From the IMG/VR virus record IMGVR_UViG_3300045988_003495: DNA of 64,000 nt; one strand, 5' to 3'. The position numbers were made by a program, and so were the translations under genes. Below the pieces are notes generated by a model. That model did no database searches. It had not been told where the DNA came from and saw only the letters and a list, made by a program, of their open reading frames with translations. Positions 1 through 64,000 of this stretch are shown piece after piece. How positions within the stretch are numbered: position 1 is the stretch's first letter; every line of letters begins with the position of its first letter. Source of the stretch: a virus. Its lineage: Duplodnaviria; Heunggongvirae; Uroviricota; Caudoviricetes.

Positions 1-640
1 TACAGACCTTAACAAAATCTATCCAGTAGGTATTGTAACGTGGTTTAACAGTAACGTTAACCCTAATACAGCACTTCCTGGGCTAACTTGGACGTACCTG
101 AACAATGGTGTTGGCAGAACTGTCAGAATTGCAGCAGCAAACGGTTCAGATGTTGCTACAACCGGTGGTTCAGATTCTGTGACGTTAGCTGTTGGTAACT
201 TACCATCACATACCCATAGTTTCTCTGCTACCACTTCATCTTTTGATTATGGTACGAAGGGAACTAATAGTATTGGTGGACACACTCACTCTGTAAGTGG
301 TACAACAAGTGCTGCTGGTAACCACGCTCACCACTTAGGTCTACTATTGGTTAATGGTGGTGATGCTTTGTACGGTTATACAACCGTTGGTAACAGTCTC
401 CCTAGAACACTTGACTGGCTTGACAGAAGGGACAATAAATTCCCTAACACTAACACAACTGGTAACCATACACATACATGGTCTGGTACTACAAGCGGTG
501 CTGGTAACCATTCCCACTCTGTAGGTATCGGTGCTCACACTCATACAGTTAGTGGTAACACAGGTGGTACTGGTTCTGGTTCAGCATTTAGTGTTACTAA
601 CCAGTTCTATAAGTTAATGGCTTGGGTAAGAACTGCTTAA
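1..640 (+). CDS. tail fibre protein, C-terminal part (5' end lies outside the window)
   Basis: Reading frame open from window start; collar-like segment [10 protein letters not shown]...LPGLTW followed by five G-x-H-x-H repeats (GHTHS, GNHAHH, GNHTHT, GNHSHS, GAHTHT) typical of phage tail-fibre tips. Confidence 0.6.
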
Positions 641-647
641 TCCCTTG

Positions 648-676
648 TTGACTGATTGTTAAGATGGTGTTAATAT
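648..676 (+). promoter_or_regulatory. sigma70-type promoter (TTGACT-N17-TAATAT)
   Basis: -35 ttgact at 648-653, 17-nt spacer, -10 taatat at 671-676; upstream of 720..914. Confidence 0.5.
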
Positions 677-719
677 TCTTTATGGGTATTCTCACCATCT
701 TGGCTGATGAGGTGATTAA

Positions 720-914
720 ATGCCTACAATCCTAGCAATTCTTCTAAAAAATCTAGGTAGCTTCTTCTGGAAACTCATTTTATCCCTTCTAAGTGAATAC
801 ATGATTGAGAAAGTGTTCTTTAGGCTTGCAAGATACCTTGCGAGTAAAACAGACACACCTATTGATGATGAGTTCGTAGATAACTTAGAAAAAGCTTTTA
901 AGGGGGAGAAATAA
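720..914 (+). CDS. small membrane protein (hypothetical)
   Basis: ORF with hydrophobic N-terminus ILAILLKNLGSFFWKLILSLL. Confidence 0.35.
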   Translation: MPTILAILLKNLGSFFWKLILSLLSEYMIEKVFFRLARYLASKTDTPIDDEFVDNLEKAFKGEK

Positions 915-1286
915 ATGAAGTGGCTAGAGGAAGCTTTTAAAAATAATATTGGTGCAATTGTAGTTGGTATTTTTAGTGTTATTGGGATGTATACCACCAT
1001 GCAAGTCTCGGATGGTAAACAAGAAGTGTCTATCACAACAAAGTTACAACAGTTAGATAATTATTCCAAAAGTAACTATTCAGCTATTCGTGATTTACAG
1101 TCTGACATGAGATTGATTCAGCTAGGGATGGAGAACCAGAAAGTTCAGTTAGAGAATGTTAAGGGTGAAAACGCAAAACTTACCAAAACTCTTGATAAAT
1201 TCTCTGACAGTGTAAATAATCTGGCTCAATCAGTATCAGCCCTCCAAGCTATTACTGAGAAGAACACAAAGAATACTGAAAAATAA
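915..1286 (+). CDS. membrane-anchored coiled-coil protein (hypothetical)
   Basis: N-terminal TM segment IGAIVVGIFSVIGMY then heptad-rich Q/L/K region; start overlaps preceding stop. Confidence 0.4.
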   Translation: MKWLEEAFKNNIGAIVVGIFSVIGMYTTMQVSDGKQEVSITTKLQQLDNYSKSNYSAIRDLQSDMRLIQLGMENQKVQLENVKGENAKLTKTLDKFSDSVNNLAQSVSALQAITEKNTKNTEK

Positions 1287-1293
1287 AATTTTA

Positions 1294-1320
1294 AGGCTCC
1301 TTTTTACGGGAGCCTTTTTT
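1294..1320. terminator. bidirectional rho-independent terminator
   Basis: aggctcc / ggagcct stem with T-run, between convergent genes 915..1286 (+) and 1325..2224 (-). Confidence 0.6.
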
Positions 1321-1324
1321 GTTT

Positions 1325-2224
1325 CTACTTACCTACTGACAAAGGTGCTTCAATCTTTCCTGCATGTTGGTAGTTGTTAATGCCACCAATAAAATCACTT
1401 GCAGTAAGATGTTTTAAATCACTTAGGGTGTTAAGTTGCACACCAATCTCAAAAGTAGGTGCATGGAACTCTTTATTGTTCATCAGTTCATAAACCTGCT
1501 TCATATGGTTCTGATAAATCTGAGTATCACCAAAGACGCCTATCAAGTATCGTGGAGTGTATCCAGTCATCTTGCAAAGAACTTCCAGAATAAAACCATA
1601 GGATGCAATGTTAAACGGAAGTCCTAAAAAGGTGTCTACAGAACGTTGATACCATTGTAAATCTACTTCACCCTCGTTAGTGATATAAATCTGAAACAGA
1701 ACATGACAAGGTGCTAAAGCCATCGAGTTGGATGCAATATCTGCTGCATTCCAAGCATTAACAAGCATGTAACGGTCTGTGATATCACCTTTCATCTTCG
1801 TTACTAAGGTCTCTAACTGGTCTACAACACAACCATTATGGCCTTCAAAGTTTCTCCACTGAACCCCGTAGATTCTCCCACCTGCATCTTCTAACCAGTC
1901 TTGTTCAGAAGAATAGTTAGAGCTTAACCAACGTTTAAAATCATCTGACCAGATAGTCCAACGTTCCCCATCATTTTCACCCCAAGTACGGTAACGGAGT
2001 TCACCAAGTTTATTCTCACCATTCAGGAACCATAAAGCTTCCCCAATAACTTGCCGTGTAAACACCTGTTTAGATGTTAAGAGTGGGAAACCAGTTCTCA
2101 TATCAAAACGAAACTGTGGTGGAGCAAATGCAGAGATAACATCCCCAGTTCGTGTAGTACGCAGTTCACCAACGGATAAAACATGGTTCAGGATATTTTT
2201 GTAACTCAAATCAGCTTGTGACAT
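1325..2224 (-). CDS. thyA: thymidylate synthase
   Basis: 299 aa; catalytic-Cys motif ALAPCHVLFQIY and DLQWYQRSVDTFLGLPFNIASY characteristic of ThyA. Confidence 0.9.
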   Translation of the reverse strand: MSQADLSYKNILNHVLSVGELRTTRTGDVISAFAPPQFRFDMRTGFPLLTSKQVFTRQVIGEALWFLNGENKLGELRYRTWGENDGERWTIWSDDFKRWLSSNYSSEQDWLEDAGGRIYGVQWRNFEGHNGCVVDQLETLVTKMKGDITDRYMLVNAWNAADIASNSMALAPCHVLFQIYITNEGEVDLQWYQRSVDTFLGLPFNIASYGFILEVLCKMTGYTPRYLIGVFGDTQIYQNHMKQVYELMNNKEFHAPTFEIGVQLNTLSDLKHLTASDFIGGINNYQHAGKIEAPLSVGK

Positions 2225-2225
2225 A

Positions 2226-2771
2226 TCAAAAGTGTCCTTTTACTTGTGGAACATAAATCTCAAAGGTTGCTTTACCATCATCTGAGGGTCTTGACTGCAC
2301 CTTTGCAAATACACGGCTATCATACAGTTTATCGAAGAAGTTTTCAAAAGGTAAATACACAGTGGCCTCTTCAGTAACTTTATGGAAAACTGTATGGAAA
2401 ACTACACCAGCATACGGCAAAGCATTGACAAGAACACCTGCACCACCAATTACAAAGATATCTTCATCAATAGAGCTATCAAGATACTTCAAAAATGCTC
2501 CAAAGGACTCTTTACTAGCTTTAGCATACATTACATCATCTTTGTCAAAGTCTATACCCAAATATGGAACAGAGTTCGTTAAGACGAGGTTTGTACGTTC
2601 TGGTAATGGTTTACTACCCAGAGTCTTAAAAGTCTCATTACCCATCACTACTAAATTATCTTTAGTGAGCCTCTTGAACTCTTGCATATCCTGTTTATGT
2701 CGAGGCCACGGCATACCAGTTAGAGTACCAAACTCCCCATTTTCACCACTTGCAAAGATTAATTTAATCAT
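2226..2771 (-). CDS. dihydrofolate reductase
   Basis: 181 aa; N-terminal IKLIFASGENGEFGTLTGMPWP resembles DHFR NADPH/folate-binding region; adjacent to thyA as in T4-type phages. Confidence 0.8.
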   Translation of the reverse strand: MIKLIFASGENGEFGTLTGMPWPRHKQDMQEFKRLTKDNLVVMGNETFKTLGSKPLPERTNLVLTNSVPYLGIDFDKDDVMYAKASKESFGAFLKYLDSSIDEDIFVIGGAGVLVNALPYAGVVFHTVFHKVTEEATVYLPFENFFDKLYDSRVFAKVQSRPSDDGKATFEIYVPQVKGHF

Positions 2772-3028
2772 TTTGTAAATCCTCTCTTAATGAACCAGTT
2801 GATGACATTCTTCACAGCTTTATTACTATGGTAGATTAAGTGTGGTGTTGGTTGGTATGAACCATAAGCCCAGAAAGCAATGATTTCATTACACCCTGTG
2901 CATCGGGTACTTTCTTCAGCAATATGACCGTTGACTATTTCACTTACCTCACCTTGTAAGTCTGTACACCCACAATGTGGACAACGGATAGGTGTTCCAT
3001 CAGACTCATAGCAGTGTTCAATTTTCAT
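2768..3028 (-). CDS. zinc-ribbon protein (hypothetical)
   Basis: CPHCGC ... CTGC cysteine pairs. Confidence 0.4.
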   Translation of the reverse strand: MKIEHCYESDGTPIRCPHCGCTDLQGEVSEIVNGHIAEESTRCTGCNEIIAFWAYGSYQPTPHLIYHSNKAVKNVINWFIKRGFTK

Positions 3029-3544
3029 TTATTTAACCTCAAAAACTGGTTCAAGAACCAATATAAAATCTACACAGTCATCTTCTTCATCCAGAATACC
3101 ATCAAAGTTCTTAGGAACGAAGTCGAAGAGGCTCATAACAAAGCAGTCAGAAGTAACCCTGATAGTTCCTCCCATATTCTCTACAGTCAACACTGTACGA
3201 CTTTCTTTTACCTCTCTCAGAAGATTACTCACAAAGTCATCTAAGAAGTACTTCATCAGTGACTTAAAGCCTTTAGGGTAATCTGTACCAGAGTATGTTT
3301 CAATTTGAGGTACAAGCTTAACATTTATACTGGTCTTTGTTAAGAATGTGCTAGAGAACATGCTATCAGGTAACTTACAAACAGTCTTTCCAGTACCTTC
3401 ATGTTCAATCTCAACAAAACCAGCTTCGTCGCCACATGTAACTATTTTAAAAGATGCTTCATTCTCATACTGTGAAGCCATAAACTTTTTAAGCATCTCT
3501 TTAAGGAAATCTGCATGAGCATCTTGTAAGTAGATATCAATCAT
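3029..3544 (-). CDS. hypothetical protein
   Basis: 171-aa ORF in minus-strand operon, stop/start coupled to neighbours. Confidence 0.45.
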   Translation of the reverse strand: MIDIYLQDAHADFLKEMLKKFMASQYENEASFKIVTCGDEAGFVEIEHEGTGKTVCKLPDSMFSSTFLTKTSINVKLVPQIETYSGTDYPKGFKSLMKYFLDDFVSNLLREVKESRTVLTVENMGGTIRVTSDCFVMSLFDFVPKNFDGILDEEDDCVDFILVLEPVFEVK

Positions 3545-3557
3545 CGTTAATCACCTA

Positions 3558-3917
3558 TTATGGGAACAGACACTTAATGTCATCGTTTTTGAAAACGAAA
3601 CTTGTGTAGTTGTGACCATCAACATCTAGCCAAACAGCCTGAACATCTACACCATCAAGATTTTGGTAAAGCTCTTTGATGAAGTGGTCTTTTACAATCT
3701 GACTGCTAGTTGTTTCCAACTTAATGTTCGAGATTGCTGAACCAACAGCCATATAGCCCATGACACGTTTCTTCTCAGTATGCTTAATCTTACCATCTTT
3801 GTAAGCCATAATGAGATTGGAGAGAATCTTCACACCATAATACTTTTCAAGGTGAGTAGGGACACCATAAAAGCCTAATGCGAAGTTTTCAGAGTGGATA
3901 ATGTTTTCACGTTTCAT
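3558..3917 (-). CDS. hypothetical protein
   Basis: 119-aa ORF in minus-strand operon. Confidence 0.45.
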   Translation of the reverse strand: MKRENIIHSENFALGFYGVPTHLEKYYGVKILSNLIMAYKDGKIKHTEKKRVMGYMAVGSAISNIKLETTSSQIVKDHFIKELYQNLDGVDVQAVWLDVDGHNYTSFVFKNDDIKCLFP

Positions 3918-3918
3918 A

Positions 3919-4248
3919 TTAATCTGCCAACCTTAAATTAAAATTAACACCAAATTTTTCACATACTTCCAACATATACTCAAGGGAAACATTACCAGTG
4001 AGGTGGATTATGTTGGATACACGAGCTTGAGAGATGCCACAAATTTTAGCAACTTGCTCTTGAGAAAGACCTCTGGATTTAATCTCTCTCTTAAAACGAT
4101 GTGCAACGAAGTCTCTCATTTCGTCTACATCCATTGGACAAATATAACTCTCCATTTCAGCCTCTCTATCAGCCTCCCAATCATCTTGTGGAGCATAAGG
4201 GTCAAAAGCTTCATTCATCTTTCTTCTTCCGTTTGCGTGAAGTGTCAA
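3919..4248 (-). CDS. helix-turn-helix DNA-binding protein (XRE-like)
   Basis: C-terminal LSQEQVAKICGISQARVSNI resembles Cro/C1-type HTH. Confidence 0.5.
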   Translation of the reverse strand: MTLHANGRRKMNEAFDPYAPQDDWEADREAEMESYICPMDVDEMRDFVAHRFKREIKSRGLSQEQVAKICGISQARVSNIIHLTGNVSLEYMLEVCEKFGVNFNLRLAD

Positions 4249-4423
4249 TCAATGAATCTATGTTTGTAGCCCTAACCTTTTCACGTTCATCGTTAAGATA
4301 ATCATCAAGAGCCTTTTCAATCTGTGAATCATCTTGACAGATAACTGTAAAGACTGTAAAGCCGTCTGTATCGTCAATTATCTTACCATAACCGCTTCTG
4401 GGATGTAACTTTTTAAGAGCCAT
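4211..4423 (-). CDS. hypothetical protein
   Basis: 70-aa ORF, overlaps neighbours at both ends. Confidence 0.3.
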   Translation of the reverse strand: MALKKLHPRSGYGKIIDDTDGFTVFTVICQDDSQIEKALDDYLNDEREKVRATNIDSLIDTSRKRKKKDE

Positions 4424-4424
4424 A

Positions 4425-4808
4425 TCAAATACCTGTGCAGCTTCTGTTTTCTAAGAAATACTCAACACCGTACATAGCTTTTTGCATCAAATCTTCTTTA
4501 AACTGGATACGATGATTGAGCATCGCCTGTACATCAATATCATCATGGTGTTTCTCTTTAATATTTGCAGATTGCAGGAAATACTCTGCAAGAACGCGAT
4601 ATTGATAGTCAGTCACCTTATCAGTCATCTCTGTCAAAGACTCTTCAGAGATTGGTTTCAGTAGCTCACCATTAGCTAGAGCAACACCTTTTACAATCTG
4701 GCAAGTATCTTCTGGAACACCTGATAAGTCCACATTTGGAAGTTCTGTTGCATTGACTGGTAAATTCATTGCCATAACCATTGCAGCAGCTAATAAAATC
4801 TTTTTCAT
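4425..4808 (-). CDS. secreted/periplasmic protein (hypothetical)
   Basis: N-terminal signal peptide MKKILLAAAMVMAMNLPVNA; first gene after a minus-strand promoter. Confidence 0.5.
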   Translation of the reverse strand: MKKILLAAAMVMAMNLPVNATELPNVDLSGVPEDTCQIVKGVALANGELLKPISEESLTEMTDKVTDYQYRVLAEYFLQSANIKEKHHDDIDVQAMLNHRIQFKEDLMQKAMYGVEYFLENRSCTGI

Positions 4809-4841
4809 AATGACCTCAAAGTTATATTAAATTTTGTATTA

Positions 4842-4871
4842 CATTGAGTATAAAAATAAGCTATAACACCT
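4842..4871 (-). promoter_or_regulatory. sigma70-type promoter on minus strand
   Basis: minus-strand reading ttgacaag ... tatttt with about 17-18 nt spacing, upstream of 4425..4808. Confidence 0.35.
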
Positions 4872-4919
4872 GACTTGTCAACAGATTTTATAGCTTATTT
4901 GGCAGATTTTTTATAAGGC

Positions 4920-5290
4920 TACTGCCATCCTTCCATACCAAACCCTACAGCACCGGGCCAAACCCTACCGGACCGTGCCTAACCTGACCTTGCCGTACCT
5001 TACCAAACATCGCTTAAAAACCCTCTTAGAAGACGCTTAAGTGATGTAATCGAATTTTAATGTAGCTTCGATTAACTACCCATACCTCACCTTACTTAAC
5101 CGTACCGCACAGAACCACACCAAACCTAACACCACTTCTCATCACCTTATTAAAAACCCTGTTTAAAGACCTTTTAAAAAGATGAGTCTCATTTTAATGT
5201 AGATGAGACTAGCTACCCATACCCTACCAAACCTTGCCAAACCTTACCTCACCCAACTCCACCGAACCTTATTAAAAGACCCTCTTAAAG
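4920..5290. repeat. composite intergenic repeats with strongly G-depleted (CA-rich) plus strand
   Basis: units of TTAAAAACCCT...AAGAC, hairpin with conserved loop TTTTAATGTAG (stems aatcgaa/ttcgatt at ~5052-5078 and gagtctcat/atgagact at ~5183-5211), then CTACCCATACC plus CA-rich tract; inverted repeat catcgcttaa/ttaagtgatg at 5010-5048. Confidence 0.6.
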
Positions 5291-5291
5291 A

Positions 5292-5320
5292 CCTTTTAAA
5301 AAGGAGCCTCCGAAGAGGCT
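5292..5320 (-). terminator. rho-independent terminator for 5332..5772
   Basis: minus-strand agcctc-ttcg-gaggct hairpin followed by T-run. Confidence 0.6.
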
Positions 5321-5331
5321 ACCTAGTCAAC

Positions 5332-5772
5332 TTAGAAAGGTTTTCTACGTTGCTTGTTAATGTTAGCTTTCATAGCAGCTAAATGGTTTTGCTGTTCAAT
5401 CAGTCGTGAACGTTCTTGATGGCTAAGTGCCATAGTGTTCACATTCTCAATCGCTTGAGTGGCTTGCTTTAAAGCTCGACCAATCTTACCAGACATTTTA
5501 CGTTTTGCAATAGTTGCTTGATGCTTAGGTTCAACAACACGATAACCAACACCCATTGAAGCAACCAGATAAATCTTCTCTTCTTTAAGAAGCTTCTCAA
5601 TAAACTTCTCAAGTCGGTTTAGACGTGTAAGTGCATAAGCCTTCATTTCATCTTCGTACTTAACAATGTCACCTTGATAAGTTGGCTTCACAATACCTAA
5701 GAAGGTATCCATCTCAGAGTGTGATACAGTGTCGCCGTAACTAAACTTTGCTGCTAATGCTTTTGTATTCAT
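5332..5772 (-). CDS. hypothetical protein
   Basis: 146-aa ORF followed by its own terminator. Confidence 0.5.
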   Translation of the reverse strand: MNTKALAAKFSYGDTVSHSEMDTFLGIVKPTYQGDIVKYEDEMKAYALTRLNRLEKFIEKLLKEEKIYLVASMGVGYRVVEPKHQATIAKRKMSGKIGRALKQATQAIENVNTMALSHQERSRLIEQQNHLAAMKANINKQRRKPF

Positions 5773-5774
5773 AA

Positions 5775-6380
<606 letters not shown>

Positions 6381-6439
6381 TTAGTTGATTGTTAAGTTGT
6401 TTGTAAAGAACCCTCAACAGAAGACTCTTTAGAAACTTG

Positions 6440-6575
6440 GTAGATTTTTAACGTGGCTACTACCATCCACCCATACCTCACCTAACAACACCTAACAACA
6501 CAAAACTACACCCCACACCACCGCACCACACCAAACATCACTTAAAAAACCTCTTAGAAGACTCTTAAGTGATGC
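6440..6575. repeat. second copy of composite CA-rich element plus 10-bp perfect inverted repeat
   Basis: ctaccatccacccatacctcacc... G-depleted tract, then catcacttaa/ttaagtgatg hairpin at 6533-6571; same family as 4920-5290. Confidence 0.55.
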
Positions 6576-6639
6576 TGGTGAGTACCCGTTGGTTTATGCT
6601 GCTCAGTATACTCACCAAATTTTCTATGTCAACAACTTT

Positions 6640-7740
6640 TTATTCATAATCCCTAATAACGAGACCAACAGGGAACTGTAAAGACCCCTTACGAGTCATC
6701 TTCTGGAACTGAACCGTTAAAGGCTTCCCGATAAACTCTTCAGGATGTTCAGCAAGATACTGTTTTTTCTCATGAGTAGTCTTCCATGAGACATCTACAA
6801 AGACGTTAGGAAGAGTCTCTACAACGAACTTACCATGACCACGTTTATCAGTCTTTACACCAGTCACTTTAAACTCTTCAGTGTGCATCTTCTTGTGCTT
6901 AATCAAGAAGTATGAACGGTGACAACACTCATAGAAGGAGTCTTCAGAGATTGAACGGTACATTGCACCTTCAAACTTAGCTTCAACCCACTTATCATGA
7001 GCTTCATCAAACTCTTCCCAAGAATTTACACGGATAGTCTGTACAGGTACAACCCTGCAGGTATCTCCAAGCTCAACGAGAGGTGAACTATCAATAACTT
7101 CACGACGCTCAGGCCAAGATTTTGAATTGTCACAGATATCATACCAGTAGAATTTAAGAAGGTGACGGTCTGGATTGTCAGCATTCTTAATCATAGATAC
7201 AATATCTTCTAAGTCCCAACCATGAGCATAAATCTCACCATCAAAGTCTTCAACTTGTGGATGTAATTTAAGCAACAAAAGCAAATCTGGGATTAGTTCT
7301 GTTGGAACGTTGTAAACAGTATTCTCACGAGAATAAGCCGTAAAACTAACTGAATCAGCATCTCTTGAAATTCTACAACGGACACCATCAAGTTTTGGTT
7401 GAGCATCAGCAGGAAATTCCAAATACTTTGCATGACTAACCTTTGCAGCATCATGAGCAAGCTGTACACCTACCTTCTCAGTATTCTGTGCAGACTCTTT
7501 TGTGTAAGCATACCCTTTACGGTCAACTTGCTTTTTATACTTAGCAGCAACTTCAAAGAGAGCTTGCTGTTCAGCATTACGCTCATTCTTTTTACCGATG
7601 TTTTTCGGTTCTGCTGTATACTCTTCAAACATCATCTTGCCATTTTCTTTACCATAGGTTGTAACAACTTTGTCACCTACAGCAACACATGACCAAACGT
7701 TGAAGGAGCCATCTTTATTTTGTTTGTACAGAATTGTCAT
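6640..7740 (-). CDS. ATP-dependent DNA ligase
   Basis: 366 aa; adenylation motif I PKLDGVRCRI (KxDGxR) plus downstream EGAMYRS and FLIKHKK motifs; size matches T7-type ligases. Confidence 0.8.
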   Translation of the reverse strand: MTILYKQNKDGSFNVWSCVAVGDKVVTTYGKENGKMMFEEYTAEPKNIGKKNERNAEQQALFEVAAKYKKQVDRKGYAYTKESAQNTEKVGVQLAHDAAKVSHAKYLEFPADAQPKLDGVRCRISRDADSVSFTAYSRENTVYNVPTELIPDLLLLLKLHPQVEDFDGEIYAHGWDLEDIVSMIKNADNPDRHLLKFYWYDICDNSKSWPERREVIDSSPLVELGDTCRVVPVQTIRVNSWEEFDEAHDKWVEAKFEGAMYRSISEDSFYECCHRSYFLIKHKKMHTEEFKVTGVKTDKRGHGKFVVETLPNVFVDVSWKTTHEKKQYLAEHPEEFIGKPLTVQFQKMTRKGSLQFPVGLVIRDYE

Positions 7741-7943
7741 TTTCTCTTACCACCAATCTCTACGTCAATAACTTGAACATCACCAGCAACATCAAACTTA
7801 TGAATGATGCTCTCCACAGTGTAAGTCCAATCCTCAATGCGAACCAACTCACCTTCTCGTGGGACGATTGGGTTACGTTGAGCTACGGTTGTAGTGGAGT
7901 GAACAACATCATAACGATAGATATAGTTTACTAGGACTTCCAT
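7737..7943 (-). CDS. hypothetical protein
   Basis: 68-aa ORF. Confidence 0.4.
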   Translation of the reverse strand: MEVLVNYIYRYDVVHSTTTVAQRNPIVPREGELVRIEDWTYTVESIIHKFDVAGDVQVIDVEIGGKRK

Positions 7944-7952
7944 ACCTTTTCC

Positions 7953-8186
7953 TTAAAATGATAAGCCAACACTGATACGTTCACCCTTGAGGACTCCTGT
8001 ACGGTCTCTTGCAATCTTACCGTCAACAATAAGGATATGCGCAGACTTTAAAGATTCACTATTAAAACCTTTTACGAACTTACTAGGCATCACCACAATA
8101 AGCATCTCTTGAATCAACTCTGGAGTATAGCAATTGTCGTGAAGTTGTTGAATAACGTCTGCAAGTGTCATTTTTGATGTCTCCAA
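7953..8186 (-). CDS. hypothetical protein, paralog of 8374..8592
   Basis: shares motif DGKIARDRTGVLKGERI with GGKIAKDKTGYLKGERV of neighbour. Confidence 0.45.
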   Translation of the reverse strand: METSKMTLADVIQQLHDNCYTPELIQEMLIVVMPSKFVKGFNSESLKSAHILIVDGKIARDRTGVLKGERISVGLSF

Positions 8187-8377
8187 TACTCAATGTCAAT
8201 AAGTTCTTGTGCAATGCTTTTCAGATTACCTTTCAAGAAAACCTTCTCAGAACCTGAAAGAGATGAATTGTCAATTAACCTGTTCATTCTCTCAAACAAC
8301 TTCTGTTTACGGTTCTTGATAGTTTCCTTTGAAGCAGCTTTCATCATCGCTGCATGGGTTCTTCCACGGTGGCTCAT
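8168..8377 (-). CDS. hypothetical protein
   Basis: 69-aa basic ORF between the two paralogs. Confidence 0.35.
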   Translation of the reverse strand: MSHRGRTHAAMMKAASKETIKNRKQKLFERMNRLIDNSSLSGSEKVFLKGNLKSIAQELIDIEYWRHQK

Positions 8378-8592
8378 AGCAAATTCTCGATGTCTACACG
8401 TTCACCTTTTAAGTAGCCTGTCTTATCTTTTGCAATTTTGCCTCCAGCAATAAAGATATCTACTCTACGAAGAAATTCAGGACTTACCTTCAAATTTCTA
8501 GAACCACTGCAAAGAGCAATAAACATTCCTTCAATCTCTTTTTGAGAATAACCAGCACATTGCAACTGAACTTCAATCTCTGAAAGCGTCAT
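8374..8592 (-). CDS. hypothetical protein, paralog of 7953..8186
   Basis: conserved C-terminal K-D-K-T-G-Y-L-K-G-E-R motif. Confidence 0.45.
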   Translation of the reverse strand: MTLSEIEVQLQCAGYSQKEIEGMFIALCSGSRNLKVSPEFLRRVDIFIAGGKIAKDKTGYLKGERVDIENLL

Positions 8593-8643
8593 GTGACCTC
8601 CTATACAAGATATAGTATAAGGTACTCTTCCCTGAGCACCTTG

Positions 8644-9195
8644 TCAACTTAGTTTTGCAAACTCTCCGTGGAGTTTTATCGCAGCTTCACAGTAAGCTTT
8701 ATGGGCTTCTTCAGGTGTGTCAAACATACCAAGATGATAGTTTTTACCTTGTAAACGTATCATTGCTCGAAACCTTTTACTTATCTTCTGTACACCTTTT
8801 GGCAACCCAGATGGGGACTCTCTTGACCGATTGCAAGAGTTTTGTGAAGCTGTACAAACCCTTAAATTCAAGTACCTATTGTCCCAACCGTCCCCATTCT
8901 TATGGTCAACCTGTAAGGTTTTATCAGGTAGATATCCATCCATATACAAGATAACTAAACGATTTGCTTGGTAGCCCCTTCCATCAATCAGCAACTGAAC
9001 TGACTTGTGTCCATCAGTATTTGTTCTGTAGTTTCCAGCCCTCTTACCTCCAAATCTAGAGTTAAAGTTTGCATTACCTTCTCTAAACTTCCAAGTAAAG
9101 ACCCCTGTTTCGGGGTCGTAGTCCAATAGCTCCTTAAGACGAATTTCTGTAATCATTTCAACACCATCAATGTACTTCCAACCAGCTCTTACCAA
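8644..9195 (-). CDS. HNH homing endonuclease with AP2-type DNA-binding domain
   Basis: N-terminal YDPETGVFTWK, HNH core QVDHKNGDGWDNRYLNLRVCTASQN, C-terminal AP2-like GMFDTPEEAHKAY; paralogous to 18759..19250 and 32481..32972. Confidence 0.75.
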   Translation of the reverse strand: MVRAGWKYIDGVEMITEIRLKELLDYDPETGVFTWKFREGNANFNSRFGGKRAGNYRTNTDGHKSVQLLIDGRGYQANRLVILYMDGYLPDKTLQVDHKNGDGWDNRYLNLRVCTASQNSCNRSRESPSGLPKGVQKISKRFRAMIRLQGKNYHLGMFDTPEEAHKAYCEAAIKLHGEFAKLS

Positions 9196-11896
9196 CCTTA
9201 CCTGTGCCAGTTACAAGCGTCTCACTCTTCAAACCTAAATTCTTAGATGCCTGACCATACATCCAGTCAGTTATGGCTTTAACTTCTTGAGTCATACTTT
9301 CTGGACATTCCCAACTGTTTTCATCGTGGTATGCCAGCAAAAGCCTAGCACCAATTGCTGGTTTTCGTCCATTTAATTTTGTCAACCCTTCTTCACATGC
9401 TCTTCTACAAGCAAGGTTAATTGCCTCATTTTGAATCTGAGCCTCTGAACCCATCAAAAGATAGTTCAATAATTTGTGTGGAGATTTACACCACAACCAA
9501 GCTCCAGCAACCTTTACAAAACCCCCTTTAGAGATTGCAGCAGTCTTACCAAATACCTCTTCAAGTGCCTTTTTAGTTGCTTTGTAGTCAGCTTCCAAGT
9601 CATCTAACAGCTTCTTAATTTTAGGCAAACGGATAAAGTAAGTCTGTTTAGTCAGCGCACCCTCCTGAGTAGTTGCAGCCTTAATCGTCTTAGCAAACTT
9701 CTCATCACCTGCACCGAACAGCAGTGCATAGATACCATTCTTAGCTTTCTTACGACCTTTGCTAATCTCATGAAGAAGATTCTCATCCTGAGTAGCTCGA
9801 CAAGTCAAGATGTCCTGCTCATCGTTCAAGCTAAAGTAAATACTGTTCAGTGTATGTGCATCAGTCCCTGAATAGACAACGTACAGGTCATTCTCAGAGT
9901 CATAACGAAGGTACTTATCAATCTCTGGGTTGAGGTACTCATCAAAGTGTTTGCAGTAATAGCGTCCATCTTCTTGACGAATAAACTCAATCTCTTCTTT
10001 ACCTTGCGTTACCGCTTTGGTGAAGTCTTTGTCACCCATAAAGTTACAAAGGAGAACTAGCTGGGCTGAGTTCATGTCTACAGAGACAACGTTAGTACCT
10101 TCTTCACAAATCCACACTGCCCTCATTGGTTCCCCATAGACAGCAGCACCAGACGGTACGTTTACAATACCATATTGTGTCATACGACCAGTTGAAGTAC
10201 CAAACACCGTTGCACCAGCACTAAGGCGACCGTCAGGACGAATCTGGTTCAACCAACCTTTTTCATCATCCTTTGAGTTCTCAATAGTTCTGCGTCTGTG
10301 CATCAAAGTGTAGTATTTCGCAATCTTCTGTCCAAGCTCACCTTCAATCGTATCATAGGATGATTCGGTAAGTTTTGGTGAAGTACGGATTAAGCAAGGC
10401 TCAAGCAAATCTGTGTATTTCTTCACAGACCAGTTATGCTCAATGTACTGGACACCTTCATGCTCAACATAACTCAAACCACACCGCTCAACCATTTCCT
10501 GCCACTTAGGATGCTTTGTAATCATCTTTTTGTTGTCTTTGAAACGACAAACTTTGACAGGGCGACCATCTGAGTCTTTCTTGTAGTTCCAGTCATCTGG
10601 AATCCAACCAACTGATTTCAAGTAGTCTTTAACAACTGCTACCTGAGTCATACGAGAAACTTCAAACTCAATTGGTGTATACGGTGCATCAATCAAACCT
10701 GTGTAGCGACTTGACTCAAGTTCAAAGTGGTTAACAACGTGACTGTTATAGTACTTCACAGTTTTGACTGTTTTTACTGGCTTCCAGTCTTTGCATTTCT
10801 TACCAATCTTTGCATTCAACTCATTGCAAATTGCACGAGCATCCTTCATTGCTACAAAACCCTCCTTGTACTCTTCACCAGTTACAGAGTTGGTTGGTGT
10901 ATAGCAATTTCTCTTTTCAATGTTAAAAATCTTTGTAGTTGGCTTACCAAATGGTTTGATTTCGTATGTCTGCATCTCACCATTACGTACCTGCTGACGG
11001 TACTTTGTCTTAGGGTACTTGGTAATTCTCTTCAGTCCATCTGCATGACCAAATGTTTCAACATACTCATTCCAAGCTTTTGCAAACTCTTCTCCAGTCA
11101 CTTTACCTTTGGTCTTAATAGTTGGAGGTAGATGTGGTTCAACCTCTGAAGCAAGCTCATTAGTCAACTTGTCAAGTTCCTTTACATGGAACTCCATAAG
11201 CTCCTTATCAGCTTTCCAACCATTGATAGCTTGTTGACTCATCCAGAAAGATGTTTCTTTAGCTCGCATATAGGTTTCATAAGTATCTATGCCACACTTC
11301 TTAAGCTTGAGATACTCATTATCAAGTGCCCGTTTAGTTTTGGCGTTAATACGGATATCTTCTACAACACGAGTGAAGATTTCTGCATTCCACACACCCC
11401 AATGTTCAATCTCTGGTTTACGGACACCAACACGAGCACCCCATGCAGCCAAACCATGAGCACCTTTATAACCCTTTGGGGTTGGCCTATCCATCCACTG
11501 AACACGAGACTGGATAAGAGAATCCTGAAAGAAATTACTCCACGGCTTACATTTTGGATTATCAAAGTTCCATAAATCAGGCGCAATGTGATTGAAAACC
11601 CACCAGTCATAGCCGAGACCATTATGGATGCAAAGACGTTTTGCCTTTAACGCAAATTCAACACCTTCACGTAAGCCGCCCTTGATGTACTTAGTGTACT
11701 TGTGACCGAGGATAGGCTCATCTGTAAAGACCCATACAGGTGGCTCTTCATCGTCAGATTTATAGTCTGCAAAAGCCATTACGTGAACTTTAGTGAACTC
11801 AAGGAGTAAACCATCAGTTTCTGTATCACCAACCAAATGTAAGTTTTTAAAATCTACGTTTTCCATTTTTACTCCCTCTAAAATCATTAACCTCAT
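9167..11896 (-). CDS. DNA polymerase, family A, with N-terminal exonuclease region
   Basis: 909 aa; motif A VSVDMNSAQLVLL, motif B RKKAKNGIYALLFGAG, motif C LLAYHDENSWE all contiguous in one ORF. Confidence 0.9.
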   Translation of the reverse strand: MRLMILEGVKMENVDFKNLHLVGDTETDGLLLEFTKVHVMAFADYKSDDEEPPVWVFTDEPILGHKYTKYIKGGLREGVEFALKAKRLCIHNGLGYDWWVFNHIAPDLWNFDNPKCKPWSNFFQDSLIQSRVQWMDRPTPKGYKGAHGLAAWGARVGVRKPEIEHWGVWNAEIFTRVVEDIRINAKTKRALDNEYLKLKKCGIDTYETYMRAKETSFWMSQQAINGWKADKELMEFHVKELDKLTNELASEVEPHLPPTIKTKGKVTGEEFAKAWNEYVETFGHADGLKRITKYPKTKYRQQVRNGEMQTYEIKPFGKPTTKIFNIEKRNCYTPTNSVTGEEYKEGFVAMKDARAICNELNAKIGKKCKDWKPVKTVKTVKYYNSHVVNHFELESSRYTGLIDAPYTPIEFEVSRMTQVAVVKDYLKSVGWIPDDWNYKKDSDGRPVKVCRFKDNKKMITKHPKWQEMVERCGLSYVEHEGVQYIEHNWSVKKYTDLLEPCLIRTSPKLTESSYDTIEGELGQKIAKYYTLMHRRRTIENSKDDEKGWLNQIRPDGRLSAGATVFGTSTGRMTQYGIVNVPSGAAVYGEPMRAVWICEEGTNVVSVDMNSAQLVLLCNFMGDKDFTKAVTQGKEEIEFIRQEDGRYYCKHFDEYLNPEIDKYLRYDSENDLYVVYSGTDAHTLNSIYFSLNDEQDILTCRATQDENLLHEISKGRKKAKNGIYALLFGAGDEKFAKTIKAATTQEGALTKQTYFIRLPKIKKLLDDLEADYKATKKALEEVFGKTAAISKGGFVKVAGAWLWCKSPHKLLNYLLMGSEAQIQNEAINLACRRACEEGLTKLNGRKPAIGARLLLAYHDENSWECPESMTQEVKAITDWMYGQASKNLGLKSETLVTGTGKVGKSWLEVH

Positions 11897-12123
11897 ACAT
11901 TACTGCAAAAAATTATAAAAAGCAAGTTGACAATGCACTTGACAAGGTGTTAATCTTTGCGAAGTGGGTTTTTACTTAAAAGGTTACTTAACAGTTTAAC
12001 TATACAGATACTTTAAAACTCTTAAAAGATTATTTAATAGCTTTTAAAAAGCTTTAAAGTATAACGTATAGAATACGTTAAGATAAAAGATTAAAACTTA
12101 ATAGTTACTTAAAAGAGGCTTAC

Positions 12124-12546
12124 ATGCAGAAAATGTTTGTTCACCCAGACATAGCTGACTTTGTTAGAGCTTTGCAGAAGTTGGAAGAACTTGACATTGC
12201 TGCTCAGCGGGAATATGCTCACCATCACAGGAGAATGGTTGATATACAACATGAAATAGAGTTGTCTGAAAACTATGAAGATGACTTAAAATGCTCTGTA
12301 TTTGAGCATATGAAAGATGTTGCTACAGCGAGACGTAAAGCTAAAGACACAGTTGCTTTACTAGATTCTCTTAAAAAGAGGTTGCAAAGTGGTACAGACC
12401 TGTGTAATCTAGCGTCACTGATTAACGATGTTGAAACTTCTTGGGATAGGCACTATTATCCACGTTCTGAAAAGACACTTGACTTTTCTTCATCCGAAAA
12501 CTTAAAATGTTCTAGAAAGAAACTTAACCAACTGAGAGAGAAATAA
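12124..12546 (+). CDS. hypothetical protein
   Basis: 140-aa ORF, first gene of plus-strand block divergent from DNA polymerase. Confidence 0.5.
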   Translation: MQKMFVHPDIADFVRALQKLEELDIAAQREYAHHHRRMVDIQHEIELSENYEDDLKCSVFEHMKDVATARRKAKDTVALLDSLKKRLQSGTDLCNLASLINDVETSWDRHYYPRSEKTLDFSSSENLKCSRKKLNQLREK

Positions 12547-12547
12547 T

Positions 12548-13348
12548 ATGAATATCGATGTAGAAAAGATGCTTGAAGAGAAAGGTGTTGATGAAGCATT
12601 CTTAATCAATGCCGTAGAAAGCATGGCTATGATTCTTCGTGGTAATAACTACACAGAACAGTTTATGCCTGCAAGCTATAACTTGCCTGAAGACAAGTCT
12701 GATAACGGTGCTTTTGCAGAACAGGTTAATATGATGTTGACAGACACTACACTTGCTCTGGCATCTATTGCGGTTGGTGTTGATGCACTTGCTGAGTTCA
12801 TTTTTTATGAAATGCAAAAGAATGACTATATCAGGATGTCAGACGAAGATAAGGAACTGTTGCTGACTAAGGACACTGATTTCATTATTGATACACTTAT
12901 CTCATCAACGAGTGCTGTTATGGCTGTTCTTGAGAAGCGTATGGAAGAGAAACTTTCACGATATGAAAAACTTGATTGGGGCGTAGAAGAATTAAACCCA
13001 CGAATCAAAGAGATTATCCAGCAAACTAAAGAGTCTTTGGAAGAAGCTGTTGAAAATGACTCTGTAGCTGACATTGAACCACTTCAGGTGAAAGTTGCAC
13101 TGATGATTCCAGCTATCTCTACGATGATGAATATCGTTGCACTAATCCAACTGTCACAGATGATGGGTGTGAGTATTGAGTTCATTGAGGAAATGACTGG
13201 TGGCGTTAGTATGCAAGCAATCAATGATGTTTTGGTGAACATTGGTGCTTCAATCATTGAAGAGAAACTACGCATTAACTTCGGTGATGATTTTGTGAAG
13301 CAAATCTCAGCTATGGCTGAAAAAGAGTCTGCTGAGCAACTGCACTAA
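12548..13348 (+). CDS. hypothetical protein
   Basis: 266-aa ORF, start coupled to upstream stop. Confidence 0.5.
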   Translation: MNIDVEKMLEEKGVDEAFLINAVESMAMILRGNNYTEQFMPASYNLPEDKSDNGAFAEQVNMMLTDTTLALASIAVGVDALAEFIFYEMQKNDYIRMSDEDKELLLTKDTDFIIDTLISSTSAVMAVLEKRMEEKLSRYEKLDWGVEELNPRIKEIIQQTKESLEEAVENDSVADIEPLQVKVALMIPAISTMMNIVALIQLSQMMGVSIEFIEEMTGGVSMQAINDVLVNIGASIIEEKLRINFGDDFVKQISAMAEKESAEQLH

Positions 13349-13365
13349 GTCTTTATAAATCTTAC

Positions 13366-13390
13366 AAGCCTCCTTAGTTGGGGGCTTTTT
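13366..13390 (+). terminator. rho-independent terminator
   Basis: agcctcc / gggggct hairpin followed by ttttt. Confidence 0.5.
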
Positions 13391-13409
13391 AGTAATTAAG
13401 GGAGATAAA

Positions 13410-14153
13410 ATGAGTAATATTATCGCATTTACTGGAAAGGCACGTTCTGGAAAAGACACCTCATGTTCTATTGTGAAGAACATCTTAGAGGATGAGTATG
13501 GCTACAATGTTGCTGTAATGGCCTTTGCAGACAACCTTAAACTATCTGCATCAAAGATATTTGACTTGACTTGGAATGACCTGTACGGTGAAACTAAAGA
13601 GACTCCACAGGTTTTTGACTTATCATACTCTGAACTGATGTTTAAAGTTACGGAAGCTATGGAGTTCACCTTCAGAGATGAACGTTACCATATGGACTTC
13701 AAGCTTATGTCAGAGTTAACCGGACGATTAATCATGGAGCTTAAGAAGGTTGCTAAACCGACTCTATTGACACGTCTGGGGTTTAGTAAAAAGTATAAAT
13801 TCTCATCAAGACAAATTCAACAGGTTTGGGGTACTGAAGTTGTCCGTAAAGTAATGGGCGACAAGTTCTGGTCTAAAGACCTTGAAAAACGAATGGTAAA
13901 TTTCTTTGACGTTTGCTCACTTAGAAATCAAGAAGGTGTTGTCTTAATCAGTGATTTAAGATTTGACTCTGAAGCTGAATGGCTGAGTAGGTTTGCACAC
14001 CAAACTATTGAAGTAAAAAGAGACAATGTGGACAAAGTTTCATCACATGTTTCAGAAAATGGCATTTCTACAAAATATGAGCGTGACATTATCCATAATA
14101 ATGGTACTCTTGAAGACCTTGAGAGCAAGCTAAGAGCTATCCTGAAGATTTAA
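13410..14153 (+). CDS. deoxynucleoside monophosphate kinase
   Basis: P-loop FTGKARSGKDT near N-terminus, as in T4 gp1-type dNMP kinases. Confidence 0.6.
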   Translation: MSNIIAFTGKARSGKDTSCSIVKNILEDEYGYNVAVMAFADNLKLSASKIFDLTWNDLYGETKETPQVFDLSYSELMFKVTEAMEFTFRDERYHMDFKLMSELTGRLIMELKKVAKPTLLTRLGFSKKYKFSSRQIQQVWGTEVVRKVMGDKFWSKDLEKRMVNFFDVCSLRNQEGVVLISDLRFDSEAEWLSRFAHQTIEVKRDNVDKVSSHVSENGISTKYERDIIHNNGTLEDLESKLRAILKI

Positions 14154-14161
14154 AAGAGAGA

Positions 14162-14362
14162 ATGAAGATGAGAGTAAAAGACAATTTTAAAGTTATTGAC
14201 CACCGTTTAGTGGAACTCTCATCTCTTTCCAATGAGGTAATGATTGAACGTCTGAAGAGAGTTGAATCACGAAGGAAAGAGATTGCAGATGAAATTCATG
14301 AACTGGACAAGATTGAAAATGGATTGAAGGCAGAACTACAACGAAGAGGTGCTAATGTCTAA
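14162..14362 (+). CDS. hypothetical protein
   Basis: 66-aa coiled-coil ORF. Confidence 0.4.
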   Translation: MKMRVKDNFKVIDHRLVELSSLSNEVMIERLKRVESRRKEIADEIHELDKIENGLKAELQRRGANV

Positions 14363-16340
14363 AGGTCGTAAATTGAAAGAGGCTGGTCAGTTTATTGGTC
14401 ATTGTGCATGTCCACGTTGTGGTTCATCAGATGCTGGTTCAATCTATCATCATGACGATGATTCTTATTCGATGACTTGCTTTAGTTGTAACAAAGGTTT
14501 CCCAGAGTGGGATTTTGATAAAGGACAAATCGTGAGCACTTATTCTACTGGTTCAGACAATAAAAACCGTACTTTCCGTGGAATGGATTTAGACGATGTA
14601 AAAGAAAACCTAGAAGCAATGGACTTGAAAGATAGGAAGATTCCTGCAAAAGTTCTTGAGCGTTTAGGTATCAAGGTTGACATCGACAGTGATGGTGAAA
14701 TTGACGCACATTTCTACCCAACTTACAAACGTAATGAAGATGGCAAGCTAGAACATGTTGGCTACCGTGTTCGTCACCGTTATCCCGAAGACCATCCAAA
14801 AGAACATCTACGAGGTAAGCTAAAAGACTTCTCAGGTGGTGTTGGAGACATTAAAGGTGAACTGGCAATGTTCGGTTCATGGATTGCTCCAGAAGGTGGT
14901 AACCGTCTATTCATCTGGGAAGGTGAGATGGAATGTGCGACAGCAATCTATATGACTTCTCTTGCGATTAAGGACAAGTCTCGTCGTAAGAATTACTGTC
15001 ACGTATCTGTCCCATCAGGTGCAAACATTAAGTCTATCAAAGACAACTATCAGTACATCACATCATTTGATGAGATTTACTTGTGCTTTGATAATGATGA
15101 AGCAGGTGCTAAAGCCACTAAAGAGGCTGCTGGCATTCTCCCTATCGAGAAGGTTCGTTTATTCCAGTATCCAGAGGGTGTGAAAGACCTTAACGAGTGG
15201 TGGACAAAGTTCTATAAAGAGAAAGACACAGTTCTGGAAGGATTTAAGCAGCGTATCTACAACGCACCTCGTTACTGCCCTGCTGGTATCAAGAACTTTG
15301 CAGACGGTTTTGAGGCAATGAAGAATCGTGGTCAGATTCCATTGATTCCTTTCCCAGAATCTTTCGGGGATTTGAACAGACTGACCTATGGTGGTTACGG
15401 TTTAGGTGAGATTACAACTCTGGCAGCACCATCCTCAGTAGGTAAATCAGCTTACACCCGTGAAATGATTTACACTGCTTGGAAAGAAACTGATTATAAT
15501 ATTGGTGTAATCCCTGTAGAAGATACCTATGAAGAGTTGATGGAGATGCTCTGTGCAATCCACCTGAGCAAGCAGATTTCTGAGATTCCTTATGACGAAC
15601 GTGATTGGGATGAATTGAAGGAAGCACACGCAGAGCTATCTAAAGGTCGTCGTATCCACATCGTAGACCATCAAGGGGCAATTGACCAAGATAACTTGCT
15701 GGAGTTTGTTGACTATCTTGTTAATAGTTTAGACTGTAAGATTATTATTCTTGACCCTATTACGTTGGCTCTGTCACGTTCAGATACGGATGAAGAGGAA
15801 GTTTTGTCTGAGCTATTGCGTCGTTGCAAACGCTACCAGTATGCACAAGTGAACGTCTGTCACGTTCGTAAGAGTGCAGGTGGTCAGAAGGCTAACTCTG
15901 AAGGTGGGGATATCTCTGAAGAGGATATTAAAGGCTCTGGTGCGTATTTCCAGATTTCTATGAACAACATTCTGTTAATGCGTAACAAGGTTGACCCAGA
16001 CCCTGTTAAGAAAAACTTGACAAAAATCAAGCTAACTAAATGTCGTCGTCACGGTAAGTCAACGGGTATTGCTGGTCATACTTGGTACAATCCAGATACA
16101 GGACGCCTCATTAAAGCATCTGGTTGTGGAGTTGACATTGATGGTGCAGCAGAAAATATTCGCCAACAGTTTGGTATTGGTGAAGCTGAAGACCATTACG
16201 ATGATTCTTTGCCACATTATGAGGATGAAGTGTTTGACCGTGAGACTGGTGAAGTCTATACTGAAGAGCAGTGTCAAAGCTCAACGATTCCACCTGTATT
16301 AAGTGAGGATGCAGATGACTGCCCATTCGAAACTGAGTGA
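14349..16340 (+). CDS. DNA primase-helicase (T7 gp4-like)
   Basis: 663 aa; zinc-binding CACPRCGSS...CFSCNKGF, TOPRIM-like WEGEMECA...FDNDEAG, helicase Walker A AAPSSVGKSAYT, Walker B KIIILDPIT. Confidence 0.85.
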   Translation: MLMSKGRKLKEAGQFIGHCACPRCGSSDAGSIYHHDDDSYSMTCFSCNKGFPEWDFDKGQIVSTYSTGSDNKNRTFRGMDLDDVKENLEAMDLKDRKIPAKVLERLGIKVDIDSDGEIDAHFYPTYKRNEDGKLEHVGYRVRHRYPEDHPKEHLRGKLKDFSGGVGDIKGELAMFGSWIAPEGGNRLFIWEGEMECATAIYMTSLAIKDKSRRKNYCHVSVPSGANIKSIKDNYQYITSFDEIYLCFDNDEAGAKATKEAAGILPIEKVRLFQYPEGVKDLNEWWTKFYKEKDTVLEGFKQRIYNAPRYCPAGIKNFADGFEAMKNRGQIPLIPFPESFGDLNRLTYGGYGLGEITTLAAPSSVGKSAYTREMIYTAWKETDYNIGVIPVEDTYEELMEMLCAIHLSKQISEIPYDERDWDELKEAHAELSKGRRIHIVDHQGAIDQDNLLEFVDYLVNSLDCKIIILDPITLALSRSDTDEEEVLSELLRRCKRYQYAQVNVCHVRKSAGGQKANSEGGDISEEDIKGSGAYFQISMNNILLMRNKVDPDPVKKNLTKIKLTKCRRHGKSTGIAGHTWYNPDTGRLIKASGCGVDIDGAAENIRQQFGIGEAEDHYDDSLPHYEDEVFDRETGEVYTEEQCQSSTIPPVLSEDADDCPFETE

Positions 16341-16410
16341 TAGTTATAAAAGAGAGGGGTTCACACCCTTCTTTGAAGAAAAAAGTTTAAATAAATTTCA
16401 GGAAGAGTGT

Positions 16411-16439
16411 TTGACAAAGATTGATAGGTTCTATAGAAT
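16411..16439 (+). promoter_or_regulatory. sigma70-type promoter (TTGACA-N17-TAGAAT)
   Basis: -35 at 16411-16416, -10 at 16434-16439. Confidence 0.45.
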
Positions 16440-16592
16440 GCTCCTCATGAAATGCGATGGAGAAGTTGAGATAAAAGAAGACTTCCACCAGAACATGATT
16501 ACAGTCATCATTGCGCTGCCTCAGCATAATATTAGTTGGCTGTTTATAATTAAAGAAAATGTGTTTGAATATCAAGTATATCGGAGAATATC

Positions 16593-16742
16593 ATGAAACA
16601 CTCTAAAGCATTTGAAAAAGTTTTTGGGGATTCCTTAAAAGCCACTGCTGGAAAACCAGCAAAATACTATGAAGAAAAACGTGTAAGAACTGGAAAAACT
16701 GCACGTAAAGCAGCTTCTAAAGATAAGCACAACTTCCAGTAA
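16593..16742 (+). CDS. small basic protein (hypothetical, 49 aa)
   Basis: ATG preceded by cggagaa RBS; not in the 60-aa ORF track. Confidence 0.25.
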   Translation: MKHSKAFEKVFGDSLKATAGKPAKYYEEKRVRTGKTARKAASKDKHNFQ

Positions 16743-16749
16743 TTAGTAT

Positions 16750-16778
16750 TTGACAATAGAGTATCAACAAATTAGAAT
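16750..16778 (+). promoter_or_regulatory. sigma70-type promoter (TTGACA-N17-TAGAAT)
   Basis: -35 at 16750-16755, -10 at 16773-16778, upstream of SSB gene. Confidence 0.5.
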
Positions 16779-16814
16779 TGGTACTCTTCATAAATTGAGA
16801 TAGAGGTTTAAATA

Positions 16815-17672
16815 ATGTCTAAAGTTGTTAAAATGAAAGCTCCGGTAGAGAAGTACAACGGTACTGAACGTCAAACTCTGCGTTACCTGCTGAAAGATGT
16901 CTGGTTTTATTACCTGAACACTTCACCACGTCCGGGAAAAGGTAAGTCTATTGATAAGAAATTCCCAGGAAAAGATTGTAACTACAGCGTATCAATTCTG
17001 GCAGAAGACGGTAACAAACTGTTTAAAGAATTTACTAAGTCTAAGAAAAATCCAGAAGGCTGGGATAAAGTCACTACTGAAGCAGTTGATGCAGATGACT
17101 TCGAAGAGAAGTTTGGTTGTAAACCACCTTTTGAAGCAGACACTTACTACATCTTGAAAGTAAGTCGTGCAGCAGCTTATAAAGATGGTGCTGTATGGAC
17201 AGCTAAACAGTCATTCCCTGTAATGCTGATTGAAGAAGTAAATGGTAAGCGTGTAGCTGTTAAGCAGCCGATGAAGAAAATCAAAGCTCAAGCATCTGAT
17301 AAACATGAAGATGACAAGAACTATGACGTAATTCATCCGGATATCGCAGTTGGTAACGGTTCTTTTGGTAGTGTGATTCTTTCTACTCACTTCTACACTT
17401 TTGAGAACAATGTTCTGACAAAACCTATTCAGGAACAGTTTATCATTGATACTCTTGTACCTTACACTGGTGGTAACGGTGCTAATGGTGAACCTGAACT
17501 GGATGAAGATGAACTGGCTATGCTTGGTCTTGATGGTGTTGAAGATAACGGTGAAATCACTGAAGAAGACGCAACAGACCATAAATCTTCGAATACTTCT
17601 GATGATGGTGATGATGAAGATTTGCCAGACCCAGATGACGAAGAAGATGAAGACTTCGATACAGAAGATTAA
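16815..17672 (+). CDS. single-stranded DNA-binding protein (T7 gp2.5-like)
   Basis: 285 aa with long acidic C-terminal tail DDGDDEDLPDPDDEEDEDFDTED; position within replication module. Confidence 0.55.
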   Translation: MSKVVKMKAPVEKYNGTERQTLRYLLKDVWFYYLNTSPRPGKGKSIDKKFPGKDCNYSVSILAEDGNKLFKEFTKSKKNPEGWDKVTTEAVDADDFEEKFGCKPPFEADTYYILKVSRAAAYKDGAVWTAKQSFPVMLIEEVNGKRVAVKQPMKKIKAQASDKHEDDKNYDVIHPDIAVGNGSFGSVILSTHFYTFENNVLTKPIQEQFIIDTLVPYTGGNGANGEPELDEDELAMLGLDGVEDNGEITEEDATDHKSSNTSDDGDDEDLPDPDDEEDEDFDTED

Positions 17673-17690
17673 TCTCTAAAAGTTACTTTA

Positions 17691-17722
17691 AAGCCCTGTA
17701 CTCAGTATGGGGCTTTTTCATA
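17691..17722 (+). terminator. rho-independent terminator
   Basis: aagccc...gggctt hairpin followed by ttttt. Confidence 0.5.
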
Positions 17723-17734
17723 TGGAGAGCCATA

Positions 17735-18781
17735 ATGGAGAAGTACACATTAACAAAACTTCCCGATTCAGTTACACATGTTTTTATTGACTCTGACAGC
17801 ATTGCCTATAAAGGTGCTTGTGTAGTTGAGAAAGCAAAATATAAATACGTCAATAAACTCACAGCAGAAGAATCTGAACCATTTGACAATGCGAAAGATG
17901 CTGCAAGATGGTTAGCAGACCAGAGAATCCTTGTGGAAGAACTTGGCCTGACATTTGATGAAGATGAATGGGAAAGACAGACTTGGAAAGAAGCTAAGAG
18001 TGAAAAAGAAGCTATCATGGCGACTCAACAGGTGCTTCAGGAATGGCTTAAGATTGTTGGTAAAGAAAGAACTTGGGTAGGCTATTTAACAGAGAAAGGT
18101 GTGCATAAACATAAAGACATTAAAGGTCTTGAGCACCAATATCAAGGGAACCGTAAAGATGCTGTCACACCAACACACTTAGTCGCTTGTCGTGAATACC
18201 TTTTATCCAGACCAGAGTTCAAGCTGATTCTTGATGGATTTGAAGCTGACTCTATCGTAATTGCTAAAGCTGAAAAGATGGGTAAAAAGGCTGCCTTAAT
18301 GAGTATTGATAAAGACCTTCGACAAGCTGAAGGTACTTACTGCATTGATATGACCTATGAAAAATCACCTTTAATTTTTATTGCTGATAACAACGTTGGT
18401 GAAATTTGGGATTGCCCAATAAAATCAACACCAAAAGCTAAGAAGACAGTTGGGGTAGGTTTTAAATTTCTTTGTTATCAAGCTGTGGCTGGTGATAATG
18501 CAGATAACTATTTTGGTTTAAAGGGCGTTGGTAAGGTTGCTGTAATGAAAGCCCTTGAAGGTAAAACTACTTACAAAGAGTGTCTTGATGCAATTTATGA
18601 GCTTTATGCTAAGAAAGAGTCATACACTTATGTCTCGTGGGATGGTCAAACAATTACCAGAACACCTTTAGAGTTAATGCAGCAACACTTTTTCTTAGCT
18701 TATCAGGAAAGAAATAAGAAAGATGATTTTACTTTTGATAAGTATGGGTGGACACCAAATGTTAACTCAACAAACTCTTAA
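17735..18781 (+). CDS. 5'-3' exonuclease (T7 gp6-like)
   Basis: N-terminal VTHVFIDSDSIAYKGA resembles the acidic active-site start of T7 gene 6-type exonucleases; 348 aa. Confidence 0.65.
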   Translation: MEKYTLTKLPDSVTHVFIDSDSIAYKGACVVEKAKYKYVNKLTAEESEPFDNAKDAARWLADQRILVEELGLTFDEDEWERQTWKEAKSEKEAIMATQQVLQEWLKIVGKERTWVGYLTEKGVHKHKDIKGLEHQYQGNRKDAVTPTHLVACREYLLSRPEFKLILDGFEADSIVIAKAEKMGKKAALMSIDKDLRQAEGTYCIDMTYEKSPLIFIADNNVGEIWDCPIKSTPKAKKTVGVGFKFLCYQAVAGDNADNYFGLKGVGKVAVMKALEGKTTYKECLDAIYELYAKKESYTYVSWDGQTITRTPLELMQQHFFLAYQERNKKDDFTFDKYGWTPNVNSTNS

Positions 18782-19250
18782 AGAGTACCTACATTATGAC
18801 CCCGAAACAGGGGTCTTTACTTGGATTAAGAAATCTGCTAGACACACAAAAATTGGCTCTGTTGCAGGTACAAACTTAAGAGGGTACACCAGAATTTATT
18901 TGTTTGGTAAGGGCTATTATGCACATACCCTAGCCGTTCTGTATATGGATGGATACCTACCTGAGTGTGTTGACCATAAAAATCATGTAACACTAGACAA
19001 TCGCTGGGTAAATCTTAGGGCATGTACGTTATCAGAGAACCAATGTAATAGGTTGCTCAATAAGAACAATAAATCAGGTGTTAAAGGTGTGTACTACAAA
19101 AAACAGTATGGTAAGTGGTCTACACAGATAACTTTTAAGAAGAGGGTCTACTTCTTCGGCAACTATGACACTATTGATGAAGCAGCAGAGGTTGTAAATA
19201 GGGAACGTCAACGTTTACACAAAGAGTTTGCTAATAAAGGTGATGAATGA
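18759..19250 (+). CDS. HNH homing endonuclease with AP2-type domain
   Basis: YDPETGVFTWIKK, HNH core VDHKNHVTLDNRWVNLRACTLSEN, AP2-like FGNYDTIDEAAEV; start uncertain (ORF track begins 18723). Confidence 0.7.
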   Translation: MLTQQTLKEYLHYDPETGVFTWIKKSARHTKIGSVAGTNLRGYTRIYLFGKGYYAHTLAVLYMDGYLPECVDHKNHVTLDNRWVNLRACTLSENQCNRLLNKNNKSGVKGVYYKKQYGKWSTQITFKKRVYFFGNYDTIDEAAEVVNRERQRLHKEFANKGDE

Positions 19251-19747
19251 GAAAAATAAAAGGTTTTGGCAATTGCCCTGAATATGGACATTGGGTTTCA
19301 CTATGTGGTGAAGTTGACCCAGCAAAGCACTTTGGTTTTGTCTACCTAGTGTACTGCAAAAAGACTGGACAGTACTATTTGGGTAAGAAACAGCTTAACA
19401 GTGTGACAAAAAGAAAAGTTGCTGGGAAGACTCGGAAGAAGGTAGTCACTAAGGAGAGTGATTGGATGACTTACGAGACTTCTTCTGAGTATATTAAAAA
19501 AGATATTGAGAGCTTTGGAAAAGAATTTTTTGACTTTTACATCATTCAGACCTACTACACAAAAGGTGGCCTAGTCTATGGTGAAGCAAACCTTCAACAT
19601 AAATTCGATGTAATGACAAAAAGGATTGACTCGAAGCTCAGACTCTTCTACAATGCCAATATTGCAGCAATTAAGTTTATTACTAAAGAAACTTATGAAG
19701 ATGCTGAAAAAAGAATCCATAAGGTAATGAAAGCAAATTGTGCTTGA
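19247..19747 (+). CDS. GIY-YIG family nuclease
   Basis: FGFVYLVYCKKTGQYYLGKK matches the GIY...YIG spacing. Confidence 0.5.
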   Translation: MRKIKGFGNCPEYGHWVSLCGEVDPAKHFGFVYLVYCKKTGQYYLGKKQLNSVTKRKVAGKTRKKVVTKESDWMTYETSSEYIKKDIESFGKEFFDFYIIQTYYTKGGLVYGEANLQHKFDVMTKRIDSKLRLFYNANIAAIKFITKETYEDAEKRIHKVMKANCA

Positions 19748-19768
19748 TAACTATTGAGAGAGAATAAA

Positions 19769-20017
19769 ATGTTTAACAAAAGTAAAGCTGTGAGTCATGT
19801 AGCAAAAGTTGACAGCAAGATTGAAGAACTTGAGCGCATCCTTGCAAATGCTAGAGAGTCAATAATCAAAGAAGTTGAAGCTGTTGAATCTCAAATGCAG
19901 CACCTAATGCTTAAACGTCAAGAGCTACGTGAGCATCTAGAATATATTGAAACACGAGAGCTAAAAGTTAACAGATATTTTAAGGAGTCCGAATGTTTAA
20001 CTCAAGAGAATCAGTAA
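19769..20017 (+). CDS. hypothetical coiled-coil protein
   Basis: ATG at 19769 preceded by gagagaa RBS. Confidence 0.4.
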   Translation: MFNKSKAVSHVAKVDSKIEELERILANARESIIKEVEAVESQMQHLMLKRQELREHLEYIETRELKVNRYFKESECLTQENQ

Positions 20018-20748
20018 AAAACTGGAACCTTCGTTGTGGAAACACTCAAAAGCAACCTTACAGTAATGAGTATTGGGAATCTTTAAAATCTCAATCTCTG
20101 TGTATGCTTGAAGAAGCAAAAGAGCTTGTAAAAGCAATTGAAGAGAAAGACCCCATTGAGACACTGGATGCTCAGGCAGATTTACAATATGTTCTTGACG
20201 GTTTGATTTACCTGTCACAACATGACCATAACGGTGCTATGGAAGCTGTTTGCCATAATAATGACCTGAAGTACACAGATGACTATGAAGAAGCTTTAAA
20301 ACGTCTTGCAGACATTGAAAAGCGTACTGGTCAAGAGTGTGTTATCAGAATGTCAGTAGTTGATGGTAAAGAGTGGTATGCGATTGTCCGTGCAGCCGAT
20401 GGGAAGATTATGAAGCAATCAAATCTCCCTAAAGTACAGCTTGGTGAATACATTGTAGAACTTGAAAGCCAAGAACTTTTTGTGGTAGTATCTGAGACAT
20501 GCGTTATCTGCAAAGGTATTGTAGGTAGCTTAAAGGATTTGGGTGTAGATGGTTTTGTAGAAGTTAATCCAATTACCTCTAAAGCAGATAAAGATTTCTG
20601 TAAAGAGAATGGACTATGGATTGCAGATATTATCTACTATGATGGTGAGCAGTTCCATGTAACCTCATACCCGAAACTGAATTATGATGCTAATAACCTG
20701 AAGTGTTGGTTAAAAGGGGTTGGTTATAATGGATTCACAGAACATTAA
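19993..20748 (+). CDS. MazG-like nucleotide pyrophosphohydrolase domain protein
   Basis: N-terminal helical segment EEAKELVKAIEEKDPIETLDAQADLQYVLDGLIYL resembles the all-alpha NTP-PPase fold; C-terminal domain unknown. Confidence 0.4.
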   Translation: MFNSRESVKNWNLRCGNTQKQPYSNEYWESLKSQSLCMLEEAKELVKAIEEKDPIETLDAQADLQYVLDGLIYLSQHDHNGAMEAVCHNNDLKYTDDYEEALKRLADIEKRTGQECVIRMSVVDGKEWYAIVRAADGKIMKQSNLPKVQLGEYIVELESQELFVVVSETCVICKGIVGSLKDLGVDGFVEVNPITSKADKDFCKENGLWIADIIYYDGEQFHVTSYPKLNYDANNLKCWLKGVGYNGFTEH

Positions 20749-21052
20749 TAAAGAGGGTGTGGCTCAGAAGAGCCACTTCTCAAACTACAATATTTCTATG
20801 ACGGTGTTTATGAATGACCCGTTACTAGAAAAGTATGGTGAGACTCCAGATACACTTCTGGACAATGAACAAGTTTTAAAAGCAGTCCTGTACAAATATG
20901 GGATTGATATTGAGAAAGAATATTCTTTTGAAATCTGCCAACACAGGAATACTTTCGGTAAAGTTGTGATGGCTCCGCTCTTTATGGGTGTAGAAAGGAC
21001 TGACTACGGTTGGTTATATCTAAAAAGAAACTTGGAGAAATACCGTGTCTAA
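20720..21052 (+). CDS. hypothetical protein
   Basis: 110-aa ORF. Confidence 0.4.
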   Translation: MVIMDSQNINKEGVAQKSHFSNYNISMTVFMNDPLLEKYGETPDTLLDNEQVLKAVLYKYGIDIEKEYSFEICQHRNTFGKVVMAPLFMGVERTDYGWLYLKRNLEKYRV

Positions 21053-21383
21053 AGCAAAAAAGCTATCTTATGATGACATTATCTCAGGTGCTAAGTTAGG
21101 TGTTGACAGCATCGGACAAGACGTTAAGCACGGAGACACAGTTATGTACTGTGATGACCGAAGAGGGAGAAGTGCAATCTTGTTTGGAAGAATTGTTTGC
21201 AAGATGCGAGGTAATTACGTTGTTGCAGACATGGATGTGAACGTTACACAAAAACTTGAAACAATTATGGATGATAATACATCATCATGGTTCTCCCTGA
21301 ACTGTATGCACACTTCTTCAGTCACAAAAGTAAGTGATAAGTTTTACGATATGTGGCAGAATGAGCAAATTTTCAAGATTTAA
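21045..21383 (+). CDS. hypothetical protein
   Basis: 112-aa ORF followed by terminator. Confidence 0.4.
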   Translation: MSKAKKLSYDDIISGAKLGVDSIGQDVKHGDTVMYCDDRRGRSAILFGRIVCKMRGNYVVADMDVNVTQKLETIMDDNTSSWFSLNCMHTSSVTKVSDKFYDMWQNEQIFKI

Positions 21384-21387
21384 ACTA

Positions 21388-21412
21388 GGGAGCCTCTTCG
21401 GAGGCTCTTTTC
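21388..21412 (+). terminator. rho-independent terminator
   Basis: gagcctc-ttcg-gaggctc followed by tttt. Confidence 0.6.
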
Positions 21413-21429
21413 ATCTGTAGGATTCAAAA

Positions 21430-23664
21430 ATGATTAAGACAATTAAAAAATCAAACGGTACAGTAGTAAGCTTTGACCCAGAAAGATTGAATAAATGGGC
21501 ATCATGGGCAGATAAGCGTGGAATTATCTGGTCAGAAGTCACTATGGAAGCTATGAAACGTGTCTATGAAGGTTGTACCACAAAAGAGATGCACCAAGCC
21601 ATGATTGATGTTTGTGTTGATAAACAAAATCAAGAGTACTCAGATATGGCTGGACGACTGCTTTTGGGTATTATCTACAAAGAAGCATTTGGAGGCTTTA
21701 CTAAGGTTCCTACGCTGGTTACCTTCGTTAAAAATATGGAGAGAGCAGGACTTTGGGAGAAGATGGACTACTCACAGGAAGAGCTTGAATACCTGCAAGG
21801 TTACATTGTGCACTCAAAAGATATCTCTTACGGTTATGCAGTCTTGAAACAGTTCAGAGACAAGTATGGTATCCGTGATATTAAAACGGGAAGACTTTTT
21901 GAGTCACCACAATTTATGTTCATGGGTATGGCTATGAAAGCCTTTGAGAAGCAACCAAAGCACCGTAGACTGCAAGATGTTATCAAGCTGTACACTTACC
22001 TATCTGACCTGAAGATTAACGCTCCTACGCCCTATTTAAACGGGTTAAGAGCAACTAAATCAGGTTATGCGTCATGCTGTTTGATTAAGGCAAATGATAC
22101 TGCTGAGTCTCTTGGTATTGCTGCAAAGGTTGCTTATGATATGACCACAAAGCAAGCTGGTATTGGTATGCTGATGGAGACACGTACTATTGGTGATGGT
22201 ATCCGTCAAAATACGATTGAGCACATGGGTAAACTACCTTATTACAAGCTTGTACGTTCATCTGTAGAGGCAAACAAACAGAAGAGTCGTGGCGGTTCAG
22301 CTAATAACTTCTACACTGCTCTAGACCCGCAGATTGAAGATTTACTGCGTTTGAAGCACCCTACAACGGTTCCTTCTAAACGTATTAATGAGATGGACTA
22401 TTCATTCGGCACAAACGATTATTTCTGGCAGTGTGTTCAGTATGATACAGATTGGTTGCTATTCTCTTACAAAGATGCACCAAAACTCTATGACATGTTC
22501 TACACAGCATCTGCTGATGAGTTTGCTATGGCAGTTGGTCATGCAGTACATTCAGGTGTTAAGCACAGACGGGTAAAGGCTCGTGAAATTGCTAAGCTGT
22601 TTATTCAACAGCGTTATGCTACAGGTCGTGTGTATCCATTCTTCACTAACAATGCAAACACACATACACCATTTAAAGAACCATTGAAGATGTCAAATCT
22701 TTGTATGGAAATTGTATTGCCAGTGTATGGTTTTGAGAAAGAGACAGACCTTTACAGAGATGATGCTGTGAAAGAGGATGGTGAGGTGGCTCTTTGCTTC
22801 CTAGCTAGTTTGGTTGCAGGGAGAATTTCAGAAGATGAATACGCTGACGTTGCTTATTATGCTCTTGCAATGGTTGACTCCGTTATTGACCTTATGGATT
22901 ATCCGTATCCGTCGATGCGTAACCACGTTCAGAAGCGTCGTTCTGTTGGGATTGGCCTTACAAATGTGGCTCATTACCTTGCGAAGAACTACGTGAACTA
23001 CTCTTCACGAGCAGGCAAAACGAAACTTCATGAACTGGCAGAGATGCACTCTTACTATCTGCATGAAGCCTCTCTGAGACTTGCTAAAGAACGTGGCGTG
23101 CCAGAGTACATGAAGTTCACTAAGTATCCTGAAGGCTGGGTTCCTCCAAAGACAGCTAACAAGAAGATTGATGAAAAGCATGATGCAAAACTACGATATG
23201 ATTGGGATGACTTAGCACAACGTATCAAAGAAAATGGTGGAATCCGAAACTCTGTATTAGAAGCTTACATGCCTAATGAGAGTTCTTCACTGGCAACCAA
23301 TACGACAAATGGCTTGTATCCAATTCGTGACTTTATTTTAACTAAAAAGTCTGCAACTGGTAACGTACTGTTTATTGTTCCAGATTATGAAGAGTTGAAG
23401 TATGTATATGAAATTGCTTGGGGTATTGACACCTTTGACCTGATTGATTGTTATGCAATTGTTCAAAAGTTCACTGGTCAAGCTATCTCTTCAGATTTCT
23501 ATGTTGACTACGCAAAATCTAAGAAGGTATCATTGGCTCAAGCTTTGAAGTACATGATTTATGCCAACTCGGTAGGTATGAAAACCATGTACTACCTTAA
23601 CAGTCGCATTGGTGTAGGTAAATCTGCACTGCAAGATGCTTATTGCGAGGGTTGTGGTGTTTAG
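21430..23664 (+). CDS. nrdA: ribonucleoside-diphosphate reductase large subunit (class Ia)
   Basis: 744 aa; N-terminal ATP-cone-like IKKSNGTVVSFDPERL; active-site region SNLCMEIVLP. Confidence 0.9.
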   Translation: MIKTIKKSNGTVVSFDPERLNKWASWADKRGIIWSEVTMEAMKRVYEGCTTKEMHQAMIDVCVDKQNQEYSDMAGRLLLGIIYKEAFGGFTKVPTLVTFVKNMERAGLWEKMDYSQEELEYLQGYIVHSKDISYGYAVLKQFRDKYGIRDIKTGRLFESPQFMFMGMAMKAFEKQPKHRRLQDVIKLYTYLSDLKINAPTPYLNGLRATKSGYASCCLIKANDTAESLGIAAKVAYDMTTKQAGIGMLMETRTIGDGIRQNTIEHMGKLPYYKLVRSSVEANKQKSRGGSANNFYTALDPQIEDLLRLKHPTTVPSKRINEMDYSFGTNDYFWQCVQYDTDWLLFSYKDAPKLYDMFYTASADEFAMAVGHAVHSGVKHRRVKAREIAKLFIQQRYATGRVYPFFTNNANTHTPFKEPLKMSNLCMEIVLPVYGFEKETDLYRDDAVKEDGEVALCFLASLVAGRISEDEYADVAYYALAMVDSVIDLMDYPYPSMRNHVQKRRSVGIGLTNVAHYLAKNYVNYSSRAGKTKLHELAEMHSYYLHEASLRLAKERGVPEYMKFTKYPEGWVPPKTANKKIDEKHDAKLRYDWDDLAQRIKENGGIRNSVLEAYMPNESSSLATNTTNGLYPIRDFILTKKSATGNVLFIVPDYEELKYVYEIAWGIDTFDLIDCYAIVQKFTGQAISSDFYVDYAKSKKVSLAQALKYMIYANSVGMKTMYYLNSRIGVGKSALQDAYCEGCGV

Positions 23665-23719
23665 TTTTAACAATTATGAGGGTCGTAAAAGACCCTCTAA
23701 AAATAACTTTGGAGAGACC

Positions 23720-23977
23720 ATGAAAGATTTAATAGAAAAACATGAGCGACCAATATACTTGCTCTACAAACCCCGCAAAACATTGTACTATGTGAGCAGC
23801 ACAGGTATCATGATAAAGCAGAATGATGACTTATGGGTCACTGGAGCCTCTTATATCTCTACAGCAGATGGTAAAATTTACGCAAGACCTTATGAGATGT
23901 TTAACAAAGAAAATTGGGAAGTTTTAGACAGAAAACAAGCCTTAGAAATGATAAAGAAAGGAGAAATCACGCTATGA
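23720..23977 (+). CDS. hypothetical protein
   Basis: ATG with ggagaga RBS between nrdA and nrdB. Confidence 0.35.
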   Translation: MKDLIEKHERPIYLLYKPRKTLYYVSSTGIMIKQNDDLWVTGASYISTADGKIYARPYEMFNKENWEVLDRKQALEMIKKGEITL

Positions 23978-25047
23978 TTAACCAGCACCCAATCTTTTTA
24001 GGTGGTGAGAGAAAAACTTTTGACTCACTTAATAAACACTACCCAAAAATCTTTGAACTTTATAAACAACAAAAAGCACAAGACTGGTCAGAAGATGAGT
24101 TCCCTTTTGAACAATCACGTCTTGATTTTGAGAGTGTCCCAGCATCAATGTCAGGTGTAATGCTTGAGATTCTTAAGTGGCAGTGGGAAGCAGATACTCA
24201 AGTTGCTAAGAGCTTGGCATTTGCCTTTGCACCATTTATCTCTGATGACATCTATGCAACTGCAATTATGAAGCAGTCTGAGATTGAAAACCTACATGCC
24301 CTTACTTACTCAGAGATTGTAAGGCAATGTATTAAAAACCCTGAAACAATCTTAGATGAGATTAACCAGAATGTTGCTGTGCAAGACCGATTAAAAACTG
24401 TGAATCGTGTTCTTGAAGAATTACTGGATGAAGGTATAAACTATCGTCTGAGTTATGTGCGTGATTCACTTCTGGACAAAGACCCTTTACACTTCCATAA
24501 AGTGATTCTGAAAGGGCTGTTTGCAGTGACTGCACTTGAAGGTATATCTTTTATGGCATCCTTTGCATGTACTTTTGCACTTGATGCTCAAGATAAATTT
24601 CAGGGTATTGCTCAAGCTGTGCAGAAGATTATGCTTGATGAAATCCTTCACACTAAAATTGATATTGAAGTTTTAAAAGAAACTTTAAGAGATGATGAGT
24701 GGCAGAAAGCTTTTCAACAAATTCTTCCAGAGATTAAAGTAATCTTAGATGAAGTAGTTGAAAGTGAAGAGAAATGGTCGTATTATATCTTCTCCGAAGG
24801 ACGTGCTGTAGTTGGCTTAAATACAAAGCTTCTTCATGAGTGGGTTTACTATAATGCTGCCCCACTGTATGATATGTTTGGCATTCCCAGAGATTTTGTA
24901 GCTCCTAAAGAACCACCTTTGAAGTATATGATTAAGAAGATGGAAATTGATAAAGAGCAGAATGCTAATCAGGAGCAACAGAACGGTGCGTACCTATTGA
25001 ATACTGTTGTAGATGATTTGAATAGTGGATTTTTAGAGGTTCCTTAA
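23974..25047 (+). CDS. nrdB: ribonucleoside-diphosphate reductase small subunit
   Basis: about 357 aa from ATG at 23974 (RBS aaaggag); helical ferritin-like protein directly after nrdA. Confidence 0.8.
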   Translation: MINQHPIFLGGERKTFDSLNKHYPKIFELYKQQKAQDWSEDEFPFEQSRLDFESVPASMSGVMLEILKWQWEADTQVAKSLAFAFAPFISDDIYATAIMKQSEIENLHALTYSEIVRQCIKNPETILDEINQNVAVQDRLKTVNRVLEELLDEGINYRLSYVRDSLLDKDPLHFHKVILKGLFAVTALEGISFMASFACTFALDAQDKFQGIAQAVQKIMLDEILHTKIDIEVLKETLRDDEWQKAFQQILPEIKVILDEVVESEEKWSYYIFSEGRAVVGLNTKLLHEWVYYNAAPLYDMFGIPRDFVAPKEPPLKYMIKKMEIDKEQNANQEQQNGAYLLNTVVDDLNSGFLEVP

Positions 25048-25289
25048 TGACTTATGTAATTTACTCCAAAACTGGATGCCCTCAGTGCGAGACTGCAAAG
25101 AATTTTGCAAAAGCTCGTGGTATTGACCATGTTGTGAGAATGTTAGGGCAGGACTATGAACTATCAGACCTGATTGATATTGCACAGATGCCAGTTCGTC
25201 AGATGCCATTCATCATGAAAACTGATGGGCAAAACCTAAAACCTGTTGGTACGCTACAGAATTTTATGGCAGAGGTGAATAATGCTTAA
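25047..25289 (+). CDS. glutaredoxin/NrdH-like redoxin
   Basis: 80 aa with CPQC active site near N-terminus. Confidence 0.7.
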   Translation: MTYVIYSKTGCPQCETAKNFAKARGIDHVVRMLGQDYELSDLIDIAQMPVRQMPFIMKTDGQNLKPVGTLQNFMAEVNNA

Positions 25290-25488
25290 ACGCATTTGGG
25301 AAGGTTTGGTTGTTGATGCACCAGCTATTGTGATTGGTATGCTTATCGTTAACCTATTTACTGACTTTGAACAAGGTTCATTGTTTGGAGCCATGTTACT
25401 ATGGGTTATCTTCGAAATATTAGAGATACAGTTAGGTATCACTGAAAAACTAAGAGAACTCTTTGCAAAGTTTTCTAAAAAGATTTAA
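25282..25488 (+). CDS. small membrane protein (hypothetical)
   Basis: two hydrophobic segments. Confidence 0.35.
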   Translation: MLKRIWEGLVVDAPAIVIGMLIVNLFTDFEQGSLFGAMLLWVIFEILEIQLGITEKLRELFAKFSKKI

Positions 25489-25495
25489 AATGAAA

Positions 25496-25517
25496 GGGTC
25501 TCTTCGGAGACCTTTTT
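25496..25517 (+). terminator. rho-independent terminator
   Basis: gggtctc-ttcg-gagacc followed by ttttt. Confidence 0.6.
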
Positions 25518-25536
25518 AGCATGTAAAGGGGCAATA

Positions 25537-27681
25537 ATGAACAAAGTACAGATTATTAAAAAGAATGGCTCACTTGAAGAACCTGATATCAAAAAAGTTT
25601 TAGCAGCAGTCACAAAGTCAGCTAACAGAGTTGGTTATAAAGAGCTTCCACCAGATGTTACTCAAGCTCTTGAGTCAGCATTTATGAGGATTCTGGTAAA
25701 GTCCACTAAGCAGAATAATTTGCTAATTTCGGTAAATGATATTCACAGTATTGTTGAGGGTGCTTTGGCAGAAGTCAATCACGAGATTTATGAGTCTTAC
25801 TCAACATACAGAAATTACCGTAAAGAGGTTGCTCAAAATTGGGATGAACTCTACCAGAAGACTAAGGATACCCTCTTCTTAGGTGACCGTGAAAATGCTA
25901 ACTTTGACAGCAGTTTAATTTCTACGAAAGGTTCAATTATCCGTGGTTACCTGACTAAAGAAATCTTTAAACAGTATCATCTAACACCAGAGGAACTTGA
26001 AGCCATTGAGAAAGGCTTTATCTATATCCACGATTTGAGAGACCTGATTTTTGGTGGTATTAACTGTTGCCTGTTTGACATTGGTAAAGTACTAAAAGGT
26101 GGCTTTGAAATGTCCGGCATTGAGTACTGTGAACCTAAATCTGTACTGTCAGCGTTGCAGGTTATTGGTGACGTAGTACTTTCAGCAACTGCACAGCAAT
26201 TTGGTGGTTTTACTTTAGCAGAGATTGATAAGGTACTTGTACCGTATGCTAAGAAGTCTCTACGCTATCATGCTGAGAAAGCATCATCTTATGGTATTCC
26301 TAAAGAGCATTACCACAATTATGTAATGGAGCAGTTACAAATTGAACTGACTCAAGGTTTTCAGTCACTTGAGATGAAACTAAATACCGTACCTTGTAGC
26401 CGTGGTGATTTTGCATTCACAACTTTAACATTTGGTTTACTTGACTCAGATATGTCTAATGAGGATAATCGACTACAATACATGATTGCAAGTACTCTCC
26501 TAGATGTTCGTATGAATGGACAAGGTAAGAGCAAAAAACCTGTTGTATTCCCTAAACTGGTTTATATTTATGACCAGAAGAGACATGATGAAAATATCTG
26601 TCAAGGTCACCTGTACAGTAAAGCCATCGAGTGTTGCTCTAAAGCAATGTACCCAGATTTCTTAAGTGTGTCTGGTCATGGTGCTGTAGCAGAGGCTTTT
26701 GAGCGTTCTGGTAAGGTAATTTCACCGATGGGTTGCAGAGCCTTCTTATCTCCATATTTTAATGAGGATGGGAAAGAGTTTTACGTTGGTCGTGCTAACA
26801 TTGGTGCTGTATCTTTGAACTTACCTATGATTTATCAGTACGCCAAAGAGAATGGTTTAGATTTCTGGAAAGAGCTTGATAAGTACCTAGAGATGATTCG
26901 CAGCTTCCACAAGAAACGCTACGAAATGATTGCTAATATGCCAGCAAGTTCTAACCCTCTCGCATTCACACAGGGTGGTCTGTACAAAGGGAATAAGAAA
27001 CCTACTGATAAGGTTGGCTGGGATATCGTGAAGTCCTTCACAGCTTCTTTTGGGGTTACTGCGCTTGATGAATTATCTGTTCTTGCTGAAGGTAAACGAC
27101 TTCATGAAGTTGGAAGTTGTAGTTTTGCATACGATGTTCTGGAATACATCAACATGAAAACTGAAGAGTTTAAAAATGAAGATGGTTTCTTATATGCAGT
27201 CTATGGCACTCCAGCAGAATCACTTTGTGGAACTCAGCTAAAACAGTTCAGAGATATGTTTGGAGTTATCAAAGGTGTTTCTGATAAGGAATACTTTACA
27301 AACAGCTTCCATATGAATGTTGCAGCAGACATCACACCATTTGAGAAGCAGGACTTAGAAGAACCTTTCTTCCATATCTGTAGAGGTGGCAGAATCCAGT
27401 ATGTAAGGGTAGCTAATCCAGAAAACTTACCAGCACTTAAAAGCTGTATTACCAGAGGGATGTTGAAGGGTTTTTATCAGGGGCTTAACTTTGACTTAGC
27501 AATCTGTGAACATTGTGGTAACAGACCAAAGGCTGATGTTGAAGAATGTGAGGTTTGCCATTCACACGACATCTCTGTGATTAACAGGGTGTGCGGGTAC
27601 TTGTCATTCACAAAAATTAAAGGTCAGTCTCGAATGAATGACGCTAAGATGGCAGAAATCAAGGATAGGGTTTCTATGTAG
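25537..27681 (+). CDS. nrdD: anaerobic ribonucleoside-triphosphate reductase
   Basis: 714 aa; C-terminal zinc ribbon CEHCGN...CEVCHSHD and glycyl-radical motif RVCGYLS. Confidence 0.9.
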   Translation: MNKVQIIKKNGSLEEPDIKKVLAAVTKSANRVGYKELPPDVTQALESAFMRILVKSTKQNNLLISVNDIHSIVEGALAEVNHEIYESYSTYRNYRKEVAQNWDELYQKTKDTLFLGDRENANFDSSLISTKGSIIRGYLTKEIFKQYHLTPEELEAIEKGFIYIHDLRDLIFGGINCCLFDIGKVLKGGFEMSGIEYCEPKSVLSALQVIGDVVLSATAQQFGGFTLAEIDKVLVPYAKKSLRYHAEKASSYGIPKEHYHNYVMEQLQIELTQGFQSLEMKLNTVPCSRGDFAFTTLTFGLLDSDMSNEDNRLQYMIASTLLDVRMNGQGKSKKPVVFPKLVYIYDQKRHDENICQGHLYSKAIECCSKAMYPDFLSVSGHGAVAEAFERSGKVISPMGCRAFLSPYFNEDGKEFYVGRANIGAVSLNLPMIYQYAKENGLDFWKELDKYLEMIRSFHKKRYEMIANMPASSNPLAFTQGGLYKGNKKPTDKVGWDIVKSFTASFGVTALDELSVLAEGKRLHEVGSCSFAYDVLEYINMKTEEFKNEDGFLYAVYGTPAESLCGTQLKQFRDMFGVIKGVSDKEYFTNSFHMNVAADITPFEKQDLEEPFFHICRGGRIQYVRVANPENLPALKSCITRGMLKGFYQGLNFDLAICEHCGNRPKADVEECEVCHSHDISVINRVCGYLSFTKIKGQSRMNDAKMAEIKDRVSM

Positions 27682-27688
27682 CATACAA

Positions 27689-28246
27689 ATGAATTACGAA
27701 CTGATATATAATGCAATTATTAAGAAGGCACATTCTGAAAGGGGTGTGCCTCTTACATACTACAAATGTCAAGGTAAGGGTTATGAAAGACACCATATCA
27801 TACCAGTATGTCTAGGTGGCGATAAAATTAGTGGAGATAATATTGCTTTACTTACACCTAGAGAGCATTATATAGCTCATAAATTACTGGTTAAGATGTA
27901 TCCAAACAATCATAAGTTATGGTTTGCATGGAACAGGTTAGCTCATGATGGCCTAGATAGGAAAATATCATCCAGAGACTATGAAAAGGTAAGGGCTTTG
28001 AACTCGAAAGCTCTATCTATTGTGAATAAAGGTAGGGTTTTCACTGAAGAACATCGAAGACGATTAGGAGAATCTCAAATAGGCAATACAAAATCAAAAG
28101 GTTGTAAAAGGTCTATAGAAACAAGGAAGAAGATGTCAGAAGCCGGAAAAAAGCCAAAGAAAAAGAAAACTTGCCCTCATTGTGGTATGACTGGTGGTGC
28201 TGGTAACATGACTCGATACCATTTTGACAATTGTAAGGAAAAATAA
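27689..28246 (+). CDS. HNH endonuclease
   Basis: HHIIPVCLGGDKISGDNIALLTPREHYIAHKL HNH core; C-terminal CPHCG...C zinc finger; lies between nrdD and nrdG. Confidence 0.65.
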   Translation: MNYELIYNAIIKKAHSERGVPLTYYKCQGKGYERHHIIPVCLGGDKISGDNIALLTPREHYIAHKLLVKMYPNNHKLWFAWNRLAHDGLDRKISSRDYEKVRALNSKALSIVNKGRVFTEEHRRRLGESQIGNTKSKGCKRSIETRKKMSEAGKKPKKKKTCPHCGMTGGAGNMTRYHFDNCKEK

Positions 28247-28319
28247 CCTTATGTAAAAACTTGACAAGGTGGTGTGGGTCTTGATAGGCTTACATCACCT
28301 TTTTATTTGGAGTTACATT

Positions 28320-28655
28320 ATGGACTTGTGGCTTTATGTAGCAGTTTGTGGGATTGTATGTCTGATAATCTTATTTATTCTTGGAATAATGCGATTTAGA
28401 GACATCATACAGTCAGATTTTTTGCCTGAGTTTGCCATGATAGTTGGAGTTATTACACTTTGTGTCTTGGCGGTGTTCTATTCATACAAAACTGTGATAT
28501 GGATGAAGTCAAACAATTGTGTAAAAACTCATCAACATCGTGAGGTTACTTATTTTGTGAGTGTACTTAGTGGGAACACCACTGTACTTGTCCCACAAAC
28601 TTCTGTAGAGTATATTTACACATGTGATAATGGTAAAACTGTATGGTGGAATTAA
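28320..28655 (+). CDS. membrane protein (hypothetical)
   Basis: two TM segments after ATG at 28320 (RBS ggag). Confidence 0.4.
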   Translation: MDLWLYVAVCGIVCLIILFILGIMRFRDIIQSDFLPEFAMIVGVITLCVLAVFYSYKTVIWMKSNNCVKTHQHREVTYFVSVLSGNTTVLVPQTSVEYIYTCDNGKTVWWN

Positions 28656-28657
28656 CA

Positions 28658-28858
28658 ATGGCAACACTCTTAAAGGTATTGACACCCACACTACACATAG
28701 TAATTTTCTTCTTTGGGGTTAGTGTTATGGTATGGGGTTTTTCTGACCCACAATGGGGTTTCTCATATCATGGTCAGATGGATTTATGGTCATGCTTCAA
28801 ACCATTTTTAGGTTTAGCTATAGCATTCAGTGCATTACCAACTAAGGTGAAATTATGA
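28658..28858 (+). CDS. small membrane protein (hypothetical)
   Basis: hydrophobic segment HIVIFFFGVSVMVWGF. Confidence 0.35.
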   Translation: MATLLKVLTPTLHIVIFFFGVSVMVWGFSDPQWGFSYHGQMDLWSCFKPFLGLAIAFSALPTKVKL

Positions 28859-29250
28859 TTAAGTTAAATCAAAAACAGTTAGAGTGGATTAAAGACTATG
28901 CCTCAGAGTGTGGCTCTTGTGAAAAGAATCACGTAAGGTACTCAACATTCCATACAGCCTTTACATTATATCTCAGCGAAAACGTTCTAGCTGATTCTGT
29001 AGAAGATGGTGTGTCATTACCTAATGAGTTACTTGATAAATTAGCTGTAGTTACTGGAACTTGGTCTGAAGAAGATGGTCATGAGTTATCTGATGATGTT
29101 GTCTTCTACAGTCTTGAAAACATTATGAATCCAGAGTATATTGCACTAATGACCTGTGCACAAGACTGTGTAATCTTGCAGGATTTCATCAAGAAACACT
29201 GCGAAGAGTTTATTACTAAACAGGTTCCTTGTCAGGTGGTGTTTGAATGA
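28855..29250 (+). CDS. hypothetical protein
   Basis: 131-aa ORF. Confidence 0.45.
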   Translation: MIKLNQKQLEWIKDYASECGSCEKNHVRYSTFHTAFTLYLSENVLADSVEDGVSLPNELLDKLAVVTGTWSEEDGHELSDDVVFYSLENIMNPEYIALMTCAQDCVILQDFIKKHCEEFITKQVPCQVVFE

Positions 29251-29546
29251 GTAAAACAATTCGAAGAAAAGGTTTAAAGAACGTTCATGGACTCTACGAG
29301 TGGAGAAATGAGGTACGTAACAGAGAAAATGCTTCAGATGTCTACTTCCATTCTGATATGATGTCCAGAAAAGGTGGCTCTTACGACTTCACAAGCCAGC
29401 CTTGTAGAGAGATTAAGAAGGCCACTAAACGTCTTACAAGAACACAAATAAGGCAGCTTTCTAAGACATCCTTCTTAGATGAAGATTTTGATATTGATAG
29501 CAAGTCTCCAAAGAAAGCCGCTAAGAACACTTATATGTATTGGTGA
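29247..29546 (+). CDS. hypothetical protein
   Basis: 99-aa ORF. Confidence 0.4.
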   Translation: MSKTIRRKGLKNVHGLYEWRNEVRNRENASDVYFHSDMMSRKGGSYDFTSQPCREIKKATKRLTRTQIRQLSKTSFLDEDFDIDSKSPKKAAKNTYMYW

Positions 29547-29555
29547 GGTAACTAG

Positions 29556-30011
29556 ATGAATTACATGGAGATTCGACCATTTGATACAGCTAATGGTGAA
29601 GGGGTTCGTGTAAGCCTCTTCGTAGCTGGCTGCAAACATCACTGTGAAGGCTGCTTTAACAGGGAGTCTTGGAAGTTTAATGCTGGTAAAGTATTTACTT
29701 ATGCAAACCTTTACGGAATCATTCAGCTAATGAATGATAACGCTATCAGTGGGCTGTCAATACTTGGTGGGGAGCCTCTGGATGATAGAAATATTCAAGA
29801 GGTCACCAACATATGCAAGCGTATTAAAACTGTTTATCCAGAAAAGTCTATCTGGCTCTGGACAGGTTTTCAGTTACACGAAAAAATTCACCTAGATGTG
29901 ATGAAATATGTTGACGTGGTGATTGATGGTAAGTATGATTCATCTAAACCAACAGTTAAACCATATCGTGGTTCTGATAACCAAAACCTCTGGAGAAAAG
30001 AGTATGGGTGA
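29556..30011 (+). CDS. nrdG: anaerobic ribonucleotide reductase activating protein (radical SAM)
   Basis: 151 aa; N-terminal FDTANGEGVRVSLFVAGCKHHCEGCFN radical-SAM cysteine cluster. Confidence 0.8.
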   Translation: MNYMEIRPFDTANGEGVRVSLFVAGCKHHCEGCFNRESWKFNAGKVFTYANLYGIIQLMNDNAISGLSILGGEPLDDRNIQEVTNICKRIKTVYPEKSIWLWTGFQLHEKIHLDVMKYVDVVIDGKYDSSKPTVKPYRGSDNQNLWRKEYG

Positions 30012-30165
30012 CAAGGTGATTGTCAGTGGAGAGCCGAGTAAATCTCGTCGTAAAATAGGTTATCGGTAAAGGACACTTTACAATGTTCTACAGAACAAAC
30101 TTAACCGTTTGTGTCACTGAAAAAGAACTTAAAACATTTTGTGAAAAGATTGAGAGAGATATGAA

Positions 30166-30414
30166 ATGGGACTCTGGAATAGTTTTAAATCAAAAGTAAA
30201 AGCAGCACTAGCTTCATTAGGTATGCTCACTGGTGTTGATGTGACTCACCTTATGCAGAACTTCAAGATGGACGAGAAGCTGGCTAATGAGATTATGAAA
30301 AGTATCTATGTAGGCCGTGGAAAAGGTGGTAAAAAACAAGCACATCGACCAACTGGTGCAGCAGCAATTAAACGTGCAGCTAAGAAAGCTCGTAACCGTA
30401 AACGCAATAAGTAA
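30166..30414 (+). CDS. hypothetical basic protein
   Basis: Lys/Arg-rich C-terminus. Confidence 0.4.
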   Translation: MGLWNSFKSKVKAALASLGMLTGVDVTHLMQNFKMDEKLANEIMKSIYVGRGKGGKKQAHRPTGAAAIKRAAKKARNRKRNK

Positions 30415-30425
30415 GGATAACCAAA

Positions 30426-30737
30426 ATGGAAAAGATTTATAACACCCGTAAAATTCAGATTTCTATTCTGTGTCAGTTTATGGCTGATAAACACAATTCA
30501 CATTATTGTGGCACAGGTTTCCTTACTCTTGGTGGCGGTTACATTAGCTTCAAAGAGGCTGTAAAGATGTACAATGAGCACCCTGAAGATGATAAAGAGC
30601 TTAAGCAGCTTAAACTTTCTTATGATAAGAAACGTAAGAAAATAATCTGCTTGAACAACCTTATCAAGCCAACTGAAAAGGTCTATGATGCAATTGGTGA
30701 AGAAGGTTTCTTCAAAGTATTGAAATTAGTTCAGTAA
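30426..30737 (+). CDS. hypothetical protein
   Basis: 103-aa ORF. Confidence 0.4.
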   Translation: MEKIYNTRKIQISILCQFMADKHNSHYCGTGFLTLGGGYISFKEAVKMYNEHPEDDKELKQLKLSYDKKRKKIICLNNLIKPTEKVYDAIGEEGFFKVLKLVQ

Positions 30738-30788
30738 GAGTCTATGATTAGGGAACTGTAAAGGTTCCCTTTTTATTTTGGAGATAAA

Positions 30789-31304
30789 ATGTATCTGTCA
30801 AACCTGAAACGTTCGGCTGCAATGTCAGTGTTAAGACTCAGCTTTGAGGAACGTCAAGAGTTCATTGACTCCCACCAATACGACCCCTCAAACTCCAATC
30901 ACATGATTCTCTGGAATCGTGAGAGTACTCGTGAAAGAGTATTATTCCGATATTACCCATACTACACCATAGACAACCTGTATGAATGTTTTGTTGTGAA
31001 GAACACCATTACAGTACTTAATAAACTTTGCAGATACACAGGTAGTCAATCCTTCACATTAGGTCACCACAAGCCTGTTACAAAAGGTGGTGAACATCAC
31101 TGCGCAAACTGGTTTATCCAAACTAAAGCTGATAACCAGAAGCAAGAAGATAGCCTTCTAAGCACTCCTAAGATGACCTATGAAGAGCAAGAGAGATATA
31201 TCAAAAATAATATGCCAGATGTGCTTGACAACAACTATACAGATTTGGCAATATCTCTCCTGTTGAAGTTTGAGACAGTTTATAGGGCAACTTACAATGG
31301 CTAA
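30789..31304 (+). CDS. hypothetical protein
   Basis: 171-aa ORF. Confidence 0.45.
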   Translation: MYLSNLKRSAAMSVLRLSFEERQEFIDSHQYDPSNSNHMILWNRESTRERVLFRYYPYYTIDNLYECFVVKNTITVLNKLCRYTGSQSFTLGHHKPVTKGGEHHCANWFIQTKADNQKQEDSLLSTPKMTYEEQERYIKNNMPDVLDNNYTDLAISLLLKFETVYRATYNG

Positions 31305-31575
31305 AGAGAAGTGGGAGATTCTACCATTAGTGAGTGAAGGTGGTAACGGCTGTGAGATGTACATGATACGTGGTCATGTCCCAGAACCAATTGCACTTGA
31401 GATGGTAAACAATTTTACAGATGGCTCTTACAAAGATTTAGGAGAGCCAACTATAAAGCATCAATGGGTCAAACCTGTACCAGACAGCACAGGTAACTGT
31501 AGTGTACTTTATCACGTTGTAGACCCTGCAAAATGCAAATCTGCAATGGCAGTAACAAACATAACCTTTGATTGA
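31297..31575 (+). CDS. hypothetical protein
   Basis: ATG at 31297 within ORF 31270..31575. Confidence 0.4.
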   Translation: MAKEKWEILPLVSEGGNGCEMYMIRGHVPEPIALEMVNNFTDGSYKDLGEPTIKHQWVKPVPDSTGNCSVLYHVVDPAKCKSAMAVTNITFD

Positions 31576-31590
31576 TAGAGAGAGAAAACT

Positions 31591-32472
31591 ATGAAAACAT
31601 CTATCCGTGTTACAGTTCATTCACCAACTAAAGGGACTCATGAAGAAGAGTTTAACATCATCCAATTTCCTTCTGGTGAGATTGGTGGACACTTTTCGCC
31701 AGAGTTTGTTGATTTCACTGCTTATGCAGCATCATCCATCAACAATGTGATTATGATTGTAAAAGGTTATGACAAGGACACATTGTTTGCTGTGGCACTT
31801 GCTAAAGAAGCAATTGATGATTTAATTCCTCATGATTATGCTTTAAAGACTGTCATCTTTTACTACTTACCAAATGCACGATATGACCGTCACATGTTTA
31901 AAGGCGACGCAGCAGCTTTAAAGGTTTTTGCTAAACAGGTAAATGCAATGGGATTTGGTGCAGTCTGTGCAGTTGACCCTCACAGTTACGTTCCAGATAA
32001 CCTGTTTAACTGCTTCCAGAGTATTCCTCAAAAGGAGATTGCAGTCCACTATGCAAATGACCCACTGGTTGATTACTTAGTAGCCCCAGATGCAGGTGCT
32101 GCTAAGAAGGTTGCAGAGACCGCTAAAGAGGCGGATAAACCATATATCACAATGTCTAAGGTGCGTAACCTTAAGACTGGTGAAATTACTGGTATGCGAA
32201 TCCTTGATGATGTTGATTTGACAGATAAAACCGTCATGATTCTGGATGATATCTGTGATGGTGGTCGAACCTTCATAGAAGCAGCTAGACATCTTCGTGA
32301 AGCAGGTGCAAAACGTGTGGAACTCTATGTAACACATGGTATCTTCTCTAAAGATGTTGAAAACCTTCTTGACAATGGCATTGACCACATCTACACTACA
32401 AACTCTTTAGGGGAAGCTAAAGACCGTGGCTTAACACATTATGGTCAAGTTACTGTAGCAAATTTGGATTAG
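31591..32472 (+). CDS. ribose-phosphate pyrophosphokinase-like enzyme (Prs-like; candidate ADPR-PP synthetase of NARP1)
   Basis: 293 aa; PRPP-binding-type motif VMILDDICDGGRTFIEAARHLREAGA; partnered with NAMPT-like gene. Confidence 0.65.
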   Translation: MKTSIRVTVHSPTKGTHEEEFNIIQFPSGEIGGHFSPEFVDFTAYAASSINNVIMIVKGYDKDTLFAVALAKEAIDDLIPHDYALKTVIFYYLPNARYDRHMFKGDAAALKVFAKQVNAMGFGAVCAVDPHSYVPDNLFNCFQSIPQKEIAVHYANDPLVDYLVAPDAGAAKKVAETAKEADKPYITMSKVRNLKTGEITGMRILDDVDLTDKTVMILDDICDGGRTFIEAARHLREAGAKRVELYVTHGIFSKDVENLLDNGIDHIYTTNSLGEAKDRGLTHYGQVTVANLD

Positions 32473-32480
32473 GTATTAAA

Positions 32481-32972
32481 ATGGATAAGGGTTACTTCGA
32501 AAAATACCTAATATACGAACCGGAGACAGGTTTACTAATTTGGAAAGTAACCCTTTGCAATACCGCTATTGCTGGTAATGTTGCTGGCACAAGGTCTAAG
32601 AAGGGTTATATCCAAGTCCAGATAAATAAGAAGAGGTACTATGCACATAATATTGCATGGATTATGTCTGGAGGTGAGATACCAAGTGGATATGAGATAG
32701 ACCACATAGACCTTGATAAATCTAATAATAAGTTGGAGAATTTAAGACTTAGCACAAAGTCACAAAATCAGAGGAATAGGGGTATATACAAGAATAATAA
32801 AACTGGTGTGAAGGGTGTAAGTTTTTGTAAACAAACAGGTCTTTACAAAGCAAGAGTCATGCTTTACCATAAAGAATACTTTTGTGGAAGATTTAAAACG
32901 GTAGAAGAAGCAAAAGAAGCTGTAATTAAAAAGCGAATAGAACTTCATGGTGAGTTTGCAAGACATAACTAA
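32481..32972 (+). CDS. HNH homing endonuclease with AP2-type domain
   Basis: YEPETGLLIWK, HNH core IDHIDLDKSNNKLENLRLSTKSQN, AP2-like GRFKTVEEAKEAV; inserted between the two NAD-salvage genes. Confidence 0.7.
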   Translation: MDKGYFEKYLIYEPETGLLIWKVTLCNTAIAGNVAGTRSKKGYIQVQINKKRYYAHNIAWIMSGGEIPSGYEIDHIDLDKSNNKLENLRLSTKSQNQRNRGIYKNNKTGVKGVSFCKQTGLYKARVMLYHKEYFCGRFKTVEEAKEAVIKKRIELHGEFARHN

Positions 32973-32990
32973 GAGAGAGAGAGATAAAAT

Positions 32991-34772
32991 ATGAGTAAGT
33001 CACTTTACGCAGTACCAGCAGGTCTTAATGCAGATGCTTACAAGGCATCACATATATATCAGTATCCAGATGCTACGCAATATCTTATGTTGAACCTGAC
33101 ACCACGTAGCGACAAATGGTTTAACAGTCCATTAGCAATTGATGGTGTAGTCGCTTTTGGTATTCAACGTTTCGTTAAAGATTACTTGATAGACCACTGG
33201 AACGCCACTTTCTTTGAACGTGATAAAAAAGAAGCCATTGATGAAATCTTAGAAGTCATGAATGGTGTTCTGGGTAAAGATGCTATCGGTCGAGAGCATT
33301 GGGAAGCACTTCACGACTTAGGTTATCTACCAGTTGAAGTATACGCTGTAGAAGAAGGCACAGTTGTCCCTATGCGTGTCCCAATGATTGTCTTCCAGAA
33401 CACTGTTTCAGGTTTCCATTGGGTAGCAGGTTATCTGGAAGATGCTTTCTCTGCTGAGATTTGGAAGGCTTGCACTATTGCAACTATTGCATTGCATTAC
33501 AAACGCATCTGTAAGAAGTGGGCTGACCTTACTTGTGACAACGACTTGCATCTGCCCTATCAGTGCCATGACTTTGCTATGCGTGGTATGTCAGGCTTTA
33601 CTGATGACGCATTTAATGCTGTAGGTCACTTAACCAGCTTTAAAGGAACTGACAGCTTCCCTGCTGTATACACGGCTAAACGCATCTATGGGCAGTCTTA
33701 CCCAATCTCTGATATTGGTAGTTCTGTACCAGCCACTGAACACTCTGTAATGTGTGCAAACATTGCTTGGGAAGGTGGTAATGAATTGATTGAAGATGAA
33801 AGACGCTTTAAAGGTGAGTTACAAACCTTCCGTCGTTTTTTAACAGAAACTTACCCAACTGGTATTGCAAGTATTGTTTCAGATACTTATAACTTCTGGA
33901 GAACTGTGTCAGAAATCTTACCAGCACTCCGTAAAGAAATTATGGAACGTGATGGCAAACTGGTAATTCGCCCTGACTCTGGAGACCCTGTACATATTGT
34001 CACAGGTTATAAAGCAATCCACTTAGAATGTGCTAAGAAGGCTTATTATGAGCACCTTAGTAAGCTGGAAGCCAGCGACACAATGTTGAATGCTGTTCTG
34101 AATATGAAGCTTGAAAACATCAGCTATGGTATTGCTGGATGGCTACTGTCAGAAGGCTACGAAATGGTTGTTGACAGAGAAGACTTTGAAGTTGCTGATA
34201 CAGTGATGTTGAAGAACGCTTATATGGTTGGTTCTGCAAACGTTGTAACACGCCCTGTAGCAGAGATTGATGGGGCTATTAAGACCCTGTATAACATCTT
34301 CGGAGGGACTATCAACTCCAAAGGCTTTAAGGTACTGGATGAGCATATCGGGCTTATCTATGGCGACTCTATCACGCTGGAACGTGCAAACGAAATCCTG
34401 AAGCGTCTGTATGAAATGGGTTTTGCAAGCTCTAACGTAGTGTTTGGTGTAGGCTCTTACACTTACCAGTACATGACTCGTGACACCTTTGCATTTGCTG
34501 TCAAAGCAACTCTTGCAAGCATTGGTGGTAAAGAGATTATGCTTGCAAAAGACCCTAAAACAGATAGTGGTGTTAAGAAATCTGCCTTTGGTGGTGTAGC
34601 ACCTATGTGGGATGGTGATAAGCTGAAAGCTGTAGATGGCTATGGATTCCAGAGCTTTGCAGATGCACTTGAACATCCAGCTTGTGCTCTACGCTTAGTC
34701 TTTAGTGATTCTGAGCAGTATGGTTACACATCTCTTGGTGATATTCGAAATAATATTGACAAGCAGCTTTAA
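32991..34772 (+). CDS. nicotinamide phosphoribosyltransferase-like enzyme (NAMPT-like; candidate nicotinamide ADPR transferase of NARP1)
   Basis: 593 aa; overall NAMPT/NadV-like size and motifs; adjacent to Prs-like gene. Confidence 0.7.
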   Translation: MSKSLYAVPAGLNADAYKASHIYQYPDATQYLMLNLTPRSDKWFNSPLAIDGVVAFGIQRFVKDYLIDHWNATFFERDKKEAIDEILEVMNGVLGKDAIGREHWEALHDLGYLPVEVYAVEEGTVVPMRVPMIVFQNTVSGFHWVAGYLEDAFSAEIWKACTIATIALHYKRICKKWADLTCDNDLHLPYQCHDFAMRGMSGFTDDAFNAVGHLTSFKGTDSFPAVYTAKRIYGQSYPISDIGSSVPATEHSVMCANIAWEGGNELIEDERRFKGELQTFRRFLTETYPTGIASIVSDTYNFWRTVSEILPALRKEIMERDGKLVIRPDSGDPVHIVTGYKAIHLECAKKAYYEHLSKLEASDTMLNAVLNMKLENISYGIAGWLLSEGYEMVVDREDFEVADTVMLKNAYMVGSANVVTRPVAEIDGAIKTLYNIFGGTINSKGFKVLDEHIGLIYGDSITLERANEILKRLYEMGFASSNVVFGVGSYTYQYMTRDTFAFAVKATLASIGGKEIMLAKDPKTDSGVKKSAFGGVAPMWDGDKLKAVDGYGFQSFADALEHPACALRLVFSDSEQYGYTSLGDIRNNIDKQL

Positions 34773-34785
34773 AAGTATATGATAA

Positions 34786-34808
34786 GAGGCTCCTACGGGA
34801 GCCTTTTT
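34786..34808 (+). terminator. rho-independent terminator
   Basis: ggctcc-tacg-ggagcc followed by ttttt. Confidence 0.6.
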
Positions 34809-34825
34809 AATTTCTGGAGAAGACT

Positions 34826-35161
34826 ATGAAAATCAAAGAAATGAACATCAACATTGTCTTAGAAGAACGTTGGGAGAACATCAAGAAGTCTGAAGATGGT
34901 CATAAGTTCCTCAACAAAATTTTAGTAGCAGCTAAAGAAGAACTGACTGGAAAGGTTGCAGCAGCAATCACAATAAAGGTTTGTGTAAAAGGTCTTCCAC
35001 AACATCACCAGTTTGCTCTTGACGAGTTTAAAGAAAGCTTCTACAATCCAAACAAACAGATGCTTGAAAGTAACTTTGCAGTATCTACAAGCATCGTTCA
35101 TGACAGAAGCTTTATCCTTTACAAAAACATGAGAGGTGAGTCATGCAAGCATATTGGATAG
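34826..35161 (+). CDS. hypothetical protein
   Basis: 111-aa ORF. Confidence 0.4.
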   Translation: MKIKEMNINIVLEERWENIKKSEDGHKFLNKILVAAKEELTGKVAAAITIKVCVKGLPQHHQFALDEFKESFYNPNKQMLESNFAVSTSIVHDRSFILYKNMRGESCKHIG

Positions 35162-35319
35162 AAATTTTACTGTCACTTGGTAGTGTAGCAATATTTGTTT
35201 GCCTTCTTTGTAAGTACTTTGCAGAACACAAAAAGTGTGACTACTGTAGCGGAGAAGGGTATACAAGAGCAGGTTGTTGCCCTATGTGTGGTGGTTCTGG
35301 TAAAATGTTTAATAAGTAA
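35143..35319 (+). CDS. small membrane zinc-ribbon protein (hypothetical, 58 aa)
   Basis: TM segment ILLSLGSVAIFVCLL then CDYCSGEG...CCPMCGG; below ORF-track cutoff. Confidence 0.25.
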   Translation: MQAYWIEILLSLGSVAIFVCLLCKYFAEHKKCDYCSGEGYTRAGCCPMCGGSGKMFNK

Positions 35320-35347
35320 TTTAACAGTAAACTGAGAGGAAAGTATT

Positions 35348-37714
35348 ATGCGCATGGTAAACGACCACGCAGAAGTGATTAAAAGTTCAACTTCTTTAGA
35401 GACGTCTCAAGCACAGATTACAATGACACCTGAGATGTTCAGCCTTTTGAGTTCTGGTGTATATACCTTTAAAGAAAGGGCAGTGATTCGTGAACTGTCA
35501 TGTAACGCAGTAGATGCTCAGAAAGAAGCTGGAAAAGAGAACATCCCATTCCATGTGCATTTACCTACTCGTTTTGAGCCTTACTTCGAAGTTCGTGATT
35601 TTGGAACTGGATTGACTCATGATAAAGTTATGAGTTTGTACCTAAACTATGGAGCTTCTACGAAGAATGACTCTAATGACTACATTGGTGCAATGGGTAT
35701 CGGCTCAAAGTCACCATTTGCAATTGCTCAGTCATTCACAGTATCTAGTTATGTTGACGGTGTTGTTAATAAGTACTCTGTTTATCTTGAGAATGGTATC
35801 CCTCAAGTAACTAAGCTGACAACTAACCAAACAAAAGAACCTAATGGTTTAGCTGTACGTGTGGCAGTTGCTGACCACCGTATCTCAAAGTTCTTTGAAG
35901 AAGCTGGGAATGTGTACTCATACTTCACTGTAAAACCAGAAAGTAATATTGAGTACGACGATGTATTAGCAGATATGAACGTAATTGCCCGTGAAGAAGG
36001 TGTTTATGATGCCATGATTCATAAGCACAGCTGGCGTTCTAGTGATAACAGGACAGAGTTTAATGTGGTGATGGGTAACATTGCCTATCCAGTGAACATG
36101 GAAGCGTTACTTGGTGATGATTTCTTCAAAGTCTTGCCAGAGTTTTTCCGTAGGAGCGTAGACCTTGTAAACATCTACATGCCTATTGGTTCAGTTGCTA
36201 TTGCAGCTTCTCGTGAAGCATTGCAGATGAATGACACGACAAAAAATGTTATCATTGAGGCTACTAAAAAGATAACTGAAGCCATTACAAAGGATGTTAT
36301 CAAGAAAGTTAATAGCCAACCTACACTCATGGATGCTGCACAGGCTTATGCTGAGTTACGTTTGAACTCACGAGAGATGTTTAATGCTGTGTGTCCAAAG
36401 CTAGAGTGGGGTGGCGTTAAGCTTGATTCTCTGGAAGAAGAATTGCTAAACATTCGTCGTGGAATTATCTACGCAGAAGACGGCTCAGTCATTTACGAAC
36501 GTGACGGTAAAGGTAATATTAAGGTTGATAGGAACGGGAACAATATCCCTAAAGTAGATTATCTTTATGACCCAGTTGCTTATGTCAAGTTTAACTCTTT
36601 AGAGAGTAAGATTCGTGCAACAGCACTATCCTACACTCAAGAGGCGAGCATGTTCAACATCTTTGGTGCAATGCGCAAAAGCCAGATTGGACAGTTTTTG
36701 TTCGTGATTAATGACCGTCGAAATAAAAATGGCACTGAGAAGACTGTTGGGCGTAACCAAATCTTGCGTGGTGCATGTCGAGACTATGCAAGTGAGTCTA
36801 GTCTGTTTCACAGATACAATGGTATTGTCTTTGTATTCTCGACTGAAAAAGAGTTAGATGACTTAATCAATCTGCACAAACTTGATAAAAGTTTGTTAAA
36901 GATTGTGAAAATGTCTGATAAGGAGCACCATTACCAGCGTAAAGAAGCTGTAAGAGGTGTTGTAAAACTCTGGAAAGCTGTCCCAGAAGAAGGTGTAGCT
37001 TCCTATAAAGAGGTTTCAGAAGACTTTGATACAATTGAAGAGCCTCAGCTTTACATTAAGGCAGTTGGTGACACAGTTGATGGCGAATGTTTTTGCTCAT
37101 CTCCAGAAGATGTAGCCAAGTCAGTTGCTAATGTTACAGGGAAGACAGTCTATGTTTTCCGAAAAGCAAATTGGAAAAAGATACCAGAAGACTGGATTGA
37201 AGTAGATGAGAAACTCTTGAACGATAGCTTAACTGATGTTCATTGGATTAATCATAACAGGTATATGACACGTATCTATATGAATGGTGTCCTTGACCTT
37301 ACAAGCAGTTGGATTATTGCCAGAAACTTTACGTTCAATAACAGGAAGATTTCTCGTGGCTATTGCTATTCACTGGATACAAACAAAACTATCTTCCTAG
37401 AAGGTAATGAAGAGGCTGTAGAGGCAATGTTTGGTAAAATCCAGTATGTTGCTGCACCATTTGCATACACTTACACTATTAGTGTGTTGAAAACTTTGAA
37501 AGATTGTCTTGACAACGATACAAAGCTTTACAAGAAAATTAAGAAAGCTGGTGACCGTATGGTTATTAAGGTGACAAACTACCTTTCAAAAAGAAAACAA
37601 GAAAACTTCTTGCTTTCCCATTTAGATTGGAATAAAGTGTCACCCATCGAAGTGAGTAAGTTCTTAGGTTTTGATGTGAAGTGTGTTCCAGAAGGGACTA
37701 CAATTTACGATTAA
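35348..37714 (+). CDS. rIIA: rIIA-like protein with GHKL-type ATPase domain
   Basis: 788 aa; N-box ELSCNAVDA, G1 box VRDFGTGLT, G2 box GAMGIGSKS; followed by rIIB-like gene. Confidence 0.6.
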   Translation: MRMVNDHAEVIKSSTSLETSQAQITMTPEMFSLLSSGVYTFKERAVIRELSCNAVDAQKEAGKENIPFHVHLPTRFEPYFEVRDFGTGLTHDKVMSLYLNYGASTKNDSNDYIGAMGIGSKSPFAIAQSFTVSSYVDGVVNKYSVYLENGIPQVTKLTTNQTKEPNGLAVRVAVADHRISKFFEEAGNVYSYFTVKPESNIEYDDVLADMNVIAREEGVYDAMIHKHSWRSSDNRTEFNVVMGNIAYPVNMEALLGDDFFKVLPEFFRRSVDLVNIYMPIGSVAIAASREALQMNDTTKNVIIEATKKITEAITKDVIKKVNSQPTLMDAAQAYAELRLNSREMFNAVCPKLEWGGVKLDSLEEELLNIRRGIIYAEDGSVIYERDGKGNIKVDRNGNNIPKVDYLYDPVAYVKFNSLESKIRATALSYTQEASMFNIFGAMRKSQIGQFLFVINDRRNKNGTEKTVGRNQILRGACRDYASESSLFHRYNGIVFVFSTEKELDDLINLHKLDKSLLKIVKMSDKEHHYQRKEAVRGVVKLWKAVPEEGVASYKEVSEDFDTIEEPQLYIKAVGDTVDGECFCSSPEDVAKSVANVTGKTVYVFRKANWKKIPEDWIEVDEKLLNDSLTDVHWINHNRYMTRIYMNGVLDLTSSWIIARNFTFNNRKISRGYCYSLDTNKTIFLEGNEEAVEAMFGKIQYVAAPFAYTYTISVLKTLKDCLDNDTKLYKKIKKAGDRMVIKVTNYLSKRKQENFLLSHLDWNKVSPIEVSKFLGFDVKCVPEGTTIYD

Positions 37715-37719
37715 AACGT

Positions 37720-37749
37720 TTGACAAGGGGCTTTGAAGCCCCTTAGAAT
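37720..37749 (+). promoter_or_regulatory. sigma70-type promoter with hairpin in the spacer
   Basis: -35 ttgaca at 37720-37725, spacer is the hairpin ggggct-ttga-agcccc, -10 tagaat. Confidence 0.45.
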
Positions 37750-37793
37750 ATCCTCACAAAATGATTTATTAACTAACAAGAGAGAGTAATAAG

Positions 37794-38903
37794 ATGACTA
37801 CTAAAACTAAAGCACAGATTGACGCAGAAATTTACAAACTGGTTAAAGAAGGTAAGCTGACTAAAACAGCTATTGCACAGAAATTTAATACTTCAACCCG
37901 TTCAGTCGGTCGTGCTGTAGAGCGTCATGAAGCAACATTAAAAGGGAATAAGAAGGTAACTTCTACACCAGCTACGAAGACTTTGAAGCAAGTTGCTAAG
38001 ACCTTTAAAAAGAAAGCTGACAAACCAGTTGAAAAGGTTGTTAAAGATTCTGTACAGAAAGCTCCAGTAAATAAACTGCACGAAGCTATGCAGAAAGATG
38101 ACAAGATTGAGTACATGATTACTGGTGACTCTGTAATTATGACTTACGGTTCAGAATCTGAAATTGTTGAGTCTACTCATCCGAACTATCAAGAGATTGT
38201 AGTTCATGTTGTGAAAGGTGAGTTCAAGAAAGCCTTTGAACTGATGAACATTCGTAAGTCTATCGAAAACTTCACGCAGGGAGCTATCACAATCAAAGGT
38301 GATAAGCTATTCTACGGTGCTGTTGAGATGCGTTCTACTCTGGTTGACCGTATACTTCACATGATGAAGACTGGTGATAAAGGTTTTGAACGACTTGTAA
38401 TGTTCTTCGAAAAACTGATGGAAAACCCATCTAAAGATTCTGTAGAACAACTTTGGGGATTCATATCTCACCTTGATGTTGAAATTGATGAAGAAGGCTA
38501 CATCATTGGTTGGAAGAAAGTCTCTACTCGTGAAGGCAAGCTGGTTGACTCCCGCACCTGCAAAGTACCTAATGATTTGGGTAACATTGTAGAAATGCCA
38601 CGTTGGATGGTTGATAATAACCGTAACGTGACTTGCTCTCAAGGTCTTCACGTTGGTGCTTGGGATTATGTTCGTTACTTCTCAGGTGATACAATTCTGA
38701 AGGTTCGTGTCCATCCACGAGACGTTGTATCCGTACCAACTGATTACAACGATATGAAGATGCGCTCGTCTCGTTATGAAGTTGCAGCAATCGTTGATAA
38801 TCAACGTAAAGTACTGAAAGCATGGGATGGCAAGACTGAAGCTTTGCATGTCATCGTTGGCACTGCTGGTGAACTTATCTCTCAGCGTAAACGTGAAATC
38901 TAA
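37794..38903 (+). CDS. rIIB: rIIB-like protein
   Basis: 369 aa; C-terminal segments LFYGAVEMRSTLVDRIL and RVHPRDVVSVPTDYNDMKMR match my recollection of T4 rIIB. Confidence 0.6.
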   Translation: MTTKTKAQIDAEIYKLVKEGKLTKTAIAQKFNTSTRSVGRAVERHEATLKGNKKVTSTPATKTLKQVAKTFKKKADKPVEKVVKDSVQKAPVNKLHEAMQKDDKIEYMITGDSVIMTYGSESEIVESTHPNYQEIVVHVVKGEFKKAFELMNIRKSIENFTQGAITIKGDKLFYGAVEMRSTLVDRILHMMKTGDKGFERLVMFFEKLMENPSKDSVEQLWGFISHLDVEIDEEGYIIGWKKVSTREGKLVDSRTCKVPNDLGNIVEMPRWMVDNNRNVTCSQGLHVGAWDYVRYFSGDTILKVRVHPRDVVSVPTDYNDMKMRSSRYEVAAIVDNQRKVLKAWDGKTEALHVIVGTAGELISQRKREI

Positions 38904-38918
38904 TAAGTAATTTCTTAA

Positions 38919-38944
38919 AAGGCTGCTTCGGCGGCCTTTTTTAT
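38919..38944 (+). terminator. rho-independent terminator
   Basis: ggctgc-ttcg-gcggcc followed by T-run. Confidence 0.6.
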
Positions 38945-39003
38945 TTGTATTTTGTGCAGAGTGCTGTATAATTGTTGTCACGATAAACTAAACAGGAGAA
39001 CCA

Positions 39004-39552
39004 ATGAAGAAATTGATTCTAGGTTTGTGCTTAATGTTTACAGCACACTTATCTTATGCAGTTGACTGCCCAGAGCTATCAATTAGCCAAAAAGTAAACA
39101 TGTTAAAAGCTTACCAGTATGGTGAGAACAACATGGGTAAAGGTTGGGGTATCACTCTAGCTGCTATAGCCTTACAAGAGTCAGAGTTAGGTCTGAAGGT
39201 AGAGAATAAAAAGACACATGATTATGGTATTTTCCAGAATCACTTGAAGACTGTTGTAAAGCGTAACAAAATTAGTCCTAATGTGGCTAAAAAGAAACTC
39301 TTAAAAGACTTTAACTATGCTGCGAAGGAAACTCACAAAGAGCTTGAGTTTTGGACAAAGGTGCATGGTCAGCCAAAGTCAAAGAAGACTTTACAAAAAG
39401 TTTTAGCATCATATAATGCTGGGTATTCGTACAAAATCCCTAAAGCTAAGAAATATTCTCAAGATGTCTATAACAACATGAAAGTCATTGCTCAATGTGA
39501 ATTTGCAACAAACATTTCTAAGGTAAACCATGAAAAAATTAAAAAAGTCTGA
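39004..39552 (+). CDS. secreted lytic transglycosylase (SLT domain)
   Basis: signal peptide MKKLILGLCLMFTAHLSYA; SLT-like motifs AIALQESELG, YGIFQ, AYNAG. Confidence 0.55.
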   Translation: MKKLILGLCLMFTAHLSYAVDCPELSISQKVNMLKAYQYGENNMGKGWGITLAAIALQESELGLKVENKKTHDYGIFQNHLKTVVKRNKISPNVAKKKLLKDFNYAAKETHKELEFWTKVHGQPKSKKTLQKVLASYNAGYSYKIPKAKKYSQDVYNNMKVIAQCEFATNISKVNHEKIKKV

Positions 39553-40225
39553 TGAAGTACTGTGTCATGCTTACGACTTACATCCTCATGAGTTAGGTCT
39601 TGATTCCTGTGTATGGACTCCAGAACAGTGTAGGGATTTTGAAGACACTGCAAGAGAAGTTGTATGTTCACTCGAAGAGTTCCACACATCAGAGCCAATT
39701 GTGAATGTTGTAGATAAAGAGACTGGACAAACTATAGGTGTAAGTCGTGATAGCTTAGTCATAGTCAATAAAGACCTTGTAGAAAAAGGTAACCTCATCT
39801 TAGCAGATATTGATGGTGTTCTTACAAATTTTAATCACGAAGATTGCTCAACGGAATTGACTGATGGGTCATTCTCACAGTACACTAATCTTCTTGACTC
39901 TGTAAGAGCAAAACCAACGTATGTCTTTAGTATTATTGATGCAATTGCTAATCATGCTGCCATTGGACTCTTGACAGCGAGAGGTGAATCTCAGAGAATA
40001 CCTACTGAGATGTTTTTAAGGCACAACATAGAGCATGACTACATGCTTTTTATGCGTGGTTTTGGAACTAACTCTATAAGTGCAGAAAGTTTGAAAGTGA
40101 GGATGATTCAGTCTTGCATCCTGCCTTACTTTAATATAGTATGTTTTATAGAAGACACAGAGAAGAATGTGCAGAAGGTGAACAGAATCCTTCCACACAT
40201 TAAAACCATGTTAGTTAAACATTGA
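39530..40225 (+). CDS. HAD-superfamily hydrolase domain protein
   Basis: motif I LILADIDGVLTNF (DxDG). Confidence 0.45.
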   Translation: MKKLKKSDEVLCHAYDLHPHELGLDSCVWTPEQCRDFEDTAREVVCSLEEFHTSEPIVNVVDKETGQTIGVSRDSLVIVNKDLVEKGNLILADIDGVLTNFNHEDCSTELTDGSFSQYTNLLDSVRAKPTYVFSIIDAIANHAAIGLLTARGESQRIPTEMFLRHNIEHDYMLFMRGFGTNSISAESLKVRMIQSCILPYFNIVCFIEDTEKNVQKVNRILPHIKTMLVKH

Positions 40226-40235
40226 GAGAAAACTT

Positions 40236-40700
40236 ATGAACAATATCATTACGGTAGCACTGGACGATACGGTAAACAAATCTGCAATAGTTCGTAAAAT
40301 GATTCAAGGTAACTTTGAAGGTAAAATTTTTCGTGCTGTTAATGTAAAAGCTGATGGCAGCATTCGTGAATATCGTGCATTATTGAATGTTAAAAAACAC
40401 GTAAAAGGTGCTGGTTCAACTACTGCACACAAAGAAAACCTGATGACTATCTATGATATGGGCAAGGCTTCAGAGTTAGGTGCTGAAGGTATCGTTAAAG
40501 AAGGTGCTCCGTATCGCTCTTTCAATCTGGAAACTACTCTTATGCTTTCCTTTACAAGTGGTTCTAAAACAATCACTTATCTCTTTACTGATGCTGCAAC
40601 GGTATCTGCTATTAAGGATAGCACTGTCAAAGCTGGCGTAGTTGCTGCTGCAAAAGCTTCTTCGATGGCTGCGAATATCCTTGCTAAAGTCCTCGGTTAA
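40236..40700 (+). CDS. hypothetical protein
   Basis: 154-aa ORF followed by terminator. Confidence 0.45.
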   Translation: MNNIITVALDDTVNKSAIVRKMIQGNFEGKIFRAVNVKADGSIREYRALLNVKKHVKGAGSTTAHKENLMTIYDMGKASELGAEGIVKEGAPYRSFNLETTLMLSFTSGSKTITYLFTDAATVSAIKDSTVKAGVVAAAKASSMAANILAKVLG

Positions 40701-40712
40701 GGTTAAGATACA

Positions 40713-40735
40713 GGCTCCTTCGGGAGCCTTTTTCA
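40713..40735 (+). terminator. rho-independent terminator
   Basis: aggctcc-ttcg-ggagcct followed by ttttt. Confidence 0.6.
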
Positions 40736-40752
40736 TTTTAGGAGATTGTTAA

Positions 40753-41100
40753 ATGACATTTAAAGAGTTCTGTCAAGCTACTTTCATAATTGTTTTCTTA
40801 GTTGGTGCAGGTGTCTGGGGAGGATACTCTTACAGAGACTATCAAGTTGCTGAAACTGAGCTAAATAATGAGAAACTAATAAGTGTTGCTAAAGATGCTT
40901 ATCAGGAAGGTTTAGCCACACTCAGCACCAATTACAAAAATGATTTGAAAGATGTGCTTGCTAAGAATAAGCATACAAAAGAGGTACTAACATATGAAAA
41001 AACTAAGCCAGAGTTTTATAATGTTTGTGTTACTGATAATTATGTCAGGGTGTTCAACGAACAAAGTGAACAGTACATTCAAAAACTCCCAAGTAAGTGA
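40753..41100 (+). CDS. candidate i-spanin
   Basis: N-terminal TM anchor FIIVFLVGAGVWGG then helical periplasmic part; o-spanin-like gene overlaps its 3' end in another frame. Confidence 0.45.
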   Translation: MTFKEFCQATFIIVFLVGAGVWGGYSYRDYQVAETELNNEKLISVAKDAYQEGLATLSTNYKNDLKDVLAKNKHTKEVLTYEKTKPEFYNVCVTDNYVRVFNEQSEQYIQKLPSK

Positions 41101-41263
41101 GAGTGACAAGTACACCCAAGAAGAATCACGGTATATCATCAAAGGCAACACAGGCAGCGATGTAGCAGCAGCCCTTGAGTTCTATCGTGACGGCTTTTAC
41201 CAGTGCACAATCAAAGCTAACAACCTTATTGACATGATTTTATTAGGGAATAAGCAGCAATGA
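40994..41263 (+). CDS. candidate o-spanin (outer-membrane lipoprotein)
   Basis: lipoprotein signal with lipobox IIMSGC; starts inside 40753..41100 in a different frame. Confidence 0.5.
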   Translation: MKKLSQSFIMFVLLIIMSGCSTNKVNSTFKNSQVSESDKYTQEESRYIIKGNTGSDVAAALEFYRDGFYQCTIKANNLIDMILLGNKQQ

Positions 41264-41529
41264 CAGAGAATCAAGATACTTTTTACGTAGAAGGGTACTT
41301 ACTGTTACCACGACCAAAAGAGACTTATATGCGAATTGATTTCTCACCAACCATTATGGATAATGTGATGTGCCATATCTTTATGCAAGGTGTCACAGCA
41401 CAGCTTAAACATGTTGGTAAAGAGTGCAAAATAAAGGTTGACACTCATCCAGAAATCAAAGAGAATCACTACACATGGTTCTTACCAGATTCTAAAGAAA
41501 TCTTAGCAGTTCTAAAAACGAGGAAGTAA
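41260..41529 (+). CDS. hypothetical protein
   Basis: 89-aa ORF. Confidence 0.4.
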   Translation: MTENQDTFYVEGYLLLPRPKETYMRIDFSPTIMDNVMCHIFMQGVTAQLKHVGKECKIKVDTHPEIKENHYTWFLPDSKEILAVLKTRK

Positions 41530-41531
41530 CT

Positions 41532-41855
41532 ATGCAGATTAATGGAAGAGAATTTGTAGCCGTTTACTACGAGAAGGATAAAGAGGTTGGTGTAGCACAA
41601 GTAACCTACGGCAACGGTAAGTGGTTATATGGAACAATAGCAGTAGTAGGGACAAGGAGTGATACAAAAACCTTTAAAGATTGTGTTGACCTTCTTGAAG
41701 AATCCATCCAGAATCATTGGTGTCTGATATGGATGACTGACAACGAAGTGATGGAGCGTTTCAAAAAGATTGATATCAACATTGACAGTATTGAGCATGT
41801 TGATTTATATGAACTGACCGAAAAGGTAAACTATGAAAGCTATAGAGGTAATTGA
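41532..41855 (+). CDS. hypothetical protein
   Basis: 107-aa ORF. Confidence 0.4.
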   Translation: MQINGREFVAVYYEKDKEVGVAQVTYGNGKWLYGTIAVVGTRSDTKTFKDCVDLLEESIQNHWCLIWMTDNEVMERFKKIDINIDSIEHVDLYELTEKVNYESYRGN

Positions 41856-42060
41856 CAAAGATACTGGAGAAGTCACGTCAGCATGTGTTTTCGTGAGTCA
41901 CGACACAGTGATACCATTTTACAGCCTCGACAGTTTTAGTTTTACAGGGACAACTCCAGAGGAATACTTTGAAGACCTCACCTTTGCCAGAATTTCCATA
42001 AACACATTCTATAAATGCTTCTATGATGAAGGTAAAGAATTACGAGAAACTGAACTATAA
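41833..42060 (+). CDS. hypothetical protein
   Basis: 75-aa ORF. Confidence 0.35.
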   Translation: MKAIEVIDKDTGEVTSACVFVSHDTVIPFYSLDSFSFTGTTPEEYFEDLTFARISINTFYKCFYDEGKELRETEL

Positions 42061-42072
42061 GGTATATATTAT

Positions 42073-42273
42073 ATGGCTGACTTCTGCAAAGACTGTTCTA
42101 TCGAAATGTTCGGACGTGATACAGGTGACTTAAAAGGTCTCGTCACTGAAGATGACTTTAAAGCTGGTTATGCGATTCCAGTAATCTGTGAAGGCTGTGG
42201 GTGTATCTGGGTAGACCACGAAGGGCAACGTGTAAAGCCTTCAGAAGATAAAGAATCTTGGGAGAGATGTTAA
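42073..42273 (+). CDS. zinc-ribbon protein (hypothetical)
   Basis: CKDC ... CEGCGC. Confidence 0.4.
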   Translation: MADFCKDCSIEMFGRDTGDLKGLVTEDDFKAGYAIPVICEGCGCIWVDHEGQRVKPSEDKESWERC

Positions 42274-43059
42274 ATGGGTATTGTAAAAATCATCAAAGGT
42301 GATATCTTTGACGCCTTTGATAAAGGTAAGTTTGACATCATTGGTCATGGTTGTAACTGTATGAATTTAATGGGTGCAGGTATTGCAGCAACTATTTCTA
42401 AGCGTTATCCAAAAGTGTATGATACTGACACAGAAGTTTACCTGTTTGCAGGTGGCATTCGTCACAAACCCTGTGAAAATTTACTAGGTAATTTCTCTGT
42501 AGCACGTTTAAAACAAGGCCGTATAGCTAACCTTTACACCCAACTTCATACTGGTAAAGATGCCCGATACAGTGCTTTAGAGTCATCCTTGAAACAGCTT
42601 AACAGATACTGTGAAGTTAACCAGTTGAAGAAAGTTGGTCTACCTATGATTGGTGCAGGTATCGGTGGACTTGACCCTCAAGCTGTCACAGTTATCATTA
42701 ATCAGGTGATGAAGAGTGTAGATGTTTATCTGTATGTCTATGAAGCAAAAATGTATAATGAGTTACACTCAGGTTGGAAAAACTACTGTGAACCAGAATA
42801 CTTTGCAGGTGTAGTTGTGTTCACAGATAACGCAGTTACCCTCTTCAGACGAAGAAAAGGTAAGATACATCAAAGTAACCCTCCGGTTGAAAAGATGTCT
42901 CTAAGTAACGCTCTAGTTACCCACCTGTCGAAGAGCAATCACAGAATTGCAGTAACATTTGGCAGTGATGCAGATGCTTATATCTATGCAAGAACTGATG
43001 AGGATATTGAGTTAATCCTCTCTTCACCAGAACTTACCTTCTTAGACGCAAAGAACTAA
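42274..43059 (+). CDS. macro-domain protein (ADP-ribose binding/processing)
   Basis: N-terminal GDIFDAF...DIIGHGCNCMNLMGAGIAATI resembles the macro-domain glycine-rich ADP-ribose pocket. Confidence 0.5.
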   Translation: MGIVKIIKGDIFDAFDKGKFDIIGHGCNCMNLMGAGIAATISKRYPKVYDTDTEVYLFAGGIRHKPCENLLGNFSVARLKQGRIANLYTQLHTGKDARYSALESSLKQLNRYCEVNQLKKVGLPMIGAGIGGLDPQAVTVIINQVMKSVDVYLYVYEAKMYNELHSGWKNYCEPEYFAGVVVFTDNAVTLFRRRKGKIHQSNPPVEKMSLSNALVTHLSKSNHRIAVTFGSDADAYIYARTDEDIELILSSPELTFLDAKN

Positions 43060-43107
43060 GAAACTTCGTAGTATATTCACAATAGACTAAGCCTTTCTTA
43101 TCTGGTA

Positions 43108-43326
43108 AATTTTTCAGGTAAGGAGGGCTTTTTCATTTCAGATTTGTGCAGGTAGAGTTCTGTAGAGAAATCTATAGAGAAAATTTTGAACTCCAAAGAG
43201 AAAATTCATTTTCAAACTGTGCAGGTAATCTCCAAAGGGTTTTTTCATTTTCAAAACGTGCAGAGAAAAATCAGGTCGGGCAAGAAAAATCATTTTAGAA
43301 TTGTGCAGGTAGGTGGGGGTAGGTGG
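43108..43326. repeat. array of four to five direct repeats CATTTTCA-RAWY-TGTGCAGGTA plus tandem ggtaggtggg
   Basis: copies near 43131, 43205, 43245, 43288; ggtaggtggg x2 at 43307-43326. Confidence 0.6.
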
Positions 43327-43488
43327 GACTGTCGCCATTTCTCACAAGGCTACCACATCTGAAAATAAAAGTCAACAGAAAAATTTGTAGCGGATTGAAA
43401 AATAATTCTTGATTGTAGTTCTGTTTTGTGGTAGTCGCGCGCACCCGTTTCATTACAATTTTTGCAAAAAATATTTTTAAAAATTTTC

Positions 43489-43517
43489 TTGACTCTTTGA
43501 ACTGGGTTATCTAATAT
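43489..43517 (+). promoter_or_regulatory. sigma70-type promoter (TTGACT-N17-TAATAT)
   Basis: -35 at 43489-43494, -10 at 43512-43517; upstream of first gene of the small-gene array. Confidence 0.55.
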
Positions 43518-43569
43518 TTGCATCAGACGGGGCGACAAGCTCAACAACCTTAAACTAGGAGATTCAAAA

Positions 43570-43953
43570 ATGGCATATCGTGCACCTAAATTCATCAACA
43601 AAGACAACTTTCGCAACGCACTGGAGAAGTCACTTGATGAAAATTTTAAAGGTAACATTATCGTTGTTCACGCATTCAATTTTAAGTATGATGTAAACGG
43701 GAATAGAATCAACCATTACACGGCAACCATGTTAGATGGTACACTTTCAAGTGAAAAAGCCGTACTAAATGCACTGGCAGGACGTGGAAAGGTATTAGTA
43801 AGATGTGATAAGAGACGTTATCAGGGCGGTGCATATGGTTATGATGATGCTGTTTACCATCTTGAAAATATGGGCTATCAAGTAGAAAAAGCTGGAGCAT
43901 CACAAATCATCGGCAGTGATGGTTATGTAACTATCTTCAAAATTAACAAATAA
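43570..43953 (+). CDS. hypothetical early protein
   Basis: 127 aa; RBS taggag; ends in the conserved KINK* that starts the repeat cassette. Confidence 0.45.
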   Translation: MAYRAPKFINKDNFRNALEKSLDENFKGNIIVVHAFNFKYDVNGNRINHYTATMLDGTLSSEKAVLNALAGRGKVLVRCDKRRYQGGAYGYDDAVYHLENMGYQVEKAGASQIIGSDGYVTIFKINK

Positions 43954-44039
43954 AGTACTTTACAAGGGGCTTATAGTTCGATAAAGTAAGCCCCAGATAA
44001 AGAGCTTTACTACTCAATCCTAAATTGGAGAACTTAAAA
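43954..44039 (+). repeat. intergenic cassette type I (hairpin ggggctta...taagcccc plus conserved leader and RBS)
   Basis: hairpin 43966-43994; near-identical copies at 46196-46280 and 47330-47414. Confidence 0.6.
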
Positions 44040-44333
44040 ATGGCTATTATCAAAAACGTTGTAATTACTGCAAAGACTCGTGATGACGCTCGCGTTATGG
44101 CTAAAAAGTTATGCGGTAAAGTGGTTGACAACGGAAAACAATCTGCTGTAAGGTGGGGCGTGAAGGTTGATAAACAGTTGAAGTTAAAAAATTCACCGAT
44201 AAACCTTTTTACATGTGTAAACACTATCGGGAAGACAAATGTATACACGAAAAAGGCATACATTAGACGCGTAGCATTAACATCCCCCATTCGTACAATG
44301 AGAAGTTATGCAAAGCTGAAAATTAACAAATAA
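44040..44333 (+). CDS. hypothetical early protein
   Basis: ATG at 44040 after ttggagaac RBS; also ends KINK*. Confidence 0.4.
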   Translation: MAIIKNVVITAKTRDDARVMAKKLCGKVVDNGKQSAVRWGVKVDKQLKLKNSPINLFTCVNTIGKTNVYTKKAYIRRVALTSPIRTMRSYAKLKINK

Positions 44334-44418
44334 AGTACTTTACAGGGGGCTTAAAAGTTGATATCTTAAGCCCCAGATAAAGAGCTTTACTACTCAATCC
44401 TAAATTGGAGATTCAAAA
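44334..44418 (+). repeat. intergenic cassette type I variant
   Basis: hairpin ggggcttaa...ttaagcccc at 44346-44374; stem sequence altered but pairing kept. Confidence 0.55.
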
Positions 44419-44931
44419 ATGAAAACTGTAGACGCTACCTTTGAAGTTGTAAAAGAAAAATTCACTATTATTTATGAAGCTGTCAATTGCTTTGAAGCAA
44501 GCCATAATCTTGATAATTGGAAGTTTACAGATGACCATCAAGGCGGCGTGACTGTTAAAAATCCTAACTGTCAGCGTAATGAATTTAAATATGCAATCCC
44601 TTTACATTACAGCCTTAAACAGCTTTCAAGTGACTATGCAAAACAAGGCCGTGAGAATCCATCGAAAGAGGCTTACACGAGCTTACAGAAAGAACTAGAA
44701 AGAGATTTAGAGGCTTCAGAGTATAACCTTGCCGCGAAAGTTGTGGATGCAAACGGTAGCACGGTTTTAGAAAGTTTTTATCTTGGTTATGCTTTCGATT
44801 GGTGCTATCGTGACGGCGATGATTTAGAGGATAGACTAAAAGAAGAGGTGAACAACGCAGACGCAGAATCTGAAGTATTAGAACGTTTGGAATCGTTGAA
44901 AGACTCAGTGATGAATATCTTTAAGAACTAA
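44419..44931 (+). CDS. hypothetical early protein
   Basis: 170-aa ORF. Confidence 0.45.
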   Translation: MKTVDATFEVVKEKFTIIYEAVNCFEASHNLDNWKFTDDHQGGVTVKNPNCQRNEFKYAIPLHYSLKQLSSDYAKQGRENPSKEAYTSLQKELERDLEASEYNLAAKVVDANGSTVLESFYLGYAFDWCYRDGDDLEDRLKEEVNNADAESEVLERLESLKDSVMNIFKN

Positions 44932-45023
44932 ATAGATTCCTTTACACGGGGTTATCAAGCTGGTAGGATAGCCCCAGATAAAGAGATTTATCAAATAAAG
45001 CCCTTAAACTAGGAGATTCTAAA
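44932..45023 (+). repeat. intergenic cassette type I variant
   Basis: hairpin ggggttatc...gatagcccc at 44948-44974 then conserved leader and RBS. Confidence 0.5.
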
Positions 45024-45320
45024 ATGAAATTATCAAATAAAGTCCGTGAAAATTTAAGCAAGTTACTTAATAAAATTGATTTCATTGAAACATCAAGGAA
45101 TAGTCATGATGTTATGGAATGGTTACACGGAAAAATCAAAGGCCGTCGTGTAGTGATTTGCTTATGGAACAGTTGCAGGGAGTATAAAAAACCTGTATTG
45201 CAAGTCAATATTTATGATGATACTTTTAAAAGTCCTGTAAAATCTAAAAGCGATTTATTAGAATCCTATGAGATAACTGTAAATGGCAAAGTATCACGTA
45301 AAGAGGAAACACCATGTTAA
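45024..45320 (+). CDS. hypothetical early protein
   Basis: 98-aa ORF. Confidence 0.4.
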   Translation: MKLSNKVRENLSKLLNKIDFIETSRNSHDVMEWLHGKIKGRRVVICLWNSCREYKKPVLQVNIYDDTFKSPVKSKSDLLESYEITVNGKVSRKEETPC

Positions 45321-45646
45321 TGACTGGTATCACTGCAATCATTGCCATTTTCGCTCTATATAAGGCATATAAAGCCTATAATCTAGCAAATAAGGCAACC
45401 ACCCAGCAGGTTAGCAATAGCCTTGTAGAAAGATTTCTAGGGCGTTTAAGTGATGAGCAAATAAAGCGGCTAGAGATGAGCTTCAGATATAAAGCGAAAA
45501 CCTATCAGATAAGTGACATCTTCAAAGATAATTTTCAGTTAGTTGATGATTATAATTCTCTGATAAATGCTTTAAATGTCAGTGACTTAAAAGACTACTA
45601 CGCTGTAATTGTTCAAGAATTGAGCAAACGAAAACAAAACTGTTGA
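45314..45646 (+). CDS. hypothetical early protein
   Basis: 110-aa ORF with N-terminal TM-like segment. Confidence 0.4.
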   Translation: MLMTGITAIIAIFALYKAYKAYNLANKATTQQVSNSLVERFLGRLSDEQIKRLEMSFRYKAKTYQISDIFKDNFQLVDDYNSLINALNVSDLKDYYAVIVQELSKRKQNC

Positions 45647-45736
45647 CACTGGTTTTTAGATAGATTAAATTACACATCAACGGGGAGGGAATGACCTTCC
45701 CCACTAAATAAAGCCCTTAAACTAGGAGATTCAAAA
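45643..45736 (+). promoter_or_regulatory. cassette type II: promoter TTGACA-N17-TAAATT plus leader hairpin ggggagggaatgaccttcccc plus RBS
   Basis: -35 at 45643-45648; hairpin 45682-45702; copies at 46696-46787 and 48258-48349, diverged copy 48724-48913. Confidence 0.55.
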
Positions 45737-45895
45737 ATGTTTTGTGCAGGTGATAAAGTTGTCTGGAATGATATAGATGACGGTTTATGTACGAAAGTTG
45801 TTGTTATCTTAGAAATTGATTATATCACTGGTGTTGCAACTGTAGCAGATAATGATATAATCTTTGATGTCTTAATTAGTGAACTGTCAAAATAA
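45737..45895 (+). CDS. hypothetical small protein (52 aa)
   Basis: ATG after conserved taggagattcaaaa RBS; below ORF-track cutoff. Confidence 0.3.
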   Translation: MFCAGDKVVWNDIDDGLCTKVVVILEIDYITGVATVADNDIIFDVLISELSK

Positions 45896-45921
45896 AATCC
45901 TTAAACTAGGAGATTCTGAAA

Positions 45922-46194
45922 ATGTATACTACTAACAACGGTCGCACTTTAAACGTAACCCTGCGTCACTATGTGAATGGTGTGATGCACTTTGATGATT
46001 TACAAGCTGAGCAACACATCTTAAATTGGCAAGTTGCAGGACTCCAAAAAACTGCTACAGGATACGGGAAAAAGATTCCAACCAGTTGGAAAGTATACTA
46101 CAAAGGACGTTTGCGCAGAATTTATCAAGACGTGCAAAGCAATAGCGCATCGAGTTACATTATAGTAAAAGGCAAAAAACTGCATTTAATGTAA
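45922..46194 (+). CDS. hypothetical early protein
   Basis: 90-aa ORF with conserved RBS. Confidence 0.4.
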   Translation: MYTTNNGRTLNVTLRHYVNGVMHFDDLQAEQHILNWQVAGLQKTATGYGKKIPTSWKVYYKGRLRRIYQDVQSNSASSYIIVKGKKLHLM

Positions 46195-46195
46195 A

Positions 46196-46280
46196 GCACT
46201 TTACAAGGGGCTTATAGTTCGATAAAGTAAGCCCCAGATAAAGAGCTTTACTACTCAATCCTAAATTGGAGAACTTAAAA
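46196..46280 (+). repeat. intergenic cassette type I (near-identical to 43954-44039)
   Basis: hairpin 46207-46235. Confidence 0.6.
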
Positions 46281-46685
46281 ATGGCTATTAATAACCGTGA
46301 ATTATCAATTTTAAAAGCACGTTTGACCGTTAACCGGATTAATGTTATCACGTCATCAGCACCAGATGAAACACTGCAAAACATTATTGGGAAGATTCAA
46401 AGTGTTATCTTAGACGTTGAAAGCGTAAAAAACTCATTGACTGACGTTGCAGCAGGTATCACGCTAGACGGTGCACAACATGAAATGGCCGACATGTTAG
46501 GCAAATCTAAGGTAATGAATAAAGAGTTAGATTTGAAAATGTTCCGATTTGCTGTTAAAGTGTGGTTATCTGTCGAGTATGATGCTAACTTTGCAATCGC
46601 TGACTTTTTTGCCACTTGGTTGCAGCGTAATTTGGCAAATCACGATTTCCGTAATATCTGCGATGCAATTTATGCAGAACTATAA
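46281..46685 (+). CDS. hypothetical early protein
   Basis: ATG at 46281; 134 aa. Confidence 0.4.
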   Translation: MAINNRELSILKARLTVNRINVITSSAPDETLQNIIGKIQSVILDVESVKNSLTDVAAGITLDGAQHEMADMLGKSKVMNKELDLKMFRFAVKVWLSVEYDANFAIADFFATWLQRNLANHDFRNICDAIYAEL

Positions 46686-46695
46686 AAAATTTTTG

Positions 46696-46787
46696 TTGAC
46701 ACTGATTTTTAGATAGGCTAAATTACACATCAACGGGGAGGGAATGACCTTCCCCACTAAATAAAGTCCTAAACTGGAGATTCAAAA
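46696..46787 (+). promoter_or_regulatory. cassette type II copy (promoter plus leader hairpin plus RBS)
   Basis: -35 at 46696-46701, -10 taaatt, hairpin ggggagggaatgaccttcccc. Confidence 0.55.
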
Positions 46788-46991
46788 ATGGCTATTATTA
46801 ATGGTTTAACCATTGAAACTACACACATCAAAGATATCAAAGTTGGTGATATAGTCCTTTCCCACGGCGTAGAAAAAACTGTCACTGCAAAGGATATCAA
46901 AGAGGATTCTTTCATGGGTAGGACTCTCTTCGGTGATTCTTATTGCTTAGGCTATCTTGCAGTTTTAAAAGTTGTCAAAAATAACAAATAA
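46788..46991 (+). CDS. hypothetical early protein
   Basis: 67-aa ORF. Confidence 0.4.
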   Translation: MAIINGLTIETTHIKDIKVGDIVLSHGVEKTVTAKDIKEDSFMGRTLFGDSYCLGYLAVLKVVKNNK

Positions 46992-47078
46992 AGTACTTTA
47001 CAAGGGGCTTAAAAGTTGATAACTTAAGCCCCAGATAAAGAACTTTACCACTAAATCCTAAACTGGAGATTCTAAAAA
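46992..47078 (+). repeat. intergenic cassette type I variant
   Basis: hairpin ggggcttaa...ttaagcccc at 47004-47032. Confidence 0.55.
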
Positions 47079-47327
47079 ATGATGAACTACTTTAACATTC
47101 CCGATACCTGTAGATTATTGACACAAGAAGAAAATTTGGGTAAACCTTTCATTTACCACATGCCAGATAACACGGCAAAAACTTATAGTTACAATGTTAA
47201 CCGTTTCACCGCATACGCTGCAAAGAACGGCTATAGGTTGGTTACTCAAAAAGTAATGCTGGTTACAACTGCTGGCGAGATTCCTACAGTTGCAGTCAAA
47301 CTAGTTTTCTCAAAGAAAGTTAAATAA
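47079..47327 (+). CDS. hypothetical early protein
   Basis: 82-aa ORF. Confidence 0.4.
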   Translation: MMNYFNIPDTCRLLTQEENLGKPFIYHMPDNTAKTYSYNVNRFTAYAAKNGYRLVTQKVMLVTTAGEIPTVAVKLVFSKKVK

Positions 47328-47329
47328 AG

Positions 47330-47414
47330 CACTTTACAAGGGGCTTATAGTTCGATAAAGTAAGCCCCAGATAAAGAGCTTTACCACTCAATCCTTAAAC
47401 TAGGAGATTCAAAA
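47330..47414 (+). repeat. intergenic cassette type I copy
   Basis: hairpin 47340-47368. Confidence 0.6.
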
Positions 47415-47957
47415 ATGAAATGTTATCACGGAACTACTCAAGAAAATTTCCTCAACCTGATTAATAACGGTGATAAACCATCAGGCGCATGGAATTGTTC
47501 GGATATGGACGGCAATTTTTACGTGTATCCAGAAAATAAAATCTATGGCGACGATGATGAAGAGATAACATCGGAGGGCATTCAGCAAGCTCTAGGGAAC
47601 GCCACTATTACGGCGGCCTTCCAGATGAAAACCCAAAATATTGTTATCTTAGAACTCGATATTCCAGATGATGAGCTAAATGATGATTATTCTTGTGATA
47701 ATATGTCGAGTGTAGCAAGTTTTACAGAGTACTTTGATGTAAACTGGATTAAAAAGGTCTATACAACAGAGTTTAACGCTATGTATTCGCCTTTTTGTCT
47801 TCCTTCACTGGATAACCCAAATATGAACTATCTTGATGAGACATTAGAACTACTTGCTAAAAGTGTTCAACAGTCGGACAGTATTCAGGTTTTTTGTGAC
47901 ATCATAGATACACTGACAGGAAACATTGCAGAAGAGGATTTAAAGAGCTTTTTCTAA
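47415..47957 (+). CDS. hypothetical acidic protein
   Basis: 180 aa, rich in Asp/Glu clusters (GDDDEEITSEG, DIPDDELNDDYSCDN). Confidence 0.45.
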   Translation: MKCYHGTTQENFLNLINNGDKPSGAWNCSDMDGNFYVYPENKIYGDDDEEITSEGIQQALGNATITAAFQMKTQNIVILELDIPDDELNDDYSCDNMSSVASFTEYFDVNWIKKVYTTEFNAMYSPFCLPSLDNPNMNYLDETLELLAKSVQQSDSIQVFCDIIDTLTGNIAEEDLKSFF

Positions 47958-47988
47958 AAACCTATGCAATCACCTTATAGACACTAAT

Positions 47989-48010
47989 CAGCCCCTTGTA
48001 GGGGCTTTTA
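47989..48010 (+). terminator. rho-independent terminator
   Basis: agcccc-ttgta-ggggct followed by ttt. Confidence 0.55.
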
Positions 48011-48023
48011 GAGGGCTTAAATC

Positions 48024-48257
48024 ATGCTTACAACCGTTTACCTCATCCTTTCTATTTGTAACGGTCATTCATGCGATTTTAAAGGGCTTGAAGAGTTTAC
48101 AGGAAGTAAAGAAAATGCTATTCAAGTTTGCCAGATAGCAAGGAAAGACTATCCCGCTAGTGATGATATACAATGTTACTTTAAGACAGAAGATGACGAC
48201 GGAATCTATTTCGACAGTGTTGACGGTAAATATGAAATTATCATTGAAAAAGACTAG
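48024..48257 (+). CDS. hypothetical early protein
   Basis: 77-aa ORF. Confidence 0.4.
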   Translation: MLTTVYLILSICNGHSCDFKGLEEFTGSKENAIQVCQIARKDYPASDDIQCYFKTEDDDGIYFDSVDGKYEIIIEKD

Positions 48258-48349
48258 ACAAGCCCGATAAAAGTCTGTAAATTGTCAATCAACGGGGAGG
48301 GAATGACCTTCCCCACTAAGTAAAGTCCTTAAACTAGGAGATTCTAAAA
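48258..48349 (+). repeat. cassette type II copy (leader hairpin ggggagggaatgaccttcccc plus RBS)
   Basis: hairpin 48294-48314. Confidence 0.5.
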
Positions 48350-48691
48350 ATGGCTTATGTAACCGTAATTACCGATAAAGCTGGCGCATCTTGGTCAACT
48401 CAGGTTAGTGATAAGATGTCACCTATGCAGTGCCTAAAATACTTTGAACAGTGGAACAAAGGCGAGGACACAAGCCCCTTTCAAGTGATGCAGATTATCC
48501 ATGTAGATAACGAAGGGAATAAAACGGTTTTAAATAGTGAGTACTACGCAAGCCGTTTTGAAACGAGAAGTAAAACAATGAAGCTTTTACGTGAATCCGG
48601 TTATGCCCATATCGCCGCGTTAATCTGGGATGACCTGCTAAAAAACCAACGTATCAGCTATGTAAAACCTGAAAAAATATTCATCAGTTAA
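48350..48691 (+). CDS. hypothetical early protein
   Basis: 113-aa ORF. Confidence 0.4.
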   Translation: MAYVTVITDKAGASWSTQVSDKMSPMQCLKYFEQWNKGEDTSPFQVMQIIHVDNEGNKTVLNSEYYASRFETRSKTMKLLRESGYAHIAALIWDDLLKNQRISYVKPEKIFIS

Positions 48692-48913
48692 TCAATAACT
48701 TACAAAAAACTTTTAAAAAAGTGTTGACAATACCCCTTGACATTGGTAACTTTGTTCGAGGGGGTTTATCTAAAAGGGATTCACTTAAAAGATTCTTTAT
48801 AGATAAGCTCAAAAAATTACTTGCAATCAACTATCAAAACAAGTAAATTACTAATCAACGGGAAGGCAATAACCTCCCCACTAAATAAAACCCTTAAACT
48901 AGGAGATTCAAAA

Positions 48914-49162
48914 ATGGCAACTATCCGCGCTACTGTCAATGCCTATGGCTGTTATACTCTGGACGTTAAATTCGATATTGGTGGAACTGATGAGTGTTTT
49001 TCATTAGTGAAGACAGTTATCAAACAAGTTATTCCAGATTATAACCCTACTGATGACTTCTGGAAAGATGCTGTAAAAGAGGCATTAAACGACGAGCATC
49101 ACTATCATTACTGGGGTGACTTGATTGTTTCCCTGTACTACAATAAACAAGGTTACAACTAA
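48914..49162 (+). CDS. hypothetical early protein
   Basis: ATG at 48914 after conserved RBS; last gene of the array. Confidence 0.4.
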   Translation: MATIRATVNAYGCYTLDVKFDIGGTDECFSLVKTVIKQVIPDYNPTDDFWKDAVKEALNDEHHYHYWGDLIVSLYYNKQGYN

Positions 49163-49199
49163 TCGACGCAGCGGGGCTAAATAGCCCCAGATACCTCAA

Positions 49200-49228
49200 C
49201 AGCCCCTATTTAAAGGGGCTTTTTTACG
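49200..49228 (+). terminator. rho-independent terminator ending the small-gene array
   Basis: agcccct-attta-aggggct followed by tttttt; preceded by a second hairpin ggggcta-aa-tagcccc. Confidence 0.65.
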
Positions 49229-49570
49229 TCTATTGAATCCTTATACAATCCCTTTCCTTTCCTTTCCAGAATCTTACTAGACCTTAAAAGCAATAACTCT
49301 ATAGTCTACTCTATAACCTCTTATCAAATCAACTTAAATATAAGCCCATAACCCGAAAGGGAAGGGCAACCGTTTAAACGCTCTATAAAGCTCTATAACA
49401 GCCTTATCAACCTAACTTAAGGGATTGCATTAACTCACCCTTAAAAGCCCTTTATAAAGCTTCTCAGAGACTTAAAAGAATCTTATAAGGGTGTAAGCTT
49501 TATCGTCTCGTTAGTTATCTTGTGAATATCTAAAAAGGGCTTGTTAGTGTCTTAAAAGTATGTTATAGGG

Positions 49571-49636
49571 GCTATAAAGTTACGTAAAAGAGGCTATAAA
49601 GTTACGTAAAAGAGGCTATAAAGTTACGTAAATACT
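49571..49636. repeat. 22-bp tandem direct repeat, three copies
   Basis: gctataaagttacgtaaaagag x2 then gctataaagttacgtaaatact. Confidence 0.85.
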
Positions 49637-49689
49637 AGCCCCCTTAACATTCTCTTAACAATTTCTTAACAATCCCTACATAGTTATGC

Positions 49690-50230
49690 TTTTAAGGCAC
49701 TTGTTAGCAACTTGTTAGCCCCTTGTTAAATCTCTGTTAAGACCACGTAAAAGCCTTGTAAGAGTCTTTGACATAGCCTTAAAAGCTCCTGTAAAGCCCT
49801 ATAAAGAGCTATCTGTACAGTTGGGGTGTAACTACTAGGAAGAGACTTAAAAGGGGCTATACAGAGCTATAGAGAGCTTTTAAGAGGTATGTTTAAGGAA
49901 TCACTAAGAAAGGAAAGGGAACGATAAGAAAAGAGATAGTGACCATGTTAATAGCTTGTTAAAAAGATTAAACACTTGTTAGAGACTTGTTAATTATCTT
50001 AACAAAATAACTCTTAAAAATTAACTTGTTAGCTCTTGTTAGTCATCTGTTAAGAGACTATAAAGACCATGTATCGACTGTTAAGAACTTGTTACAACCT
50101 TGTTAGTTCTGTTAAGAGTCTGTTAAGACCTCTGAAGAGATGTTAAGAAGGTGTAAGGACTGTTAAGAGATTGTTAAGGATATTTTAAAATTTTGCAAAG
50201 TACTTGTAAGGGAGCTGTTAAGGGCTACCA
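49690..50230. repeat. dense iteron array of short motif YTGTTARG with about 10-11 bp periodicity
   Basis: more than 20 copies, e.g. cttgttag, ctgttaag, cttgttaa between 49690-49745 and 49935-50225; no ORF of 60 aa or more on either strand. Confidence 0.8.
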
Positions 50231-50369
50231 AGCAGATATACACCCTAATCAGATATTTTTCAGTTCCTTCAAAGACCCTAAAAAATGACTTGACAGTCTT
50301 ATTTTATAAAAATTTTAAAATTCTGAATAATTACCTAGACAGTCTTTTAAAAATACAGGTAGAAACAGG

Positions 50370-50700
50370 CTTATAAGATACCTTGTTAATACCGTGTTAG
50401 ACCTTGTGAGATAAGGTCTGTAAAGATATTCCTGTTAAGTTTGTTAAAACAGTCTATATAGAGGCTTAGTAACACCTAGTGAACACCTATAGAGAGTGTC
50501 ATAGCTTACATAGAGATTAAGAGGTGTATAGGAGCTTCTAAGAGTGTGTAGAGAGATGGTTAAGATGATTGTATAGGTTGTTTAGAAGGCTTGTTAGAAG
50601 AGTGTTTAGATGGCTATTTAGAAGGGCTATACAGAGGGCTATTAAGACCACTAGATAGTTACTAAGATACTATATAGTACTATATAACTATATAGAGAGT
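50370..50700. repeat. second iteron block (GTTAG/TTTAGAAGG motifs) ending in AT-rich tatatag repeats
   Basis: cttgttaataccgtgttag..., gtttagaagg/cttgttagaag/gtgtttagatgg/ctatttagaagg, then tactatatagtactatataactatatag. Confidence 0.6.
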
Positions 50701-50828
50701 AAGATTAAGAAGATTGTTAAGAAGGATAGATATTTTATTCACATATGATGGTGACCCAGAGGTTGGGACAACCGATAAAATTTTATAAAAATTAAAAAGC
50801 CCCCAATTAAGGAGGCTCTTAAGATATT

Positions 50829-51452
50829 TTAAATCAGTGTTTCCAGAACTGTTTTCAATGATGACTTAGTTGTCTGGTAAAAATGAGTGAACCCATTATT
50901 GTTATCGAATATCTGCATCATGATATCATCTCCCTTGATTGGGTACACTCGGATATCATAGTGAAACCCATTAAAGACAGCAGAACCATTACAGAACACA
51001 CTAAAGTCAGCCACTGAGATATACTCTTCATGTCCTGTGATTTTTATACAAACACCTTTACTCGGTCTCTTAGGGTTGATATCTTCCATCACAGACATAC
51101 TCTGTCCACCAAGAGATATCATAGTGACCACTTTACGGTTCTTCTGTTTAAAGTACATCTTAACTTTCTGCAAAGTGTCTTCATAGAACGGATAAGACTT
51201 CTCTACAAATATTCCTTCAAGTGGCTCTTTACCATTTTCAACTTCTCTGGTATGTCGTACTGCAAAGATAATTTGTTGGAACCAGTCAAGATTTTCTTCG
51301 GAGAGTGCTTCTCGAACATCACTCCAGTCAAGGACTAGGTAGTTACCTTCAACATCTTTTAAGTTATCTTTTTCCATATCTATCACACCATTATCGTAAA
51401 ACTTGATATTCTGGTACTGCGAATTTATTACTATTGTTCTTGATGAGGTCAT
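50829..51452 (-). CDS. hypothetical protein
   Basis: 207-aa ORF, last gene of minus-strand block converging on the iteron region. Confidence 0.45.
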   Translation of the reverse strand: MTSSRTIVINSQYQNIKFYDNGVIDMEKDNLKDVEGNYLVLDWSDVREALSEENLDWFQQIIFAVRHTREVENGKEPLEGIFVEKSYPFYEDTLQKVKMYFKQKNRKVVTMISLGGQSMSVMEDINPKRPSKGVCIKITGHEEYISVADFSVFCNGSAVFNGFHYDIRVYPIKGDDIMMQIFDNNNGFTHFYQTTKSSLKTVLETLI

Positions 51453-51855
51453 CTTCTGAAACTAAAAATGTAATCCCACATAAGTGTCTGTAACGACTAT
51501 CATACTCGAATATCTTAAACAGATATTTACCATCATGATAAACCTGTTGCACTTCACCTTCTGCAACAATCTCGCCTGTAATAAAATTTTTTAGTTTATA
51601 CACATTACCAACTTTAGGTACTGTTTTCATCTCAGGCTCTTTTAGTGCTACACCTATTTTTGCATCACCGAGTAAATGAGAACTCTCAAAAGCTACGTGT
51701 TTCATATAAGCTTCTGAACATTCCCAAATAAAACAATGTACAAGAATCTTAGCAGCATGTCTTGAACAGTTCAACTTATCACAGATTTCTGTGTACATCT
51801 CATCTTTAGTCGAGTTGTCAAGCATTGCTCTTTGTACTATCTCTTTAACCTTCAT
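51391..51855 (-). CDS. hypothetical protein
   Basis: 154-aa ORF; 3' end overlaps next gene so true extent uncertain. Confidence 0.4.
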   Translation of the reverse strand: MKVKEIVQRAMLDNSTKDEMYTEICDKLNCSRHAAKILVHCFIWECSEAYMKHVAFESSHLLGDAKIGVALKEPEMKTVPKVGNVYKLKNFITGEIVAEGEVQQVYHDGKYLFKIFEYDSRYRHLCGITFLVSEDDLIKNNSNKFAVPEYQVLR

Positions 51856-52273
51856 AAGCTCTCCGAATAACCCTATTAAGCATCTCTAAAGTCAGCTTTC
51901 CAGATTCTAAATGCGGCATAACAAGCTTTAAAGCTTTTTCAACATCATGCACAACATCTATTATACCTTCTTCATAGGCTTCTACAAGGATATCTTTTAC
52001 GTTTTGTTGGTTATCTTTTTGTGGTATTGCTAGACGCATATTAAACTCATTTGCTTGAGGGTGGTCACTACCACGCCAGTAACCATCTTTGTTAAAGCTG
52101 ATGTAGTCACCGTGGTAAAAGTGTACACCATTAGCTTTAAACTTCTCCAGCACAAGGCATTGAATTGGGTATTCAGTATTCCACTCCCTGACTCCTATAA
52201 CCTTCACTGTTGCGATGTACTCCTGTGTTTTTGCATCTATGATGTCAAGTTCTTGACCAGCAATGATTTGCAT
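51845..52273 (-). CDS. hypothetical protein
   Basis: 142-aa ORF. Confidence 0.45.
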   Translation of the reverse strand: MQIIAGQELDIIDAKTQEYIATVKVIGVREWNTEYPIQCLVLEKFKANGVHFYHGDYISFNKDGYWRGSDHPQANEFNMRLAIPQKDNQQNVKDILVEAYEEGIIDVVHDVEKALKLVMPHLESGKLTLEMLNRVIRRAYEG

Positions 52274-52326
52274 ATTCGCTACCTTCTAAGTTTCTACAAA
52301 GGGGCTATCAAGTAACCCCTAAGTTA

Positions 52327-52563
52327 TTACTCAGACTTTTCAGTCTTCTTATCGGATTTCTTACTAGTCTTCTTCTCAGCCTTCTGCTCAGCCTTCTGCT
52401 CAGGTTCCTTCTCAGAAGTTGCCTTGATAACCATATCAAGAAGCTCTGATAAGTCACTCTTCAGCAAAGTAACAGGCTGCTCGTTGTAGAAGTTTTTGTC
52501 AAGATAAACTTTGAACTCTTCTATAGAAGGAAATCCAAAAATTGGTACAGGTGTCTTAATCAT
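52327..52563 (-). CDS. hypothetical protein with Lys/Glu-rich tail
   Basis: 78-aa ORF. Confidence 0.4.
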   Translation of the reverse strand: MIKTPVPIFGFPSIEEFKVYLDKNFYNEQPVTLLKSDLSELLDMVIKATSEKEPEQKAEQKAEKKTSKKSDKKTEKSE

Positions 52564-52639
52564 TACTTAGTCTCTCCATAGGCATCTTTTAAGATTGCCT
52601 TGTTAATCATTTCAGCGATTGCAAAACGAACACATACAG

Positions 52640-53173
52640 CTATAATTGTAGGTTGCATTCTTTACTTACCTCTTCAAGTTTAACCTCAGAGTCCTTAAGT
52701 CGTTTCTTATGAACCCTGAACCTCATTAGTGAGATGATGATACCAGCTAAAGGAACAGCATACAAGTACCAAACATCATGTACCTTTGCAGTAATCTGTG
52801 TAATGGTCAAGTCTTGAGCTATACAACTGATTGCTGAGACTGCCAGTAACATTGCTAAGAAGAACGCCAGTACCATAACAATACTTAGGCAGCCTCTGGC
52901 ATGGTGTTCATGCTTAATACACTTGTTCTTTTCGTCAACAACCCTGTTGTAGTCGTTTGTAAAGTCTCTGTAGAAAGCTTTCAAGTATTCTTGAGTGTAG
53001 CCTTCAAAGCAACCTGTACCGTACCAATAATCACCGCCAAAATGTGCTATGATACCGGTATCTCCATTCGGTTTGGTTACTCTAAGAGAAGTATGATGAC
53101 CAGTCTTCTGGTAATCTATTTTGTATCTTTCTTCGTAAATCATTTTCCAACCCCTCTCAATCGTTTGTTCCAC
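52640..53173 (-). CDS. membrane protein (hypothetical)
   Basis: C-terminal TM segments LSIVMVLAFFLAMLLAV and LYAVPLAGIIISLM. Confidence 0.45.
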   Translation of the reverse strand: MEQTIERGWKMIYEERYKIDYQKTGHHTSLRVTKPNGDTGIIAHFGGDYWYGTGCFEGYTQEYLKAFYRDFTNDYNRVVDEKNKCIKHEHHARGCLSIVMVLAFFLAMLLAVSAISCIAQDLTITQITAKVHDVWYLYAVPLAGIIISLMRFRVHKKRLKDSEVKLEEVSKECNLQL

Positions 53174-53358
53174 TCAAGGTCAACAAGTCTTTGCAGGACT
53201 TTCCCTCTAGGTGTTACACCTTTTAAATCTGCATCGTAGCAACGGTAAAAGTCACCTTCAGCGTGTTTACCATAACATTTTCTGATATTCTGGCTCCTAC
53301 GATACTGCTCTAACAGGGATAGTTTGTAGTAATCTTCAACTGTAGTTAACTTTTTCAT
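53140..53358 (-). CDS. hypothetical protein
   Basis: 72-aa ORF. Confidence 0.35.
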   Translation of the reverse strand: MKKLTTVEDYYKLSLLEQYRRSQNIRKCYGKHAEGDFYRCYDADLKGVTPRGKVLQRLVDLEWNKRLRGVGK

Positions 53359-53900
53359 TCTTTCACCATAGCATTTCTGAACTGGCGTTGTGTTTCTCTT
53401 GTAATTTCGTTTGGAGTAAACCCTGCTTTTAGCATATCTCTGAAAAGAACTTCTAAATGGTTCCTCTCAATGATGTAAATAGCATTCTGAGTAGCTGTTT
53501 TACGCTCCTTCAGGTCACTACTAAGCTCTTCGCACTTGCTGGTAAGTTCTGTGTCAACTTTCTTATAGACTGGCATAACATGTGCGTAGCAACCTTTATT
53601 AGTCTCCATGAAAAATTTAAAAGATTCTTCAGAGTCCTTTAGAGCAATCCCTATAAAGTTTTTGTAAGCACCTGTGAAAGATAAGGAATCAATCTCAGCA
53701 GTTGAGTATACAGTCCCTGCACACAGTCTTGCAGAAATACTGAATGTGTGGTTTGGTGTTGTGTCAAAGTCTAAGTTCTTCAGCGGTCGGAAATAAACTG
53801 TACCATTGTGCGAGATGTGTGTTACAACAGCCTCAACACTCTTTGAAGGATTCTGTTTAACATACAAAATAATTTTATCGTGTTCTTTCACTTTAGCCAT
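53355..53900 (-). CDS. hypothetical protein
   Basis: 181-aa ORF. Confidence 0.45.
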   Translation of the reverse strand: MAKVKEHDKIILYVKQNPSKSVEAVVTHISHNGTVYFRPLKNLDFDTTPNHTFSISARLCAGTVYSTAEIDSLSFTGAYKNFIGIALKDSEESFKFFMETNKGCYAHVMPVYKKVDTELTSKCEELSSDLKERKTATQNAIYIIERNHLEVLFRDMLKAGFTPNEITRETQRQFRNAMVKE

Positions 53901-53972
53901 ATCTATTCTCCAGAAACTAAAAAGGGAACTACCTCTCGATAGCTCCCATCATAGTCAATATTGTATACTCGG

Positions 53973-54554
53973 TCAAGAGTATTTTTTAGGCAGCAATGCA
54001 CTACGCTTGTTACTCTCTTCACTCAATAGTGCAATGAAGTCATCACTTTTACCTTTCCACGGGCTGAATGAAGGGATATGTTCACGGATAGCCTCGATAA
54101 CCGTCTTAAGTGCCGTGTTCTTCATCCACCAATCAGAATCTGCTGATGCCACCACGTAGTATCCACCGTCATCAGTTAAAATTGGCTCTGAAATACATGG
54201 TGAAATCAAAGTGGTGATAATTGAACCATTGTTCATGTAGTATGTGCGTTTCATAACCTTTTCAAGAAGCTTGTGAAGGTCGCCAAACAATGTTACAAGT
54301 TCTTTGTGGTCAATATCTTTTTCGAGGTTTGCTCGATACTTCAATAGTGCAGCATCAACCTCTCTGTCATTGAACTTGAAATATTGAACCTCTTCAACAA
54401 GGCAAACACTGATATTGTTGACATTCATAGTCAACTTGCAAACTTTTACAGGAGAGTTGATATTTGGTTGAAAAAGTGCAATACAACCTTCAATATTTCC
54501 AAAATGTTGTACCAGTGTTACTTGTGGAGTGATATTCTGTTGCTCTTCGGACAT
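53973..54554 (-). CDS. hypothetical protein
   Basis: 193-aa ORF. Confidence 0.45.
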   Translation of the reverse strand: MSEEQQNITPQVTLVQHFGNIEGCIALFQPNINSPVKVCKLTMNVNNISVCLVEEVQYFKFNDREVDAALLKYRANLEKDIDHKELVTLFGDLHKLLEKVMKRTYYMNNGSIITTLISPCISEPILTDDGGYYVVASADSDWWMKNTALKTVIEAIREHIPSFSPWKGKSDDFIALLSEESNKRSALLPKKYS

Positions 54555-54898
54555 TACAGTTTCCTCATTAAATACTTTTTAAGTTGTGTGTTAGGTTTCT
54601 CAAAAACTTCTATAGAAGATATCTTGACAGATTCACCACGCATACCAGTATGTTTGAATATGTAGTACTCTAACATACCTATGTACTTTGCTGGTAAGTC
54701 ATGCTTGACATACACCGTCACAGAATCTTCAAACTCAACGACCTTTGTACCATCTTTGTAGTTAAACTCTTTAGGATGGTTGTAGTTGTCTATGTCGTAC
54801 ATTAAAAAGAGTCTTTTACGTTGTAAGTCAAGCTTATTTGTTAAAGACTCTTTGATATCTGAGAAGTTTTTGTAAACTGTGACATGGAGCTTACTCAT
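54554..54898 (-). CDS. hypothetical protein
   Basis: 114-aa ORF. Confidence 0.4.
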   Translation of the reverse strand: MSKLHVTVYKNFSDIKESLTNKLDLQRKRLFLMYDIDNYNHPKEFNYKDGTKVVEFEDSVTVYVKHDLPAKYIGMLEYYIFKHTGMRGESVKISSIEVFEKPNTQLKKYLMRKL

Positions 54899-55184
54899 CG
54901 TTAAACTCTCTGACGAAGAAATAGTTGACTTTGTTATTACCTACCATAAGGTCAAAGCAGGTATTCTCAAAAGGTTTGTTGTAGGCATCATAAGAAGTAT
55001 ATGAGTCAGCTACTTGTTTAGTATTGAGCTTTTTACTTGATGGGTTTAAGAGGCCACCATACAGCTTCTTGATAGCCTCTTCTACAACAGACCAGATAAT
55101 TTCGTCAGTAATTTCTTCGTACAGGTCAAGTTCACGCTCTAGTGAGAAGTCACAAATAGGGAAAACAACCTGTACTTTACTCAT
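54891..55184 (-). CDS. hypothetical protein
   Basis: 97-aa ORF. Confidence 0.4.
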   Translation of the reverse strand: MSKVQVVFPICDFSLERELDLYEEITDEIIWSVVEEAIKKLYGGLLNPSSKKLNTKQVADSYTSYDAYNKPFENTCFDLMVGNNKVNYFFVREFNDE

Positions 55185-55582
55185 TAACGAATCACCTGTG
55201 AGACTTGAATTGCTTCAGTTACTGACAAGTCACCTACTTTCTCTTCTTTGATAAAAGTGAAGGTGAGTTCAACAGGCTCTTGCTCTTCTTGCTCAACTGG
55301 AATGCCATTAAGCTCATCGCGGATTGATTGAGTTGTCCAGTCTTCTCCACCATCTGGATAATGGATGGCGTAACGAGGAAACTCCATATCATACCAGCCA
55401 AATACAGGACAACCATCTTCATCATCTCGCATTCTGCGAAGGGTGCTACCTGAGCCTGTAAAGCGAAGACTAATATTCCCATTACACTCAAAAATCACTG
55501 CGTCGGCAAGTCCAGCATCTTCTCGACCATCATGACCAAATGTGTCCACCTTTACTTGGATATCTCTAACATCTTTATTCAT
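55184..55582 (-). CDS. hypothetical protein
   Basis: 132-aa ORF. Confidence 0.4.
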   Translation of the reverse strand: MNKDVRDIQVKVDTFGHDGREDAGLADAVIFECNGNISLRFTGSGSTLRRMRDDEDGCPVFGWYDMEFPRYAIHYPDGGEDWTTQSIRDELNGIPVEQEEQEPVELTFTFIKEEKVGDLSVTEAIQVSQVIR

Positions 55583-55973
55583 AAAAACCTCTCTCTGCTT
55601 GTTCGATTTTCGCTTTTAGAACTTCACACCGTTCAATGTGATATCTGGCTTCATGCTCATGTGTCGCCAAAGTTCTTTCAAGAATGGTTTTATAGTAACC
55701 TGCAAGCTGCTCTCTTGTCAATGGGTTCTCTGAAATAATATCGAGACCACTTTCACCTAGAGTATTAAACTGCCCATGTTCATTTACATGATAAGTTTCA
55801 AACTTGAATAAACCGTTATTAGCAGCCTCAATAGGTGAGAGTTCAACCAACTCAACAGTGAACATTGTATGCACCCTATCACCAACTGTAACAATGTTAC
55901 TTCCAATGATGCGTACAAGCGAACCATTACGAGTGTACTTAAAAGTCCCAAAGTCACTAGCCCAAAGCTTCAT
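55575..55973 (-). CDS. hypothetical protein
   Basis: 132-aa ORF. Confidence 0.4.
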   Translation of the reverse strand: MKLWASDFGTFKYTRNGSLVRIIGSNIVTVGDRVHTMFTVELVELSPIEAANNGLFKFETYHVNEHGQFNTLGESGLDIISENPLTREQLAGYYKTILERTLATHEHEARYHIERCEVLKAKIEQAERGFYE

Positions 55974-55991
55974 AGTTTTTCTCCTTAGAAA

Positions 55992-56014
55992 ATAAAAAGG
56001 CTCCCGAAGGAGCC
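55992..56014 (-). terminator. rho-independent terminator after endolysin gene
   Basis: ggctcc-cgaa-ggagcc hairpin with T-run on minus strand. Confidence 0.55.
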
Positions 56015-56024
56015 TATGAAGATA

Positions 56025-56489
56025 TTACTTTGGGTATACACTGTCAAGATAAATGTCAGCTTCCATTCTACGTCTGTTTTTCAGGCCGTTTGAAGTGACC
56101 TTCTTACCTTTGACTGTAACCTTGTTCCACCACTGCATAGCTTCTGCACAACCGACCTTATTACCAGCATTGTGGCGCTTGATAAATGTGGAATCCTGCA
56201 TAGCTGTGATACCGATGTTGTATGTTTCACTTACAAGTGCATCAAACTCGTTCTGAGAAGTTGGAACCTTGATGGCTTTATTCACTGCTGCAACGAATTT
56301 TTCAACATCTGCAAGAAGATACTGTTCAGCTTGTTCAGCAGTAATTTTCATACCCATCTTAACAGGTTTTCCGTCAATACGGATTGTTCCATAACCGATT
56401 GTTGGGATTCCGGCAGAGTCTTCGTAAGCCTCTAACTTCAGACCTTCAAAGAACTTAATAGCCTCTAAACCTTTTCTTGAGAGTTGCAT
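56025..56489 (-). CDS. endolysin (T4 lysozyme-like, GH24)
   Basis: N-terminal LEAIKFFEGLKLEAYEDSAGIPTIGYGT matches the catalytic Glu/Asp/Thr region of phage lysozymes. Confidence 0.75.
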   Translation of the reverse strand: MQLSRKGLEAIKFFEGLKLEAYEDSAGIPTIGYGTIRIDGKPVKMGMKITAEQAEQYLLADVEKFVAAVNKAIKVPTSQNEFDALVSETYNIGITAMQDSTFIKRHNAGNKVGCAEAMQWWNKVTVKGKKVTSNGLKNRRRMEADIYLDSVYPK

Positions 56490-57121
56490 TATGCCTCCCC
56501 TGCTGGATTAACTGTAACTGTTGCTGCGTTAGATGTTACAGAACCACCTGCACCAGTAACTACACAAGTGTATCTTCCTGCATCAGCAGTGGTTGCACCT
56601 TCTTTGGTGTAAGTTGCAGTAGTTGCATCGAGGATATCTTCCTCACCTTTCTTCCACTGGTAACCTGTTGCACCTGTTGCCACAACATTCAGTGTTAATG
56701 TCTCACCTTCAGTGATTTCTTGATTGGTTGGCTGCTGAGTGATTGATGGTGGCTTGATAGCATCCTTCAACTTAGCATTCAACATTGAGAATGGTTTAAC
56801 TCTTGCCAGCCATTCACAATAAACTGTATCAACATCTTTACCATTGATAATTGCATATTGTAAGTCCATGAAGAAGTCAGAAGTTCTCATTTGAGCACCA
56901 ACGCTGTAAAGCAACTCATCACTAAATGGAACTTTGTAGTCTGGTTTGTAGTCAAACTTCTCAACTTCTGCGATATCAGCTTCAGGCCAATACGAACTAT
57001 AGGTGAGTGGTAAAATAGCCTCTTGATATGTTCTAAAATCATATCTCTTACCAGCCTTTACATTTGCAATGAAGCCCTTCACAAACTCTTTGAAGTCTGG
57101 GTAAGTCTTTGCTTTAATCAT
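56489..57121 (-). CDS. hypothetical protein with C-terminal Ig-like domain
   Basis: C-terminal TLTLNVVATGATGYQWKK...GRYTCVVTGAGGSVTSNAATVTV resembles an Ig-like fold; N-terminal domain paralogous to 57118..57489. Confidence 0.45.
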   Translation of the reverse strand: MIKAKTYPDFKEFVKGFIANVKAGKRYDFRTYQEAILPLTYSSYWPEADIAEVEKFDYKPDYKVPFSDELLYSVGAQMRTSDFFMDLQYAIINGKDVDTVYCEWLARVKPFSMLNAKLKDAIKPPSITQQPTNQEITEGETLTLNVVATGATGYQWKKGEEDILDATTATYTKEGATTADAGRYTCVVTGAGGSVTSNAATVTVNPAGEA

Positions 57122-57489
57122 TTCTTTTTAGCCTCTAAATGTGCGTTTAGTCTAAAATAACCTTTGTGATGCGGAGATACATCACCAACAACAATACCTT
57201 TAACCTTATAACCTTTACCAATTACATACTGGATATCCATAAGGAATCTTCCAAGACCAACAATATGGAACATCGGATATAATAGATTCTCAGAGTCTGG
57301 AATATTGATTTCAGGTTTGTAGGTGCGTTGTTCGCTTGTTGGTGTAATATCTTCTTCAGGCCATTTACTGAGTCTCCATGTCAAAGGTGTTGGGATAACA
57401 TCATTAAGGTTGTACCTTTCACCATTTTGCACGGAATTGATATAGGATTGTAGGAAGCAATAAAAGTCTTTTGCACTCTTAGCTTTCAT
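57118..57489 (-). CDS. hypothetical protein, paralog of N-terminal domain of 56489..57121
   Basis: shared pattern KAK..DF..F...I..V..G.RY and FLMDIQY/FFMDLQY. Confidence 0.4.
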   Translation of the reverse strand: MKAKSAKDFYCFLQSYINSVQNGERYNLNDVIPTPLTWRLSKWPEEDITPTSEQRTYKPEINIPDSENLLYPMFHIVGLGRFLMDIQYVIGKGYKVKGIVVGDVSPHHKGYFRLNAHLEAKKK

Positions 57490-57536
57490 TAAATATCCTT
57501 ATAAATAGTTAAAGGGGCATCAGCCCCTATTCACAC

Positions 57537-58130
57537 TTAAGCTTTGGTCTTAAGTAGGTTCTTAAGTTTTTTAAGATTCATACTCTCATCAAACTTAAAA
57601 CCAAATCCATTGACATAATCAATGAACTCGGATTTCTTACTGAGTGACAATGCGTAACTCATATCAAAGTTCTTACTTGTTTCTGCGTCTGGACTAGAGT
57701 TCACATCAAATGAAATTTCTGTAGGCTCTTGTTTACTTTTTCTCATATTATCAACCAACAAACATGTATAGTTTGCTGGATAGAAATTTACACTACCATC
57801 AACGTAGCTGTATTTATTATTATTATGGATAAGGTTGGAAAATACCTTAAGGAATGTTTCTGAGTCGTGGCAAACAAGTTTGAATTGGCTGCTCTCTCCA
57901 AGTGCAACTAATGAGTACGGACTTTCACTATCGAAGTCATAGTTTGGATTCGATGTCGTCACTGTTACACGCATCAAGTTATTAGCAATAGTCTTCTGTT
58001 TAAAAGAATTTTGAACATAGTGAAGACCTCTCTCACACTGATTGACTAGCTCTTTAAGTAGGTCATTTGCATATGGTGAATTAATTGATACAGAGCCATC
58101 ACTATTGTAATTAAAACTTACTGTTAACAT
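57537..58130 (-). CDS. hypothetical protein
   Basis: 197-aa ORF. Confidence 0.45.
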   Translation of the reverse strand: MLTVSFNYNSDGSVSINSPYANDLLKELVNQCERGLHYVQNSFKQKTIANNLMRVTVTTSNPNYDFDSESPYSLVALGESSQFKLVCHDSETFLKVFSNLIHNNNKYSYVDGSVNFYPANYTCLLVDNMRKSKQEPTEISFDVNSSPDAETSKNFDMSYALSLSKKSEFIDYVNGFGFKFDESMNLKKLKNLLKTKA

Positions 58131-58357
58131 TTTTCAGTTCTCCTGCGATTTATAATTTTGCTGCAATAGAGAAACGAAGTAAACTCACTGGAAGAAACCA
58201 TTAAGTGTTGTTCACTAGATTGAGCCATTGCCCTGAAATACATTCCAGTCAAAGCATCATAGTGACTATTCTTTCCAATTGAGGTTATATAGCCATGACT
58301 CTTTGCAGTTTGATATAAATCTATAATATCTGCGATTTCTAATTGGGAACTACACAT
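58124..58357 (-). CDS. hypothetical protein
   Basis: 77-aa ORF. Confidence 0.35.
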   Translation of the reverse strand: MCSSQLEIADIIDLYQTAKSHGYITSIGKNSHYDALTGMYFRAMAQSSEQHLMVSSSEFTSFLYCSKIINRRRTEKC

Positions 58358-58521
58358 AGATAATCCTCTTGTCTTCTGTAATTTTGAAAGAACAGGTACA
58401 GACCAATTTCAGAGGATGAATAGTAGATTAACTCTACCCTTTTTGATTCCTTACAGTGATTGGTATTCTTACCTTTCTTCGGTTTATTTGATTTTCTCAT
58501 TAAGTCTCCTTTGTAGAACAA
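58339..58521 (-). CDS. hypothetical protein
   Basis: 60-aa basic ORF, first gene of minus-strand block. Confidence 0.3.
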   Translation of the reverse strand: MFYKGDLMRKSNKPKKGKNTNHCKESKRVELIYYSSSEIGLYLFFQNYRRQEDYLCVVPN

Positions 58522-58749
58522 GGCAGACCTACAGCTTTAAGTAAGATGGTACAGTAATCCATACAACAAGTCAAGAACTATTGCAAGTTAAAAAAGTTGT
58601 TGACAAAGTACTTGACAAGGTGTAGGCTTATAAATACTTAGAAGATAACTTAAAAGGTTCCTCTAAAAAGGCTATTTAAACAGATATCTTTCTGGATATC
58701 TATCTTTTATCTTAAAAGCCTTTTAAGAGGTCTTATAAGAGGCATACCA

Positions 58750-59121
58750 ATGAAAAACAGAACAAACAAAGGCCAGTTTAAAAAAGGCCAGTCTGGAAAC
58801 CCATCTGGAAGACCAAAAGGCTCTCGTAACAAAAGCTCACTCGTAAAAGCTCAACTGACCATTGATAATTCTGCTGAGTTCGCTGCAAAGCTGTTTGAGG
58901 CGATTGTTACAAGGGACGCGGCTAAGCTTGCAGAGTTCGGTTTAAACACAGATGACGTAACCATCAAGAGCATGATTGAGGTCGGTAAAACTATCTTTAC
59001 TCACTCAGCAGGTGAGATGAAAGCACTTGCAGCAGACACTAAGAAGACTCCTGATAATGGTGGTCAACAACAGACAGATAACAAACCAACGTTCTCTGCT
59101 GTAGCGACTCTCAAAAAATAA
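58750..59121 (+). CDS. hypothetical protein with N-terminal GQSGNPSGRPKG motif
   Basis: 123-aa ORF. Confidence 0.45.
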   Translation: MKNRTNKGQFKKGQSGNPSGRPKGSRNKSSLVKAQLTIDNSAEFAAKLFEAIVTRDAAKLAEFGLNTDDVTIKSMIEVGKTIFTHSAGEMKALAADTKKTPDNGGQQQTDNKPTFSAVATLKK

Positions 59122-59202
59122 TTTTAAAAGATGTTGACAGACTCTACAGAGTTGCTCTAAAGTCTGTCACATCAAACAACAAATGAGAGAAGAGAGTAAA
59201 AT

Positions 59203-60618
59203 ATGAGCGAATTATTTAAACATGCGCACCTTCATGCAGGTCGAACTGAAAATGGTGCTGTAAACCATACTTCATCAATGTCTGCTCTTGTAGACTTTTA
59301 CAAAGCTGCTGGTTCAAGCCGTAGCAATGTAGAAATCTTACCAGACCTGTTCTACAAAGCTTTGCGTGAGGATGTTGATGTTGCAGTCCGTATTTTACTG
59401 CATATGCGAGATGTACGAGAAGGTATGGGTGAGCGTAAAGCCTTCAGAACTGTTTTGCTTCAAGCAATTGAAGACAAAGTTTTAGAGCCTACACAGGTTC
59501 TTCGCATTATGGATAAGATTGCAGAGCTTGGTCGCTTTGATGACTTCAAAATCTTTGTAGGTACTCGTTTCGAGACAGATGCCTTCAAACATTTAGAAGC
59601 AGCATTACTAGACCCTGCAACAGCAGGTTTAGCAGCTAAGTGGTTACCACGAGTCAAACCACGTCATAAGCAGTTTGTAAAACGTTTCTGCAAGTTTGCC
59701 AACTTGAGTGAGAAAGAGTACCGCACACTGTTGTCTGCACTATCTGATACAGTTGAGCAAAAAATCTCTGCTAATGAGTTTGGTAAGATTGACTACAGCA
59801 AGATTCCTTCACTTGCTGCTGCACGTTACCAAAAACTGTTTAACCGTAAGGATGGAGAACGCTACAAAGCTTACATTGAGTCTTTATCAAAGGGCGAGGC
59901 TAAGATTAATGCTGGTGCTGTTTACCCATACGATGTGATTAAATCTGTCAAGCATGGTAATGCAGATGTTGCCAATGAGCAGTGGAAAGCACTACCAAAC
60001 TGGATGGCAGAAGGTGAGAACATCTTGTGTATGACTGATGTTTCAGGCTCAATGTCTTGGGTGAATCTTGGTTCAATCACTGCCCTTGATATTGGTGTAT
60101 CACTTGCCTTGTATGTAGCAGAACGTAATACAGGTTGCTTTAAGGATGAGTTAATGGTTTATTCAACAAACCCTTACTTCATCGAACTGAGTGGTGATTT
60201 ACGAAACCGCCATCGTCAGGTGATGCGACATGTTGAATATGGCTCAACTAACCTACAAGCAGCTTTTGACCGCATTCTTGAGGTAGGTAAGAGAAACAAC
60301 TTGACTCAGAAAGATATGCCAAGTAAGCTTATCATCTTCTCCGATATGGAGTTCAATCAGGTTGATGGAGCTAACGGTCGTACAAACTTTGAAGCAATTC
60401 AGAGTAAGTACAAAAAAGCTGGATACGAGATGCCACAACTGGTATTCTGGTACTTAGCAAACCGTAATGGTACTTGCGAAGTGTCTGTTAAGGATAACGG
60501 TGTAGCGATGGTATCTGGTTTCTCTCCAGCCACTTTAAAAGCTCTGATTGGTGGTGAGAAGTTTGACCCAATCAGCGTAATGCTCAAAGCAGTAATGATT
60601 GACCGTTATATCTGGTAA
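59203..60618 (+). CDS. vWA-domain protein with helical N-terminal domain; candidate Ro60-like (TROVE/DUF2828-type) RNA-binding protein
   Basis: 471 aa; MIDAS-type motif ILCMTDVSGSMSW (DxSxS) with downstream Thr and Asp; helical N-terminal half; sits directly upstream of Y-RNA-like elements in the tRNA cluster. Confidence 0.5.
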   Translation: MSELFKHAHLHAGRTENGAVNHTSSMSALVDFYKAAGSSRSNVEILPDLFYKALREDVDVAVRILLHMRDVREGMGERKAFRTVLLQAIEDKVLEPTQVLRIMDKIAELGRFDDFKIFVGTRFETDAFKHLEAALLDPATAGLAAKWLPRVKPRHKQFVKRFCKFANLSEKEYRTLLSALSDTVEQKISANEFGKIDYSKIPSLAAARYQKLFNRKDGERYKAYIESLSKGEAKINAGAVYPYDVIKSVKHGNADVANEQWKALPNWMAEGENILCMTDVSGSMSWVNLGSITALDIGVSLALYVAERNTGCFKDELMVYSTNPYFIELSGDLRNRHRQVMRHVEYGSTNLQAAFDRILEVGKRNNLTQKDMPSKLIIFSDMEFNQVDGANGRTNFEAIQSKYKKAGYEMPQLVFWYLANRNGTCEVSVKDNGVAMVSGFSPATLKALIGGEKFDPISVMLKAVMIDRYIW

Positions 60619-60636
60619 AAAGTTTTAAAAAGGGTA

Positions 60637-60665
60637 TTGACAATGTGTTTGATACCCTTTAATAT
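60637..60665 (+). promoter_or_regulatory. strong sigma70-type promoter (TTGACA-N17-TAATAT) driving the tRNA cluster
   Basis: -35 at 60637-60642, -10 at 60660-65; inverted repeat gggtat/ataccc flanks the -35 and spacer. Confidence 0.55.
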
Positions 60666-60783
60666 GTTCTACATAGAAACGAAACGAGAGCTTTTCTAAG
60701 ATACTGAAAAATATTTTAAAAAAGTTCTTGACAACCACTAAAAAATAATGTTAAAGTGGTTACATAGAGTTTGAAAAGTTTAT

Positions 60784-60860
60784 CTCTGTTTAGCTCAGCT
60801 TGGTAGAGCGTTCCGTTTGGGGCGGTAAGGCCGGAGGTTCAATTCCTCCAACAGAGACCA
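60784..60860 (+). tRNA. tRNA-Pro (anticodon TGG)
   Basis: acceptor ctctgtt/aacagag, D-stem gctc/gagc, T-arm ggagg-ttcaatt-cctcc, encoded CCA. Confidence 0.7.
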
Positions 60861-60867
60861 AATTAAT

Positions 60868-60945
60868 GTTCCAGTAGACAAAATGGTATAGTCACCACTC
60901 TTTCAAAGTGGATATTTGAGGGTTCAAATCCCTTCTGGAACGCCA
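60868..60945 (+). tRNA. tRNA-Glu (anticodon TTC)
   Basis: acceptor gttccag/ctggaac, anticodon stem ccact/agtgg with loop ctttcaa, T-loop ttcaaat, CCA. Confidence 0.7.
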
Positions 60946-60950
60946 GTTTT

Positions 60951-61027
60951 GACAGAAGACCAATTACAGCAAACTTAATCTTATTCATCTGAAGGTAAAT
61001 CGGACAAAGAAGAGATTTGGTCTGGTC
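60951..61027 (+). ncRNA. Y-RNA-like structured element A
   Basis: 5' motif gaCAGAAGACCaattACAGCAAac pairs with 3' motif tTTGGTCTGGt (agaccaa/ttggtct) enclosing about 55 nt. Confidence 0.45.
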
Positions 61028-61036
61028 ATTAAGAAT

Positions 61037-61113
61037 TGCGGGTATAGAGAAAGGGCGTCTCACATGTCTCATTAGCATGGTATCGGCAGGTTCGACTCCT
61101 GCACCCGCCTCCA
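61037..61113 (+). tRNA. tRNA with CAT anticodon (Met or Ile2 type)
   Basis: anticodon stem catgt/gcatg, loop ctcatta, D-stem gaga/tctc, T-arm gcagg-ttcgact-cctgc, CCA; 5' end ambiguous by 1 nt (possible 1:72 mismatch). Confidence 0.6.
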
Positions 61114-61116
61114 AAT

Positions 61117-61180
61117 TTACAGAAGACCGTATGCAGCAACAAACTACTTTTTGCGGATAAAAGAAAAAACACGGTCTGGC
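61117..61180 (+). ncRNA. Y-RNA-like structured element B
   Basis: 5' tACAGAAGACCGTatgCAGCAAcaaac pairs with 3' aacACGGTCTGGc. Confidence 0.45.
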
Positions 61181-61190
61181 AATGTATTAA

Positions 61191-61267
61191 GGTTAGGAAG
61201 CACATAAGGTATGTGCGGTCGCCTGTTAAGCGAATGGCACAGGGTTCGAATCCCTGACTAACCGCCA
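61191..61267 (+). tRNA. tRNA-Asn (anticodon GTT)
   Basis: acceptor ggttagg/actaacc, D-stem gcac/gtgc, anticodon loop ctgttaa, T-arm caggg-ttcgaat-ccctg, CCA. Confidence 0.7.
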
Positions 61268-61276
61268 AATTTAAAT

Positions 61277-61364
61277 GTGTCGTTATCCCGTAGATGGTAG
61301 CGGTGGGGACTGTAAATCCCTTGTCATTGAGACTCGGTAGGTTCGACTCCTACACGGCACACCA
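61277..61364 (+). tRNA. tRNA-Tyr (anticodon GTA), long variable arm
   Basis: acceptor gtgtcgt/acggcac, anticodon stem gggga/tccct, loop ctgtaaa, 15-nt variable arm, T-arm gtagg-ttcgact-cctac, CCA. Confidence 0.7.
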
Positions 61365-61386
61365 ACACTTAGCGAGATACTTAGTT

Positions 61387-61788
61387 ATGAGAGATGAAGT
61401 ATACAAATCACAACTTGGTATGAGTTTGGGAACTGCACAAAACAGACTAGTAAAAGATTTGCTATTCGATTTTATATGTAAGACAAATCAAAATAGATGT
61501 TTTCAGTGCGGAAAAGAAATGACTAGGGATGATTTCTCTATCGAGCATAAGACTCCGTGGAGACACAAAGATAATGCAAAAGAACTTTTCTTTTCACTAG
61601 ATAACATTTCTTATAGCCACCTGCGTTGCAACATGAAAGCAGCCAGACCAGCACAGATTTATGATAGAAAGCCTAAGCCAATTAAACACGGCACTGCACA
61701 CAGCTACTCTAAAGGTTGCAGATGTGATGAGTGTAGGCTGGCTAAGAATGCTGAGGGTAGGAAGCACTATAACCCCAGAAAGGCGTAG
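61387..61788 (+). CDS. HNH endonuclease inside the tRNA cluster
   Basis: CFQCGKEMTRDDFSIEHKTPW ... CRCDEC; ORF-track start 61294 overlaps tRNA-Tyr, so ATG at 61387 preferred. Confidence 0.55.
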   Translation: MRDEVYKSQLGMSLGTAQNRLVKDLLFDFICKTNQNRCFQCGKEMTRDDFSIEHKTPWRHKDNAKELFFSLDNISYSHLRCNMKAARPAQIYDRKPKPIKHGTAHSYSKGCRCDECRLAKNAEGRKHYNPRKA

Positions 61789-61820
61789 GAAGAAGTATTT
61801 AAGAAATGGCACATAGTTTT

Positions 61821-61896
61821 GGGGTATTAGTTTAGACGGTGAAAATACGGGATTATCTCTCCTGAGCCGCGAGTTCGATTCTCACATACCTCGCCA
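61821..61896 (+). tRNA. tRNA of undetermined identity (anticodon loop ttatctc, nominal anticodon ATC)
   Basis: good acceptor ggggtat/atacctc, D-stem gttt/aaat, T-arm gcgag-ttcgatt-ctcac, CCA; anticodon loop has pyrimidine at position 37 and A at 34. Confidence 0.5.
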
Positions 61897-61954
61897 ATTT
61901 TGAGAGGGCTATTTAGCCCCTCCCTTAAAGAGTTCTTACGAGTATCCTTTAAAG

Positions 61955-62034
61955 GAGCAGAAGACCAAATACAGCAAGTTACTTAAAATTTCAAGCCAAT
62001 TCAATTTTGAAAAATTTAAAACTTGGTCTGGCTC
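61955..62034 (+). ncRNA. Y-RNA-like structured element C
   Basis: 5' gCAGAAGACCaaatACAGCAAg pairs with 3' aaCTTGGTCTGGc. Confidence 0.45.
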
Positions 62035-62042
62035 AACAAATT

Positions 62043-62177
62043 TACAGAAGACCGTTTACAGCAAAACTTAAACAATCTATTTCTCGGTAAAGAAAAGGCG
62101 AAGGTTCGATTCCTTCACTCGGCAGATGTCGAGTTGGTGTAATGGTAGCACTTAAGATGATAAACAACGGTCTGGTA
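62043..62177 (+). ncRNA. Y-RNA-like element D with embedded circularly permuted tRNA-like module (YrlA-like)
   Basis: terminal helix agaccgtt (62047-54) with aacggtct (62165-72); inside: T-arm gaagg-ttcgatt-ccttc (62100-62116), acceptor-like helix actcggc-agat-gtcgagt closed by 4-nt loop (62117-62134), D-arm gtgt-aatggta-gcac (62137-62151); no anticodon arm. Confidence 0.55.
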
Positions 62178-62278
62178 ATTATCTTTGCAGTAGCTTATGT
62201 GGCTAATTATGTCGTCCCATGAGTGCCGATGAATTTCCTTAGCATGATTCTAGATTAGCTTAGTAGGAAATGACTCTA

Positions 62279-62299
62279 CAGACCCTTTAGCAAGGTCTG
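62279..62299 (+). ncRNA. minimal hairpin sharing the CAGACC...GCAA...GGTCTG motif
   Basis: cagacc-ctttagcaa-ggtctg. Confidence 0.3.
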
Positions 62300-62326
62300 C
62301 GTAGGTTACTGCAAAGGCAATTTAAT

Positions 62327-62402
62327 GGAAGTGTAGCAGAATGGTGATGCGGCAGACTTTTAATCTGACAGGCGATGGGTTCGAATCCCTCCACTTCTAC
62401 CA
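62327..62402 (+). tRNA. tRNA-Lys (anticodon TTT), tentative
   Basis: acceptor ggaagtg/cacttct, anticodon stem caga/tctg, loop cttttaa, T-loop ttcgaat, CCA; T-stem and D-stem weak. Confidence 0.55.
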
Positions 62403-62406
62403 AAAT

Positions 62407-62483
62407 GGTTCAGTCGCAGATAAGGTAATGCAGGGGTCTCATAAGCCCTATGAATGTGGGTTCGATTCCCATCTGAACCTCCA
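62407..62483 (+). tRNA. tRNA with CAT anticodon (Met/Ile2/initiator type)
   Basis: acceptor ggttcag/ctgaacc, anticodon stem ggggt/gccct, loop ctcataa, T-arm gtggg-ttcgatt-cccat, CCA. Confidence 0.65.
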
Positions 62484-62485
62484 AT

Positions 62486-62560
62486 TGTGGGTTAGCATAA
62501 ATGGTAATGCAAACGGCTGATAACCGTTAGAAGAGGGTTCGATACCCTCACCTACAACCA
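62486..62560 (+). tRNA. tRNA-Ile (anticodon GAT)
   Basis: acceptor tgtgggt/acctaca, D-stem gcat/atgc, anticodon stem aacgg/ccgtt, loop ctgataa, T-arm gaggg-ttcgata-ccctc, CCA. Confidence 0.8.
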
Positions 62561-62575
62561 ATTTCAATAAAGTTG

Positions 62576-62604
62576 TTGACATTGATACGTGACTACTTTA
62601 TAGT
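62576..62604 (+). promoter_or_regulatory. internal sigma70-type promoter (TTGACA-N17-TATAGT)
   Basis: -35 at 62576-62581, -10 at 62599-62604. Confidence 0.55.
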
Positions 62605-62808
62605 AACCTTAGTTTTCGTTGCGTAGCGTCTATTTTGCAAATTTAAAATAAATGCAAACGACAATGTTTTTCTGGCAGTAGCTTGATAGGCTAAACACCA
62701 GTGAGGTCTTCCAATCCCTCATCAAAGAATTTGGCGTACTAGCCCACGGTATGATTAATAAGGTGGGCATCTTTAAGGGCTTTCTAAGAGAGTCTTTAAA
62801 GATAATTA

Positions 62809-62890
62809 CGGGGCGTATCTCAGCTGTCTTCTAAACAGCCGTTAACCGAGTAAGTGGAGTATGCGGGTTCGAGTCCTGCCGCCTCGACCA
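62809..62890 (+). tRNA. tRNA-like gene, possibly tRNA-Arg (anticodon TCT), atypical
   Basis: canonical anticodon arm gctgt-cttctaa-acagc, T-arm gcggg-ttcgagt-cctgc, acceptor cggggcg/cgcctcg, CCA; only 7 nt where D-arm should be, and about 23 nt between anticodon arm and T-arm. Confidence 0.35.
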
Positions 62891-63033
62891 ATTTAGTTAG
62901 CAGATTACTTAGACGACCTAAGCGGGTCTTCCTGTAGGGAGGTGGTCTGTATCTCATGTTTTCCAGAACATGTAAATAATCTGAGAAGGGGCTTTACAGT
63001 GTTGCGAAAATACGGTAAGCTTCGAATTATAGT

Positions 63034-63116
63034 GTGGGACGATGTTAAGACTCTAAGGCATGAGCAACGGCCTCCAAAACCGTTTCAAAGGGGTTCAACT
63101 CCTCCGTCCCATGCCA
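63034..63116 (+). tRNA. tRNA-like gene, possibly tRNA-Trp (anticodon CCA), atypical length
   Basis: acceptor gtgggac/gtcccat, anticodon stem aacgg/ccgtt with loop containing cca, T-loop ttcaact, CCA; D-region 6 nt too long. Confidence 0.35.
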
Positions 63117-63129
63117 AAGTCTTATTAGG

Positions 63130-63217
63130 GGTAGGTAGCGGCTAATGGCAGCCAAACAGTCTTGAAAACTGTTGCCACTGTAGAGATACGGTGAGGGTTC
63201 GACTCCTTTACTTACCG
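63130..63217 (+). tRNA. tRNA-Ser (anticodon TGA), class II, CCA not encoded
   Basis: acceptor ggtaggt/acttacc, anticodon stem acagt/actgt, loop cttgaaa, 20-nt variable arm, T-arm gaggg-ttcgact-ccttt. Confidence 0.6.
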
Positions 63218-63375
63218 CCTAATAAGATTTAAAGCCAAGCTTCATTCGGATGTTGCTTTGGTATCCCTCGTGTATTGTCGTACACGCACAGTAAAGCACC
63301 TAGTAGGTGTCACGGAGAAGAGATAATATCAAGCTCTCCAAAGGTTCTAGTCACCGGATTAAACAAGACTATGCA

Positions 63376-63396
63376 AAGACCAAATTAGGTCTTTTT
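63376..63396 (+). terminator. hairpin plus T-run inside the tRNA cluster
   Basis: aagacc-aaatta-ggtctt followed by ttt. Confidence 0.4.
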
Positions 63397-63475
63397 AGAG
63401 GGCTTCTAAGGTTATTACAGCTTGTTGTGGAACCTTGTTGCTTAGGTTCTTAGAAGTTCTCTAAAAAGATTTAAT

Positions 63476-63553
63476 GGGAGATTGACGGTAATTGGTAAAC
63501 CTACCATCCTTAGAAGTTGGTGTTTGAGGGTTCGAATCCCTTGTCTCCTACCA
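63476..63553 (+). tRNA. tRNA-like gene, anticodon arm ambiguous (possibly TAG)
   Basis: acceptor gggagat/gtctcct, T-arm gaggg-ttcgaat-ccctt, CCA; D and anticodon arms pair poorly. Confidence 0.35.
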
Positions 63554-63560
63554 AATTAAT

Positions 63561-63636
63561 GCAGGTGTAGCAAAATGGTTATGCGGCTGACTCTTAATCA
63601 GTAAGACGATGGGTTCAATTCCCTCCACCTGTACCA
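63561..63636 (+). tRNA. tRNA-Lys-like paralog (anticodon CTT), tentative
   Basis: acceptor gcaggtg/cacctgt, anticodon stem gctga/tcagt, loop ctcttaa, T-loop ttcaatt, CCA; close paralog of 62327..62402. Confidence 0.5.
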
Positions 63637-63642
63637 AACATT

Positions 63643-63718
63643 GGGGATGTAGTTTACATGGTTAAAACATAAGTTTTGCAAACTTAAGTACAGGGTTCAA
63701 TTCCCTGCTTCTCCACCA
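63643..63718 (+). tRNA. tRNA-Ala (anticodon TGC)
   Basis: G3:U70 pair in acceptor (ggggatg/cttctcc), D-stem gttt/aaac, anticodon stem taagt/actta, loop tttgcaa, T-arm caggg-ttcaatt-ccctg, CCA. Confidence 0.8.
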
Positions 63719-63724
63719 ATTAGT

Positions 63725-63799
63725 GCATCCATAGTTTAAACGGGAAAATTACAGTCTTCCAAACTGAGGTTGAGGGTTCGATTCCCTCTGGATGCTCCA
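63725..63799 (+). tRNA. tRNA-Gly (anticodon TCC)
   Basis: acceptor gcatcca/tggatgc, anticodon loop cttccaa, T-arm gaggg-ttcgatt-ccctc, CCA. Confidence 0.75.
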
Positions 63800-63806
63800 A
63801 ATTAAT

Positions 63807-63882
63807 GCTCCTATCGTATAATTGGCTATTACGGTTGCCTTGTAAGCAACTTATCAGGGTTCGAATCCTTGTGGGAGCACCA
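63807..63882 (+). tRNA. tRNA-Thr (anticodon TGT)
   Basis: acceptor gctccta/tgggagc, anticodon stem gttgc/gcaac, loop cttgtaa, T-arm caggg-ttcgaat-ccttg, CCA. Confidence 0.8.
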
Positions 63883-64000
63883 ATTCAGAGGCCAAGTGAA
63901 AGACCGCTGGTGTCAACTGAAGACCGTAACAAATTCCACGGAGTTGAGTTAGCGGCACAACTTCAGACCTCTTTCATACTCGCTTAGTTTATATGGTAAA

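What the first reader, a model, noticed from the sequence alone, without database searches (positions are those of the whole stretch)
59203..62177. Candidate Ro60-like protein gene sits directly upstream of a family of Y-RNA-like elements in the tRNA cluster
The 471-aa protein (59203..60618) has a C-terminal vWA fold with a MIDAS motif (TDVSGSMSW) behind a long helical N-terminal half, the domain order of Ro60/TROVE and DUF2828 proteins. Within 2 kb downstream, between the tRNAs, are at least four elements (60951-61027, 61117-61180, 61955-62034, 62043-62177) with the same conserved ends: 5' CAGAAGACC-RWWT-ACAGCAA and 3' YGGTCTGG, which pair into a bulged terminal helix. Bacterial Ro60 orthologs bind Y RNAs through such a conserved terminal helix, and Ro60 and Y-RNA genes are normally adjacent. 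A phage Ro60/Y-RNA module interleaved with a tRNA cluster could serve RNA quality control, tRNA protection, or interference with host RNA-based defences.
Basis: partly seen in the sequence, partly recalled or inferred. Interest (0 to 1): 0.85.

Follow-up and report, generated by a model that had tools for sequence, protein, structure and literature searches.

The report
Phage Ro60-like protein with Y-RNAs
A Felix O1-type phage carries a ring-shaped Ro60-like RNA-binding protein gene and, just downstream between its tRNA genes, four small structured RNAs of the Y-RNA kind (one a tRNA mimic). The same pairing recurs in many unrelated phages and probably forms an RNA-protein particle used against host defences.

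Summary

**RNA elements.** There are exactly four elements (60951-61027, 61118-61181, 61956-62033, 62043-62177). They share:
- a 3-bp outer helix;
- an AGA/G internal loop;
- a 7-8 bp helix;
- then U-RCAGCAA.

Element 4 carries a permuted tRNA core (V hairpin, T arm, closed acceptor hairpin, D arm), which is the YrlA architecture.

**Conservation.** The module WGRNYNN-N-U-NCAGCAA...helix-G lies on the gene strand next to DUF2828 genes in 15 of 15 Felix-like loci and at least 38 of 67 other phage loci, mycobacteriophages included.
- Covariation is very strong: 95% of cells paired against 61% when shuffled, and 22 of 23 pairs show changes on both sides.
- Rfam YrlA does not hit the window's elements, and the canonical CGAA motif is absent.

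**Verdict.** This is a distinct Y-RNA class for a divergent Ro60 branch. Expression and protein binding remain untested.

The parts
59134..59163 (+). sigma-70-like promoter in front of the Ro60-like gene (TTGACA-18-TAAAGT), with an inverted repeat spanning the -35 to -10 region
   Evidence: 10 of 12 consensus matches. This is a pattern match only.
59203..60618 (+). Ro60-like protein gene, 471 aa. The N-terminal alpha-helical repeat half is DUF2828; the C-terminal vWA domain with a complete MIDAS motif is DUF7788.
60637..60757 (+). two sigma-70-like promoters (60637-60665 and 60728-60757) that would drive the tRNA/Y-like RNA cluster
   Evidence: These are pattern matches only.
60951..61027 (+). 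Y-RNA-like element 1 (short class, 77 nt), between tRNA-Glu and tRNA-Met. Outer helix GAC/GUC, inner helix 60957-60963 with 61017-61023, ACAGCAA at 60966-60972.
   Evidence: covariance model R1 29.7 bits, E 4e-6
61118..61181 (+). Y-RNA-like element 2 (short class, 64 nt), between tRNA-Met and tRNA-Asn. Inner helix 61124-61130 with 61171-61177, GCAGCAA at 61133-61139.
   Evidence: R1 27.8 bits, E 1.2e-5
61956..62033 (+). Y-RNA-like element 3 (short class, 78 nt). Inner helix 61962-61968 with 62023-62029, ACAGCAA at 61971-61977. It is absent from several close relatives.
   Evidence: R1 24.3 bits, E 1e-4
62043..62177 (+). Y-RNA-like element 4 (tRNA-like, YrlA-type class, 135 nt). Inner helix 62049-62056 with 62166-62173, ACAGCAA at 62058-62064.
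   Evidence: four-way junction, z -2.1; orthologues keep the acceptor hairpin through compensatory changes: ACUCGGC/GUCGAGU, ACACGU/GCGUGU, ACCCUUC/GAAGGGU; not a tRNA by ARAGORN
62100..62151 (+). permuted tRNA core inside element 4: T arm 62100-62116 (GAAGG-UUCGAUU-CCUUC), closed 7-bp acceptor-like hairpin 62117-62134, U8/G9 at 62135-62136, D arm 62137-62151 (GUGU-AAUGGUA-GCAC). A V hairpin lies upstream at about 62080-62095.
   Evidence: (the Rfam tRNA model aligns the T arm plus the 3' acceptor strand only)
60784..61896 (+). flanking tRNA genes (Pro, Glu, Met, Asn, Tyr, Asp). Their processing would release elements 1 and 2 from the precursor. Also present is an inserted HNH homing-endonuclease ORF (61387-61788).
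   Evidence: The HNH ORF is absent at this site in Bas63.

Best explanation
The window carries a phage version of the Ro60/Y-RNA ribonucleoprotein module.

**The protein.** The 471-aa protein is a divergent Ro60 of the DUF2828/DUF7788 branch: a ring of helical repeats closed by a vWA domain with a MIDAS site.

**The RNAs.** The four elements between the tRNA genes are its likely RNA partners.
- *Inferred:* they are transcribed with the tRNAs from the promoters at about 60637 and 60728. RNase P and the tRNA 3'-end machinery acting on the neighbouring tRNAs then release them.
- *Supported by covariation:* each folds so that its 5' and 3' ends form a 3-bp outer helix, an AGA/G internal loop and a 7-8 bp helix, followed directly on the 5' strand by U-RCAGCAA.
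- *Inferred from conserved adjacency and from analogy with Ro60/Y RNA:* this constant module is the protein-binding site.
- The variable interior is the effector module. It is a simple hairpin in elements 1-3 and a tRNA mimic in element 4.
- *By analogy with YrlA:* the tRNA mimic could engage tRNA-recognising enzymes or PNPase.

**The output.** The particle most likely works in RNA surveillance or counter-defence during infection. The near-identical Bas63 gp130 has been shown experimentally by others to neutralise the Ppl defence system. Whether the RNAs take part in that activity is unknown.
For: **Fold**
- The AF2 model has pLDDT 86.4.
- The top 12 Foldseek PDB hits are all Ro60/TROVE at full length.
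- The MIDAS residues are invariant.
- Homologues in mycobacteriophages (34% identity, same Pfam domains) are annotated 'Ro-like RNA binding protein'.

**RNA in the window**
- Four motif copies are found where 0.2 are expected.

**RNA module across phages**
- Across the window plus 82 loci, 36% of + strand RCAGCAA sites have a Watson-Crick helix of 7 bp or more that starts exactly 9 nt upstream and is closed by a G. The figure is 1.5% in shuffles and 3.5% on the opposite strand.
- The module is present in 15 of 15 Felix-like loci and at least 38 of 67 other loci encoding the protein family.
- Covariance model R1, built only from Felix-like copies of element 4, finds elements beside the gene in distant phages: L020 61.5 bits (E 3e-12), L063 59 bits, and a mycobacteriophage at 36 bits (E 9e-6). 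Of its 49 hits, 47 are on the gene strand.
- On that alignment 95.1% of cells pair, against 60.7% when shuffled and 33-46% when the partners are slid. 22 of 23 pairs show changes on both sides.

**Link to YrlA**
- Rfam YrlA reaches the homologous elements of Krypton555, L020 and L025 at 36-38 bits.

**Literature**
- Y RNAs lie within 4 kb of Ro60 genes, on the same strand, in 254 bacteria and 22 phages, and they mimic tRNA (PMC4201824).
- The phiLo phage Ro60 binds two adjacent Y-like RNAs and host PNPase (PMC12135203).
- Bas63 gp130 is Ro60-like and counters Ppl (PMC11482910). It is 97% identical to the window protein.
Against: - There are no expression data, and no binding data for this protein with these RNAs.
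- TROVE is not detectable by sequence.
- Rfam Y_RNA and YrlA do not hit any of the four elements, even at E<=10 on element 4 alone.
- The canonical Ro-binding motifs (GGUCCGA, GNCGAA) are absent.
- Minimum-free-energy z-scores of the short elements are unremarkable, -0.5 to -1.6.
- The pair counts were made on a model-fitted alignment, which leans towards the structure.
- gp130 expressed alone from a plasmid, or inserted into T7, rescues T7 on a ppl host. At least that activity therefore does not need the phage's own Y-like RNAs.
- 29 of 67 non-Felix loci showed no element by my criteria.
Confidence: 0.75

Rival explanations
1. The protein is a stand-alone anti-defence protein that works through its ring or vWA/MIDAS surface on a host protein such as Ppl. 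The four elements would then be unrelated structured spacers of the tRNA operon, for example processing or stability signals.
For: gp130 alone restores T7 plaquing on ppl hosts (PMC11482910). The short elements do not fold better than shuffles. Other non-tRNA spacers in the same cluster are also highly structured.
Against: The same helix plus NCAGCAA module accompanies the gene in phages that have no tRNA cluster at that site: mycobacteriophage Krypton555 and L021-L044. It keeps the gene's strand (47 of 49 hits). It occurs nowhere else in the 64 kb window or in 47 kb of Bas63.
Confidence: 0.12
2. The module is a cis-acting operator for the Ro-like protein on precursor or messenger RNA, controlling tRNA-operon processing or the protein's own translation. 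It would not be part of stable trans-acting small RNAs.
For: In several distant phages a mini-version (helix, ACAGCAA, helix) sits in the 5' UTR of the gene itself, with the 3' strand at or over the ribosome-binding site or start codon. Examples are L018 4966-5005 over the AUG, and L026, L029, L067 and L082 (R1 hit at L026 4950-4987).
Against: In the window the four copies lie downstream of two further promoters, not in the gene's leader, and no copy is found in its 5' UTR. Element 4 and its relatives keep a full tRNA-like domain through compensatory changes. That would be pointless for a simple operator and matches stable YrlA RNAs.
Confidence: 0.1
3. The elements are selfish or decaying DNA: miniature inverted-repeat elements, or relics of tRNA genes duplicated within the cluster.
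For: The ends are imperfect inverted repeats. Copy number varies between close relatives (2-4 copies). A homing endonuclease gene sits in the same cluster.
Against: Across lineages the helix sequence changes completely while complementarity, the exact 9-nt spacing to the motif, G2-C and the 3' G are all kept. The motif is strand-specific: 182 + strand sites against 33 - strand sites. The interiors of the four copies are unrelated to one another.
Confidence: 0.03

Closest known systems
Bacterial Rsr (Ro60) with YrlA/YrlB Y RNAs (Salmonella, Mycobacterium smegmatis; Chen et al. 2014, PMC4201824; Rfam RF02553)
   Same: - A ring-plus-vWA protein is encoded on the same strand, within a few kb of two or more small RNAs.
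- One RNA (YrlA here, element 4 in the window) has a tRNA-like domain in permuted order: V arm, T arm, closed acceptor hairpin, D arm.
- The other RNAs are shorter and lack that domain (YrlB here, elements 1-3 in the window).
- The 5' and 3' ends pair into the stem that carries the presumed protein site.
[quoted passage not shown]
   Different: - The protein is DUF2828/DUF7788, with no detectable TROVE sequence signature.
- The RNA lacks GNCGAAN0-1G. Instead it has an extra terminal module, a 7-bp helix followed by U-NCAGCAA, lying outside the region covered by the YrlA model.
- RF02553 does not score the window's elements at all.
- Four RNAs are interleaved with tRNA genes in a phage tRNA operon. 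This is not an rsr-rtcBA operon.
Thermus phage phiLo phiRo60 with Yrl1/Yrl2 (PMC12135203; PDB 9KOP, 9L5Y)
   Different: phiLo's protein is a recognisable TROVE protein. Its RNAs lie upstream of the gene and carry the CGAA motif in a bulge. No tRNA-like RNA or tRNA-cluster context was described.
Escherichia phage Bas63 (JohannRWettstein) gp130 (PhageMaP preprint, PMC11482910)
   Same: It is the orthologue: 97% identical, at the same position in front of the same tRNA series. It has been reported to resemble Ro60 structurally and to counter the Ppl defence.
   Different: The authors guessed that some annotated tRNA genes might be Y RNAs. The Y-like RNAs are in fact the unannotated spacers between the tRNAs. 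In Bas63 element 4 is overlapped by a minus-strand 'hypothetical protein' call.
Mycobacteriophage 'Ro-like RNA binding protein' (e.g. Krypton555 gp56, cluster L type)
   Same: Same protein family (34% identity, DUF2828+DUF7788). It is followed by three elements with the same module, UGGAC-NN..-ACAGCAA ... GUCCA-G. The middle element is tRNA-like and is hit by Rfam YrlA at 38 bits.
   Different: There are three RNAs in a plain intergenic gap, not interleaved with tRNAs, and the helix sequence is different. The RNAs are not annotated in the record.

Membership tests
Ro60 / TROVE protein family | Fold: a toroid of alpha-helical (HEAT-like) repeats followed by a vWA domain with a MIDAS motif | tested here: met
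Ro60 / TROVE protein family | Sequence match to the Pfam TROVE model or to solved Ro60 sequences | tested here: not met
   Pfam gives only DUF7788 (3e-43) and DUF2828 (1e-29), with no TROVE hit at E<=0.1. phmmer and profile searches of PDB sequences find no Ro60.
Ro60 / TROVE protein family | Binds Y RNA on the outer ring surface and RNA ends in the central cavity | not testable with these tools
   Needs RIP, EMSA or a solved structure.
Pfam DUF2828 + DUF7788 (PHROG 850) | Scores above the curated cut-offs of both models | tested here: met
   148 bits against a cut-off of 27.1, and 104 bits against 29. PHROG 850 E 1e-183.
Y RNA (general definition) | A small RNA whose 5' and 3' ends form a stem with a bulge or internal loop, encoded near the Ro60 gene on the same strand | tested here: met
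   The elements lie 0.3-1.6 kb after the gene's stop codon, on the + strand.
Y RNA (general definition) | Conserved Ro-binding sequence (metazoan GGUCCGA, bacterial GNCGAAN0-1G) | tested here: not met
   The sequence has U-RCAGCAA instead. No Rfam Y_RNA or YrlA hit.
Y RNA (general definition) | Accumulates as a discrete RNA bound by Ro60 | not testable with these tools
   No expression or binding data were found.
YrlA (Rfam RF02553) | tRNA-like domain in the order V arm, T arm, closed acceptor-like hairpin, D arm, enclosed by the terminal stem | tested here: met
   Element 4 only: MFE fold; a model with these helices recovers relatives; T, acceptor and D helices are 93-97% paired with compensatory changes.
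YrlA (Rfam RF02553) | Reaches the family's gathering score (69 bits) | tested here: not met
   No hit on element 4 at E<=10. Related phage elements reach only 36-38 bits.
tRNA | Cloverleaf with an anticodon arm and free acceptor ends | tested here: not met
   ARAGORN finds nothing at 62030-62190. The Rfam tRNA model scores 15.7 bits, for the T arm and 3' acceptor strand only.

The most novel reading that the evidence does not exclude
DUF2828-type Ro60 paralogues and a dedicated 'CAGCAA-class' of Y RNAs could form a widespread phage counter-defence ribonucleoprotein that has not been described as such.

- The constant helix plus U-NCAGCAA module docks the ring protein.
- Interchangeable effector modules (simple hairpins, a tRNA mimic, or domains of 165-262 nt, most of them about 240-260 nt) aim it at different RNAs or enzymes.
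- The particle would protect or clear the tRNA pool attacked by host nucleases, Ppl-type defences included.
- Mini-copies in the gene's own leader would provide autoregulation.
Probability: 0.25. Interest if true: 0.8.

Novelty: new variant of a known kind. Interest (0 to 1): 0.62.

Why it matters
Ro60/Y-RNA particles are a long-studied but poorly understood RNA-surveillance system, and the function of the tRNA-like domain of bacterial Y RNAs is still unknown.

- **A tractable system.** Here the module sits in Felix O1/Bas63-type phages, which are easy to handle genetically. The protein already has a measurable phenotype there (it counters Ppl), and the RNAs can now be deleted or mutated at known coordinates.
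- **A defined RNA signature.** The work sets out a conserved module (7-bp helix, U, NCAGCAA, 3' G) for the large DUF2828 branch, which has more than 3,500 proteins in the database searched. This gives a concrete candidate for how a Ro60-like ring recognises its RNA without the classical motif.
- **Annotation fixes.** These spacers are unannotated, or are mis-called as small reverse-strand ORFs, in hundreds of phage records.

Tried and rejected
- **Rfam, window region.** A scan of 58000-64000 at E<=1, and of element 4 alone at E<=10, gave no Y_RNA or YrlA hit.
- **PDB sequence searches.** Neither the single sequence nor the family profile hit any Ro60.
- **NCBIfam.** Nothing useful.
- **First helix test.** Allowing G-U pairs made it too permissive, because shuffles gave 7-8 bp helices as often as the real sites did. 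I replaced it with a test requiring Watson-Crick pairs plus a 3' G.
- **MAFFT alignments of distant tRNA-like elements.** These misaligned the 3' strands (A2 and A3). I used a covariance-model alignment instead.
- **A fifth candidate.** A 211-nt element (AGAGCCAU-UU-GCAGCAA...AUGGCUCU-G) lies about 5.3 kb after the gene start in Felix-like loci, beyond the window's end. I rejected it as probably coding because its variation looks like third-codon-position change.
- **An operator in the window gene's own leader.** None was found. The inverted repeat at 59136-59170 is a feature shared by the other phage promoters, and R1 scores it below 9 bits.
- **Literature gaps.** The supplementary tables of Chen 2014 and the 2020 Annual Review were not available. 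I therefore could not check whether any DUF2828-type phage was in their list of 22 phages.
- **Transcriptomics.** Searches for Felix O1-type small-RNA data found nothing relevant.


Full report
**What the window is.** The region belongs to a Felix O1-type myovirus (Felixounavirus). 260 phage records match 59203-62400, and 235 of them cover most of it at 84-96% identity. The gene at 59203-60618 is followed by a tRNA cluster, of which ARAGORN tRNAs from 60784 to 63882. Sigma-70-like promoters lie at 59134, 60637, 60728 and 62576.

**Checking the observation.**
- The pattern CAGAAGACC-N5-CAGCAA occurs four times in 64 kb, all on the + strand, at 60953, 61120, 61958 and 62045. About 0.2 matches are expected, and no shuffle out of 100 reached four.
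- GGTCTGG follows each copy.
- Read from the sequence, each element has four parts:
  - an outer 3-bp helix;
  - a 5' AGA / 3' G internal loop;
  - an inner 7-8 bp helix, AGACCNN(N)/(N)NNGGUCU;
  - then one or two bases and RCAGCAA.
- The variable helix positions covary among the four copies (AA/UU versus GU/AC). So does the outer helix among copies and orthologues (GAC/GUC, UAC/GUA, UGC/GCA, AGC/GCU).

**The protein.**
- Pfam assigns DUF2828 (N-terminal half) and DUF7788 (a vWA-like C-terminal half), not TROVE. PHROGs calls the family 'RNA-binding protein'.
- Sequence searches of the PDB find no Ro60.
- An AlphaFold model built from 36 diverse homologues has pLDDT 86.4 and pTM 0.86.
- Foldseek against the PDB returns Ro60/TROVE structures as its 12 best hits, all aligned over the full length. 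Thermus phage phiLo Ro60 scores E 5e-9 and Xenopus Ro60 has TM 0.61. Only vWA domains follow.
- The MIDAS residues are invariant.
- The family is large, with more than 3,500 database proteins and 710 phage records. It includes mycobacteriophage proteins that are 34% identical, carry the same Pfam domains and are annotated 'Ro-like RNA binding protein'.
- The protein is 97% identical to Bas63 gp130. A 2024 preprint reported that gp130 resembles Ro60 structurally and counters the Ppl defence system, and that it can be moved into T7 and still work (PMC11482910).

**The RNAs in the window.**
- Element 4 (62043-62177) folds into the terminal stem plus a four-way junction. The junction holds a V hairpin, a T arm (GAAGG-UUCGAUU-CCUUC), a closed 7-bp acceptor-like hairpin (ACUCGGC-AGAU-GUCGAGU) and a D arm (GUGU-AAUGGUA-GCAC).
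- This is a circularly permuted tRNA and is exactly the YrlA layout described by Chen et al. 2014 (PMC4201824).
- ARAGORN does not call it a tRNA.
- Orthologues in related phages keep the acceptor hairpin through compensatory changes (ACACGU/GCGUGU, ACCCUUC/GAAGGGU).
- Elements 1-3 are 64-78 nt long and have only simple hairpins inside.

**The RNAs across phages.** I fetched 80 viral loci encoding relatives of the protein at 39-99% identity, plus Yersinia phage P778 and mycobacteriophage Krypton555.
- ACAGCAA is six-fold enriched on the gene strand: 182 + strand sites against 33 - strand sites.
- 36% of + strand RCAGCAA sites have a Watson-Crick helix of 7 bp or more that begins exactly 9 nt upstream and closes 15-260 nt downstream, followed by G. 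The figure is 1.5% for shuffled downstream sequence and 3.5% on the other strand.
- The helix sequence differs freely between lineages (AGACCAA, AGGUUCC, UGGACAC, AGAUUGA, UGUAUAC and others). Four features were not imposed by the search yet are conserved: G2-C, a U before the motif, an A-rich run before the 3' strand, and U or G after the closing G.
- The elements fall into three size classes: 53-72 nt, 110-137 nt (tRNA-like) and 165-262 nt.
- They lie directly downstream or upstream of the gene in all 15 Felix-like loci and in at least 38 of 67 other loci.
- Krypton555 has three in the gap after its Ro-like gene, and the middle one is tRNA-like.

**Covariance-model test.**
- Model R1 was built only from six Felix-like copies of element 4, using the terminal helix, T arm, acceptor hairpin and D arm as structure.
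- It recovers elements beside the gene in distant phages: L020 61.5 bits (E 3e-12), L063 59 bits, L079, L041, and Krypton555 at 36 bits (E 9e-6). Of its 49 hits, 47 are on the gene strand.
- In the window it finds the four elements and nothing else. In 47 kb of Bas63 it finds the orthologous copies between the tRNAs.
- On the resulting alignment 95.1% of cells are paired, against 60.7% after shuffling and 33-46% when partners are slid. 22 of 23 pairs show changes on both sides.
- The alignment is fitted to the model, so these numbers lean towards the structure. The margin is nevertheless very large, and the independent test agrees.
- The motif tolerates some variation: UCAGCAA, GCAGCAA, ACUGCAA, UCCGCAA.

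**Relation to known Y RNAs.**
- Rfam YrlA (RF02553) does not hit the window's elements.
- It does hit the homologous tRNA-like elements of Krypton555 (38.3 bits), L020 (38.2 bits, full length) and L025 (35.8 bits), all below its gathering score of 69.
- The alignment shows that the YrlA model covers the tRNA-like core and an inner stem. The 7-bp terminal helix and the ACAGCAA motif lie outside its 5' end.
- These phage RNAs therefore share the effector core of YrlA but carry a different terminal module. It stands in for the GNCGAA motif that Chen et al. proposed as the Rsr site and that phiLo's Yrl1/2 also carry.
- A different RNA module paired with a divergent protein branch is what one would expect if that module is the protein's binding site. 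This is an inference, not a demonstration.

**Mechanism proposed.**
- *Shown:* the fold of the protein; the existence, structure and conservation of the RNA module; its genomic coupling to the gene; and, from the literature, the anti-Ppl activity of the orthologue.
- *Inferred:* co-transcription with the tRNAs, and release by RNase P and tRNA 3'-end processing.
  - Element 1 starts 6 nt after tRNA-Glu and ends 9 nt before tRNA-Met.
  - Element 2 starts 5 nt after tRNA-Met and ends 9 nt before tRNA-Asn.
- *Inferred:* binding of the ring protein to the helix/CAGCAA module, and use of the variable modules to recruit partners. The tRNA mimic is a candidate ligand for tRNA-handling enzymes or PNPase, as in the Rsr-YrlA-PNPase complex.
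- *Open:* what the particle does. gp130 alone rescues T7 on ppl hosts, so the RNAs are not required for that phenotype. They may broaden or regulate the activity instead.

**Rivals.** I considered three alternatives:
- a protein that acts alone beside unrelated spacers;
- a purely cis-acting operator role, suggested by mini-copies in the gene's 5' UTR in other phages;
- selfish repeats or tRNA relics.

The conserved coupling, the strand specificity, the exact spacing and the compensatory changes argue against the first and third. The second may be true in addition, in other phages. In the window, however, no copy lies in the gene's leader.

**Novelty.**
- The concept (phage Ro60 plus Y RNAs) is known, and the Ro60-likeness of this very protein is published.
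- What I did not find in Rfam 15 or in the searchable literature:
  - the identification of the actual RNAs in Felix O1-type phages;
  - the definition of a conserved, non-canonical terminal module shared across the DUF2828 branch;
  - its three size classes.
- The PhageMaP authors looked for the Y RNAs among the annotated tRNAs. They are in fact the unannotated spacers, and in Bas63 one is overlapped by a reverse-strand ORF call.
- I rate this a new variant of a known kind, of moderate to high interest because it is directly testable in a system that already has a phenotype.

Noticed in passing
window 62180-62326: A 147-nt non-tRNA spacer folds into a three-way junction closed by a helix of about 18 bp (CUUUGCAGUAGCUUAUGU / GCGUAGGUUACUGCAAAG). 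MFE is -48.7 kcal/mol and the z-score is -3.8. It has no Rfam match and lacks the CAGCAA module. It may be another structured RNA of the tRNA cluster.
   Followed up: partly
window 62605-62810 and 63220-63476: Two more long spacers fold far better than shuffles.
- 62605-62810 has z -4.7 and starts right after the promoter at 62576-62604.
- 63220-63476 has z -3.8 and contains a hairpin of about 30 bp at 63385-63474.

Only weak tmRNA-type Rfam hits below threshold were found.
   Followed up: partly
window 62809-62887 and 63036-63110: These are tRNA-like sequences that ARAGORN misses. The Rfam tRNA model gives 31.2 bits at 62809-62887, and Bas63 annotates tRNA-Arg(AGA) at the corresponding place. 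There is a weak tRNA-Sec-type hit at 63036-63110.
   Followed up: no
window 61387-61788: An HNH homing-endonuclease ORF (PHROG 23251) is inserted between tRNA-Tyr and tRNA-Asp. It is absent at this site in Bas63 and in relatives that cover only about 84% of the query, so it is a mobile insertion.
   Followed up: partly
window 59134-59170, 60629-60660, 60728-60770: Each of the three phage promoters carries an inverted repeat running from the -35 hexamer to the -10 region (for example GACAGACU...AGUCUGUC, GGGUAU...AUACCC, AACCACU...AGUGGUU). This looks like a shared promoter or operator feature and is unrelated to the Y-like RNAs.
   Followed up: no
L018 4966-5007, L019 about 4965, L026 4950-4987, L029 about 4947, L067 4903-4945, L082 about 4909: In several distant phages, including KVP40-like Vibrio phages, a miniature copy of the module (helix, ACAGCAA, helix, G) sits in the 5' UTR of the Ro-like gene itself. 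Its 3' strand lies next to or over the ribosome-binding site or start codon; in L018 the AUG is inside the helix. This suggests translational autoregulation by the protein.
   Followed up: partly
L021 6471-6723, L033 4793-5034, L042 6521-6764, L025 4019-4280, L069 4435-4675, L081 4289-4534, L018 1595-1843: This is a long class (240-262 nt) of elements with the same terminal helix and ACAGCAA module but a large interior. The interior is partly conserved and is not tRNA-like. No Rfam family matches. Its effector domain is unknown.
   Followed up: partly
L084 (Bas63, MZ501086) 42748-43022: The annotated minus-strand 'hypothetical protein' bas63_0137 (42748-42900) overlaps the orthologue of element 4 (42781-42908, R1 153 bits), so that CDS call is probably spurious. 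The adjacent bas63_0138 (42912-43022) lies just beyond the element and was not examined.
   Followed up: partly
L070 7192-7316: One element encloses a tRNA-like sequence in normal rather than permuted order, inside the same terminal helix and ACAGCAA module. This recalls the different orientation of Deinococcus Yrn1.
   Followed up: no
L001 (Yersinia phage P778) 8680-8809, 9144-9211, 9788-9880: This more distant Ounavirinae-like phage (protein 53% identical) also has three elements interleaved with its tRNAs. They carry GGACU.../...AGUCC helices and the motif variants ACCGCAA, ACAGCAA and UCAGCAA. None is annotated.
   Followed up: partly

What the first reader, a model, noticed from the sequence alone, without database searches (positions are those of the whole stretch)
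60951..62034. Elements A, B and C keep the conserved ends but vary in the interior
All carry CAGAAGACC + RWWT + ACAGCAA at the 5' side and GGTCTGG at the 3' side, but the 50-60 nt interiors are unrelated (A: cttaatcttattcatctgaagg...; B: a small cttttt/aaaag hairpin; C: an aaatttcaa/ttgaaaaattt hairpin). Conserved ends with free interiors suggests a common protein-binding helix carrying different effector modules, or processing signals. A miniature version (cagacc-ctttagcaa-ggtctg, 62279-62299) and a partial variant at the window edge (about 63915-63972, ctgaagaccgtaac...cttcagacc) suggest the family is larger.
Basis: seen in the sequence. Interest (0 to 1): 0.6.

Follow-up and report, generated by a model that had tools for sequence, protein, structure and literature searches.

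The report
Phage Y-RNA-like partners of Ro60-like protein
Four small structured RNAs hidden between the tRNA genes of this Felix O1-like phage share one stem-plus-UACAGCAA "handle" with different interiors, sit beside a Ro60-like protein gene in dozens of unrelated phages, and use the same handle as the enigmatic Class I RNAs of social amoebae.

Summary
Exact CAGAAGACC occurs four times in 64 kb, all on the + strand within 1.2 kb. Each element is a 7-8 bp terminal helix (AGACCRN/NYGGTCT), 2-3 nt, CAGCAA, a variable interior, then CUG. D's interior is a permuted tRNA mimic (V, T-arm, closed acceptor stem, D-arm), as in bacterial YrlA.

The gene directly upstream (59203-60618; Pfam DUF2828+DUF7788) has a predicted structure whose best full-length matches are Ro60 proteins. 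The same RNA grammar flanks this gene in 51 of 81 unrelated phage loci: 85 hits on the gene strand against 1 on the opposite strand within 1.5 kb. Two positions left free by the search covary (p = 5e-14).

Best reading: these are Y-RNA-like partners of a divergent Ro60, with one binding handle and interchangeable modules. Binding itself has not been shown.

They are not members of curated YrlA or Y RNA; the canonical GNCGAA motif is absent. The handle instead matches dictyostelid Class I RNAs (stem, UUACAGCAA, CUG), and a model built only from amoeba RNAs recovers the phage elements.

The "miniature" and "edge" copies are not members.

The parts
59203..60618 (+). Gene for a 471-aa Ro60-like protein: an N-terminal helical-repeat domain (Pfam DUF2828) plus a C-terminal vWA-type domain (DUF7788) with an intact MIDAS signature. 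It is the orthologue of Bas63 gp130 and the proposed protein partner of the RNAs.
60637..60757 (+). Two sigma-70-like promoters (60637-60665 and 60728-60757) ahead of tRNA-Pro. They probably drive one precursor containing tRNAs and elements A-D.
   Evidence: Promoter scan, 10/12 matches each. No terminator-like site on the + strand between them and 62560. This is a consensus match only.
60957..61024 (+). Element A. Helix AGACCAA/TTGGTCT, then uua, CAGCAA, a 44-nt interior with a small hairpin, and a 3' CUG. It lies between tRNA-Glu and tRNA-Met.
   Evidence: The amoeba-only model R1 aligns 60958-61024 end to end at 14.8 bits, the top hit in 16 kb. Rfam RF01414 gives 19.7 bits. Present in all 8 Felix-like loci, with an invariant handle and a replaced interior in L007.
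61124..61178 (+). Element B. Helix AGACCGU/ACGGUCU, then aug, CAGCAA, and a 31-nt interior with a hairpin presenting a GCGGA loop. It lies between tRNA-Met and tRNA-Asn.
   Evidence: R1 12.2 bits, rank 2. Relatives carry two interior alleles with compensatory hairpin changes and a conserved GCGGA loop.
61962..62030 (+). Element C. Helix AGACCAA/UUGGUCU, then aua, CAGCAA, and a 45-nt interior with an AU-rich hairpin. It lies downstream of tRNA-Asp.
   Evidence: R1 11.3 bits, rank 4. The handle is invariant and the 5' part of the interior varies among relatives.
62049..62174 (+). Element D (not in the finding's coordinates). It has the same handle (AGACCGUU/AACGGUCU, ua, CAGCAA ... CUG) around a permuted tRNA mimic: V hairpin about 62077-62099, T-arm 62100-62116 (GAAGG-UUCGAUU-CCUUC), closed acceptor-like stem 62117-62134, and D-arm 62136-62152 (GGUGU-AAUGGUA-GCACU).
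   Evidence: MFE fold -32.5 kcal/mol, z = -2.1, with exactly these four hairpins inside the closing helix. A partial tRNA match covers the T-arm and 3' acceptor strand. The order V-T-AS-D equals that described for YrlA. Nearly invariant in 8 relatives. R1 10.8 bits over 62050-62174.
62279..62299 (+). The 'miniature' hairpin CAGACC-CUUUAGCAA-GGUCUG. It is the apical hairpin of a larger conserved structured spacer (62177-62326). It may be a degenerate relative or a minimal site, and is not counted as a member.
   Evidence: It lacks the CNGCAA core and has no interior. It is conserved in relatives as CAGACC-TTAAGCAA-GTCTGG. The outer helix of the 150-nt element shows a compensatory change.

Best explanation
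A, B, C and D are small non-coding RNAs of the Y-RNA kind: modular RNAs that partner with the Ro60-like protein encoded directly upstream.

**Shown.** Each RNA closes its 5' and 3' ends into a 7-8 bp helix with a conserved G-C pair near its base. The helix is followed on the 5' side by an unpaired (U)UACAGCAA and on the 3' side by CUG.

**Inferred.**
- This shared handle is the docking site for the Ro60-like ring.
- The interior is a free module. D carries a tRNA-elbow mimic as in YrlA; A-C carry short hairpins as in YrlB. The modules would gate the protein or tether it to other factors or substrates.
- The RNAs are made as part of the tRNA operon transcript from the promoters at 60637 and 60728. 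They would be released by the tRNA-processing nucleases that cut the flanking tRNAs, then trimmed back to the helix.
- The ribonucleoprotein acts in RNA surveillance or counter-defence during infection. The orthologous protein in Bas63 neutralises the ppl defence system.
For: 1. The motif is non-random and clustered.
2. The upstream ORF has a Ro60 fold, covering both ring and vWA domain, with an intact MIDAS signature.
3. The RNA grammar is tied to this gene across phages. In 81 non-Felix loci (912 kb) there are 109 hits on the gene strand against 8 on the opposite strand, and 85 against 1 within 1.5 kb; shuffles give about 4 per strand.
4. The structure is real. With sites chosen by linear motif alone, 86/175 near the gene have the complementary strand against 20/402 elsewhere (p = 6e-34). 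Positions -1 and X, which were not constrained, covary: A-U 70, U-A 14, other 4 (p = 5e-14). There are 57 different stem sequences among 88 elements.
5. Modularity. 18 of 84 interiors carry a T-loop, others are short hairpins or other recurring modules. Arrays occur downstream of the gene in Klebsiella phage KP13-26 (two short, two tRNA-like, one other) and Mycobacterium phage Whirlwind (short, tRNA-like, short).
6. The tRNA-like members get significant sub-threshold matches to Rfam YrlA over the T/AS/D core (40.1, 32.5 and 38.3 bits).
7. In Felix-like phages the handles are invariant and the interiors change.
8. The literature establishes that Ro60 proteins, including phage ones, bind adjacent Y RNAs through a terminal stem, and that one Y RNA per genome mimics tRNA (PMC4201824; PMC12135203).
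Against: - No binding or expression data exist for these RNAs, so the protein-RNA pairing rests on gene linkage and analogy.
- The canonical Ro60-binding motif (GGUCCGA / GNCGAAN0-1G / CGAA) is absent. Curated Y_RNA and YrlA models do not reach threshold, and D gets no YrlA hit at all.
- The protein has no sequence-level TROVE match.
- gp130 alone, expressed from a plasmid or from T7 without these RNAs, rescues T7 on ppl. At least that activity does not need them.
- 30 of 81 loci lack a strict element within 1.5 kb, although several have one further away or overlapping the gene start.
- Single-sequence folding z-scores of A-C are unremarkable (-0.5 to -1.2).
Confidence: 0.7

Rival explanations
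1. They are stable structured RNAs with this handle, but the handle is read by a different protein (a host factor, or another phage protein such as the DUF5681 protein at 58750-59121). Linkage to the Ro60-like gene would then reflect co-regulation or a shared pathway, not direct binding.
For: The only demonstrated direct binder of the look-alike amoeba Class I RNAs is an RRM protein, Rnp1A/CIBP. gp130 works against ppl without the RNAs. The canonical Ro60 motif is absent.
Against: The linkage is tight, strand-specific and spans phages of Actinobacteria, Firmicutes, Campylobacterota and Proteobacteria whose only shared neighbour is the DUF2828 gene. Elements often start 26-36 nt after its stop codon. 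Stems are more alike within a genome than between genomes (2.75 against 1.95 of 5 positions), as expected if they co-evolve with a phage-encoded reader. Co-occurrence of DUF5681 was not tested.
Confidence: 0.15
2. They are only spacer and processing signals of the tRNA precursor (RNase P/E/Z guides) and leave no functional product.
For: In this window they lie between tRNAs, 8-12 nt from tRNA ends, inside one probable transcription unit.
Against: The same elements flank the gene in loci with no tRNA within 6 kb (L010, L012, L016, L017, L019, L021, L022) and in Whirlwind as a tRNA-free array ending in a terminator. Most tRNA junctions in this same cluster have no such element. The interiors carry conserved modules: D is nearly invariant and B keeps its GCGGA loop through compensatory changes.
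Confidence: 0.05
3. They are DNA-level repeats, such as MITE-like inverted-repeat elements, recombination sites or homing-endonuclease targets, which would explain shared ends and swapped interiors.
For: Terminal inverted repeats with replaceable interiors. An HNH endonuclease gene (61387-61788) is inserted in the same cluster and is variably present. The interior of A is replaced wholesale in L007.
Against: - Orientation is strictly that of the neighbouring gene, 85 to 1.
- The conserved CAGCAA and CUG are asymmetric and on one strand only.
- G-U pairs are tolerated in stems.
- Interiors contain T-arm and D-arm RNA modules.
- There are no target-site duplications or extra copies elsewhere in the 64-kb window.
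Confidence: 0.03
4. They are tRNA-like decoys or sponges that act on their own against host tRNA-targeting defence nucleases, independently of any Ro60-like RNP.
For: They sit in a tRNA cluster and D mimics the tRNA elbow. The neighbouring protein is a counter-defence factor.
Against: Only D has tRNA-like features. A-C and most family members (66 of 84) have none, yet they keep the handle. This does not explain the conserved handle or the gene linkage. It is compatible with the main explanation as a module function.
Confidence: 0.07

Closest known systems
Bacterial and phage Y RNAs of the YrlA/YrlB type (Rfam RF02553; Chen et al. 2014, PMC4201824)
   Same: - Encoded within a few kb of, and on the same strand as, a Ro60-fold protein gene.
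- The 5' and 3' ends close into a stem next to a short conserved motif.
- One RNA per genome carries a permuted tRNA mimic in the order V, T, closed acceptor stem, D (element D).
- Shorter paralogues lack it (A-C, like YrlB).
- The tRNA-like cores of relatives score 32-40 bits against the YrlA model.
   Different: - The handle differs: stem plus (U)UACAGCAA plus 3' CUG instead of GNCGAAN0-1G.
- No element reaches the YrlA gathering score (69 bits), and D gets no hit at all.
- The partner protein belongs to the DUF2828/DUF7788 clade, not Pfam TROVE.
- Up to five or six paralogues occur per genome, here embedded in a tRNA operon.
Dictyostelid Class I RNAs (Rfam RF01414; Kjellin et al. 2021, PMC7919456)
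   Same: The grammar is the same:
- a roughly 6-bp terminal stem whose sequence varies while pairing is kept;
- an invariant 5' G paired to the C of a conserved 3' CUG(U);
- an unpaired CCUUACAGCAA immediately 3' of the 5' strand;
- a free interior;
- many paralogues per genome.

Some amoeba members also carry a T-arm (asu_can_20, ppa_can_99). A model built only from 31 amoeba RNAs recovers phage elements at their exact ends. 25 of 38 amoeba RNAs fit the phage-derived grammar.
   Different: - Curated threshold not reached (13-25 bits against 41.5).
- Phage spacing from G to CAGCAA is 9 nt, against 10 nt in most amoeba RNAs (9 nt in a minority).
- Phage helices include one extra A-U pair below the G.
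- Amoeba genes are independent units with a DUSE promoter; the phage ones sit in a sigma-70 tRNA operon.
- The known direct binder in Dictyostelium is an RRM protein, and no link to a Ro60-like protein has been reported.
- The paper concluded the class is unique to Dictyostelia.
Thermus phage phiLo Ro60 with Yrl1/Yrl2 (PMC12135203; PDB 9KOP, 9L5Y)
   Same: A phage-encoded Ro60-fold protein with two or more adjacent Y-RNA-like genes. The protein is among the top structural matches of the window's ORF. A counter-defence role has been proposed for it.
   Different: phiLo Ro60 is a recognisable TROVE protein, and its RNAs carry the CGAA motif in an internal bulge. No CAGCAA handle and no tRNA-operon context are described there.
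Metazoan Y RNAs (Rfam RF00019)
   Same: A terminal stem as the Ro60 docking site plus a variable loop module that recruits other factors, with several paralogues per genome.
   Different: The conserved bulged helix GGUCCGA/UUGACC is absent, and there was no Rfam match at E<=10.

Membership tests
Y RNA (functional class: Ro60-associated modular ncRNA) | Encoded near a Ro60 orthologue, on the same strand | tested here: met
   85 gene-strand hits against 1 opposite-strand hit within 1.5 kb in 81 loci. In the window the elements lie 340-1560 nt downstream of the gene on the same strand.
Y RNA (functional class: Ro60-associated modular ncRNA) | The partner protein is a Ro60 (TROVE helical-repeat ring plus vWA/MIDAS) | tested here: inconclusive
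   Met at fold level: the top 11 Foldseek hits are all Ro60, full length, and the MIDAS residues are invariant. Not met at sequence level: no Pfam TROVE hit and no PDB sequence or profile hit.
Y RNA (functional class: Ro60-associated modular ncRNA) | A terminal stem formed by the 5' and 3' ends that carries the conserved Ro60-binding motif (GGUCCGA, GNCGAAN0-1G or CGAA) | tested here: not met
   The terminal stem is present and covaries, but the motif is (U)UACAGCAA plus CUG, not CGAA-type.
Y RNA (functional class: Ro60-associated modular ncRNA) | Physically bound by Ro60 in cells | not testable with these tools
   Needs RIP/CLIP or EMSA.
YrlA (Rfam RF02553) | Score at or above the curated gathering threshold (69 bits) | tested here: not met
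   Element D gets no YrlA hit at E<=10, even when searched alone. Relatives in KP13-26 and Whirlwind score 40.1, 32.5 and 38.3 bits.
YrlA (Rfam RF02553) | A tRNA-like domain in the order V, T-arm, closed acceptor stem, D-arm, inside the terminal stem | tested here: met
   The MFE and centroid folds of D give exactly this order, with a canonical T-loop UUCGAUU and a GG-containing D-loop. The architecture is as described.
Dictyostelid Class I RNA (Rfam RF01414) | A short terminal stem joining the 5' and 3' ends, with a conserved 5' G paired to the C of a 3' CUG(U) | tested here: met
   All four window elements and 84 near-gene elements in other phages fit. The features are as defined.
Dictyostelid Class I RNA (Rfam RF01414) | An 11-nt motif CCUUACAGCAA directly 3' of the 5' stem strand (T, C, C, A, A nearly invariant) | tested here: met
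   A and D have UUACAGCAA, C has AUACAGCAA and B has AUGCAGCAA. Family-wide: U at +7 88%, A at +10 90%, CNGCAA throughout. The spacing is 1 nt shorter than in most amoeba RNAs.
Dictyostelid Class I RNA (Rfam RF01414) | Score at or above the curated gathering threshold (41.5 bits) | tested here: not met
   Window A 19.7 bits and D 13 bits; KP13-26 25 and 23.5 bits. With my amoeba-only model R1 the window scores 10.8-14.8 bits and other phages up to 25.2 bits, E = 1.4e-4.
Dictyostelid Class I RNA (Rfam RF01414) | Independent genes with a DUSE promoter about 60 nt upstream; length 42-65 nt | tested here: not met
   The phage elements lie in a tRNA operon behind sigma-70-like promoters. Predicted lengths are 68, 55, 69 and 126 nt.
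tRNA | A cloverleaf with anticodon arm, recognised by tRNA finders | tested here: not met
   ARAGORN calls none of A-D. Rfam tRNA gives only a partial 16.7-bit match to D's T-arm and acceptor strand.

The most novel reading that the evidence does not exclude
The phage elements and the Class I RNAs of social amoebae (and possibly single candidates in plants, which also encode DUF2828 proteins) would be one ancient RNA family. Its stem-UUACAGCAA-CUG handle would be the docking site of the DUF2828/DUF7788 branch of Ro60-like proteins.

Class I RNAs would then be a Y-RNA system rather than an invention specific to dictyostelids. The uncharacterised protein DDB_G0281243, pulled down with Class I RNA DdR-21, or another amoeba DUF2828 protein, would be their Ro60-like partner.
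Probability: 0.4. Interest if true: 0.9.

Novelty: new variant of a known kind. Interest (0 to 1): 0.78.

Why it matters
1. It identifies the missing RNA partners of a very common phage protein: 710 cultured-phage records and more than 3,500 protein clusters. That protein was recently shown to defeat a bacterial defence system. The authors could only guess that some tRNA genes might be Y RNAs; the real candidates are unannotated spacers, partly mis-annotated as tiny ORFs.
2. It defines a second, distinct Ro60-type handle (stem, UACAGCAA, CUG) that is simple enough to search for and to mutate.
3. It shows natural module swapping on a fixed handle, which could be useful for engineering RNA scaffolds.
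4. It makes a 20-year-old open question directly testable, namely what dictyostelid Class I RNAs do and why they exist, by pointing to a Ro60-like RNP. The same applies to the eukaryotic DUF2828 proteins of plants, which have no known function.

Tried and rejected
- Rfam at gathering threshold found only tRNAs. E-value scans gave no Y_RNA or YrlA hit in the window.
- Sequence and profile searches of the protein against PDB sequences found nothing. Only the fold comparison revealed Ro60.
- Exact-motif search (GAAGACC) in distant loci found nothing, because the stem sequence is phage-specific.
- Two early structural patterns were too permissive and were discarded:
  - a 6-bp stem plus CNGCAW gave 116 window hits against 40-84 in shuffles;
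  - a 5-bp stem plus a T-loop gave 85 hits on the gene strand against 75 on the opposite strand.
- The amoeba-only model with default filters missed A-D and gave one spurious 16-bit hit in a coding region, 18501-18552 on the minus strand. It needed filters off.
- The window scores with that model (10.8-14.8 bits) are within the noise range taken individually. Only their exact coincidence with the four elements, and the stronger hits in other phages, carry weight.
- Identity of DDB_G0281243 and presence of DUF2828 in Dictyostelium could not be established. The afdb50 library was unavailable, Avesson 2011 is not held, supplements are silent, and literature searches were empty.
- Chen 2014 supplementary phage tables and the Wolin reviews are not held. 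I therefore cannot exclude that a few DUF2828-type mycobacteriophages were in their set.
- The miniature hairpin and the edge variant were rejected as members.
- Explanations based on type III toxin-antitoxin, retron, CRISPR or group I intron systems were considered. None has support: there is no cognate gene, and the repeats are neither tandem nor identical.
Full report
**1. What is in the sequence**

The window is a Felix O1-like phage (Felixounavirus; 369 related phage records). The finding lies in its tRNA cluster (15 tRNAs called).

Exact CAGAAGACC occurs four times (60953, 61120, 61958, 62045), always on the + strand, and nowhere else on either strand of the 64 kb. AGACC-N5-CAGCAA marks the same four sites.

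Each element pairs AGACCRN with NYGGUCU. The inner pair covaries between paralogues (AA/UU in A and C; G/C in B and D). All four fold with that closing helix.

The interior of D folds into a small hairpin, a canonical T-arm (GAAGG-UUCGAUU-CCUUC), a stem closed by a tetraloop, and a D-arm with a GG loop. That is a tRNA body permuted so that the anticodon stem is replaced by the closing helix.

**2. The neighbour**

The ORF ending 340 nt upstream (59203-60618, 471 aa) matches only Pfam DUF2828 plus DUF7788 and PHROG 850, "RNA-binding protein". It has no sequence-level match to solved structures, even with a 37-sequence profile.

An AlphaFold2 model built with that alignment is confident (pLDDT 87). 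Its 11 best Foldseek matches in the PDB are all Ro60/TROVE proteins: Xenopus and human Ro60, D. radiodurans Rsr, and Thermus phage phiLo Ro60. They align over the full length, covering both the helical ring and the vWA domain (E about 1e-8, TM 0.5-0.66).

The MIDAS residues (DxSxS...T...D) are invariant in the family.

**3. The family across phages**

The protein occurs in 710 cultured-phage records. Hosts include Escherichia, Salmonella, Mycobacterium, Vibrio, Listeria, Staphylococcus, Campylobacter, Enterococcus, Bacillus and Aeromonas. Some mycobacteriophage copies are already labelled "Ro-like RNA binding protein". Six distant representatives are all DUF2828+DUF7788, never Pfam TROVE.

I fetched 80 viral-contig loci and 7 cultured-phage loci.

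Orphan T-loops next to the gene led to a shared layout, which I reduced to a strict grammar:
- a G;
- at least 6 bp of stem (at most one G-U);
- C[ACU]GCA[AU] starting 9-10 nt after the G;
- a 15-175 nt interior;
- the complementary strand, ending in the C that pairs with the G, then [AU]G.

| Test | Result |
|---|---|
| 81 non-Felix loci (912 kb) | 109 hits on the gene strand, 8 on the opposite strand; shuffles about 4 per strand |
| Within 1.5 kb of the gene | 85 against 1 |
| Loci with at least one strict element within 1.5 kb | 51 of 81, up to six per locus, upstream or downstream |
| Window | 7 hits (A-D plus three in coding sequence) against about 0.75 in shuffles |

Two tests are free of selection on structure:
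- With sites chosen by the linear motif alone, 86/175 near the gene on its strand have the complementary strand, against 20/402 elsewhere (p = 6e-34).
- The base before the G and the base after the closing C, which the grammar left free, covary almost perfectly: A-U 70, U-A 14, other 4 (p = 5e-14).

Unconstrained positions are also conserved: A at -1, 81%; U at +7, 88%; A at +10, 90%. There are 57 different stem sequences among 88 elements.

The consensus handle is A-G-stem-n-U-A-C-A-G-C-A-A ... stem'-C-U-G.

**4. Modularity**

Interiors range from 10 to 160 nt, and 18 of 84 carry a T-loop.

- Klebsiella phage KP13-26 has an array of five elements downstream of the gene: two short, two tRNA-like and one other.
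- Mycobacterium phage Whirlwind has three (short, tRNA-like, short), followed by a terminator and with no adjacent tRNA gene.
- Other interior types recur across loci.

Among nine Felix-like genomes all four elements are present in the same order with invariant handles:

| Element | Interior among Felix-like genomes |
|---|---|
| D | Almost invariant |
| A | Replaced wholesale in one phage (L007) |
| B | Two alleles with compensatory hairpin changes around a conserved GCGGA loop |
| C | Varies 5' of its hairpin |

**5. Comparison with Y RNAs**

Chen et al. 2014 describe YrlA as: 5' Ro-binding motif GNCGAAN0-1G, then V, T, closed acceptor stem and D, encoded within 4 kb of Ro60 on the same strand, with shorter paralogues such as YrlB. 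Their search covered only genomes with an annotated TROVE protein. Thermus phage phiLo Ro60 binds two adjacent Y-like RNAs carrying the CGAA motif.

Element D shares the architecture and context.

The tRNA-like relatives in KP13-26 and Whirlwind give significant but sub-threshold YrlA matches (40.1, 32.5 and 38.3 bits against a threshold of 69). These matches cover only the T/AS/D core, not the YrlA stem. D itself gets no YrlA hit.

So these RNAs work like Y RNAs but are not members of the curated families. Their handle is different, and it goes with a different branch of the Ro60 fold.

**6. An unexpected relative**

The short elements weakly hit Rfam RF01414, the Class I RNAs of Dictyostelium. 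According to Kjellin et al. 2021, those RNAs have:
- a 6-bp terminal stem of variable sequence;
- an invariant 5' G paired with the C of a conserved 3' CUGU;
- an unpaired 11-nt motif next to the 5' strand;
- a free interior;
- dozens of paralogues per genome.

Their own sequence files show the motif is CCUUACAGCAA, for example DdR-21 GUUGAC-CUUACAGCAA-...-GUCAAC-UG. That is the phage handle. Two amoeba members even carry a T-arm in the interior (asu_can_20, ppa_can_99).

I built a covariance model from 31 amoeba RNAs only.
- With filters off it ranks A, B, C and D 1st, 2nd, 4th and 5th in 16 kb of searched sequence. Each aligns end to end at the predicted boundaries, though at modest scores of 10.8-14.8 bits.
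- In four distant cultured phages, 6 of its 7 hits with E<=1 are elements beside the Ro60-like gene, up to 25.2 bits and E = 1.4e-4.
- With default filters it misses them.

Reciprocally, 25 of 38 amoeba RNAs satisfy the strict phage grammar, as does an Arabidopsis candidate that the paper dismissed.

Differences:
- the phage G-to-CAGCAA spacing is 9 nt, against 10 nt in most amoeba RNAs;
- the curated threshold is not reached;
- promoters and gene organisation differ.

[quoted passage not shown] No held paper links them to Ro60 or Y RNAs.

A pull-down with DdR-21 recovered an RRM protein (the direct binder), two metabolic enzymes, and DDB_G0281243 of unknown function. I could not determine whether that protein, or any dictyostelid protein, belongs to the DUF2828 family.

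**7. How it most likely works**

*Shown:*
- conserved, covarying terminal helix;
- conserved single-stranded UACAGCAA and 3' CUG;
- strand-specific linkage to a Ro60-fold gene;
- modular interiors.

*Inferred:*
- The Ro60-like ring docks on the handle, and the interior modules gate the ring or tether it to partners or substrates. D presents a tRNA elbow to tRNA-binding factors.
- In this phage the RNAs are transcribed with the tRNAs from the promoters at 60637 and 60728. They would be released by tRNA-processing nucleases and trimmed back to the helix.
- The RNP serves RNA surveillance or counter-defence.

*Caveat:* gp130 alone rescues T7 on ppl, so the RNAs are not needed for that activity. 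They may regulate the protein or retarget it.

**8. Rivals**

- Another protein reads the handle (0.15).
- Autonomous tRNA decoys (0.07).
- Mere tRNA-processing spacers (0.05). This is contradicted by tRNA-free loci.
- DNA-level repeats (0.03). This is contradicted by strict strandedness and RNA-type modules.

**9. The two extra candidates**

The hairpin at 62279-62299 is conserved in relatives, but it lacks CNGCAA and has no interior. It caps a larger conserved 150-nt structured spacer (62177-62326).

The edge element (63883-63975) is a separate conserved spacer with its own helix, AGAGGYC/GACCUCU. It has no CNGCAA and no matching 3' strand.

Neither is a member.

**10. Verdict**

Novelty: a new variant of a known kind. 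These are Y-RNA-like partners of a divergent Ro60 clade with a distinct handle, and they have not been annotated or described in the literature I could search. The possible unity with amoeba Class I RNAs is the most novel reading. It is supported at the RNA level and untested at the protein level.

Noticed in passing
window 62177-62326: A conserved, structured spacer of about 150 nt between element D and tRNA-Lys. It has a long outer helix with a compensatory change (GCAG/CUGC here, GUAG/CUAC in five relatives). The 'miniature' hairpin is its apex. No Rfam match.
   Followed up: partly
window 63883-63975: A spacer between tRNA-Thr and tRNA-Val that is 95% conserved among Felix-like phages. It has an outer helix AGAGGYC/GACCUCU and an inner hairpin CUGAAG/CUUCAG. 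It shares the 9-mer GAAGACCGU with B and D, so it may be a remnant of an element's 5' half. RefSeq annotates a 60-aa ORF across it.
   Followed up: partly
window 62809-62887: A tRNA-like sequence (Rfam tRNA 31.2 bits, just above threshold in the sensitive scan; anticodon loop cuUCUaa, i.e. Arg) that ARAGORN misses because of an insertion. Bas63 annotates a tRNA-Arg at the syntenic place.
   Followed up: no
window 63036-63110: A second unannotated tRNA-like sequence with a good T-arm and acceptor stem and a possible CCA anticodon. The model score is weak (23 bits against the tRNA-Sec model).
   Followed up: no
window 62503-62807: Weak matches to permuted tmRNA (32.4 bits, threshold 47) and to tmRNA. 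A near-consensus promoter lies at 62576-62604 (11/12), ahead of about 200 nt of unannotated sequence.
   Followed up: no
window 61387-61788: An HNH homing-endonuclease ORF inserted between tRNA-Tyr and tRNA-Asp. About half of the close relatives lack this stretch (85% query coverage), so it is a mobile insertion inside the tRNA/Y-like RNA operon.
   Followed up: partly
L088 2428-2979 (Listeria phage LMTA-34): A near-threshold ROOL RNA match (88.5 bits against 99.1) lies about 1 kb upstream of that phage's DUF2828 gene. Three handle-type elements sit in between, and an RtcB RNA ligase gene lies 1.3 kb downstream. This looks like a dense RNA-centred neighbourhood.
   Followed up: no
L009 3134-3233, L011 150-281, L014 1411-1519, L015 1266-1374: A recurring interior module (...gaaccuuucuggaggggaaagcaaaaacucgccaaa...) sits on the same handle in four different viral contigs. 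A separate module of about 160 nt recurs in L039, L053, L059, L068 and L080. Their functions are unknown.
   Followed up: no
Supplement of PMC7919456 (ath_can_1): An Arabidopsis locus, GUUUUC-AUUACAGCAA...GAAAAC-UG, scored 40 bits with the authors' Class I model and was dismissed as isolated. It fits the strict phage grammar exactly. The literature I searched reports DUF2828 proteins in plants.
   Followed up: partly
window 60629-60660: A 12-bp hairpin directly after the Ro60-like gene's stop codon overlaps the first tRNA-operon promoter (the -35 box is in the loop region). It may be a terminator/promoter overlap coupling the gene and the RNA operon.
   Followed up: no

What the first reader, a model, noticed from the sequence alone, without database searches (positions are those of the whole stretch)
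62043..62177. Circularly permuted tRNA-like module inside element D: T-arm, then a closed acceptor helix, then a D-arm
Read 5' to 3': a perfect T-arm (gaagg-TTCGATT-ccttc), then the 3' acceptor strand actcggc joined by only 4 nt (agat) to the complementary 5' acceptor strand gtcgagt, then a D-arm (gtgt-aatggta-gcac). There is no anticodon arm and no CCA. The module is enclosed by the helix agaccgtt/aacggtct shared with elements A-C. A tRNA-like domain with an acceptor stem closed by a loop, attached to a Ro60-binding helix, is the architecture reported for bacterial YrlA RNAs. It would mimic a tRNA elbow without being chargeable.
Basis: partly seen in the sequence, partly recalled or inferred. 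Interest (0 to 1): 0.85.

Follow-up and report, generated by a model that had tools for sequence, protein, structure and literature searches.

The report
Phage Y-like RNA mimicking tRNA
A Felix O1-type phage encodes, just downstream of a Ro60-shaped protein gene, a small unannotated RNA whose core is a tRNA rewired so that its acceptor end is closed. It belongs to a widespread, apparently undescribed family of phage RNAs that probably partner with that protein.

Summary
At 62100-62151 (+) a T-arm, a closed 7-bp acceptor-like hairpin, U8-G9 and a 4-bp D-arm follow each other with exact tRNA spacing. This is the only such match in the 64 kb, with none in shuffles.

The module sits in a terminal helix (AGACCGU/ACGGUCU) followed by an unpaired UUACAGCAA. 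Three shorter neighbours (A-C) share this frame.

The 471-aa ORF 1.4 kb upstream on the same strand (Pfam DUF2828+DUF7788) is predicted to fold like Ro60/Rsr.

A covariance model and a strand-controlled descriptor find the same frame next to DUF2828 genes in distant phages. These include Vibrio, Aeromonas, Listeria, Staphylococcus and Mycobacterium phages. The descriptor gives 58 hits on the gene strand, 2 opposite and 2.6 in shuffles, and many of these loci have no tRNA genes. Covariation is strong (33 of 35 pairs).

Rfam YrlA hits some relatives below threshold through the tRNA-like core only. It does not hit element D, and the YrlA GNCGAA motif is absent.

Verdict: a YrlA-like Y RNA with a different protein-binding module, a new variant of a known kind. 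Some relatives carry the opposite circular permutation (open acceptor, encoded CCA). Expression and binding are untested.

The parts
59203..60618 (+). Gene for a 471-aa Ro60-fold protein (Pfam DUF2828 + DUF7788; PHROG 850 'RNA-binding protein'); presumed protein partner of elements A-D
   Evidence: Pfam hits 3e-43 and 1e-29. AF2 model pLDDT 83, pTM 0.84. The top 8 Foldseek PDB hits are all Ro60/Rsr over the full length, TM 0.5-0.62. The vWA MIDAS-type D279-x-S281-x-S283 is invariant in the family alignment. No sequence-level hit to Ro60.
60637..60757 (+). Two sigma-70-like promoters (TTGACA-17-TAATAT at 60637-60665; TTGACA-18-TAAAGT with TG at 60728-60757) between the protein gene and the tRNA/element cluster
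   Evidence: Consensus scan, 10 of 12 matches each. The total number of sites in the region is not above shuffles, so this is suggestive only.
60949..61030 (+). Element A: short frame RNA (lower stem GAC/GUC, AGACCAA/UUGGUCU, UUACAGCAA), no tRNA-like insert
   Evidence: R1 hit 39.7 bits; descriptor hit; conserved in related loci.
61116..61184 (+). Element B: short frame RNA (AGACCGU/ACGGUCU, AUGCAGCAA)
   Evidence: R1 hit 37.4 bits; descriptor hit; conserved.
61954..62036 (+). Element C: short frame RNA (lower stem GAGC/GCUC, AGACCAA/UUGGUCU, AUACAGCAA)
   Evidence: Descriptor hit 61962-62030; motif pairs; conserved.
62041..62180 (+). Element D, whole RNA: lower stem 62042-62045/62175-62178, AGA/G internal loop, frame helix 62049-62056/62166-62173, tRNA-like insert
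   Evidence: R1 172.7 bits; RNAalifold consensus; covariation.
62055..62064 (+). Unpaired UUUACAGCAA motif directly 3' of the 5' helix strand; candidate protein-recognition motif
   Evidence: Invariant in Felixounavirus copies. CAGCA is present in 45 of 54 unique elements from distant phages.
62077..62098 (+). Variable-arm-like hairpin (UUUCU/AGAAA core)
   Evidence: L020/L021 carry a different but still pairing hairpin, CUUUCA/UGAGAG (read). 81% of cells paired across the family.
62100..62116 (+). T-arm: 5 bp plus UUCGAUU loop (G53, U54, U55, C56, A58, C61 all present)
   Evidence: 97% of cells paired, with compensatory changes across the family.
62117..62134 (+). Closed acceptor-like hairpin: ACUCGGC-AGAU-GUCGAGU (7 bp, 4-nt loop, no CCA)
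   Evidence: Three fully compensatory versions among close relatives: ACUCGGC/GUCGAGU, ACACGU/GCGUGU, ACCCUUC/GAAGGGU. All 7 pairs show double changes family-wide.
62135..62151 (+). U8-G9 linker plus D-arm GUGU-AAUGGUA-GCAC (A14, G18, G19, A21 present)
   Evidence: The 4-bp stem is supported; the extra outer G.U pair is not.

Best explanation
Element D is a gene for a roughly 130-nt noncoding RNA of the Y-RNA / YrlA type.

Structure:
- Its 5' and 3' ends pair to form a terminal helix (A-U and G-C at the base, then a variable 5 bp).
- An unpaired UUACAGCAA follows the 5' strand of that helix.
- The distal end carries a circularly permuted tRNA body: variable-arm hairpin, T-arm, a 7-bp acceptor-like stem closed by a loop, U8/R9 and a D-arm. 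It should fold into a tRNA-like L with a normal elbow, but with no anticodon loop and no free CCA end.

Shown here:
- the anatomy;
- covariation in every helix;
- co-location and co-orientation with the gene of a Ro60-fold protein, in Felix O1-like phages and in distant phages of Gram-negative and Gram-positive hosts, including loci without any tRNA gene.

Inferred:
- The RNA is co-transcribed with the phage tRNA cluster from the promoters just after the protein gene, and is released by tRNA-processing nucleases.
- The helix plus CAGCAA frame, shared with the three short paralogues A-C, is the binding site of the Ro60-like protein.
- The tRNA-like module is the effector end. It presents a tRNA elbow to host tRNA-recognising factors (modification enzymes, RNase P, exoribonucleases such as PNPase, or RNA-repair enzymes).
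- The ribonucleoprotein therefore acts on structured or damaged RNA during infection, as Ro60-Y RNA particles do in bacteria.
- The Bas63 protein gp130 matches this ORF in phage genus, position directly upstream of the tRNA genes and Ro60-like fold, but orthology was not verified. It was reported to counter the Ppl defence system, which suggests an anti-defence role.
For: Anatomy and uniqueness.

Conservation: all four elements are kept in the same order in the 27 related loci (25 have an intact D), and the acceptor hairpin occurs in three compensatory versions.

Reach of the model: R1, built on D, finds full-length relatives beside DUF2828 genes at 40-46% protein identity. Their helices are entirely different but still pair, UUACAGCAA is conserved, and 56 of 58 hits lie on the gene strand.

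Covariation on 37 distinct sequences: 92% of cells paired, against 62% shuffled and about 40% slid. 33 of 35 pairs show double changes.

Strict frame descriptor: 58 hits on the gene strand, 2 opposite, 2.6 in shuffles. 37 of 71 distant loci have a hit, and 40 of 54 unique elements lie within 1 kb of the gene.

Independence from tRNA clusters: 19 of the loci with elements have no tRNA gene.

Protein: the top 8 PDB fold matches are all Ro60/Rsr.

Link to YrlA: Rfam YrlA hits L065 (41.4 bits), L051 (38.2), L058 (35.8) and mycobacteriophage Wamburgrxpress (39.8).

Same RNA in other isolated phages: about 100 nt after the 'Ro-like RNA binding protein' of mycobacteriophage Kahlid (R1 E 2e-7). Tandem frames also abut the gene in Listeria phage cka15 and Staphylococcus phage SEP9.

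Literature: PhageMaP reports a Ro60-like gp130 upstream of the Bas63 tRNAs that counters Ppl, and guesses that Y RNAs are hidden among the tRNAs. YrlA architecture and behaviour are described.
Against: - No expression, end-mapping or binding data exist for element D or for any family member.
- Element D gets no Rfam YrlA hit at E<=10, and relatives score 36-41 bits against a gathering score of 69.
- The YrlA GNCGAAN0-1G motif is absent at the 5' end.
- The protein resembles Ro60 only in a predicted fold. A family HMM finds no Ro60 in the PDB at E<=10, and Pfam gives DUF2828/DUF7788, not TROVE.
- One natural isolate (L009) has lost the 3' half of D by T-loop recombination, so D is dispensable for propagation.
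- The thermodynamic z-score of the single sequence is only -2.0.
- The covariation alignment was fitted to the model.
- About half of the distant DUF2828 loci gave no strict-descriptor hit.
- The Levitt pair (A15 with C or A at position 48) is not canonical.
Confidence: 0.74

Rival explanations
1. Two-piece, CCA-ended tRNA-like RNA. RNase P cuts in the acceptor loop 5' of G62128. The upstream half is trimmed and receives CCA, giving a split molecule with an open acceptor end. That molecule could interact with CCA-adding enzyme, synthetases or EF-Tu. This could add to the Y-RNA role rather than replace it.
For: - The acceptor-like stem is exactly 7 bp and stacks on a 5-bp T stem. M. smegmatis YrlA with a 7-bp stem is cut by RNase P and gets CCA in vivo.
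- N-CCA directly follows the 3' acceptor strand in the orthologous element of L020/L021 (GCCAAACA) and in L051 (twice) and L080. That is 4-5 of about 14 independent acceptor hairpins, against 1 in 64 expected by chance.
- Unpermuted relatives with open acceptor ends and encoded CCA exist in L080 and L102.
Against: - Element D has only a 4-nt loop (AGAU) and no CCA.
- Close relatives have a 6-bp stem closed by a stable UACG tetraloop, which argues for a closed hairpin in this lineage.
- S. Typhimurium YrlA is not cleaved.
- There is no anticodon or other obvious identity set.
Confidence: 0.12
2. Processing or punctuation element of the tRNA operon. The tRNA-like body and the stems serve only as entry sites for RNase P, RNase E or RNase III to mature neighbouring tRNAs, with no link to the upstream protein.
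For: - The elements are interspersed with tRNA genes and probably share their promoters.
- tRNA-like structures are known nuclease substrates.
Against: - The same frame abuts DUF2828 genes in 19 loci that have no tRNA gene, often as tandem copies in the gene's leader or trailer.
- A conserved single-stranded CAGCAA has no role in the known processing signals.
- The three paralogues A-C have no tRNA-like part.
Confidence: 0.06
3. Cis-acting autoregulatory sites. The frame is an operator on the operon transcript through which the protein controls its own or neighbouring expression, and it is not a stable trans-acting RNA.
For: In several phages the frames lie between the promoter and the protein's start codon (L030, L114, L051).
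Against: - In Felix O1-like phages, mycobacteriophages and SEP9 the elements lie downstream of the gene.
- An elaborate, covarying tRNA-like module is not needed for an operator.
- Up to seven copies occur per locus.
Confidence: 0.06
4. Decaying remnant of two adjacent tRNA genes (3' half of one, 5' half of the next) with no present function.
For: - The module plausibly arose from a tandem tRNA junction. Relatives keep N-CCA plus a spacer-like sequence in the loop, and in L080 the module literally is such a junction.
- T-loop recombination does occur in the cluster.
Against: - Compensatory changes keep all helices paired in both close and distant phages.
- The T and D loops keep every elbow nucleotide.
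- The module is always embedded in the conserved frame, on the gene strand only.
Confidence: 0.02

Closest known systems
YrlA RNAs (Rfam RF02553; Chen et al. 2014, PMC4201824; Wang et al. 2018, bioRxiv 10.1101/312249)
   Same: - Terminal helix formed by the 5' and 3' ends.
- A conserved single-stranded motif right after the 5' strand.
- An effector module that is a permuted tRNA (V, T, closed acceptor stem, U-R linker, D).
- Encoded within a few kb of a Ro60-type gene on the same strand, often with shorter YrlB-like partners.
- Relatives of D score E of about 1e-5 against the Rfam model.
   Different: - No GNCGAAN0-1G; instead AG-N5 / UUACAGCAA / N5-CU-G.
- Partner protein is DUF2828/DUF7788, not TROVE.
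- Element D is not detected by RF02553, and relatives stay far below its gathering score.
- U8-G9 instead of the conserved UA in this lineage.
- The Levitt pair is not canonical.
Thermus phage phiLo Ro60 with Yrl1/Yrl2 (PMC12135203)
   Same: A phage-encoded Ro60-fold protein with small stem-bulge-stem RNAs encoded next to it. The phiLo protein is among the top fold matches of the ORF (9l5y).
   Different: The phiLo RNAs were identified by a CGAA motif and are not described there as tRNA-like (the term does not occur in the paper). The phiLo protein is a recognisable Ro60 homologue.
D. radiodurans Yrn1 and metazoan Y RNAs
   Same: A modular RNA with a protein-binding stem and an effector domain that tethers Ro60 to other factors such as PNPase.
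   Different: Different binding motif (GGUCCGA-type bulged helix). Yrn1 has only partial tRNA features, in another orientation.
Two-piece (permuted) tmRNA and permuted tRNA genes of Cyanidioschyzon (from general knowledge)
   Same: The gene order puts the T-arm and 3' acceptor strand before the 5' acceptor strand and D-arm.
   Different: Those are processed to open, CCA-ended, chargeable molecules, and tmRNA has a tag reading frame. Element D has a 4-nt closing loop, no CCA, no anticodon and no tag. ARAGORN calls no tmRNA here.

Membership tests
YrlA (Y RNA-like A) | T and D stem-loops with an acceptor-like stem-loop between them and a V region upstream of T, all enclosed by pairing of the 5' and 3' ends | tested here: met
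   definition taken.
YrlA (Y RNA-like A) | tRNA tertiary-interaction nucleotides kept (U8, A14, G18, G19, U54, U55, C56, A58, G53-C61; Levitt pair 15:48) | tested here: inconclusive
   All elbow and U8-A14 nucleotides are present by direct reading. Position 15 is A, but position 48 is C or A among relatives, so there is no canonical Levitt pair. The 3D fold was not modelled.
YrlA (Y RNA-like A) | Encoded within about 4 kb of a Ro60 orthologue, on the same strand | tested here: met
   1.4 kb downstream of ORF 59203-60618, same strand. The ORF is Ro60-like by predicted fold only.
YrlA (Y RNA-like A) | GNCGAAN0-1G motif near the 5' end | tested here: not met
   The 5' region reads ACAGAAGACCGUUUACAGCAA. 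The only GGCGAAG lies in the V/T junction, and its C is A in several relatives.
YrlA (Y RNA-like A) | Match to Rfam RF02553 at its gathering score (69 bits) | tested here: not met
   No hit at E<=10 for the window. Family relatives score 35.8-41.4 bits through the tRNA-like core only.
YrlA (Y RNA-like A) | Bound by the Ro60 orthologue in vivo; carries pseudouridine 55 and dihydrouridine | not testable with these tools
   Needs immunoprecipitation and modification mapping.
Ro60 / Rsr (TROVE) proteins - for the upstream ORF | HEAT-repeat ring plus C-terminal vWA domain with a MIDAS motif | tested here: met
   AF2 model. Full-length Foldseek matches to 2nvo, 2i91, 1yvp, 9nfa and 9l5y. D279-x-S281-x-S283 is invariant.
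Ro60 / Rsr (TROVE) proteins - for the upstream ORF | Sequence-level membership (TROVE Pfam domain or detectable homology to Ro60) | tested here: not met
   Pfam gives DUF2828 + DUF7788 only, at E<=0.01. phmmer and a family HMM against the PDB find no Ro60 at E<=10.
Canonical tRNA | 5' and 3' ends forming the acceptor stem, an anticodon arm with a 7-nt loop, detection by tRNA finders | tested here: not met
   ARAGORN and the Rfam tRNA model call nothing at 62041-62180. The acceptor strands are in reversed order and joined by 4 nt.
Two-piece tmRNA | CCA after the 3' acceptor strand, a tag reading frame, G3.U70 | tested here: not met
   The loop is AGAU, pair 3:70 is C-G, and ARAGORN reports no tmRNA.

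The most novel reading that the evidence does not exclude
DUF2828/DUF7788 proteins and 'CAGCAA-frame' RNAs form a widespread, so far unrecognised phage ribonucleoprotein system. The protein is found in at least 710 isolated phage genomes from enterobacteria to mycobacteria, Listeria and staphylococci.

Its RNAs are built on a tRNA scaffold that occurs naturally in both circular permutations. One form has the acceptor closed and the frame open (element D, YrlA-like). The other has an open, CCA-ended acceptor with the frame helix replacing the anticodon loop (L080, L102).

The particle would use tRNA mimicry to recruit or decoy host tRNA-directed enzymes, and would serve as an anti-defence device. 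The reported Ppl counter-defence by Bas63 gp130 fits this.
Probability: 0.45. Interest if true: 0.85.

Novelty: new variant of a known kind. Interest (0 to 1): 0.72.

Why it matters
- It turns an unannotated gap in a well-used therapeutic and model phage group (Felix O1, Bas63 and relatives) into four candidate RNA genes. In some records a spurious opposite-strand ORF is annotated over that gap.
- It gives the 'RNA-binding protein / vWFA protein' upstream a concrete set of candidate ligands.
- It makes a published speculation directly testable: that Y RNAs hide among the Bas63 tRNA genes and work with the Ppl-countering gp130.
- It extends Ro60-Y RNA biology to a large, sequence-unrecognisable protein family across phages of many hosts.
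- It offers a natural series of circular permutations for studying how tRNA mimics evolve from tandem tRNA genes.

Tried and rejected
- **Ordinary or mis-parsed tRNA:** rejected. ARAGORN and the Rfam tRNA model are silent, and related phages keep the permuted order.
- **Tandem-tRNA artefact, as warned by Chen et al.:** rejected for D. No 5' half lies upstream and no 3' half downstream, and the two acceptor strands covary with each other. The artefact does occur for R1 at window 63640-63764, where tRNA-Ala and tRNA-Gly adjoin, and I discounted that hit.
- **Two-piece tmRNA:** rejected (no CCA, no tag).
- **Sequence homology of the ORF to Ro60:** phmmer and a family HMM against the PDB found nothing.
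- **Chen et al. supplementary tables and models:** not held, so I could not check which 22 phages they listed.
- **The 2020 Annual Review on bacterial Ro60:** not held.
- **Identity of L030 with a Listeria phage:** megablast found no match.
- **Coordinates of the second and third most transcribed regions of Listeria phage CKA15:** not given in the text, so the expression link for its frame elements remains unproven.
- **Bas63 record:** my accession guess returned another BASEL phage, so gp130 orthology rests on the preprint's description.
- **'tRNA pseudogene' annotations in relatives:** these refer to a tRNA-Tyr remnant, not to D.

Full report
**Context.** The window is a Felix O1-like phage (Felixounavirus). 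The region is 99% identical to Salmonella phage BPSELC-1, and about 250 related records exist. The last 3.3 kb hold a tRNA cluster: ARAGORN tRNAs, all on the + strand. Neither ARAGORN nor Rfam, at gathering thresholds or at E<=10, calls anything at 62041-62180.

**The observation.** Direct reading confirms these parts in order:
- T-arm GAAGG-UUCGAUU-CCUUC, 62100-62116
- 3' acceptor strand ACUCGGC
- 4-nt loop AGAU
- 5' acceptor strand GUCGAGU, ending at 62134
- U8-G9 linker
- D-arm GUGU-AAUGGUA-GCAC, 62137-62151

The spacing is exactly that of a tRNA. The T stem abuts the acceptor strand, two nucleotides lie between the acceptor and D stems, and the nucleotides G53, U54, U55, C56, A58, C61, U8, A14, G18, G19 and A21 are all in place.

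A strict descriptor for this arrangement matches once in the 64 kb on +, never on -, and never in 100 shuffles. The MFE fold reproduces all the hairpins plus a variable-arm hairpin (62077-62098), the helix AGACCGUU/AACGGUCU and a lower stem UUAC/GUAA. The energy z-score is only -2.0.

**Paralogues.** AGAAGACC occurs four times in the window. All four are on + inside the cluster, each is followed by ..CAGCAA, and each has a GGUCUGG 60-125 nt later. These are elements A (60949-61030), B (61116-61184), C (61954-62036) and D. A-C lack any tRNA-like part. Among the four, helix positions 6-7 covary (GU/AC versus AA/UU), and so does the lower stem (GAC/GUC, GAGC/GCUC, UUAC/GUAA).

**Close relatives.** All four elements are kept in the same order in the 27 Felix O1-like loci. 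The 12 distinct D sequences show three fully compensatory versions of the acceptor hairpin:
- ACUCGGC-AGAU-GUCGAGU
- ACACGU-UACG-GCGUGU
- ACCCUUC-GCCAAACA-GAAGGGU

They also show a second version of the V hairpin. One isolate (L009) has lost the 3' half of D through recombination between its T-loop and that of tRNA-Lys. Public records leave D unannotated or place a spurious opposite-strand ORF over it.

**The neighbouring protein.** ORF 59203-60618 (+, 471 aa) ends 166 nt before the first tRNA. Promoter-like sites lie between them. Pfam gives DUF2828 + DUF7788, and PHROGs gives 'RNA-binding protein'.

An AlphaFold2 model from a 28-sequence alignment has pLDDT 83 and pTM 0.84. It matches Ro60/Rsr over its full length as its eight best PDB hits: D. 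radiodurans Rsr, Xenopus and human Ro60, and Thermus phage phiLo Ro60, with TM 0.5-0.62 at 11-15% identity. After these come isolated vWA domains only. A MIDAS-type DxSxS is invariant. No sequence-level similarity to Ro60 is detectable.

**Distant relatives.** The DUF2828 family is large: more than 3,500 hits among the scored candidates, and 710 isolated phage records covering Escherichia, Mycobacterium, Salmonella, Vibrio, Listeria, Staphylococcus, Campylobacter, Enterococcus, Bacillus and Aeromonas phages.

A covariance model of D (R1) was searched over 71 loci encoding homologues at 29-46% identity, plus the window. It finds full-length relatives with entirely different but pairing terminal helices, such as AGUAUAG/CUAUACU, AGAUUGA/UCAAUCU and UGGGUAU/AUACCCA. 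The unpaired UUACAGCAA is conserved and the T-AS-D core is the same. 56 of 58 hits lie on the gene strand.

On the model-based alignment of 37 distinct sequences:
- 92% of cells pair, against 62% in column shuffles and about 40% with slid partners.
- 33 of 35 pairs show changes on both sides.
- Only the outermost 'fifth' D-stem pair fails.

The caveat is that this alignment was fitted to the model.

An independent descriptor was defined as AG+N5, a 1-4 nt spacer, C[ACU]GCA, an insert, the reverse complement ending CU, then G. Its results:
- 58 hits on the gene strand, 2 on the other strand, and 2.6 in shuffles.
- 37 of 71 loci have at least one hit.
- 40 of 54 unique elements lie within 1 kb of the gene.
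- 30 of the 54 are short and 24 are long; 12 have a T-loop.

Nineteen of the loci with elements have no tRNA gene, so the elements track the protein gene rather than tRNA clusters.

The same RNAs abut the gene in isolated phages:
- Mycobacteriophage Kahlid, 100 nt after its 'Ro-like RNA binding protein' (R1 E 2e-7).
- Mycobacteriophage Wamburgrxpress.
- Staphylococcus phage SEP9, with three tandem short frames.
- Listeria phage cka15, with three tandem frames between a promoter and CKA15_055.

**Relation to YrlA.** Published YrlA RNAs have this same design. Their 5' and 3' ends pair, a conserved motif (GNCGAAN0-1G) follows, and the effector module is V, T, a closed acceptor stem, UA and D. Wang et al. 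describe them as resembling circularly permuted tRNAs with closed acceptor stems. They are encoded within 4 kb of Ro60 on the same strand, often with a shorter YrlB.

Rfam RF02553 (YrlA) hits four family members at E between 1e-5 and 4e-4 and 36-41 bits, against a gathering score of 69. The alignment runs through the tRNA-like core only, not through the outer helix or motif. Element D itself is not hit.

So D works like a YrlA but fails two membership criteria, the 5' motif and the curated model. Its partner is a different, fold-level Ro60 relative. I therefore file it as a new variant of a known kind. I found no paper in the held library that describes these RNAs or links DUF2828 to Y RNAs, apart from two speculations.

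**Open or closed acceptor.** Element D has no CCA. However, N-CCA directly follows the 3' acceptor strand in the orthologous element of L020/L021, in both L051 elements and in L080. This is far more often than chance would give.

In L080 and L102 the Rfam tRNA model or my descriptor finds complete cloverleaves with open acceptor ends. CCA is encoded in three of the four. In these the anticodon loop is replaced by the same frame helix, now closed by a 3-5 nt loop and followed by the CAGCA-type motif. There are 4 such cases on the gene strand and 0 on the other.

The family therefore contains both circular permutations of one design. This points to an origin at tandem tRNA junctions. It also leaves open that some members, and possibly D with its 7-bp stem, are opened by RNase P, as shown for M. 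smegmatis YrlA.

**Mechanism and confidence.** What is shown:
- the anatomy;
- the covariation;
- the strand-specific linkage to a Ro60-fold gene across distant phages;
- the partial similarity to YrlA.

What is inferred:
- transcription with the tRNA cluster;
- binding of the frame by the protein;
- use of the tRNA-like module to engage tRNA-directed host factors;
- a role in RNA surveillance or anti-defence.

I put 0.74 on the Y-RNA/YrlA-like RNP reading. The main rival or add-on is RNase P opening to a two-piece CCA-ended RNA, at 0.12. Processing signal, cis-operator and relic readings are each unlikely, for the reasons given under the rival explanations.

Noticed in passing
L009 8447-8540 (IMGVR_UViG_2706796742): Element D is truncated. 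Its 5' half up to the T-loop is fused to the 3' end of tRNA-Lys(UUU), a T-loop-to-T-loop recombination that deletes about 220 nt. This shows that D is dispensable and that identical T-loops drive deletions in the cluster.
   Followed up: partly
L080 6895-7137 and L102 9050-9320: Four 'tRNAs' have open acceptor ends, with CCA encoded in three of them, and a 52-55-nt insertion replacing the anticodon loop. The insertion is the Y-like frame helix closed by a short loop plus the CAGCA-type motif. This is the opposite circular permutation of element D. ARAGORN misses them.
   Followed up: partly
L020 8521-8538, L051 4369-4515 and 4749-4887, L080 7148-7295: The acceptor-hairpin loops begin with N-CCA, followed by a spacer-like A-rich stretch. 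This looks like a tRNA 3' end joined to the next tRNA's 5' end, and it hints at RNase P and 3' processing.
   Followed up: partly
L114 1428-1979 (Listeria phage cka15, record about 26,195-26,746): The region that PMC12282133 reports as by far the most transcribed in the phage, annotated as three tiny CDSs (CKA15_059-061), matches Rfam ROOL RNA (RF03087) at 90.1 bits and E 4e-17, just under the gathering score of 99.1.
   Followed up: partly
L114 2615-2891 and 5810-7021: In phage cka15, three tandem frame elements sit between a promoter and the Ro-like gene CKA15_055. An RtcB-type 'tRNA splicing ligase' lies 1.3 kb downstream, which echoes the Salmonella rsr-yrlBA-rtcBA operon. The paper detected the CKA15_055 protein in purified virions.
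   Followed up: partly
window 61294-61788: An ORF lies between tRNA-Tyr and tRNA-Asp. It is annotated as an HNH homing endonuclease in the few relatives that have it. Most related phages lack this roughly 450-bp segment (84-85% query coverage in two pieces), so it looks like a mobile insertion inside the tRNA/Y-RNA cluster.
   Followed up: no
window 62503-62887: There are weak Rfam hits to permuted tmRNA (62503-62686, 32 bits), tmRNA (62618-62807) and a tRNA (62809-62887, 31 bits) that ARAGORN missed. Relatives annotate a tRNA-Arg at the last position. A strong promoter-like site (TTGACA-17-TATAGT) lies at 62576-62604.
   Followed up: no
window 61821-61896: ARAGORN calls a tRNA-Asp with anticodon AUC (A34), an unusual wobble base for a bacterial-type tRNA.
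   Followed up: no
L083 1257-1707, L099 1968-2372, L094 10822-11176: ARAGORN calls phage-encoded tmRNA genes within a few kb of the DUF2828 gene in three unrelated metagenomic phages.
   Followed up: no
L116 2498-2755 (Escherichia phage AYO145A, NC_028825): A 'hypothetical protein' is annotated on the strand opposite to elements C and D and covers them. It is probably a spurious call over RNA genes.
   Followed up: no
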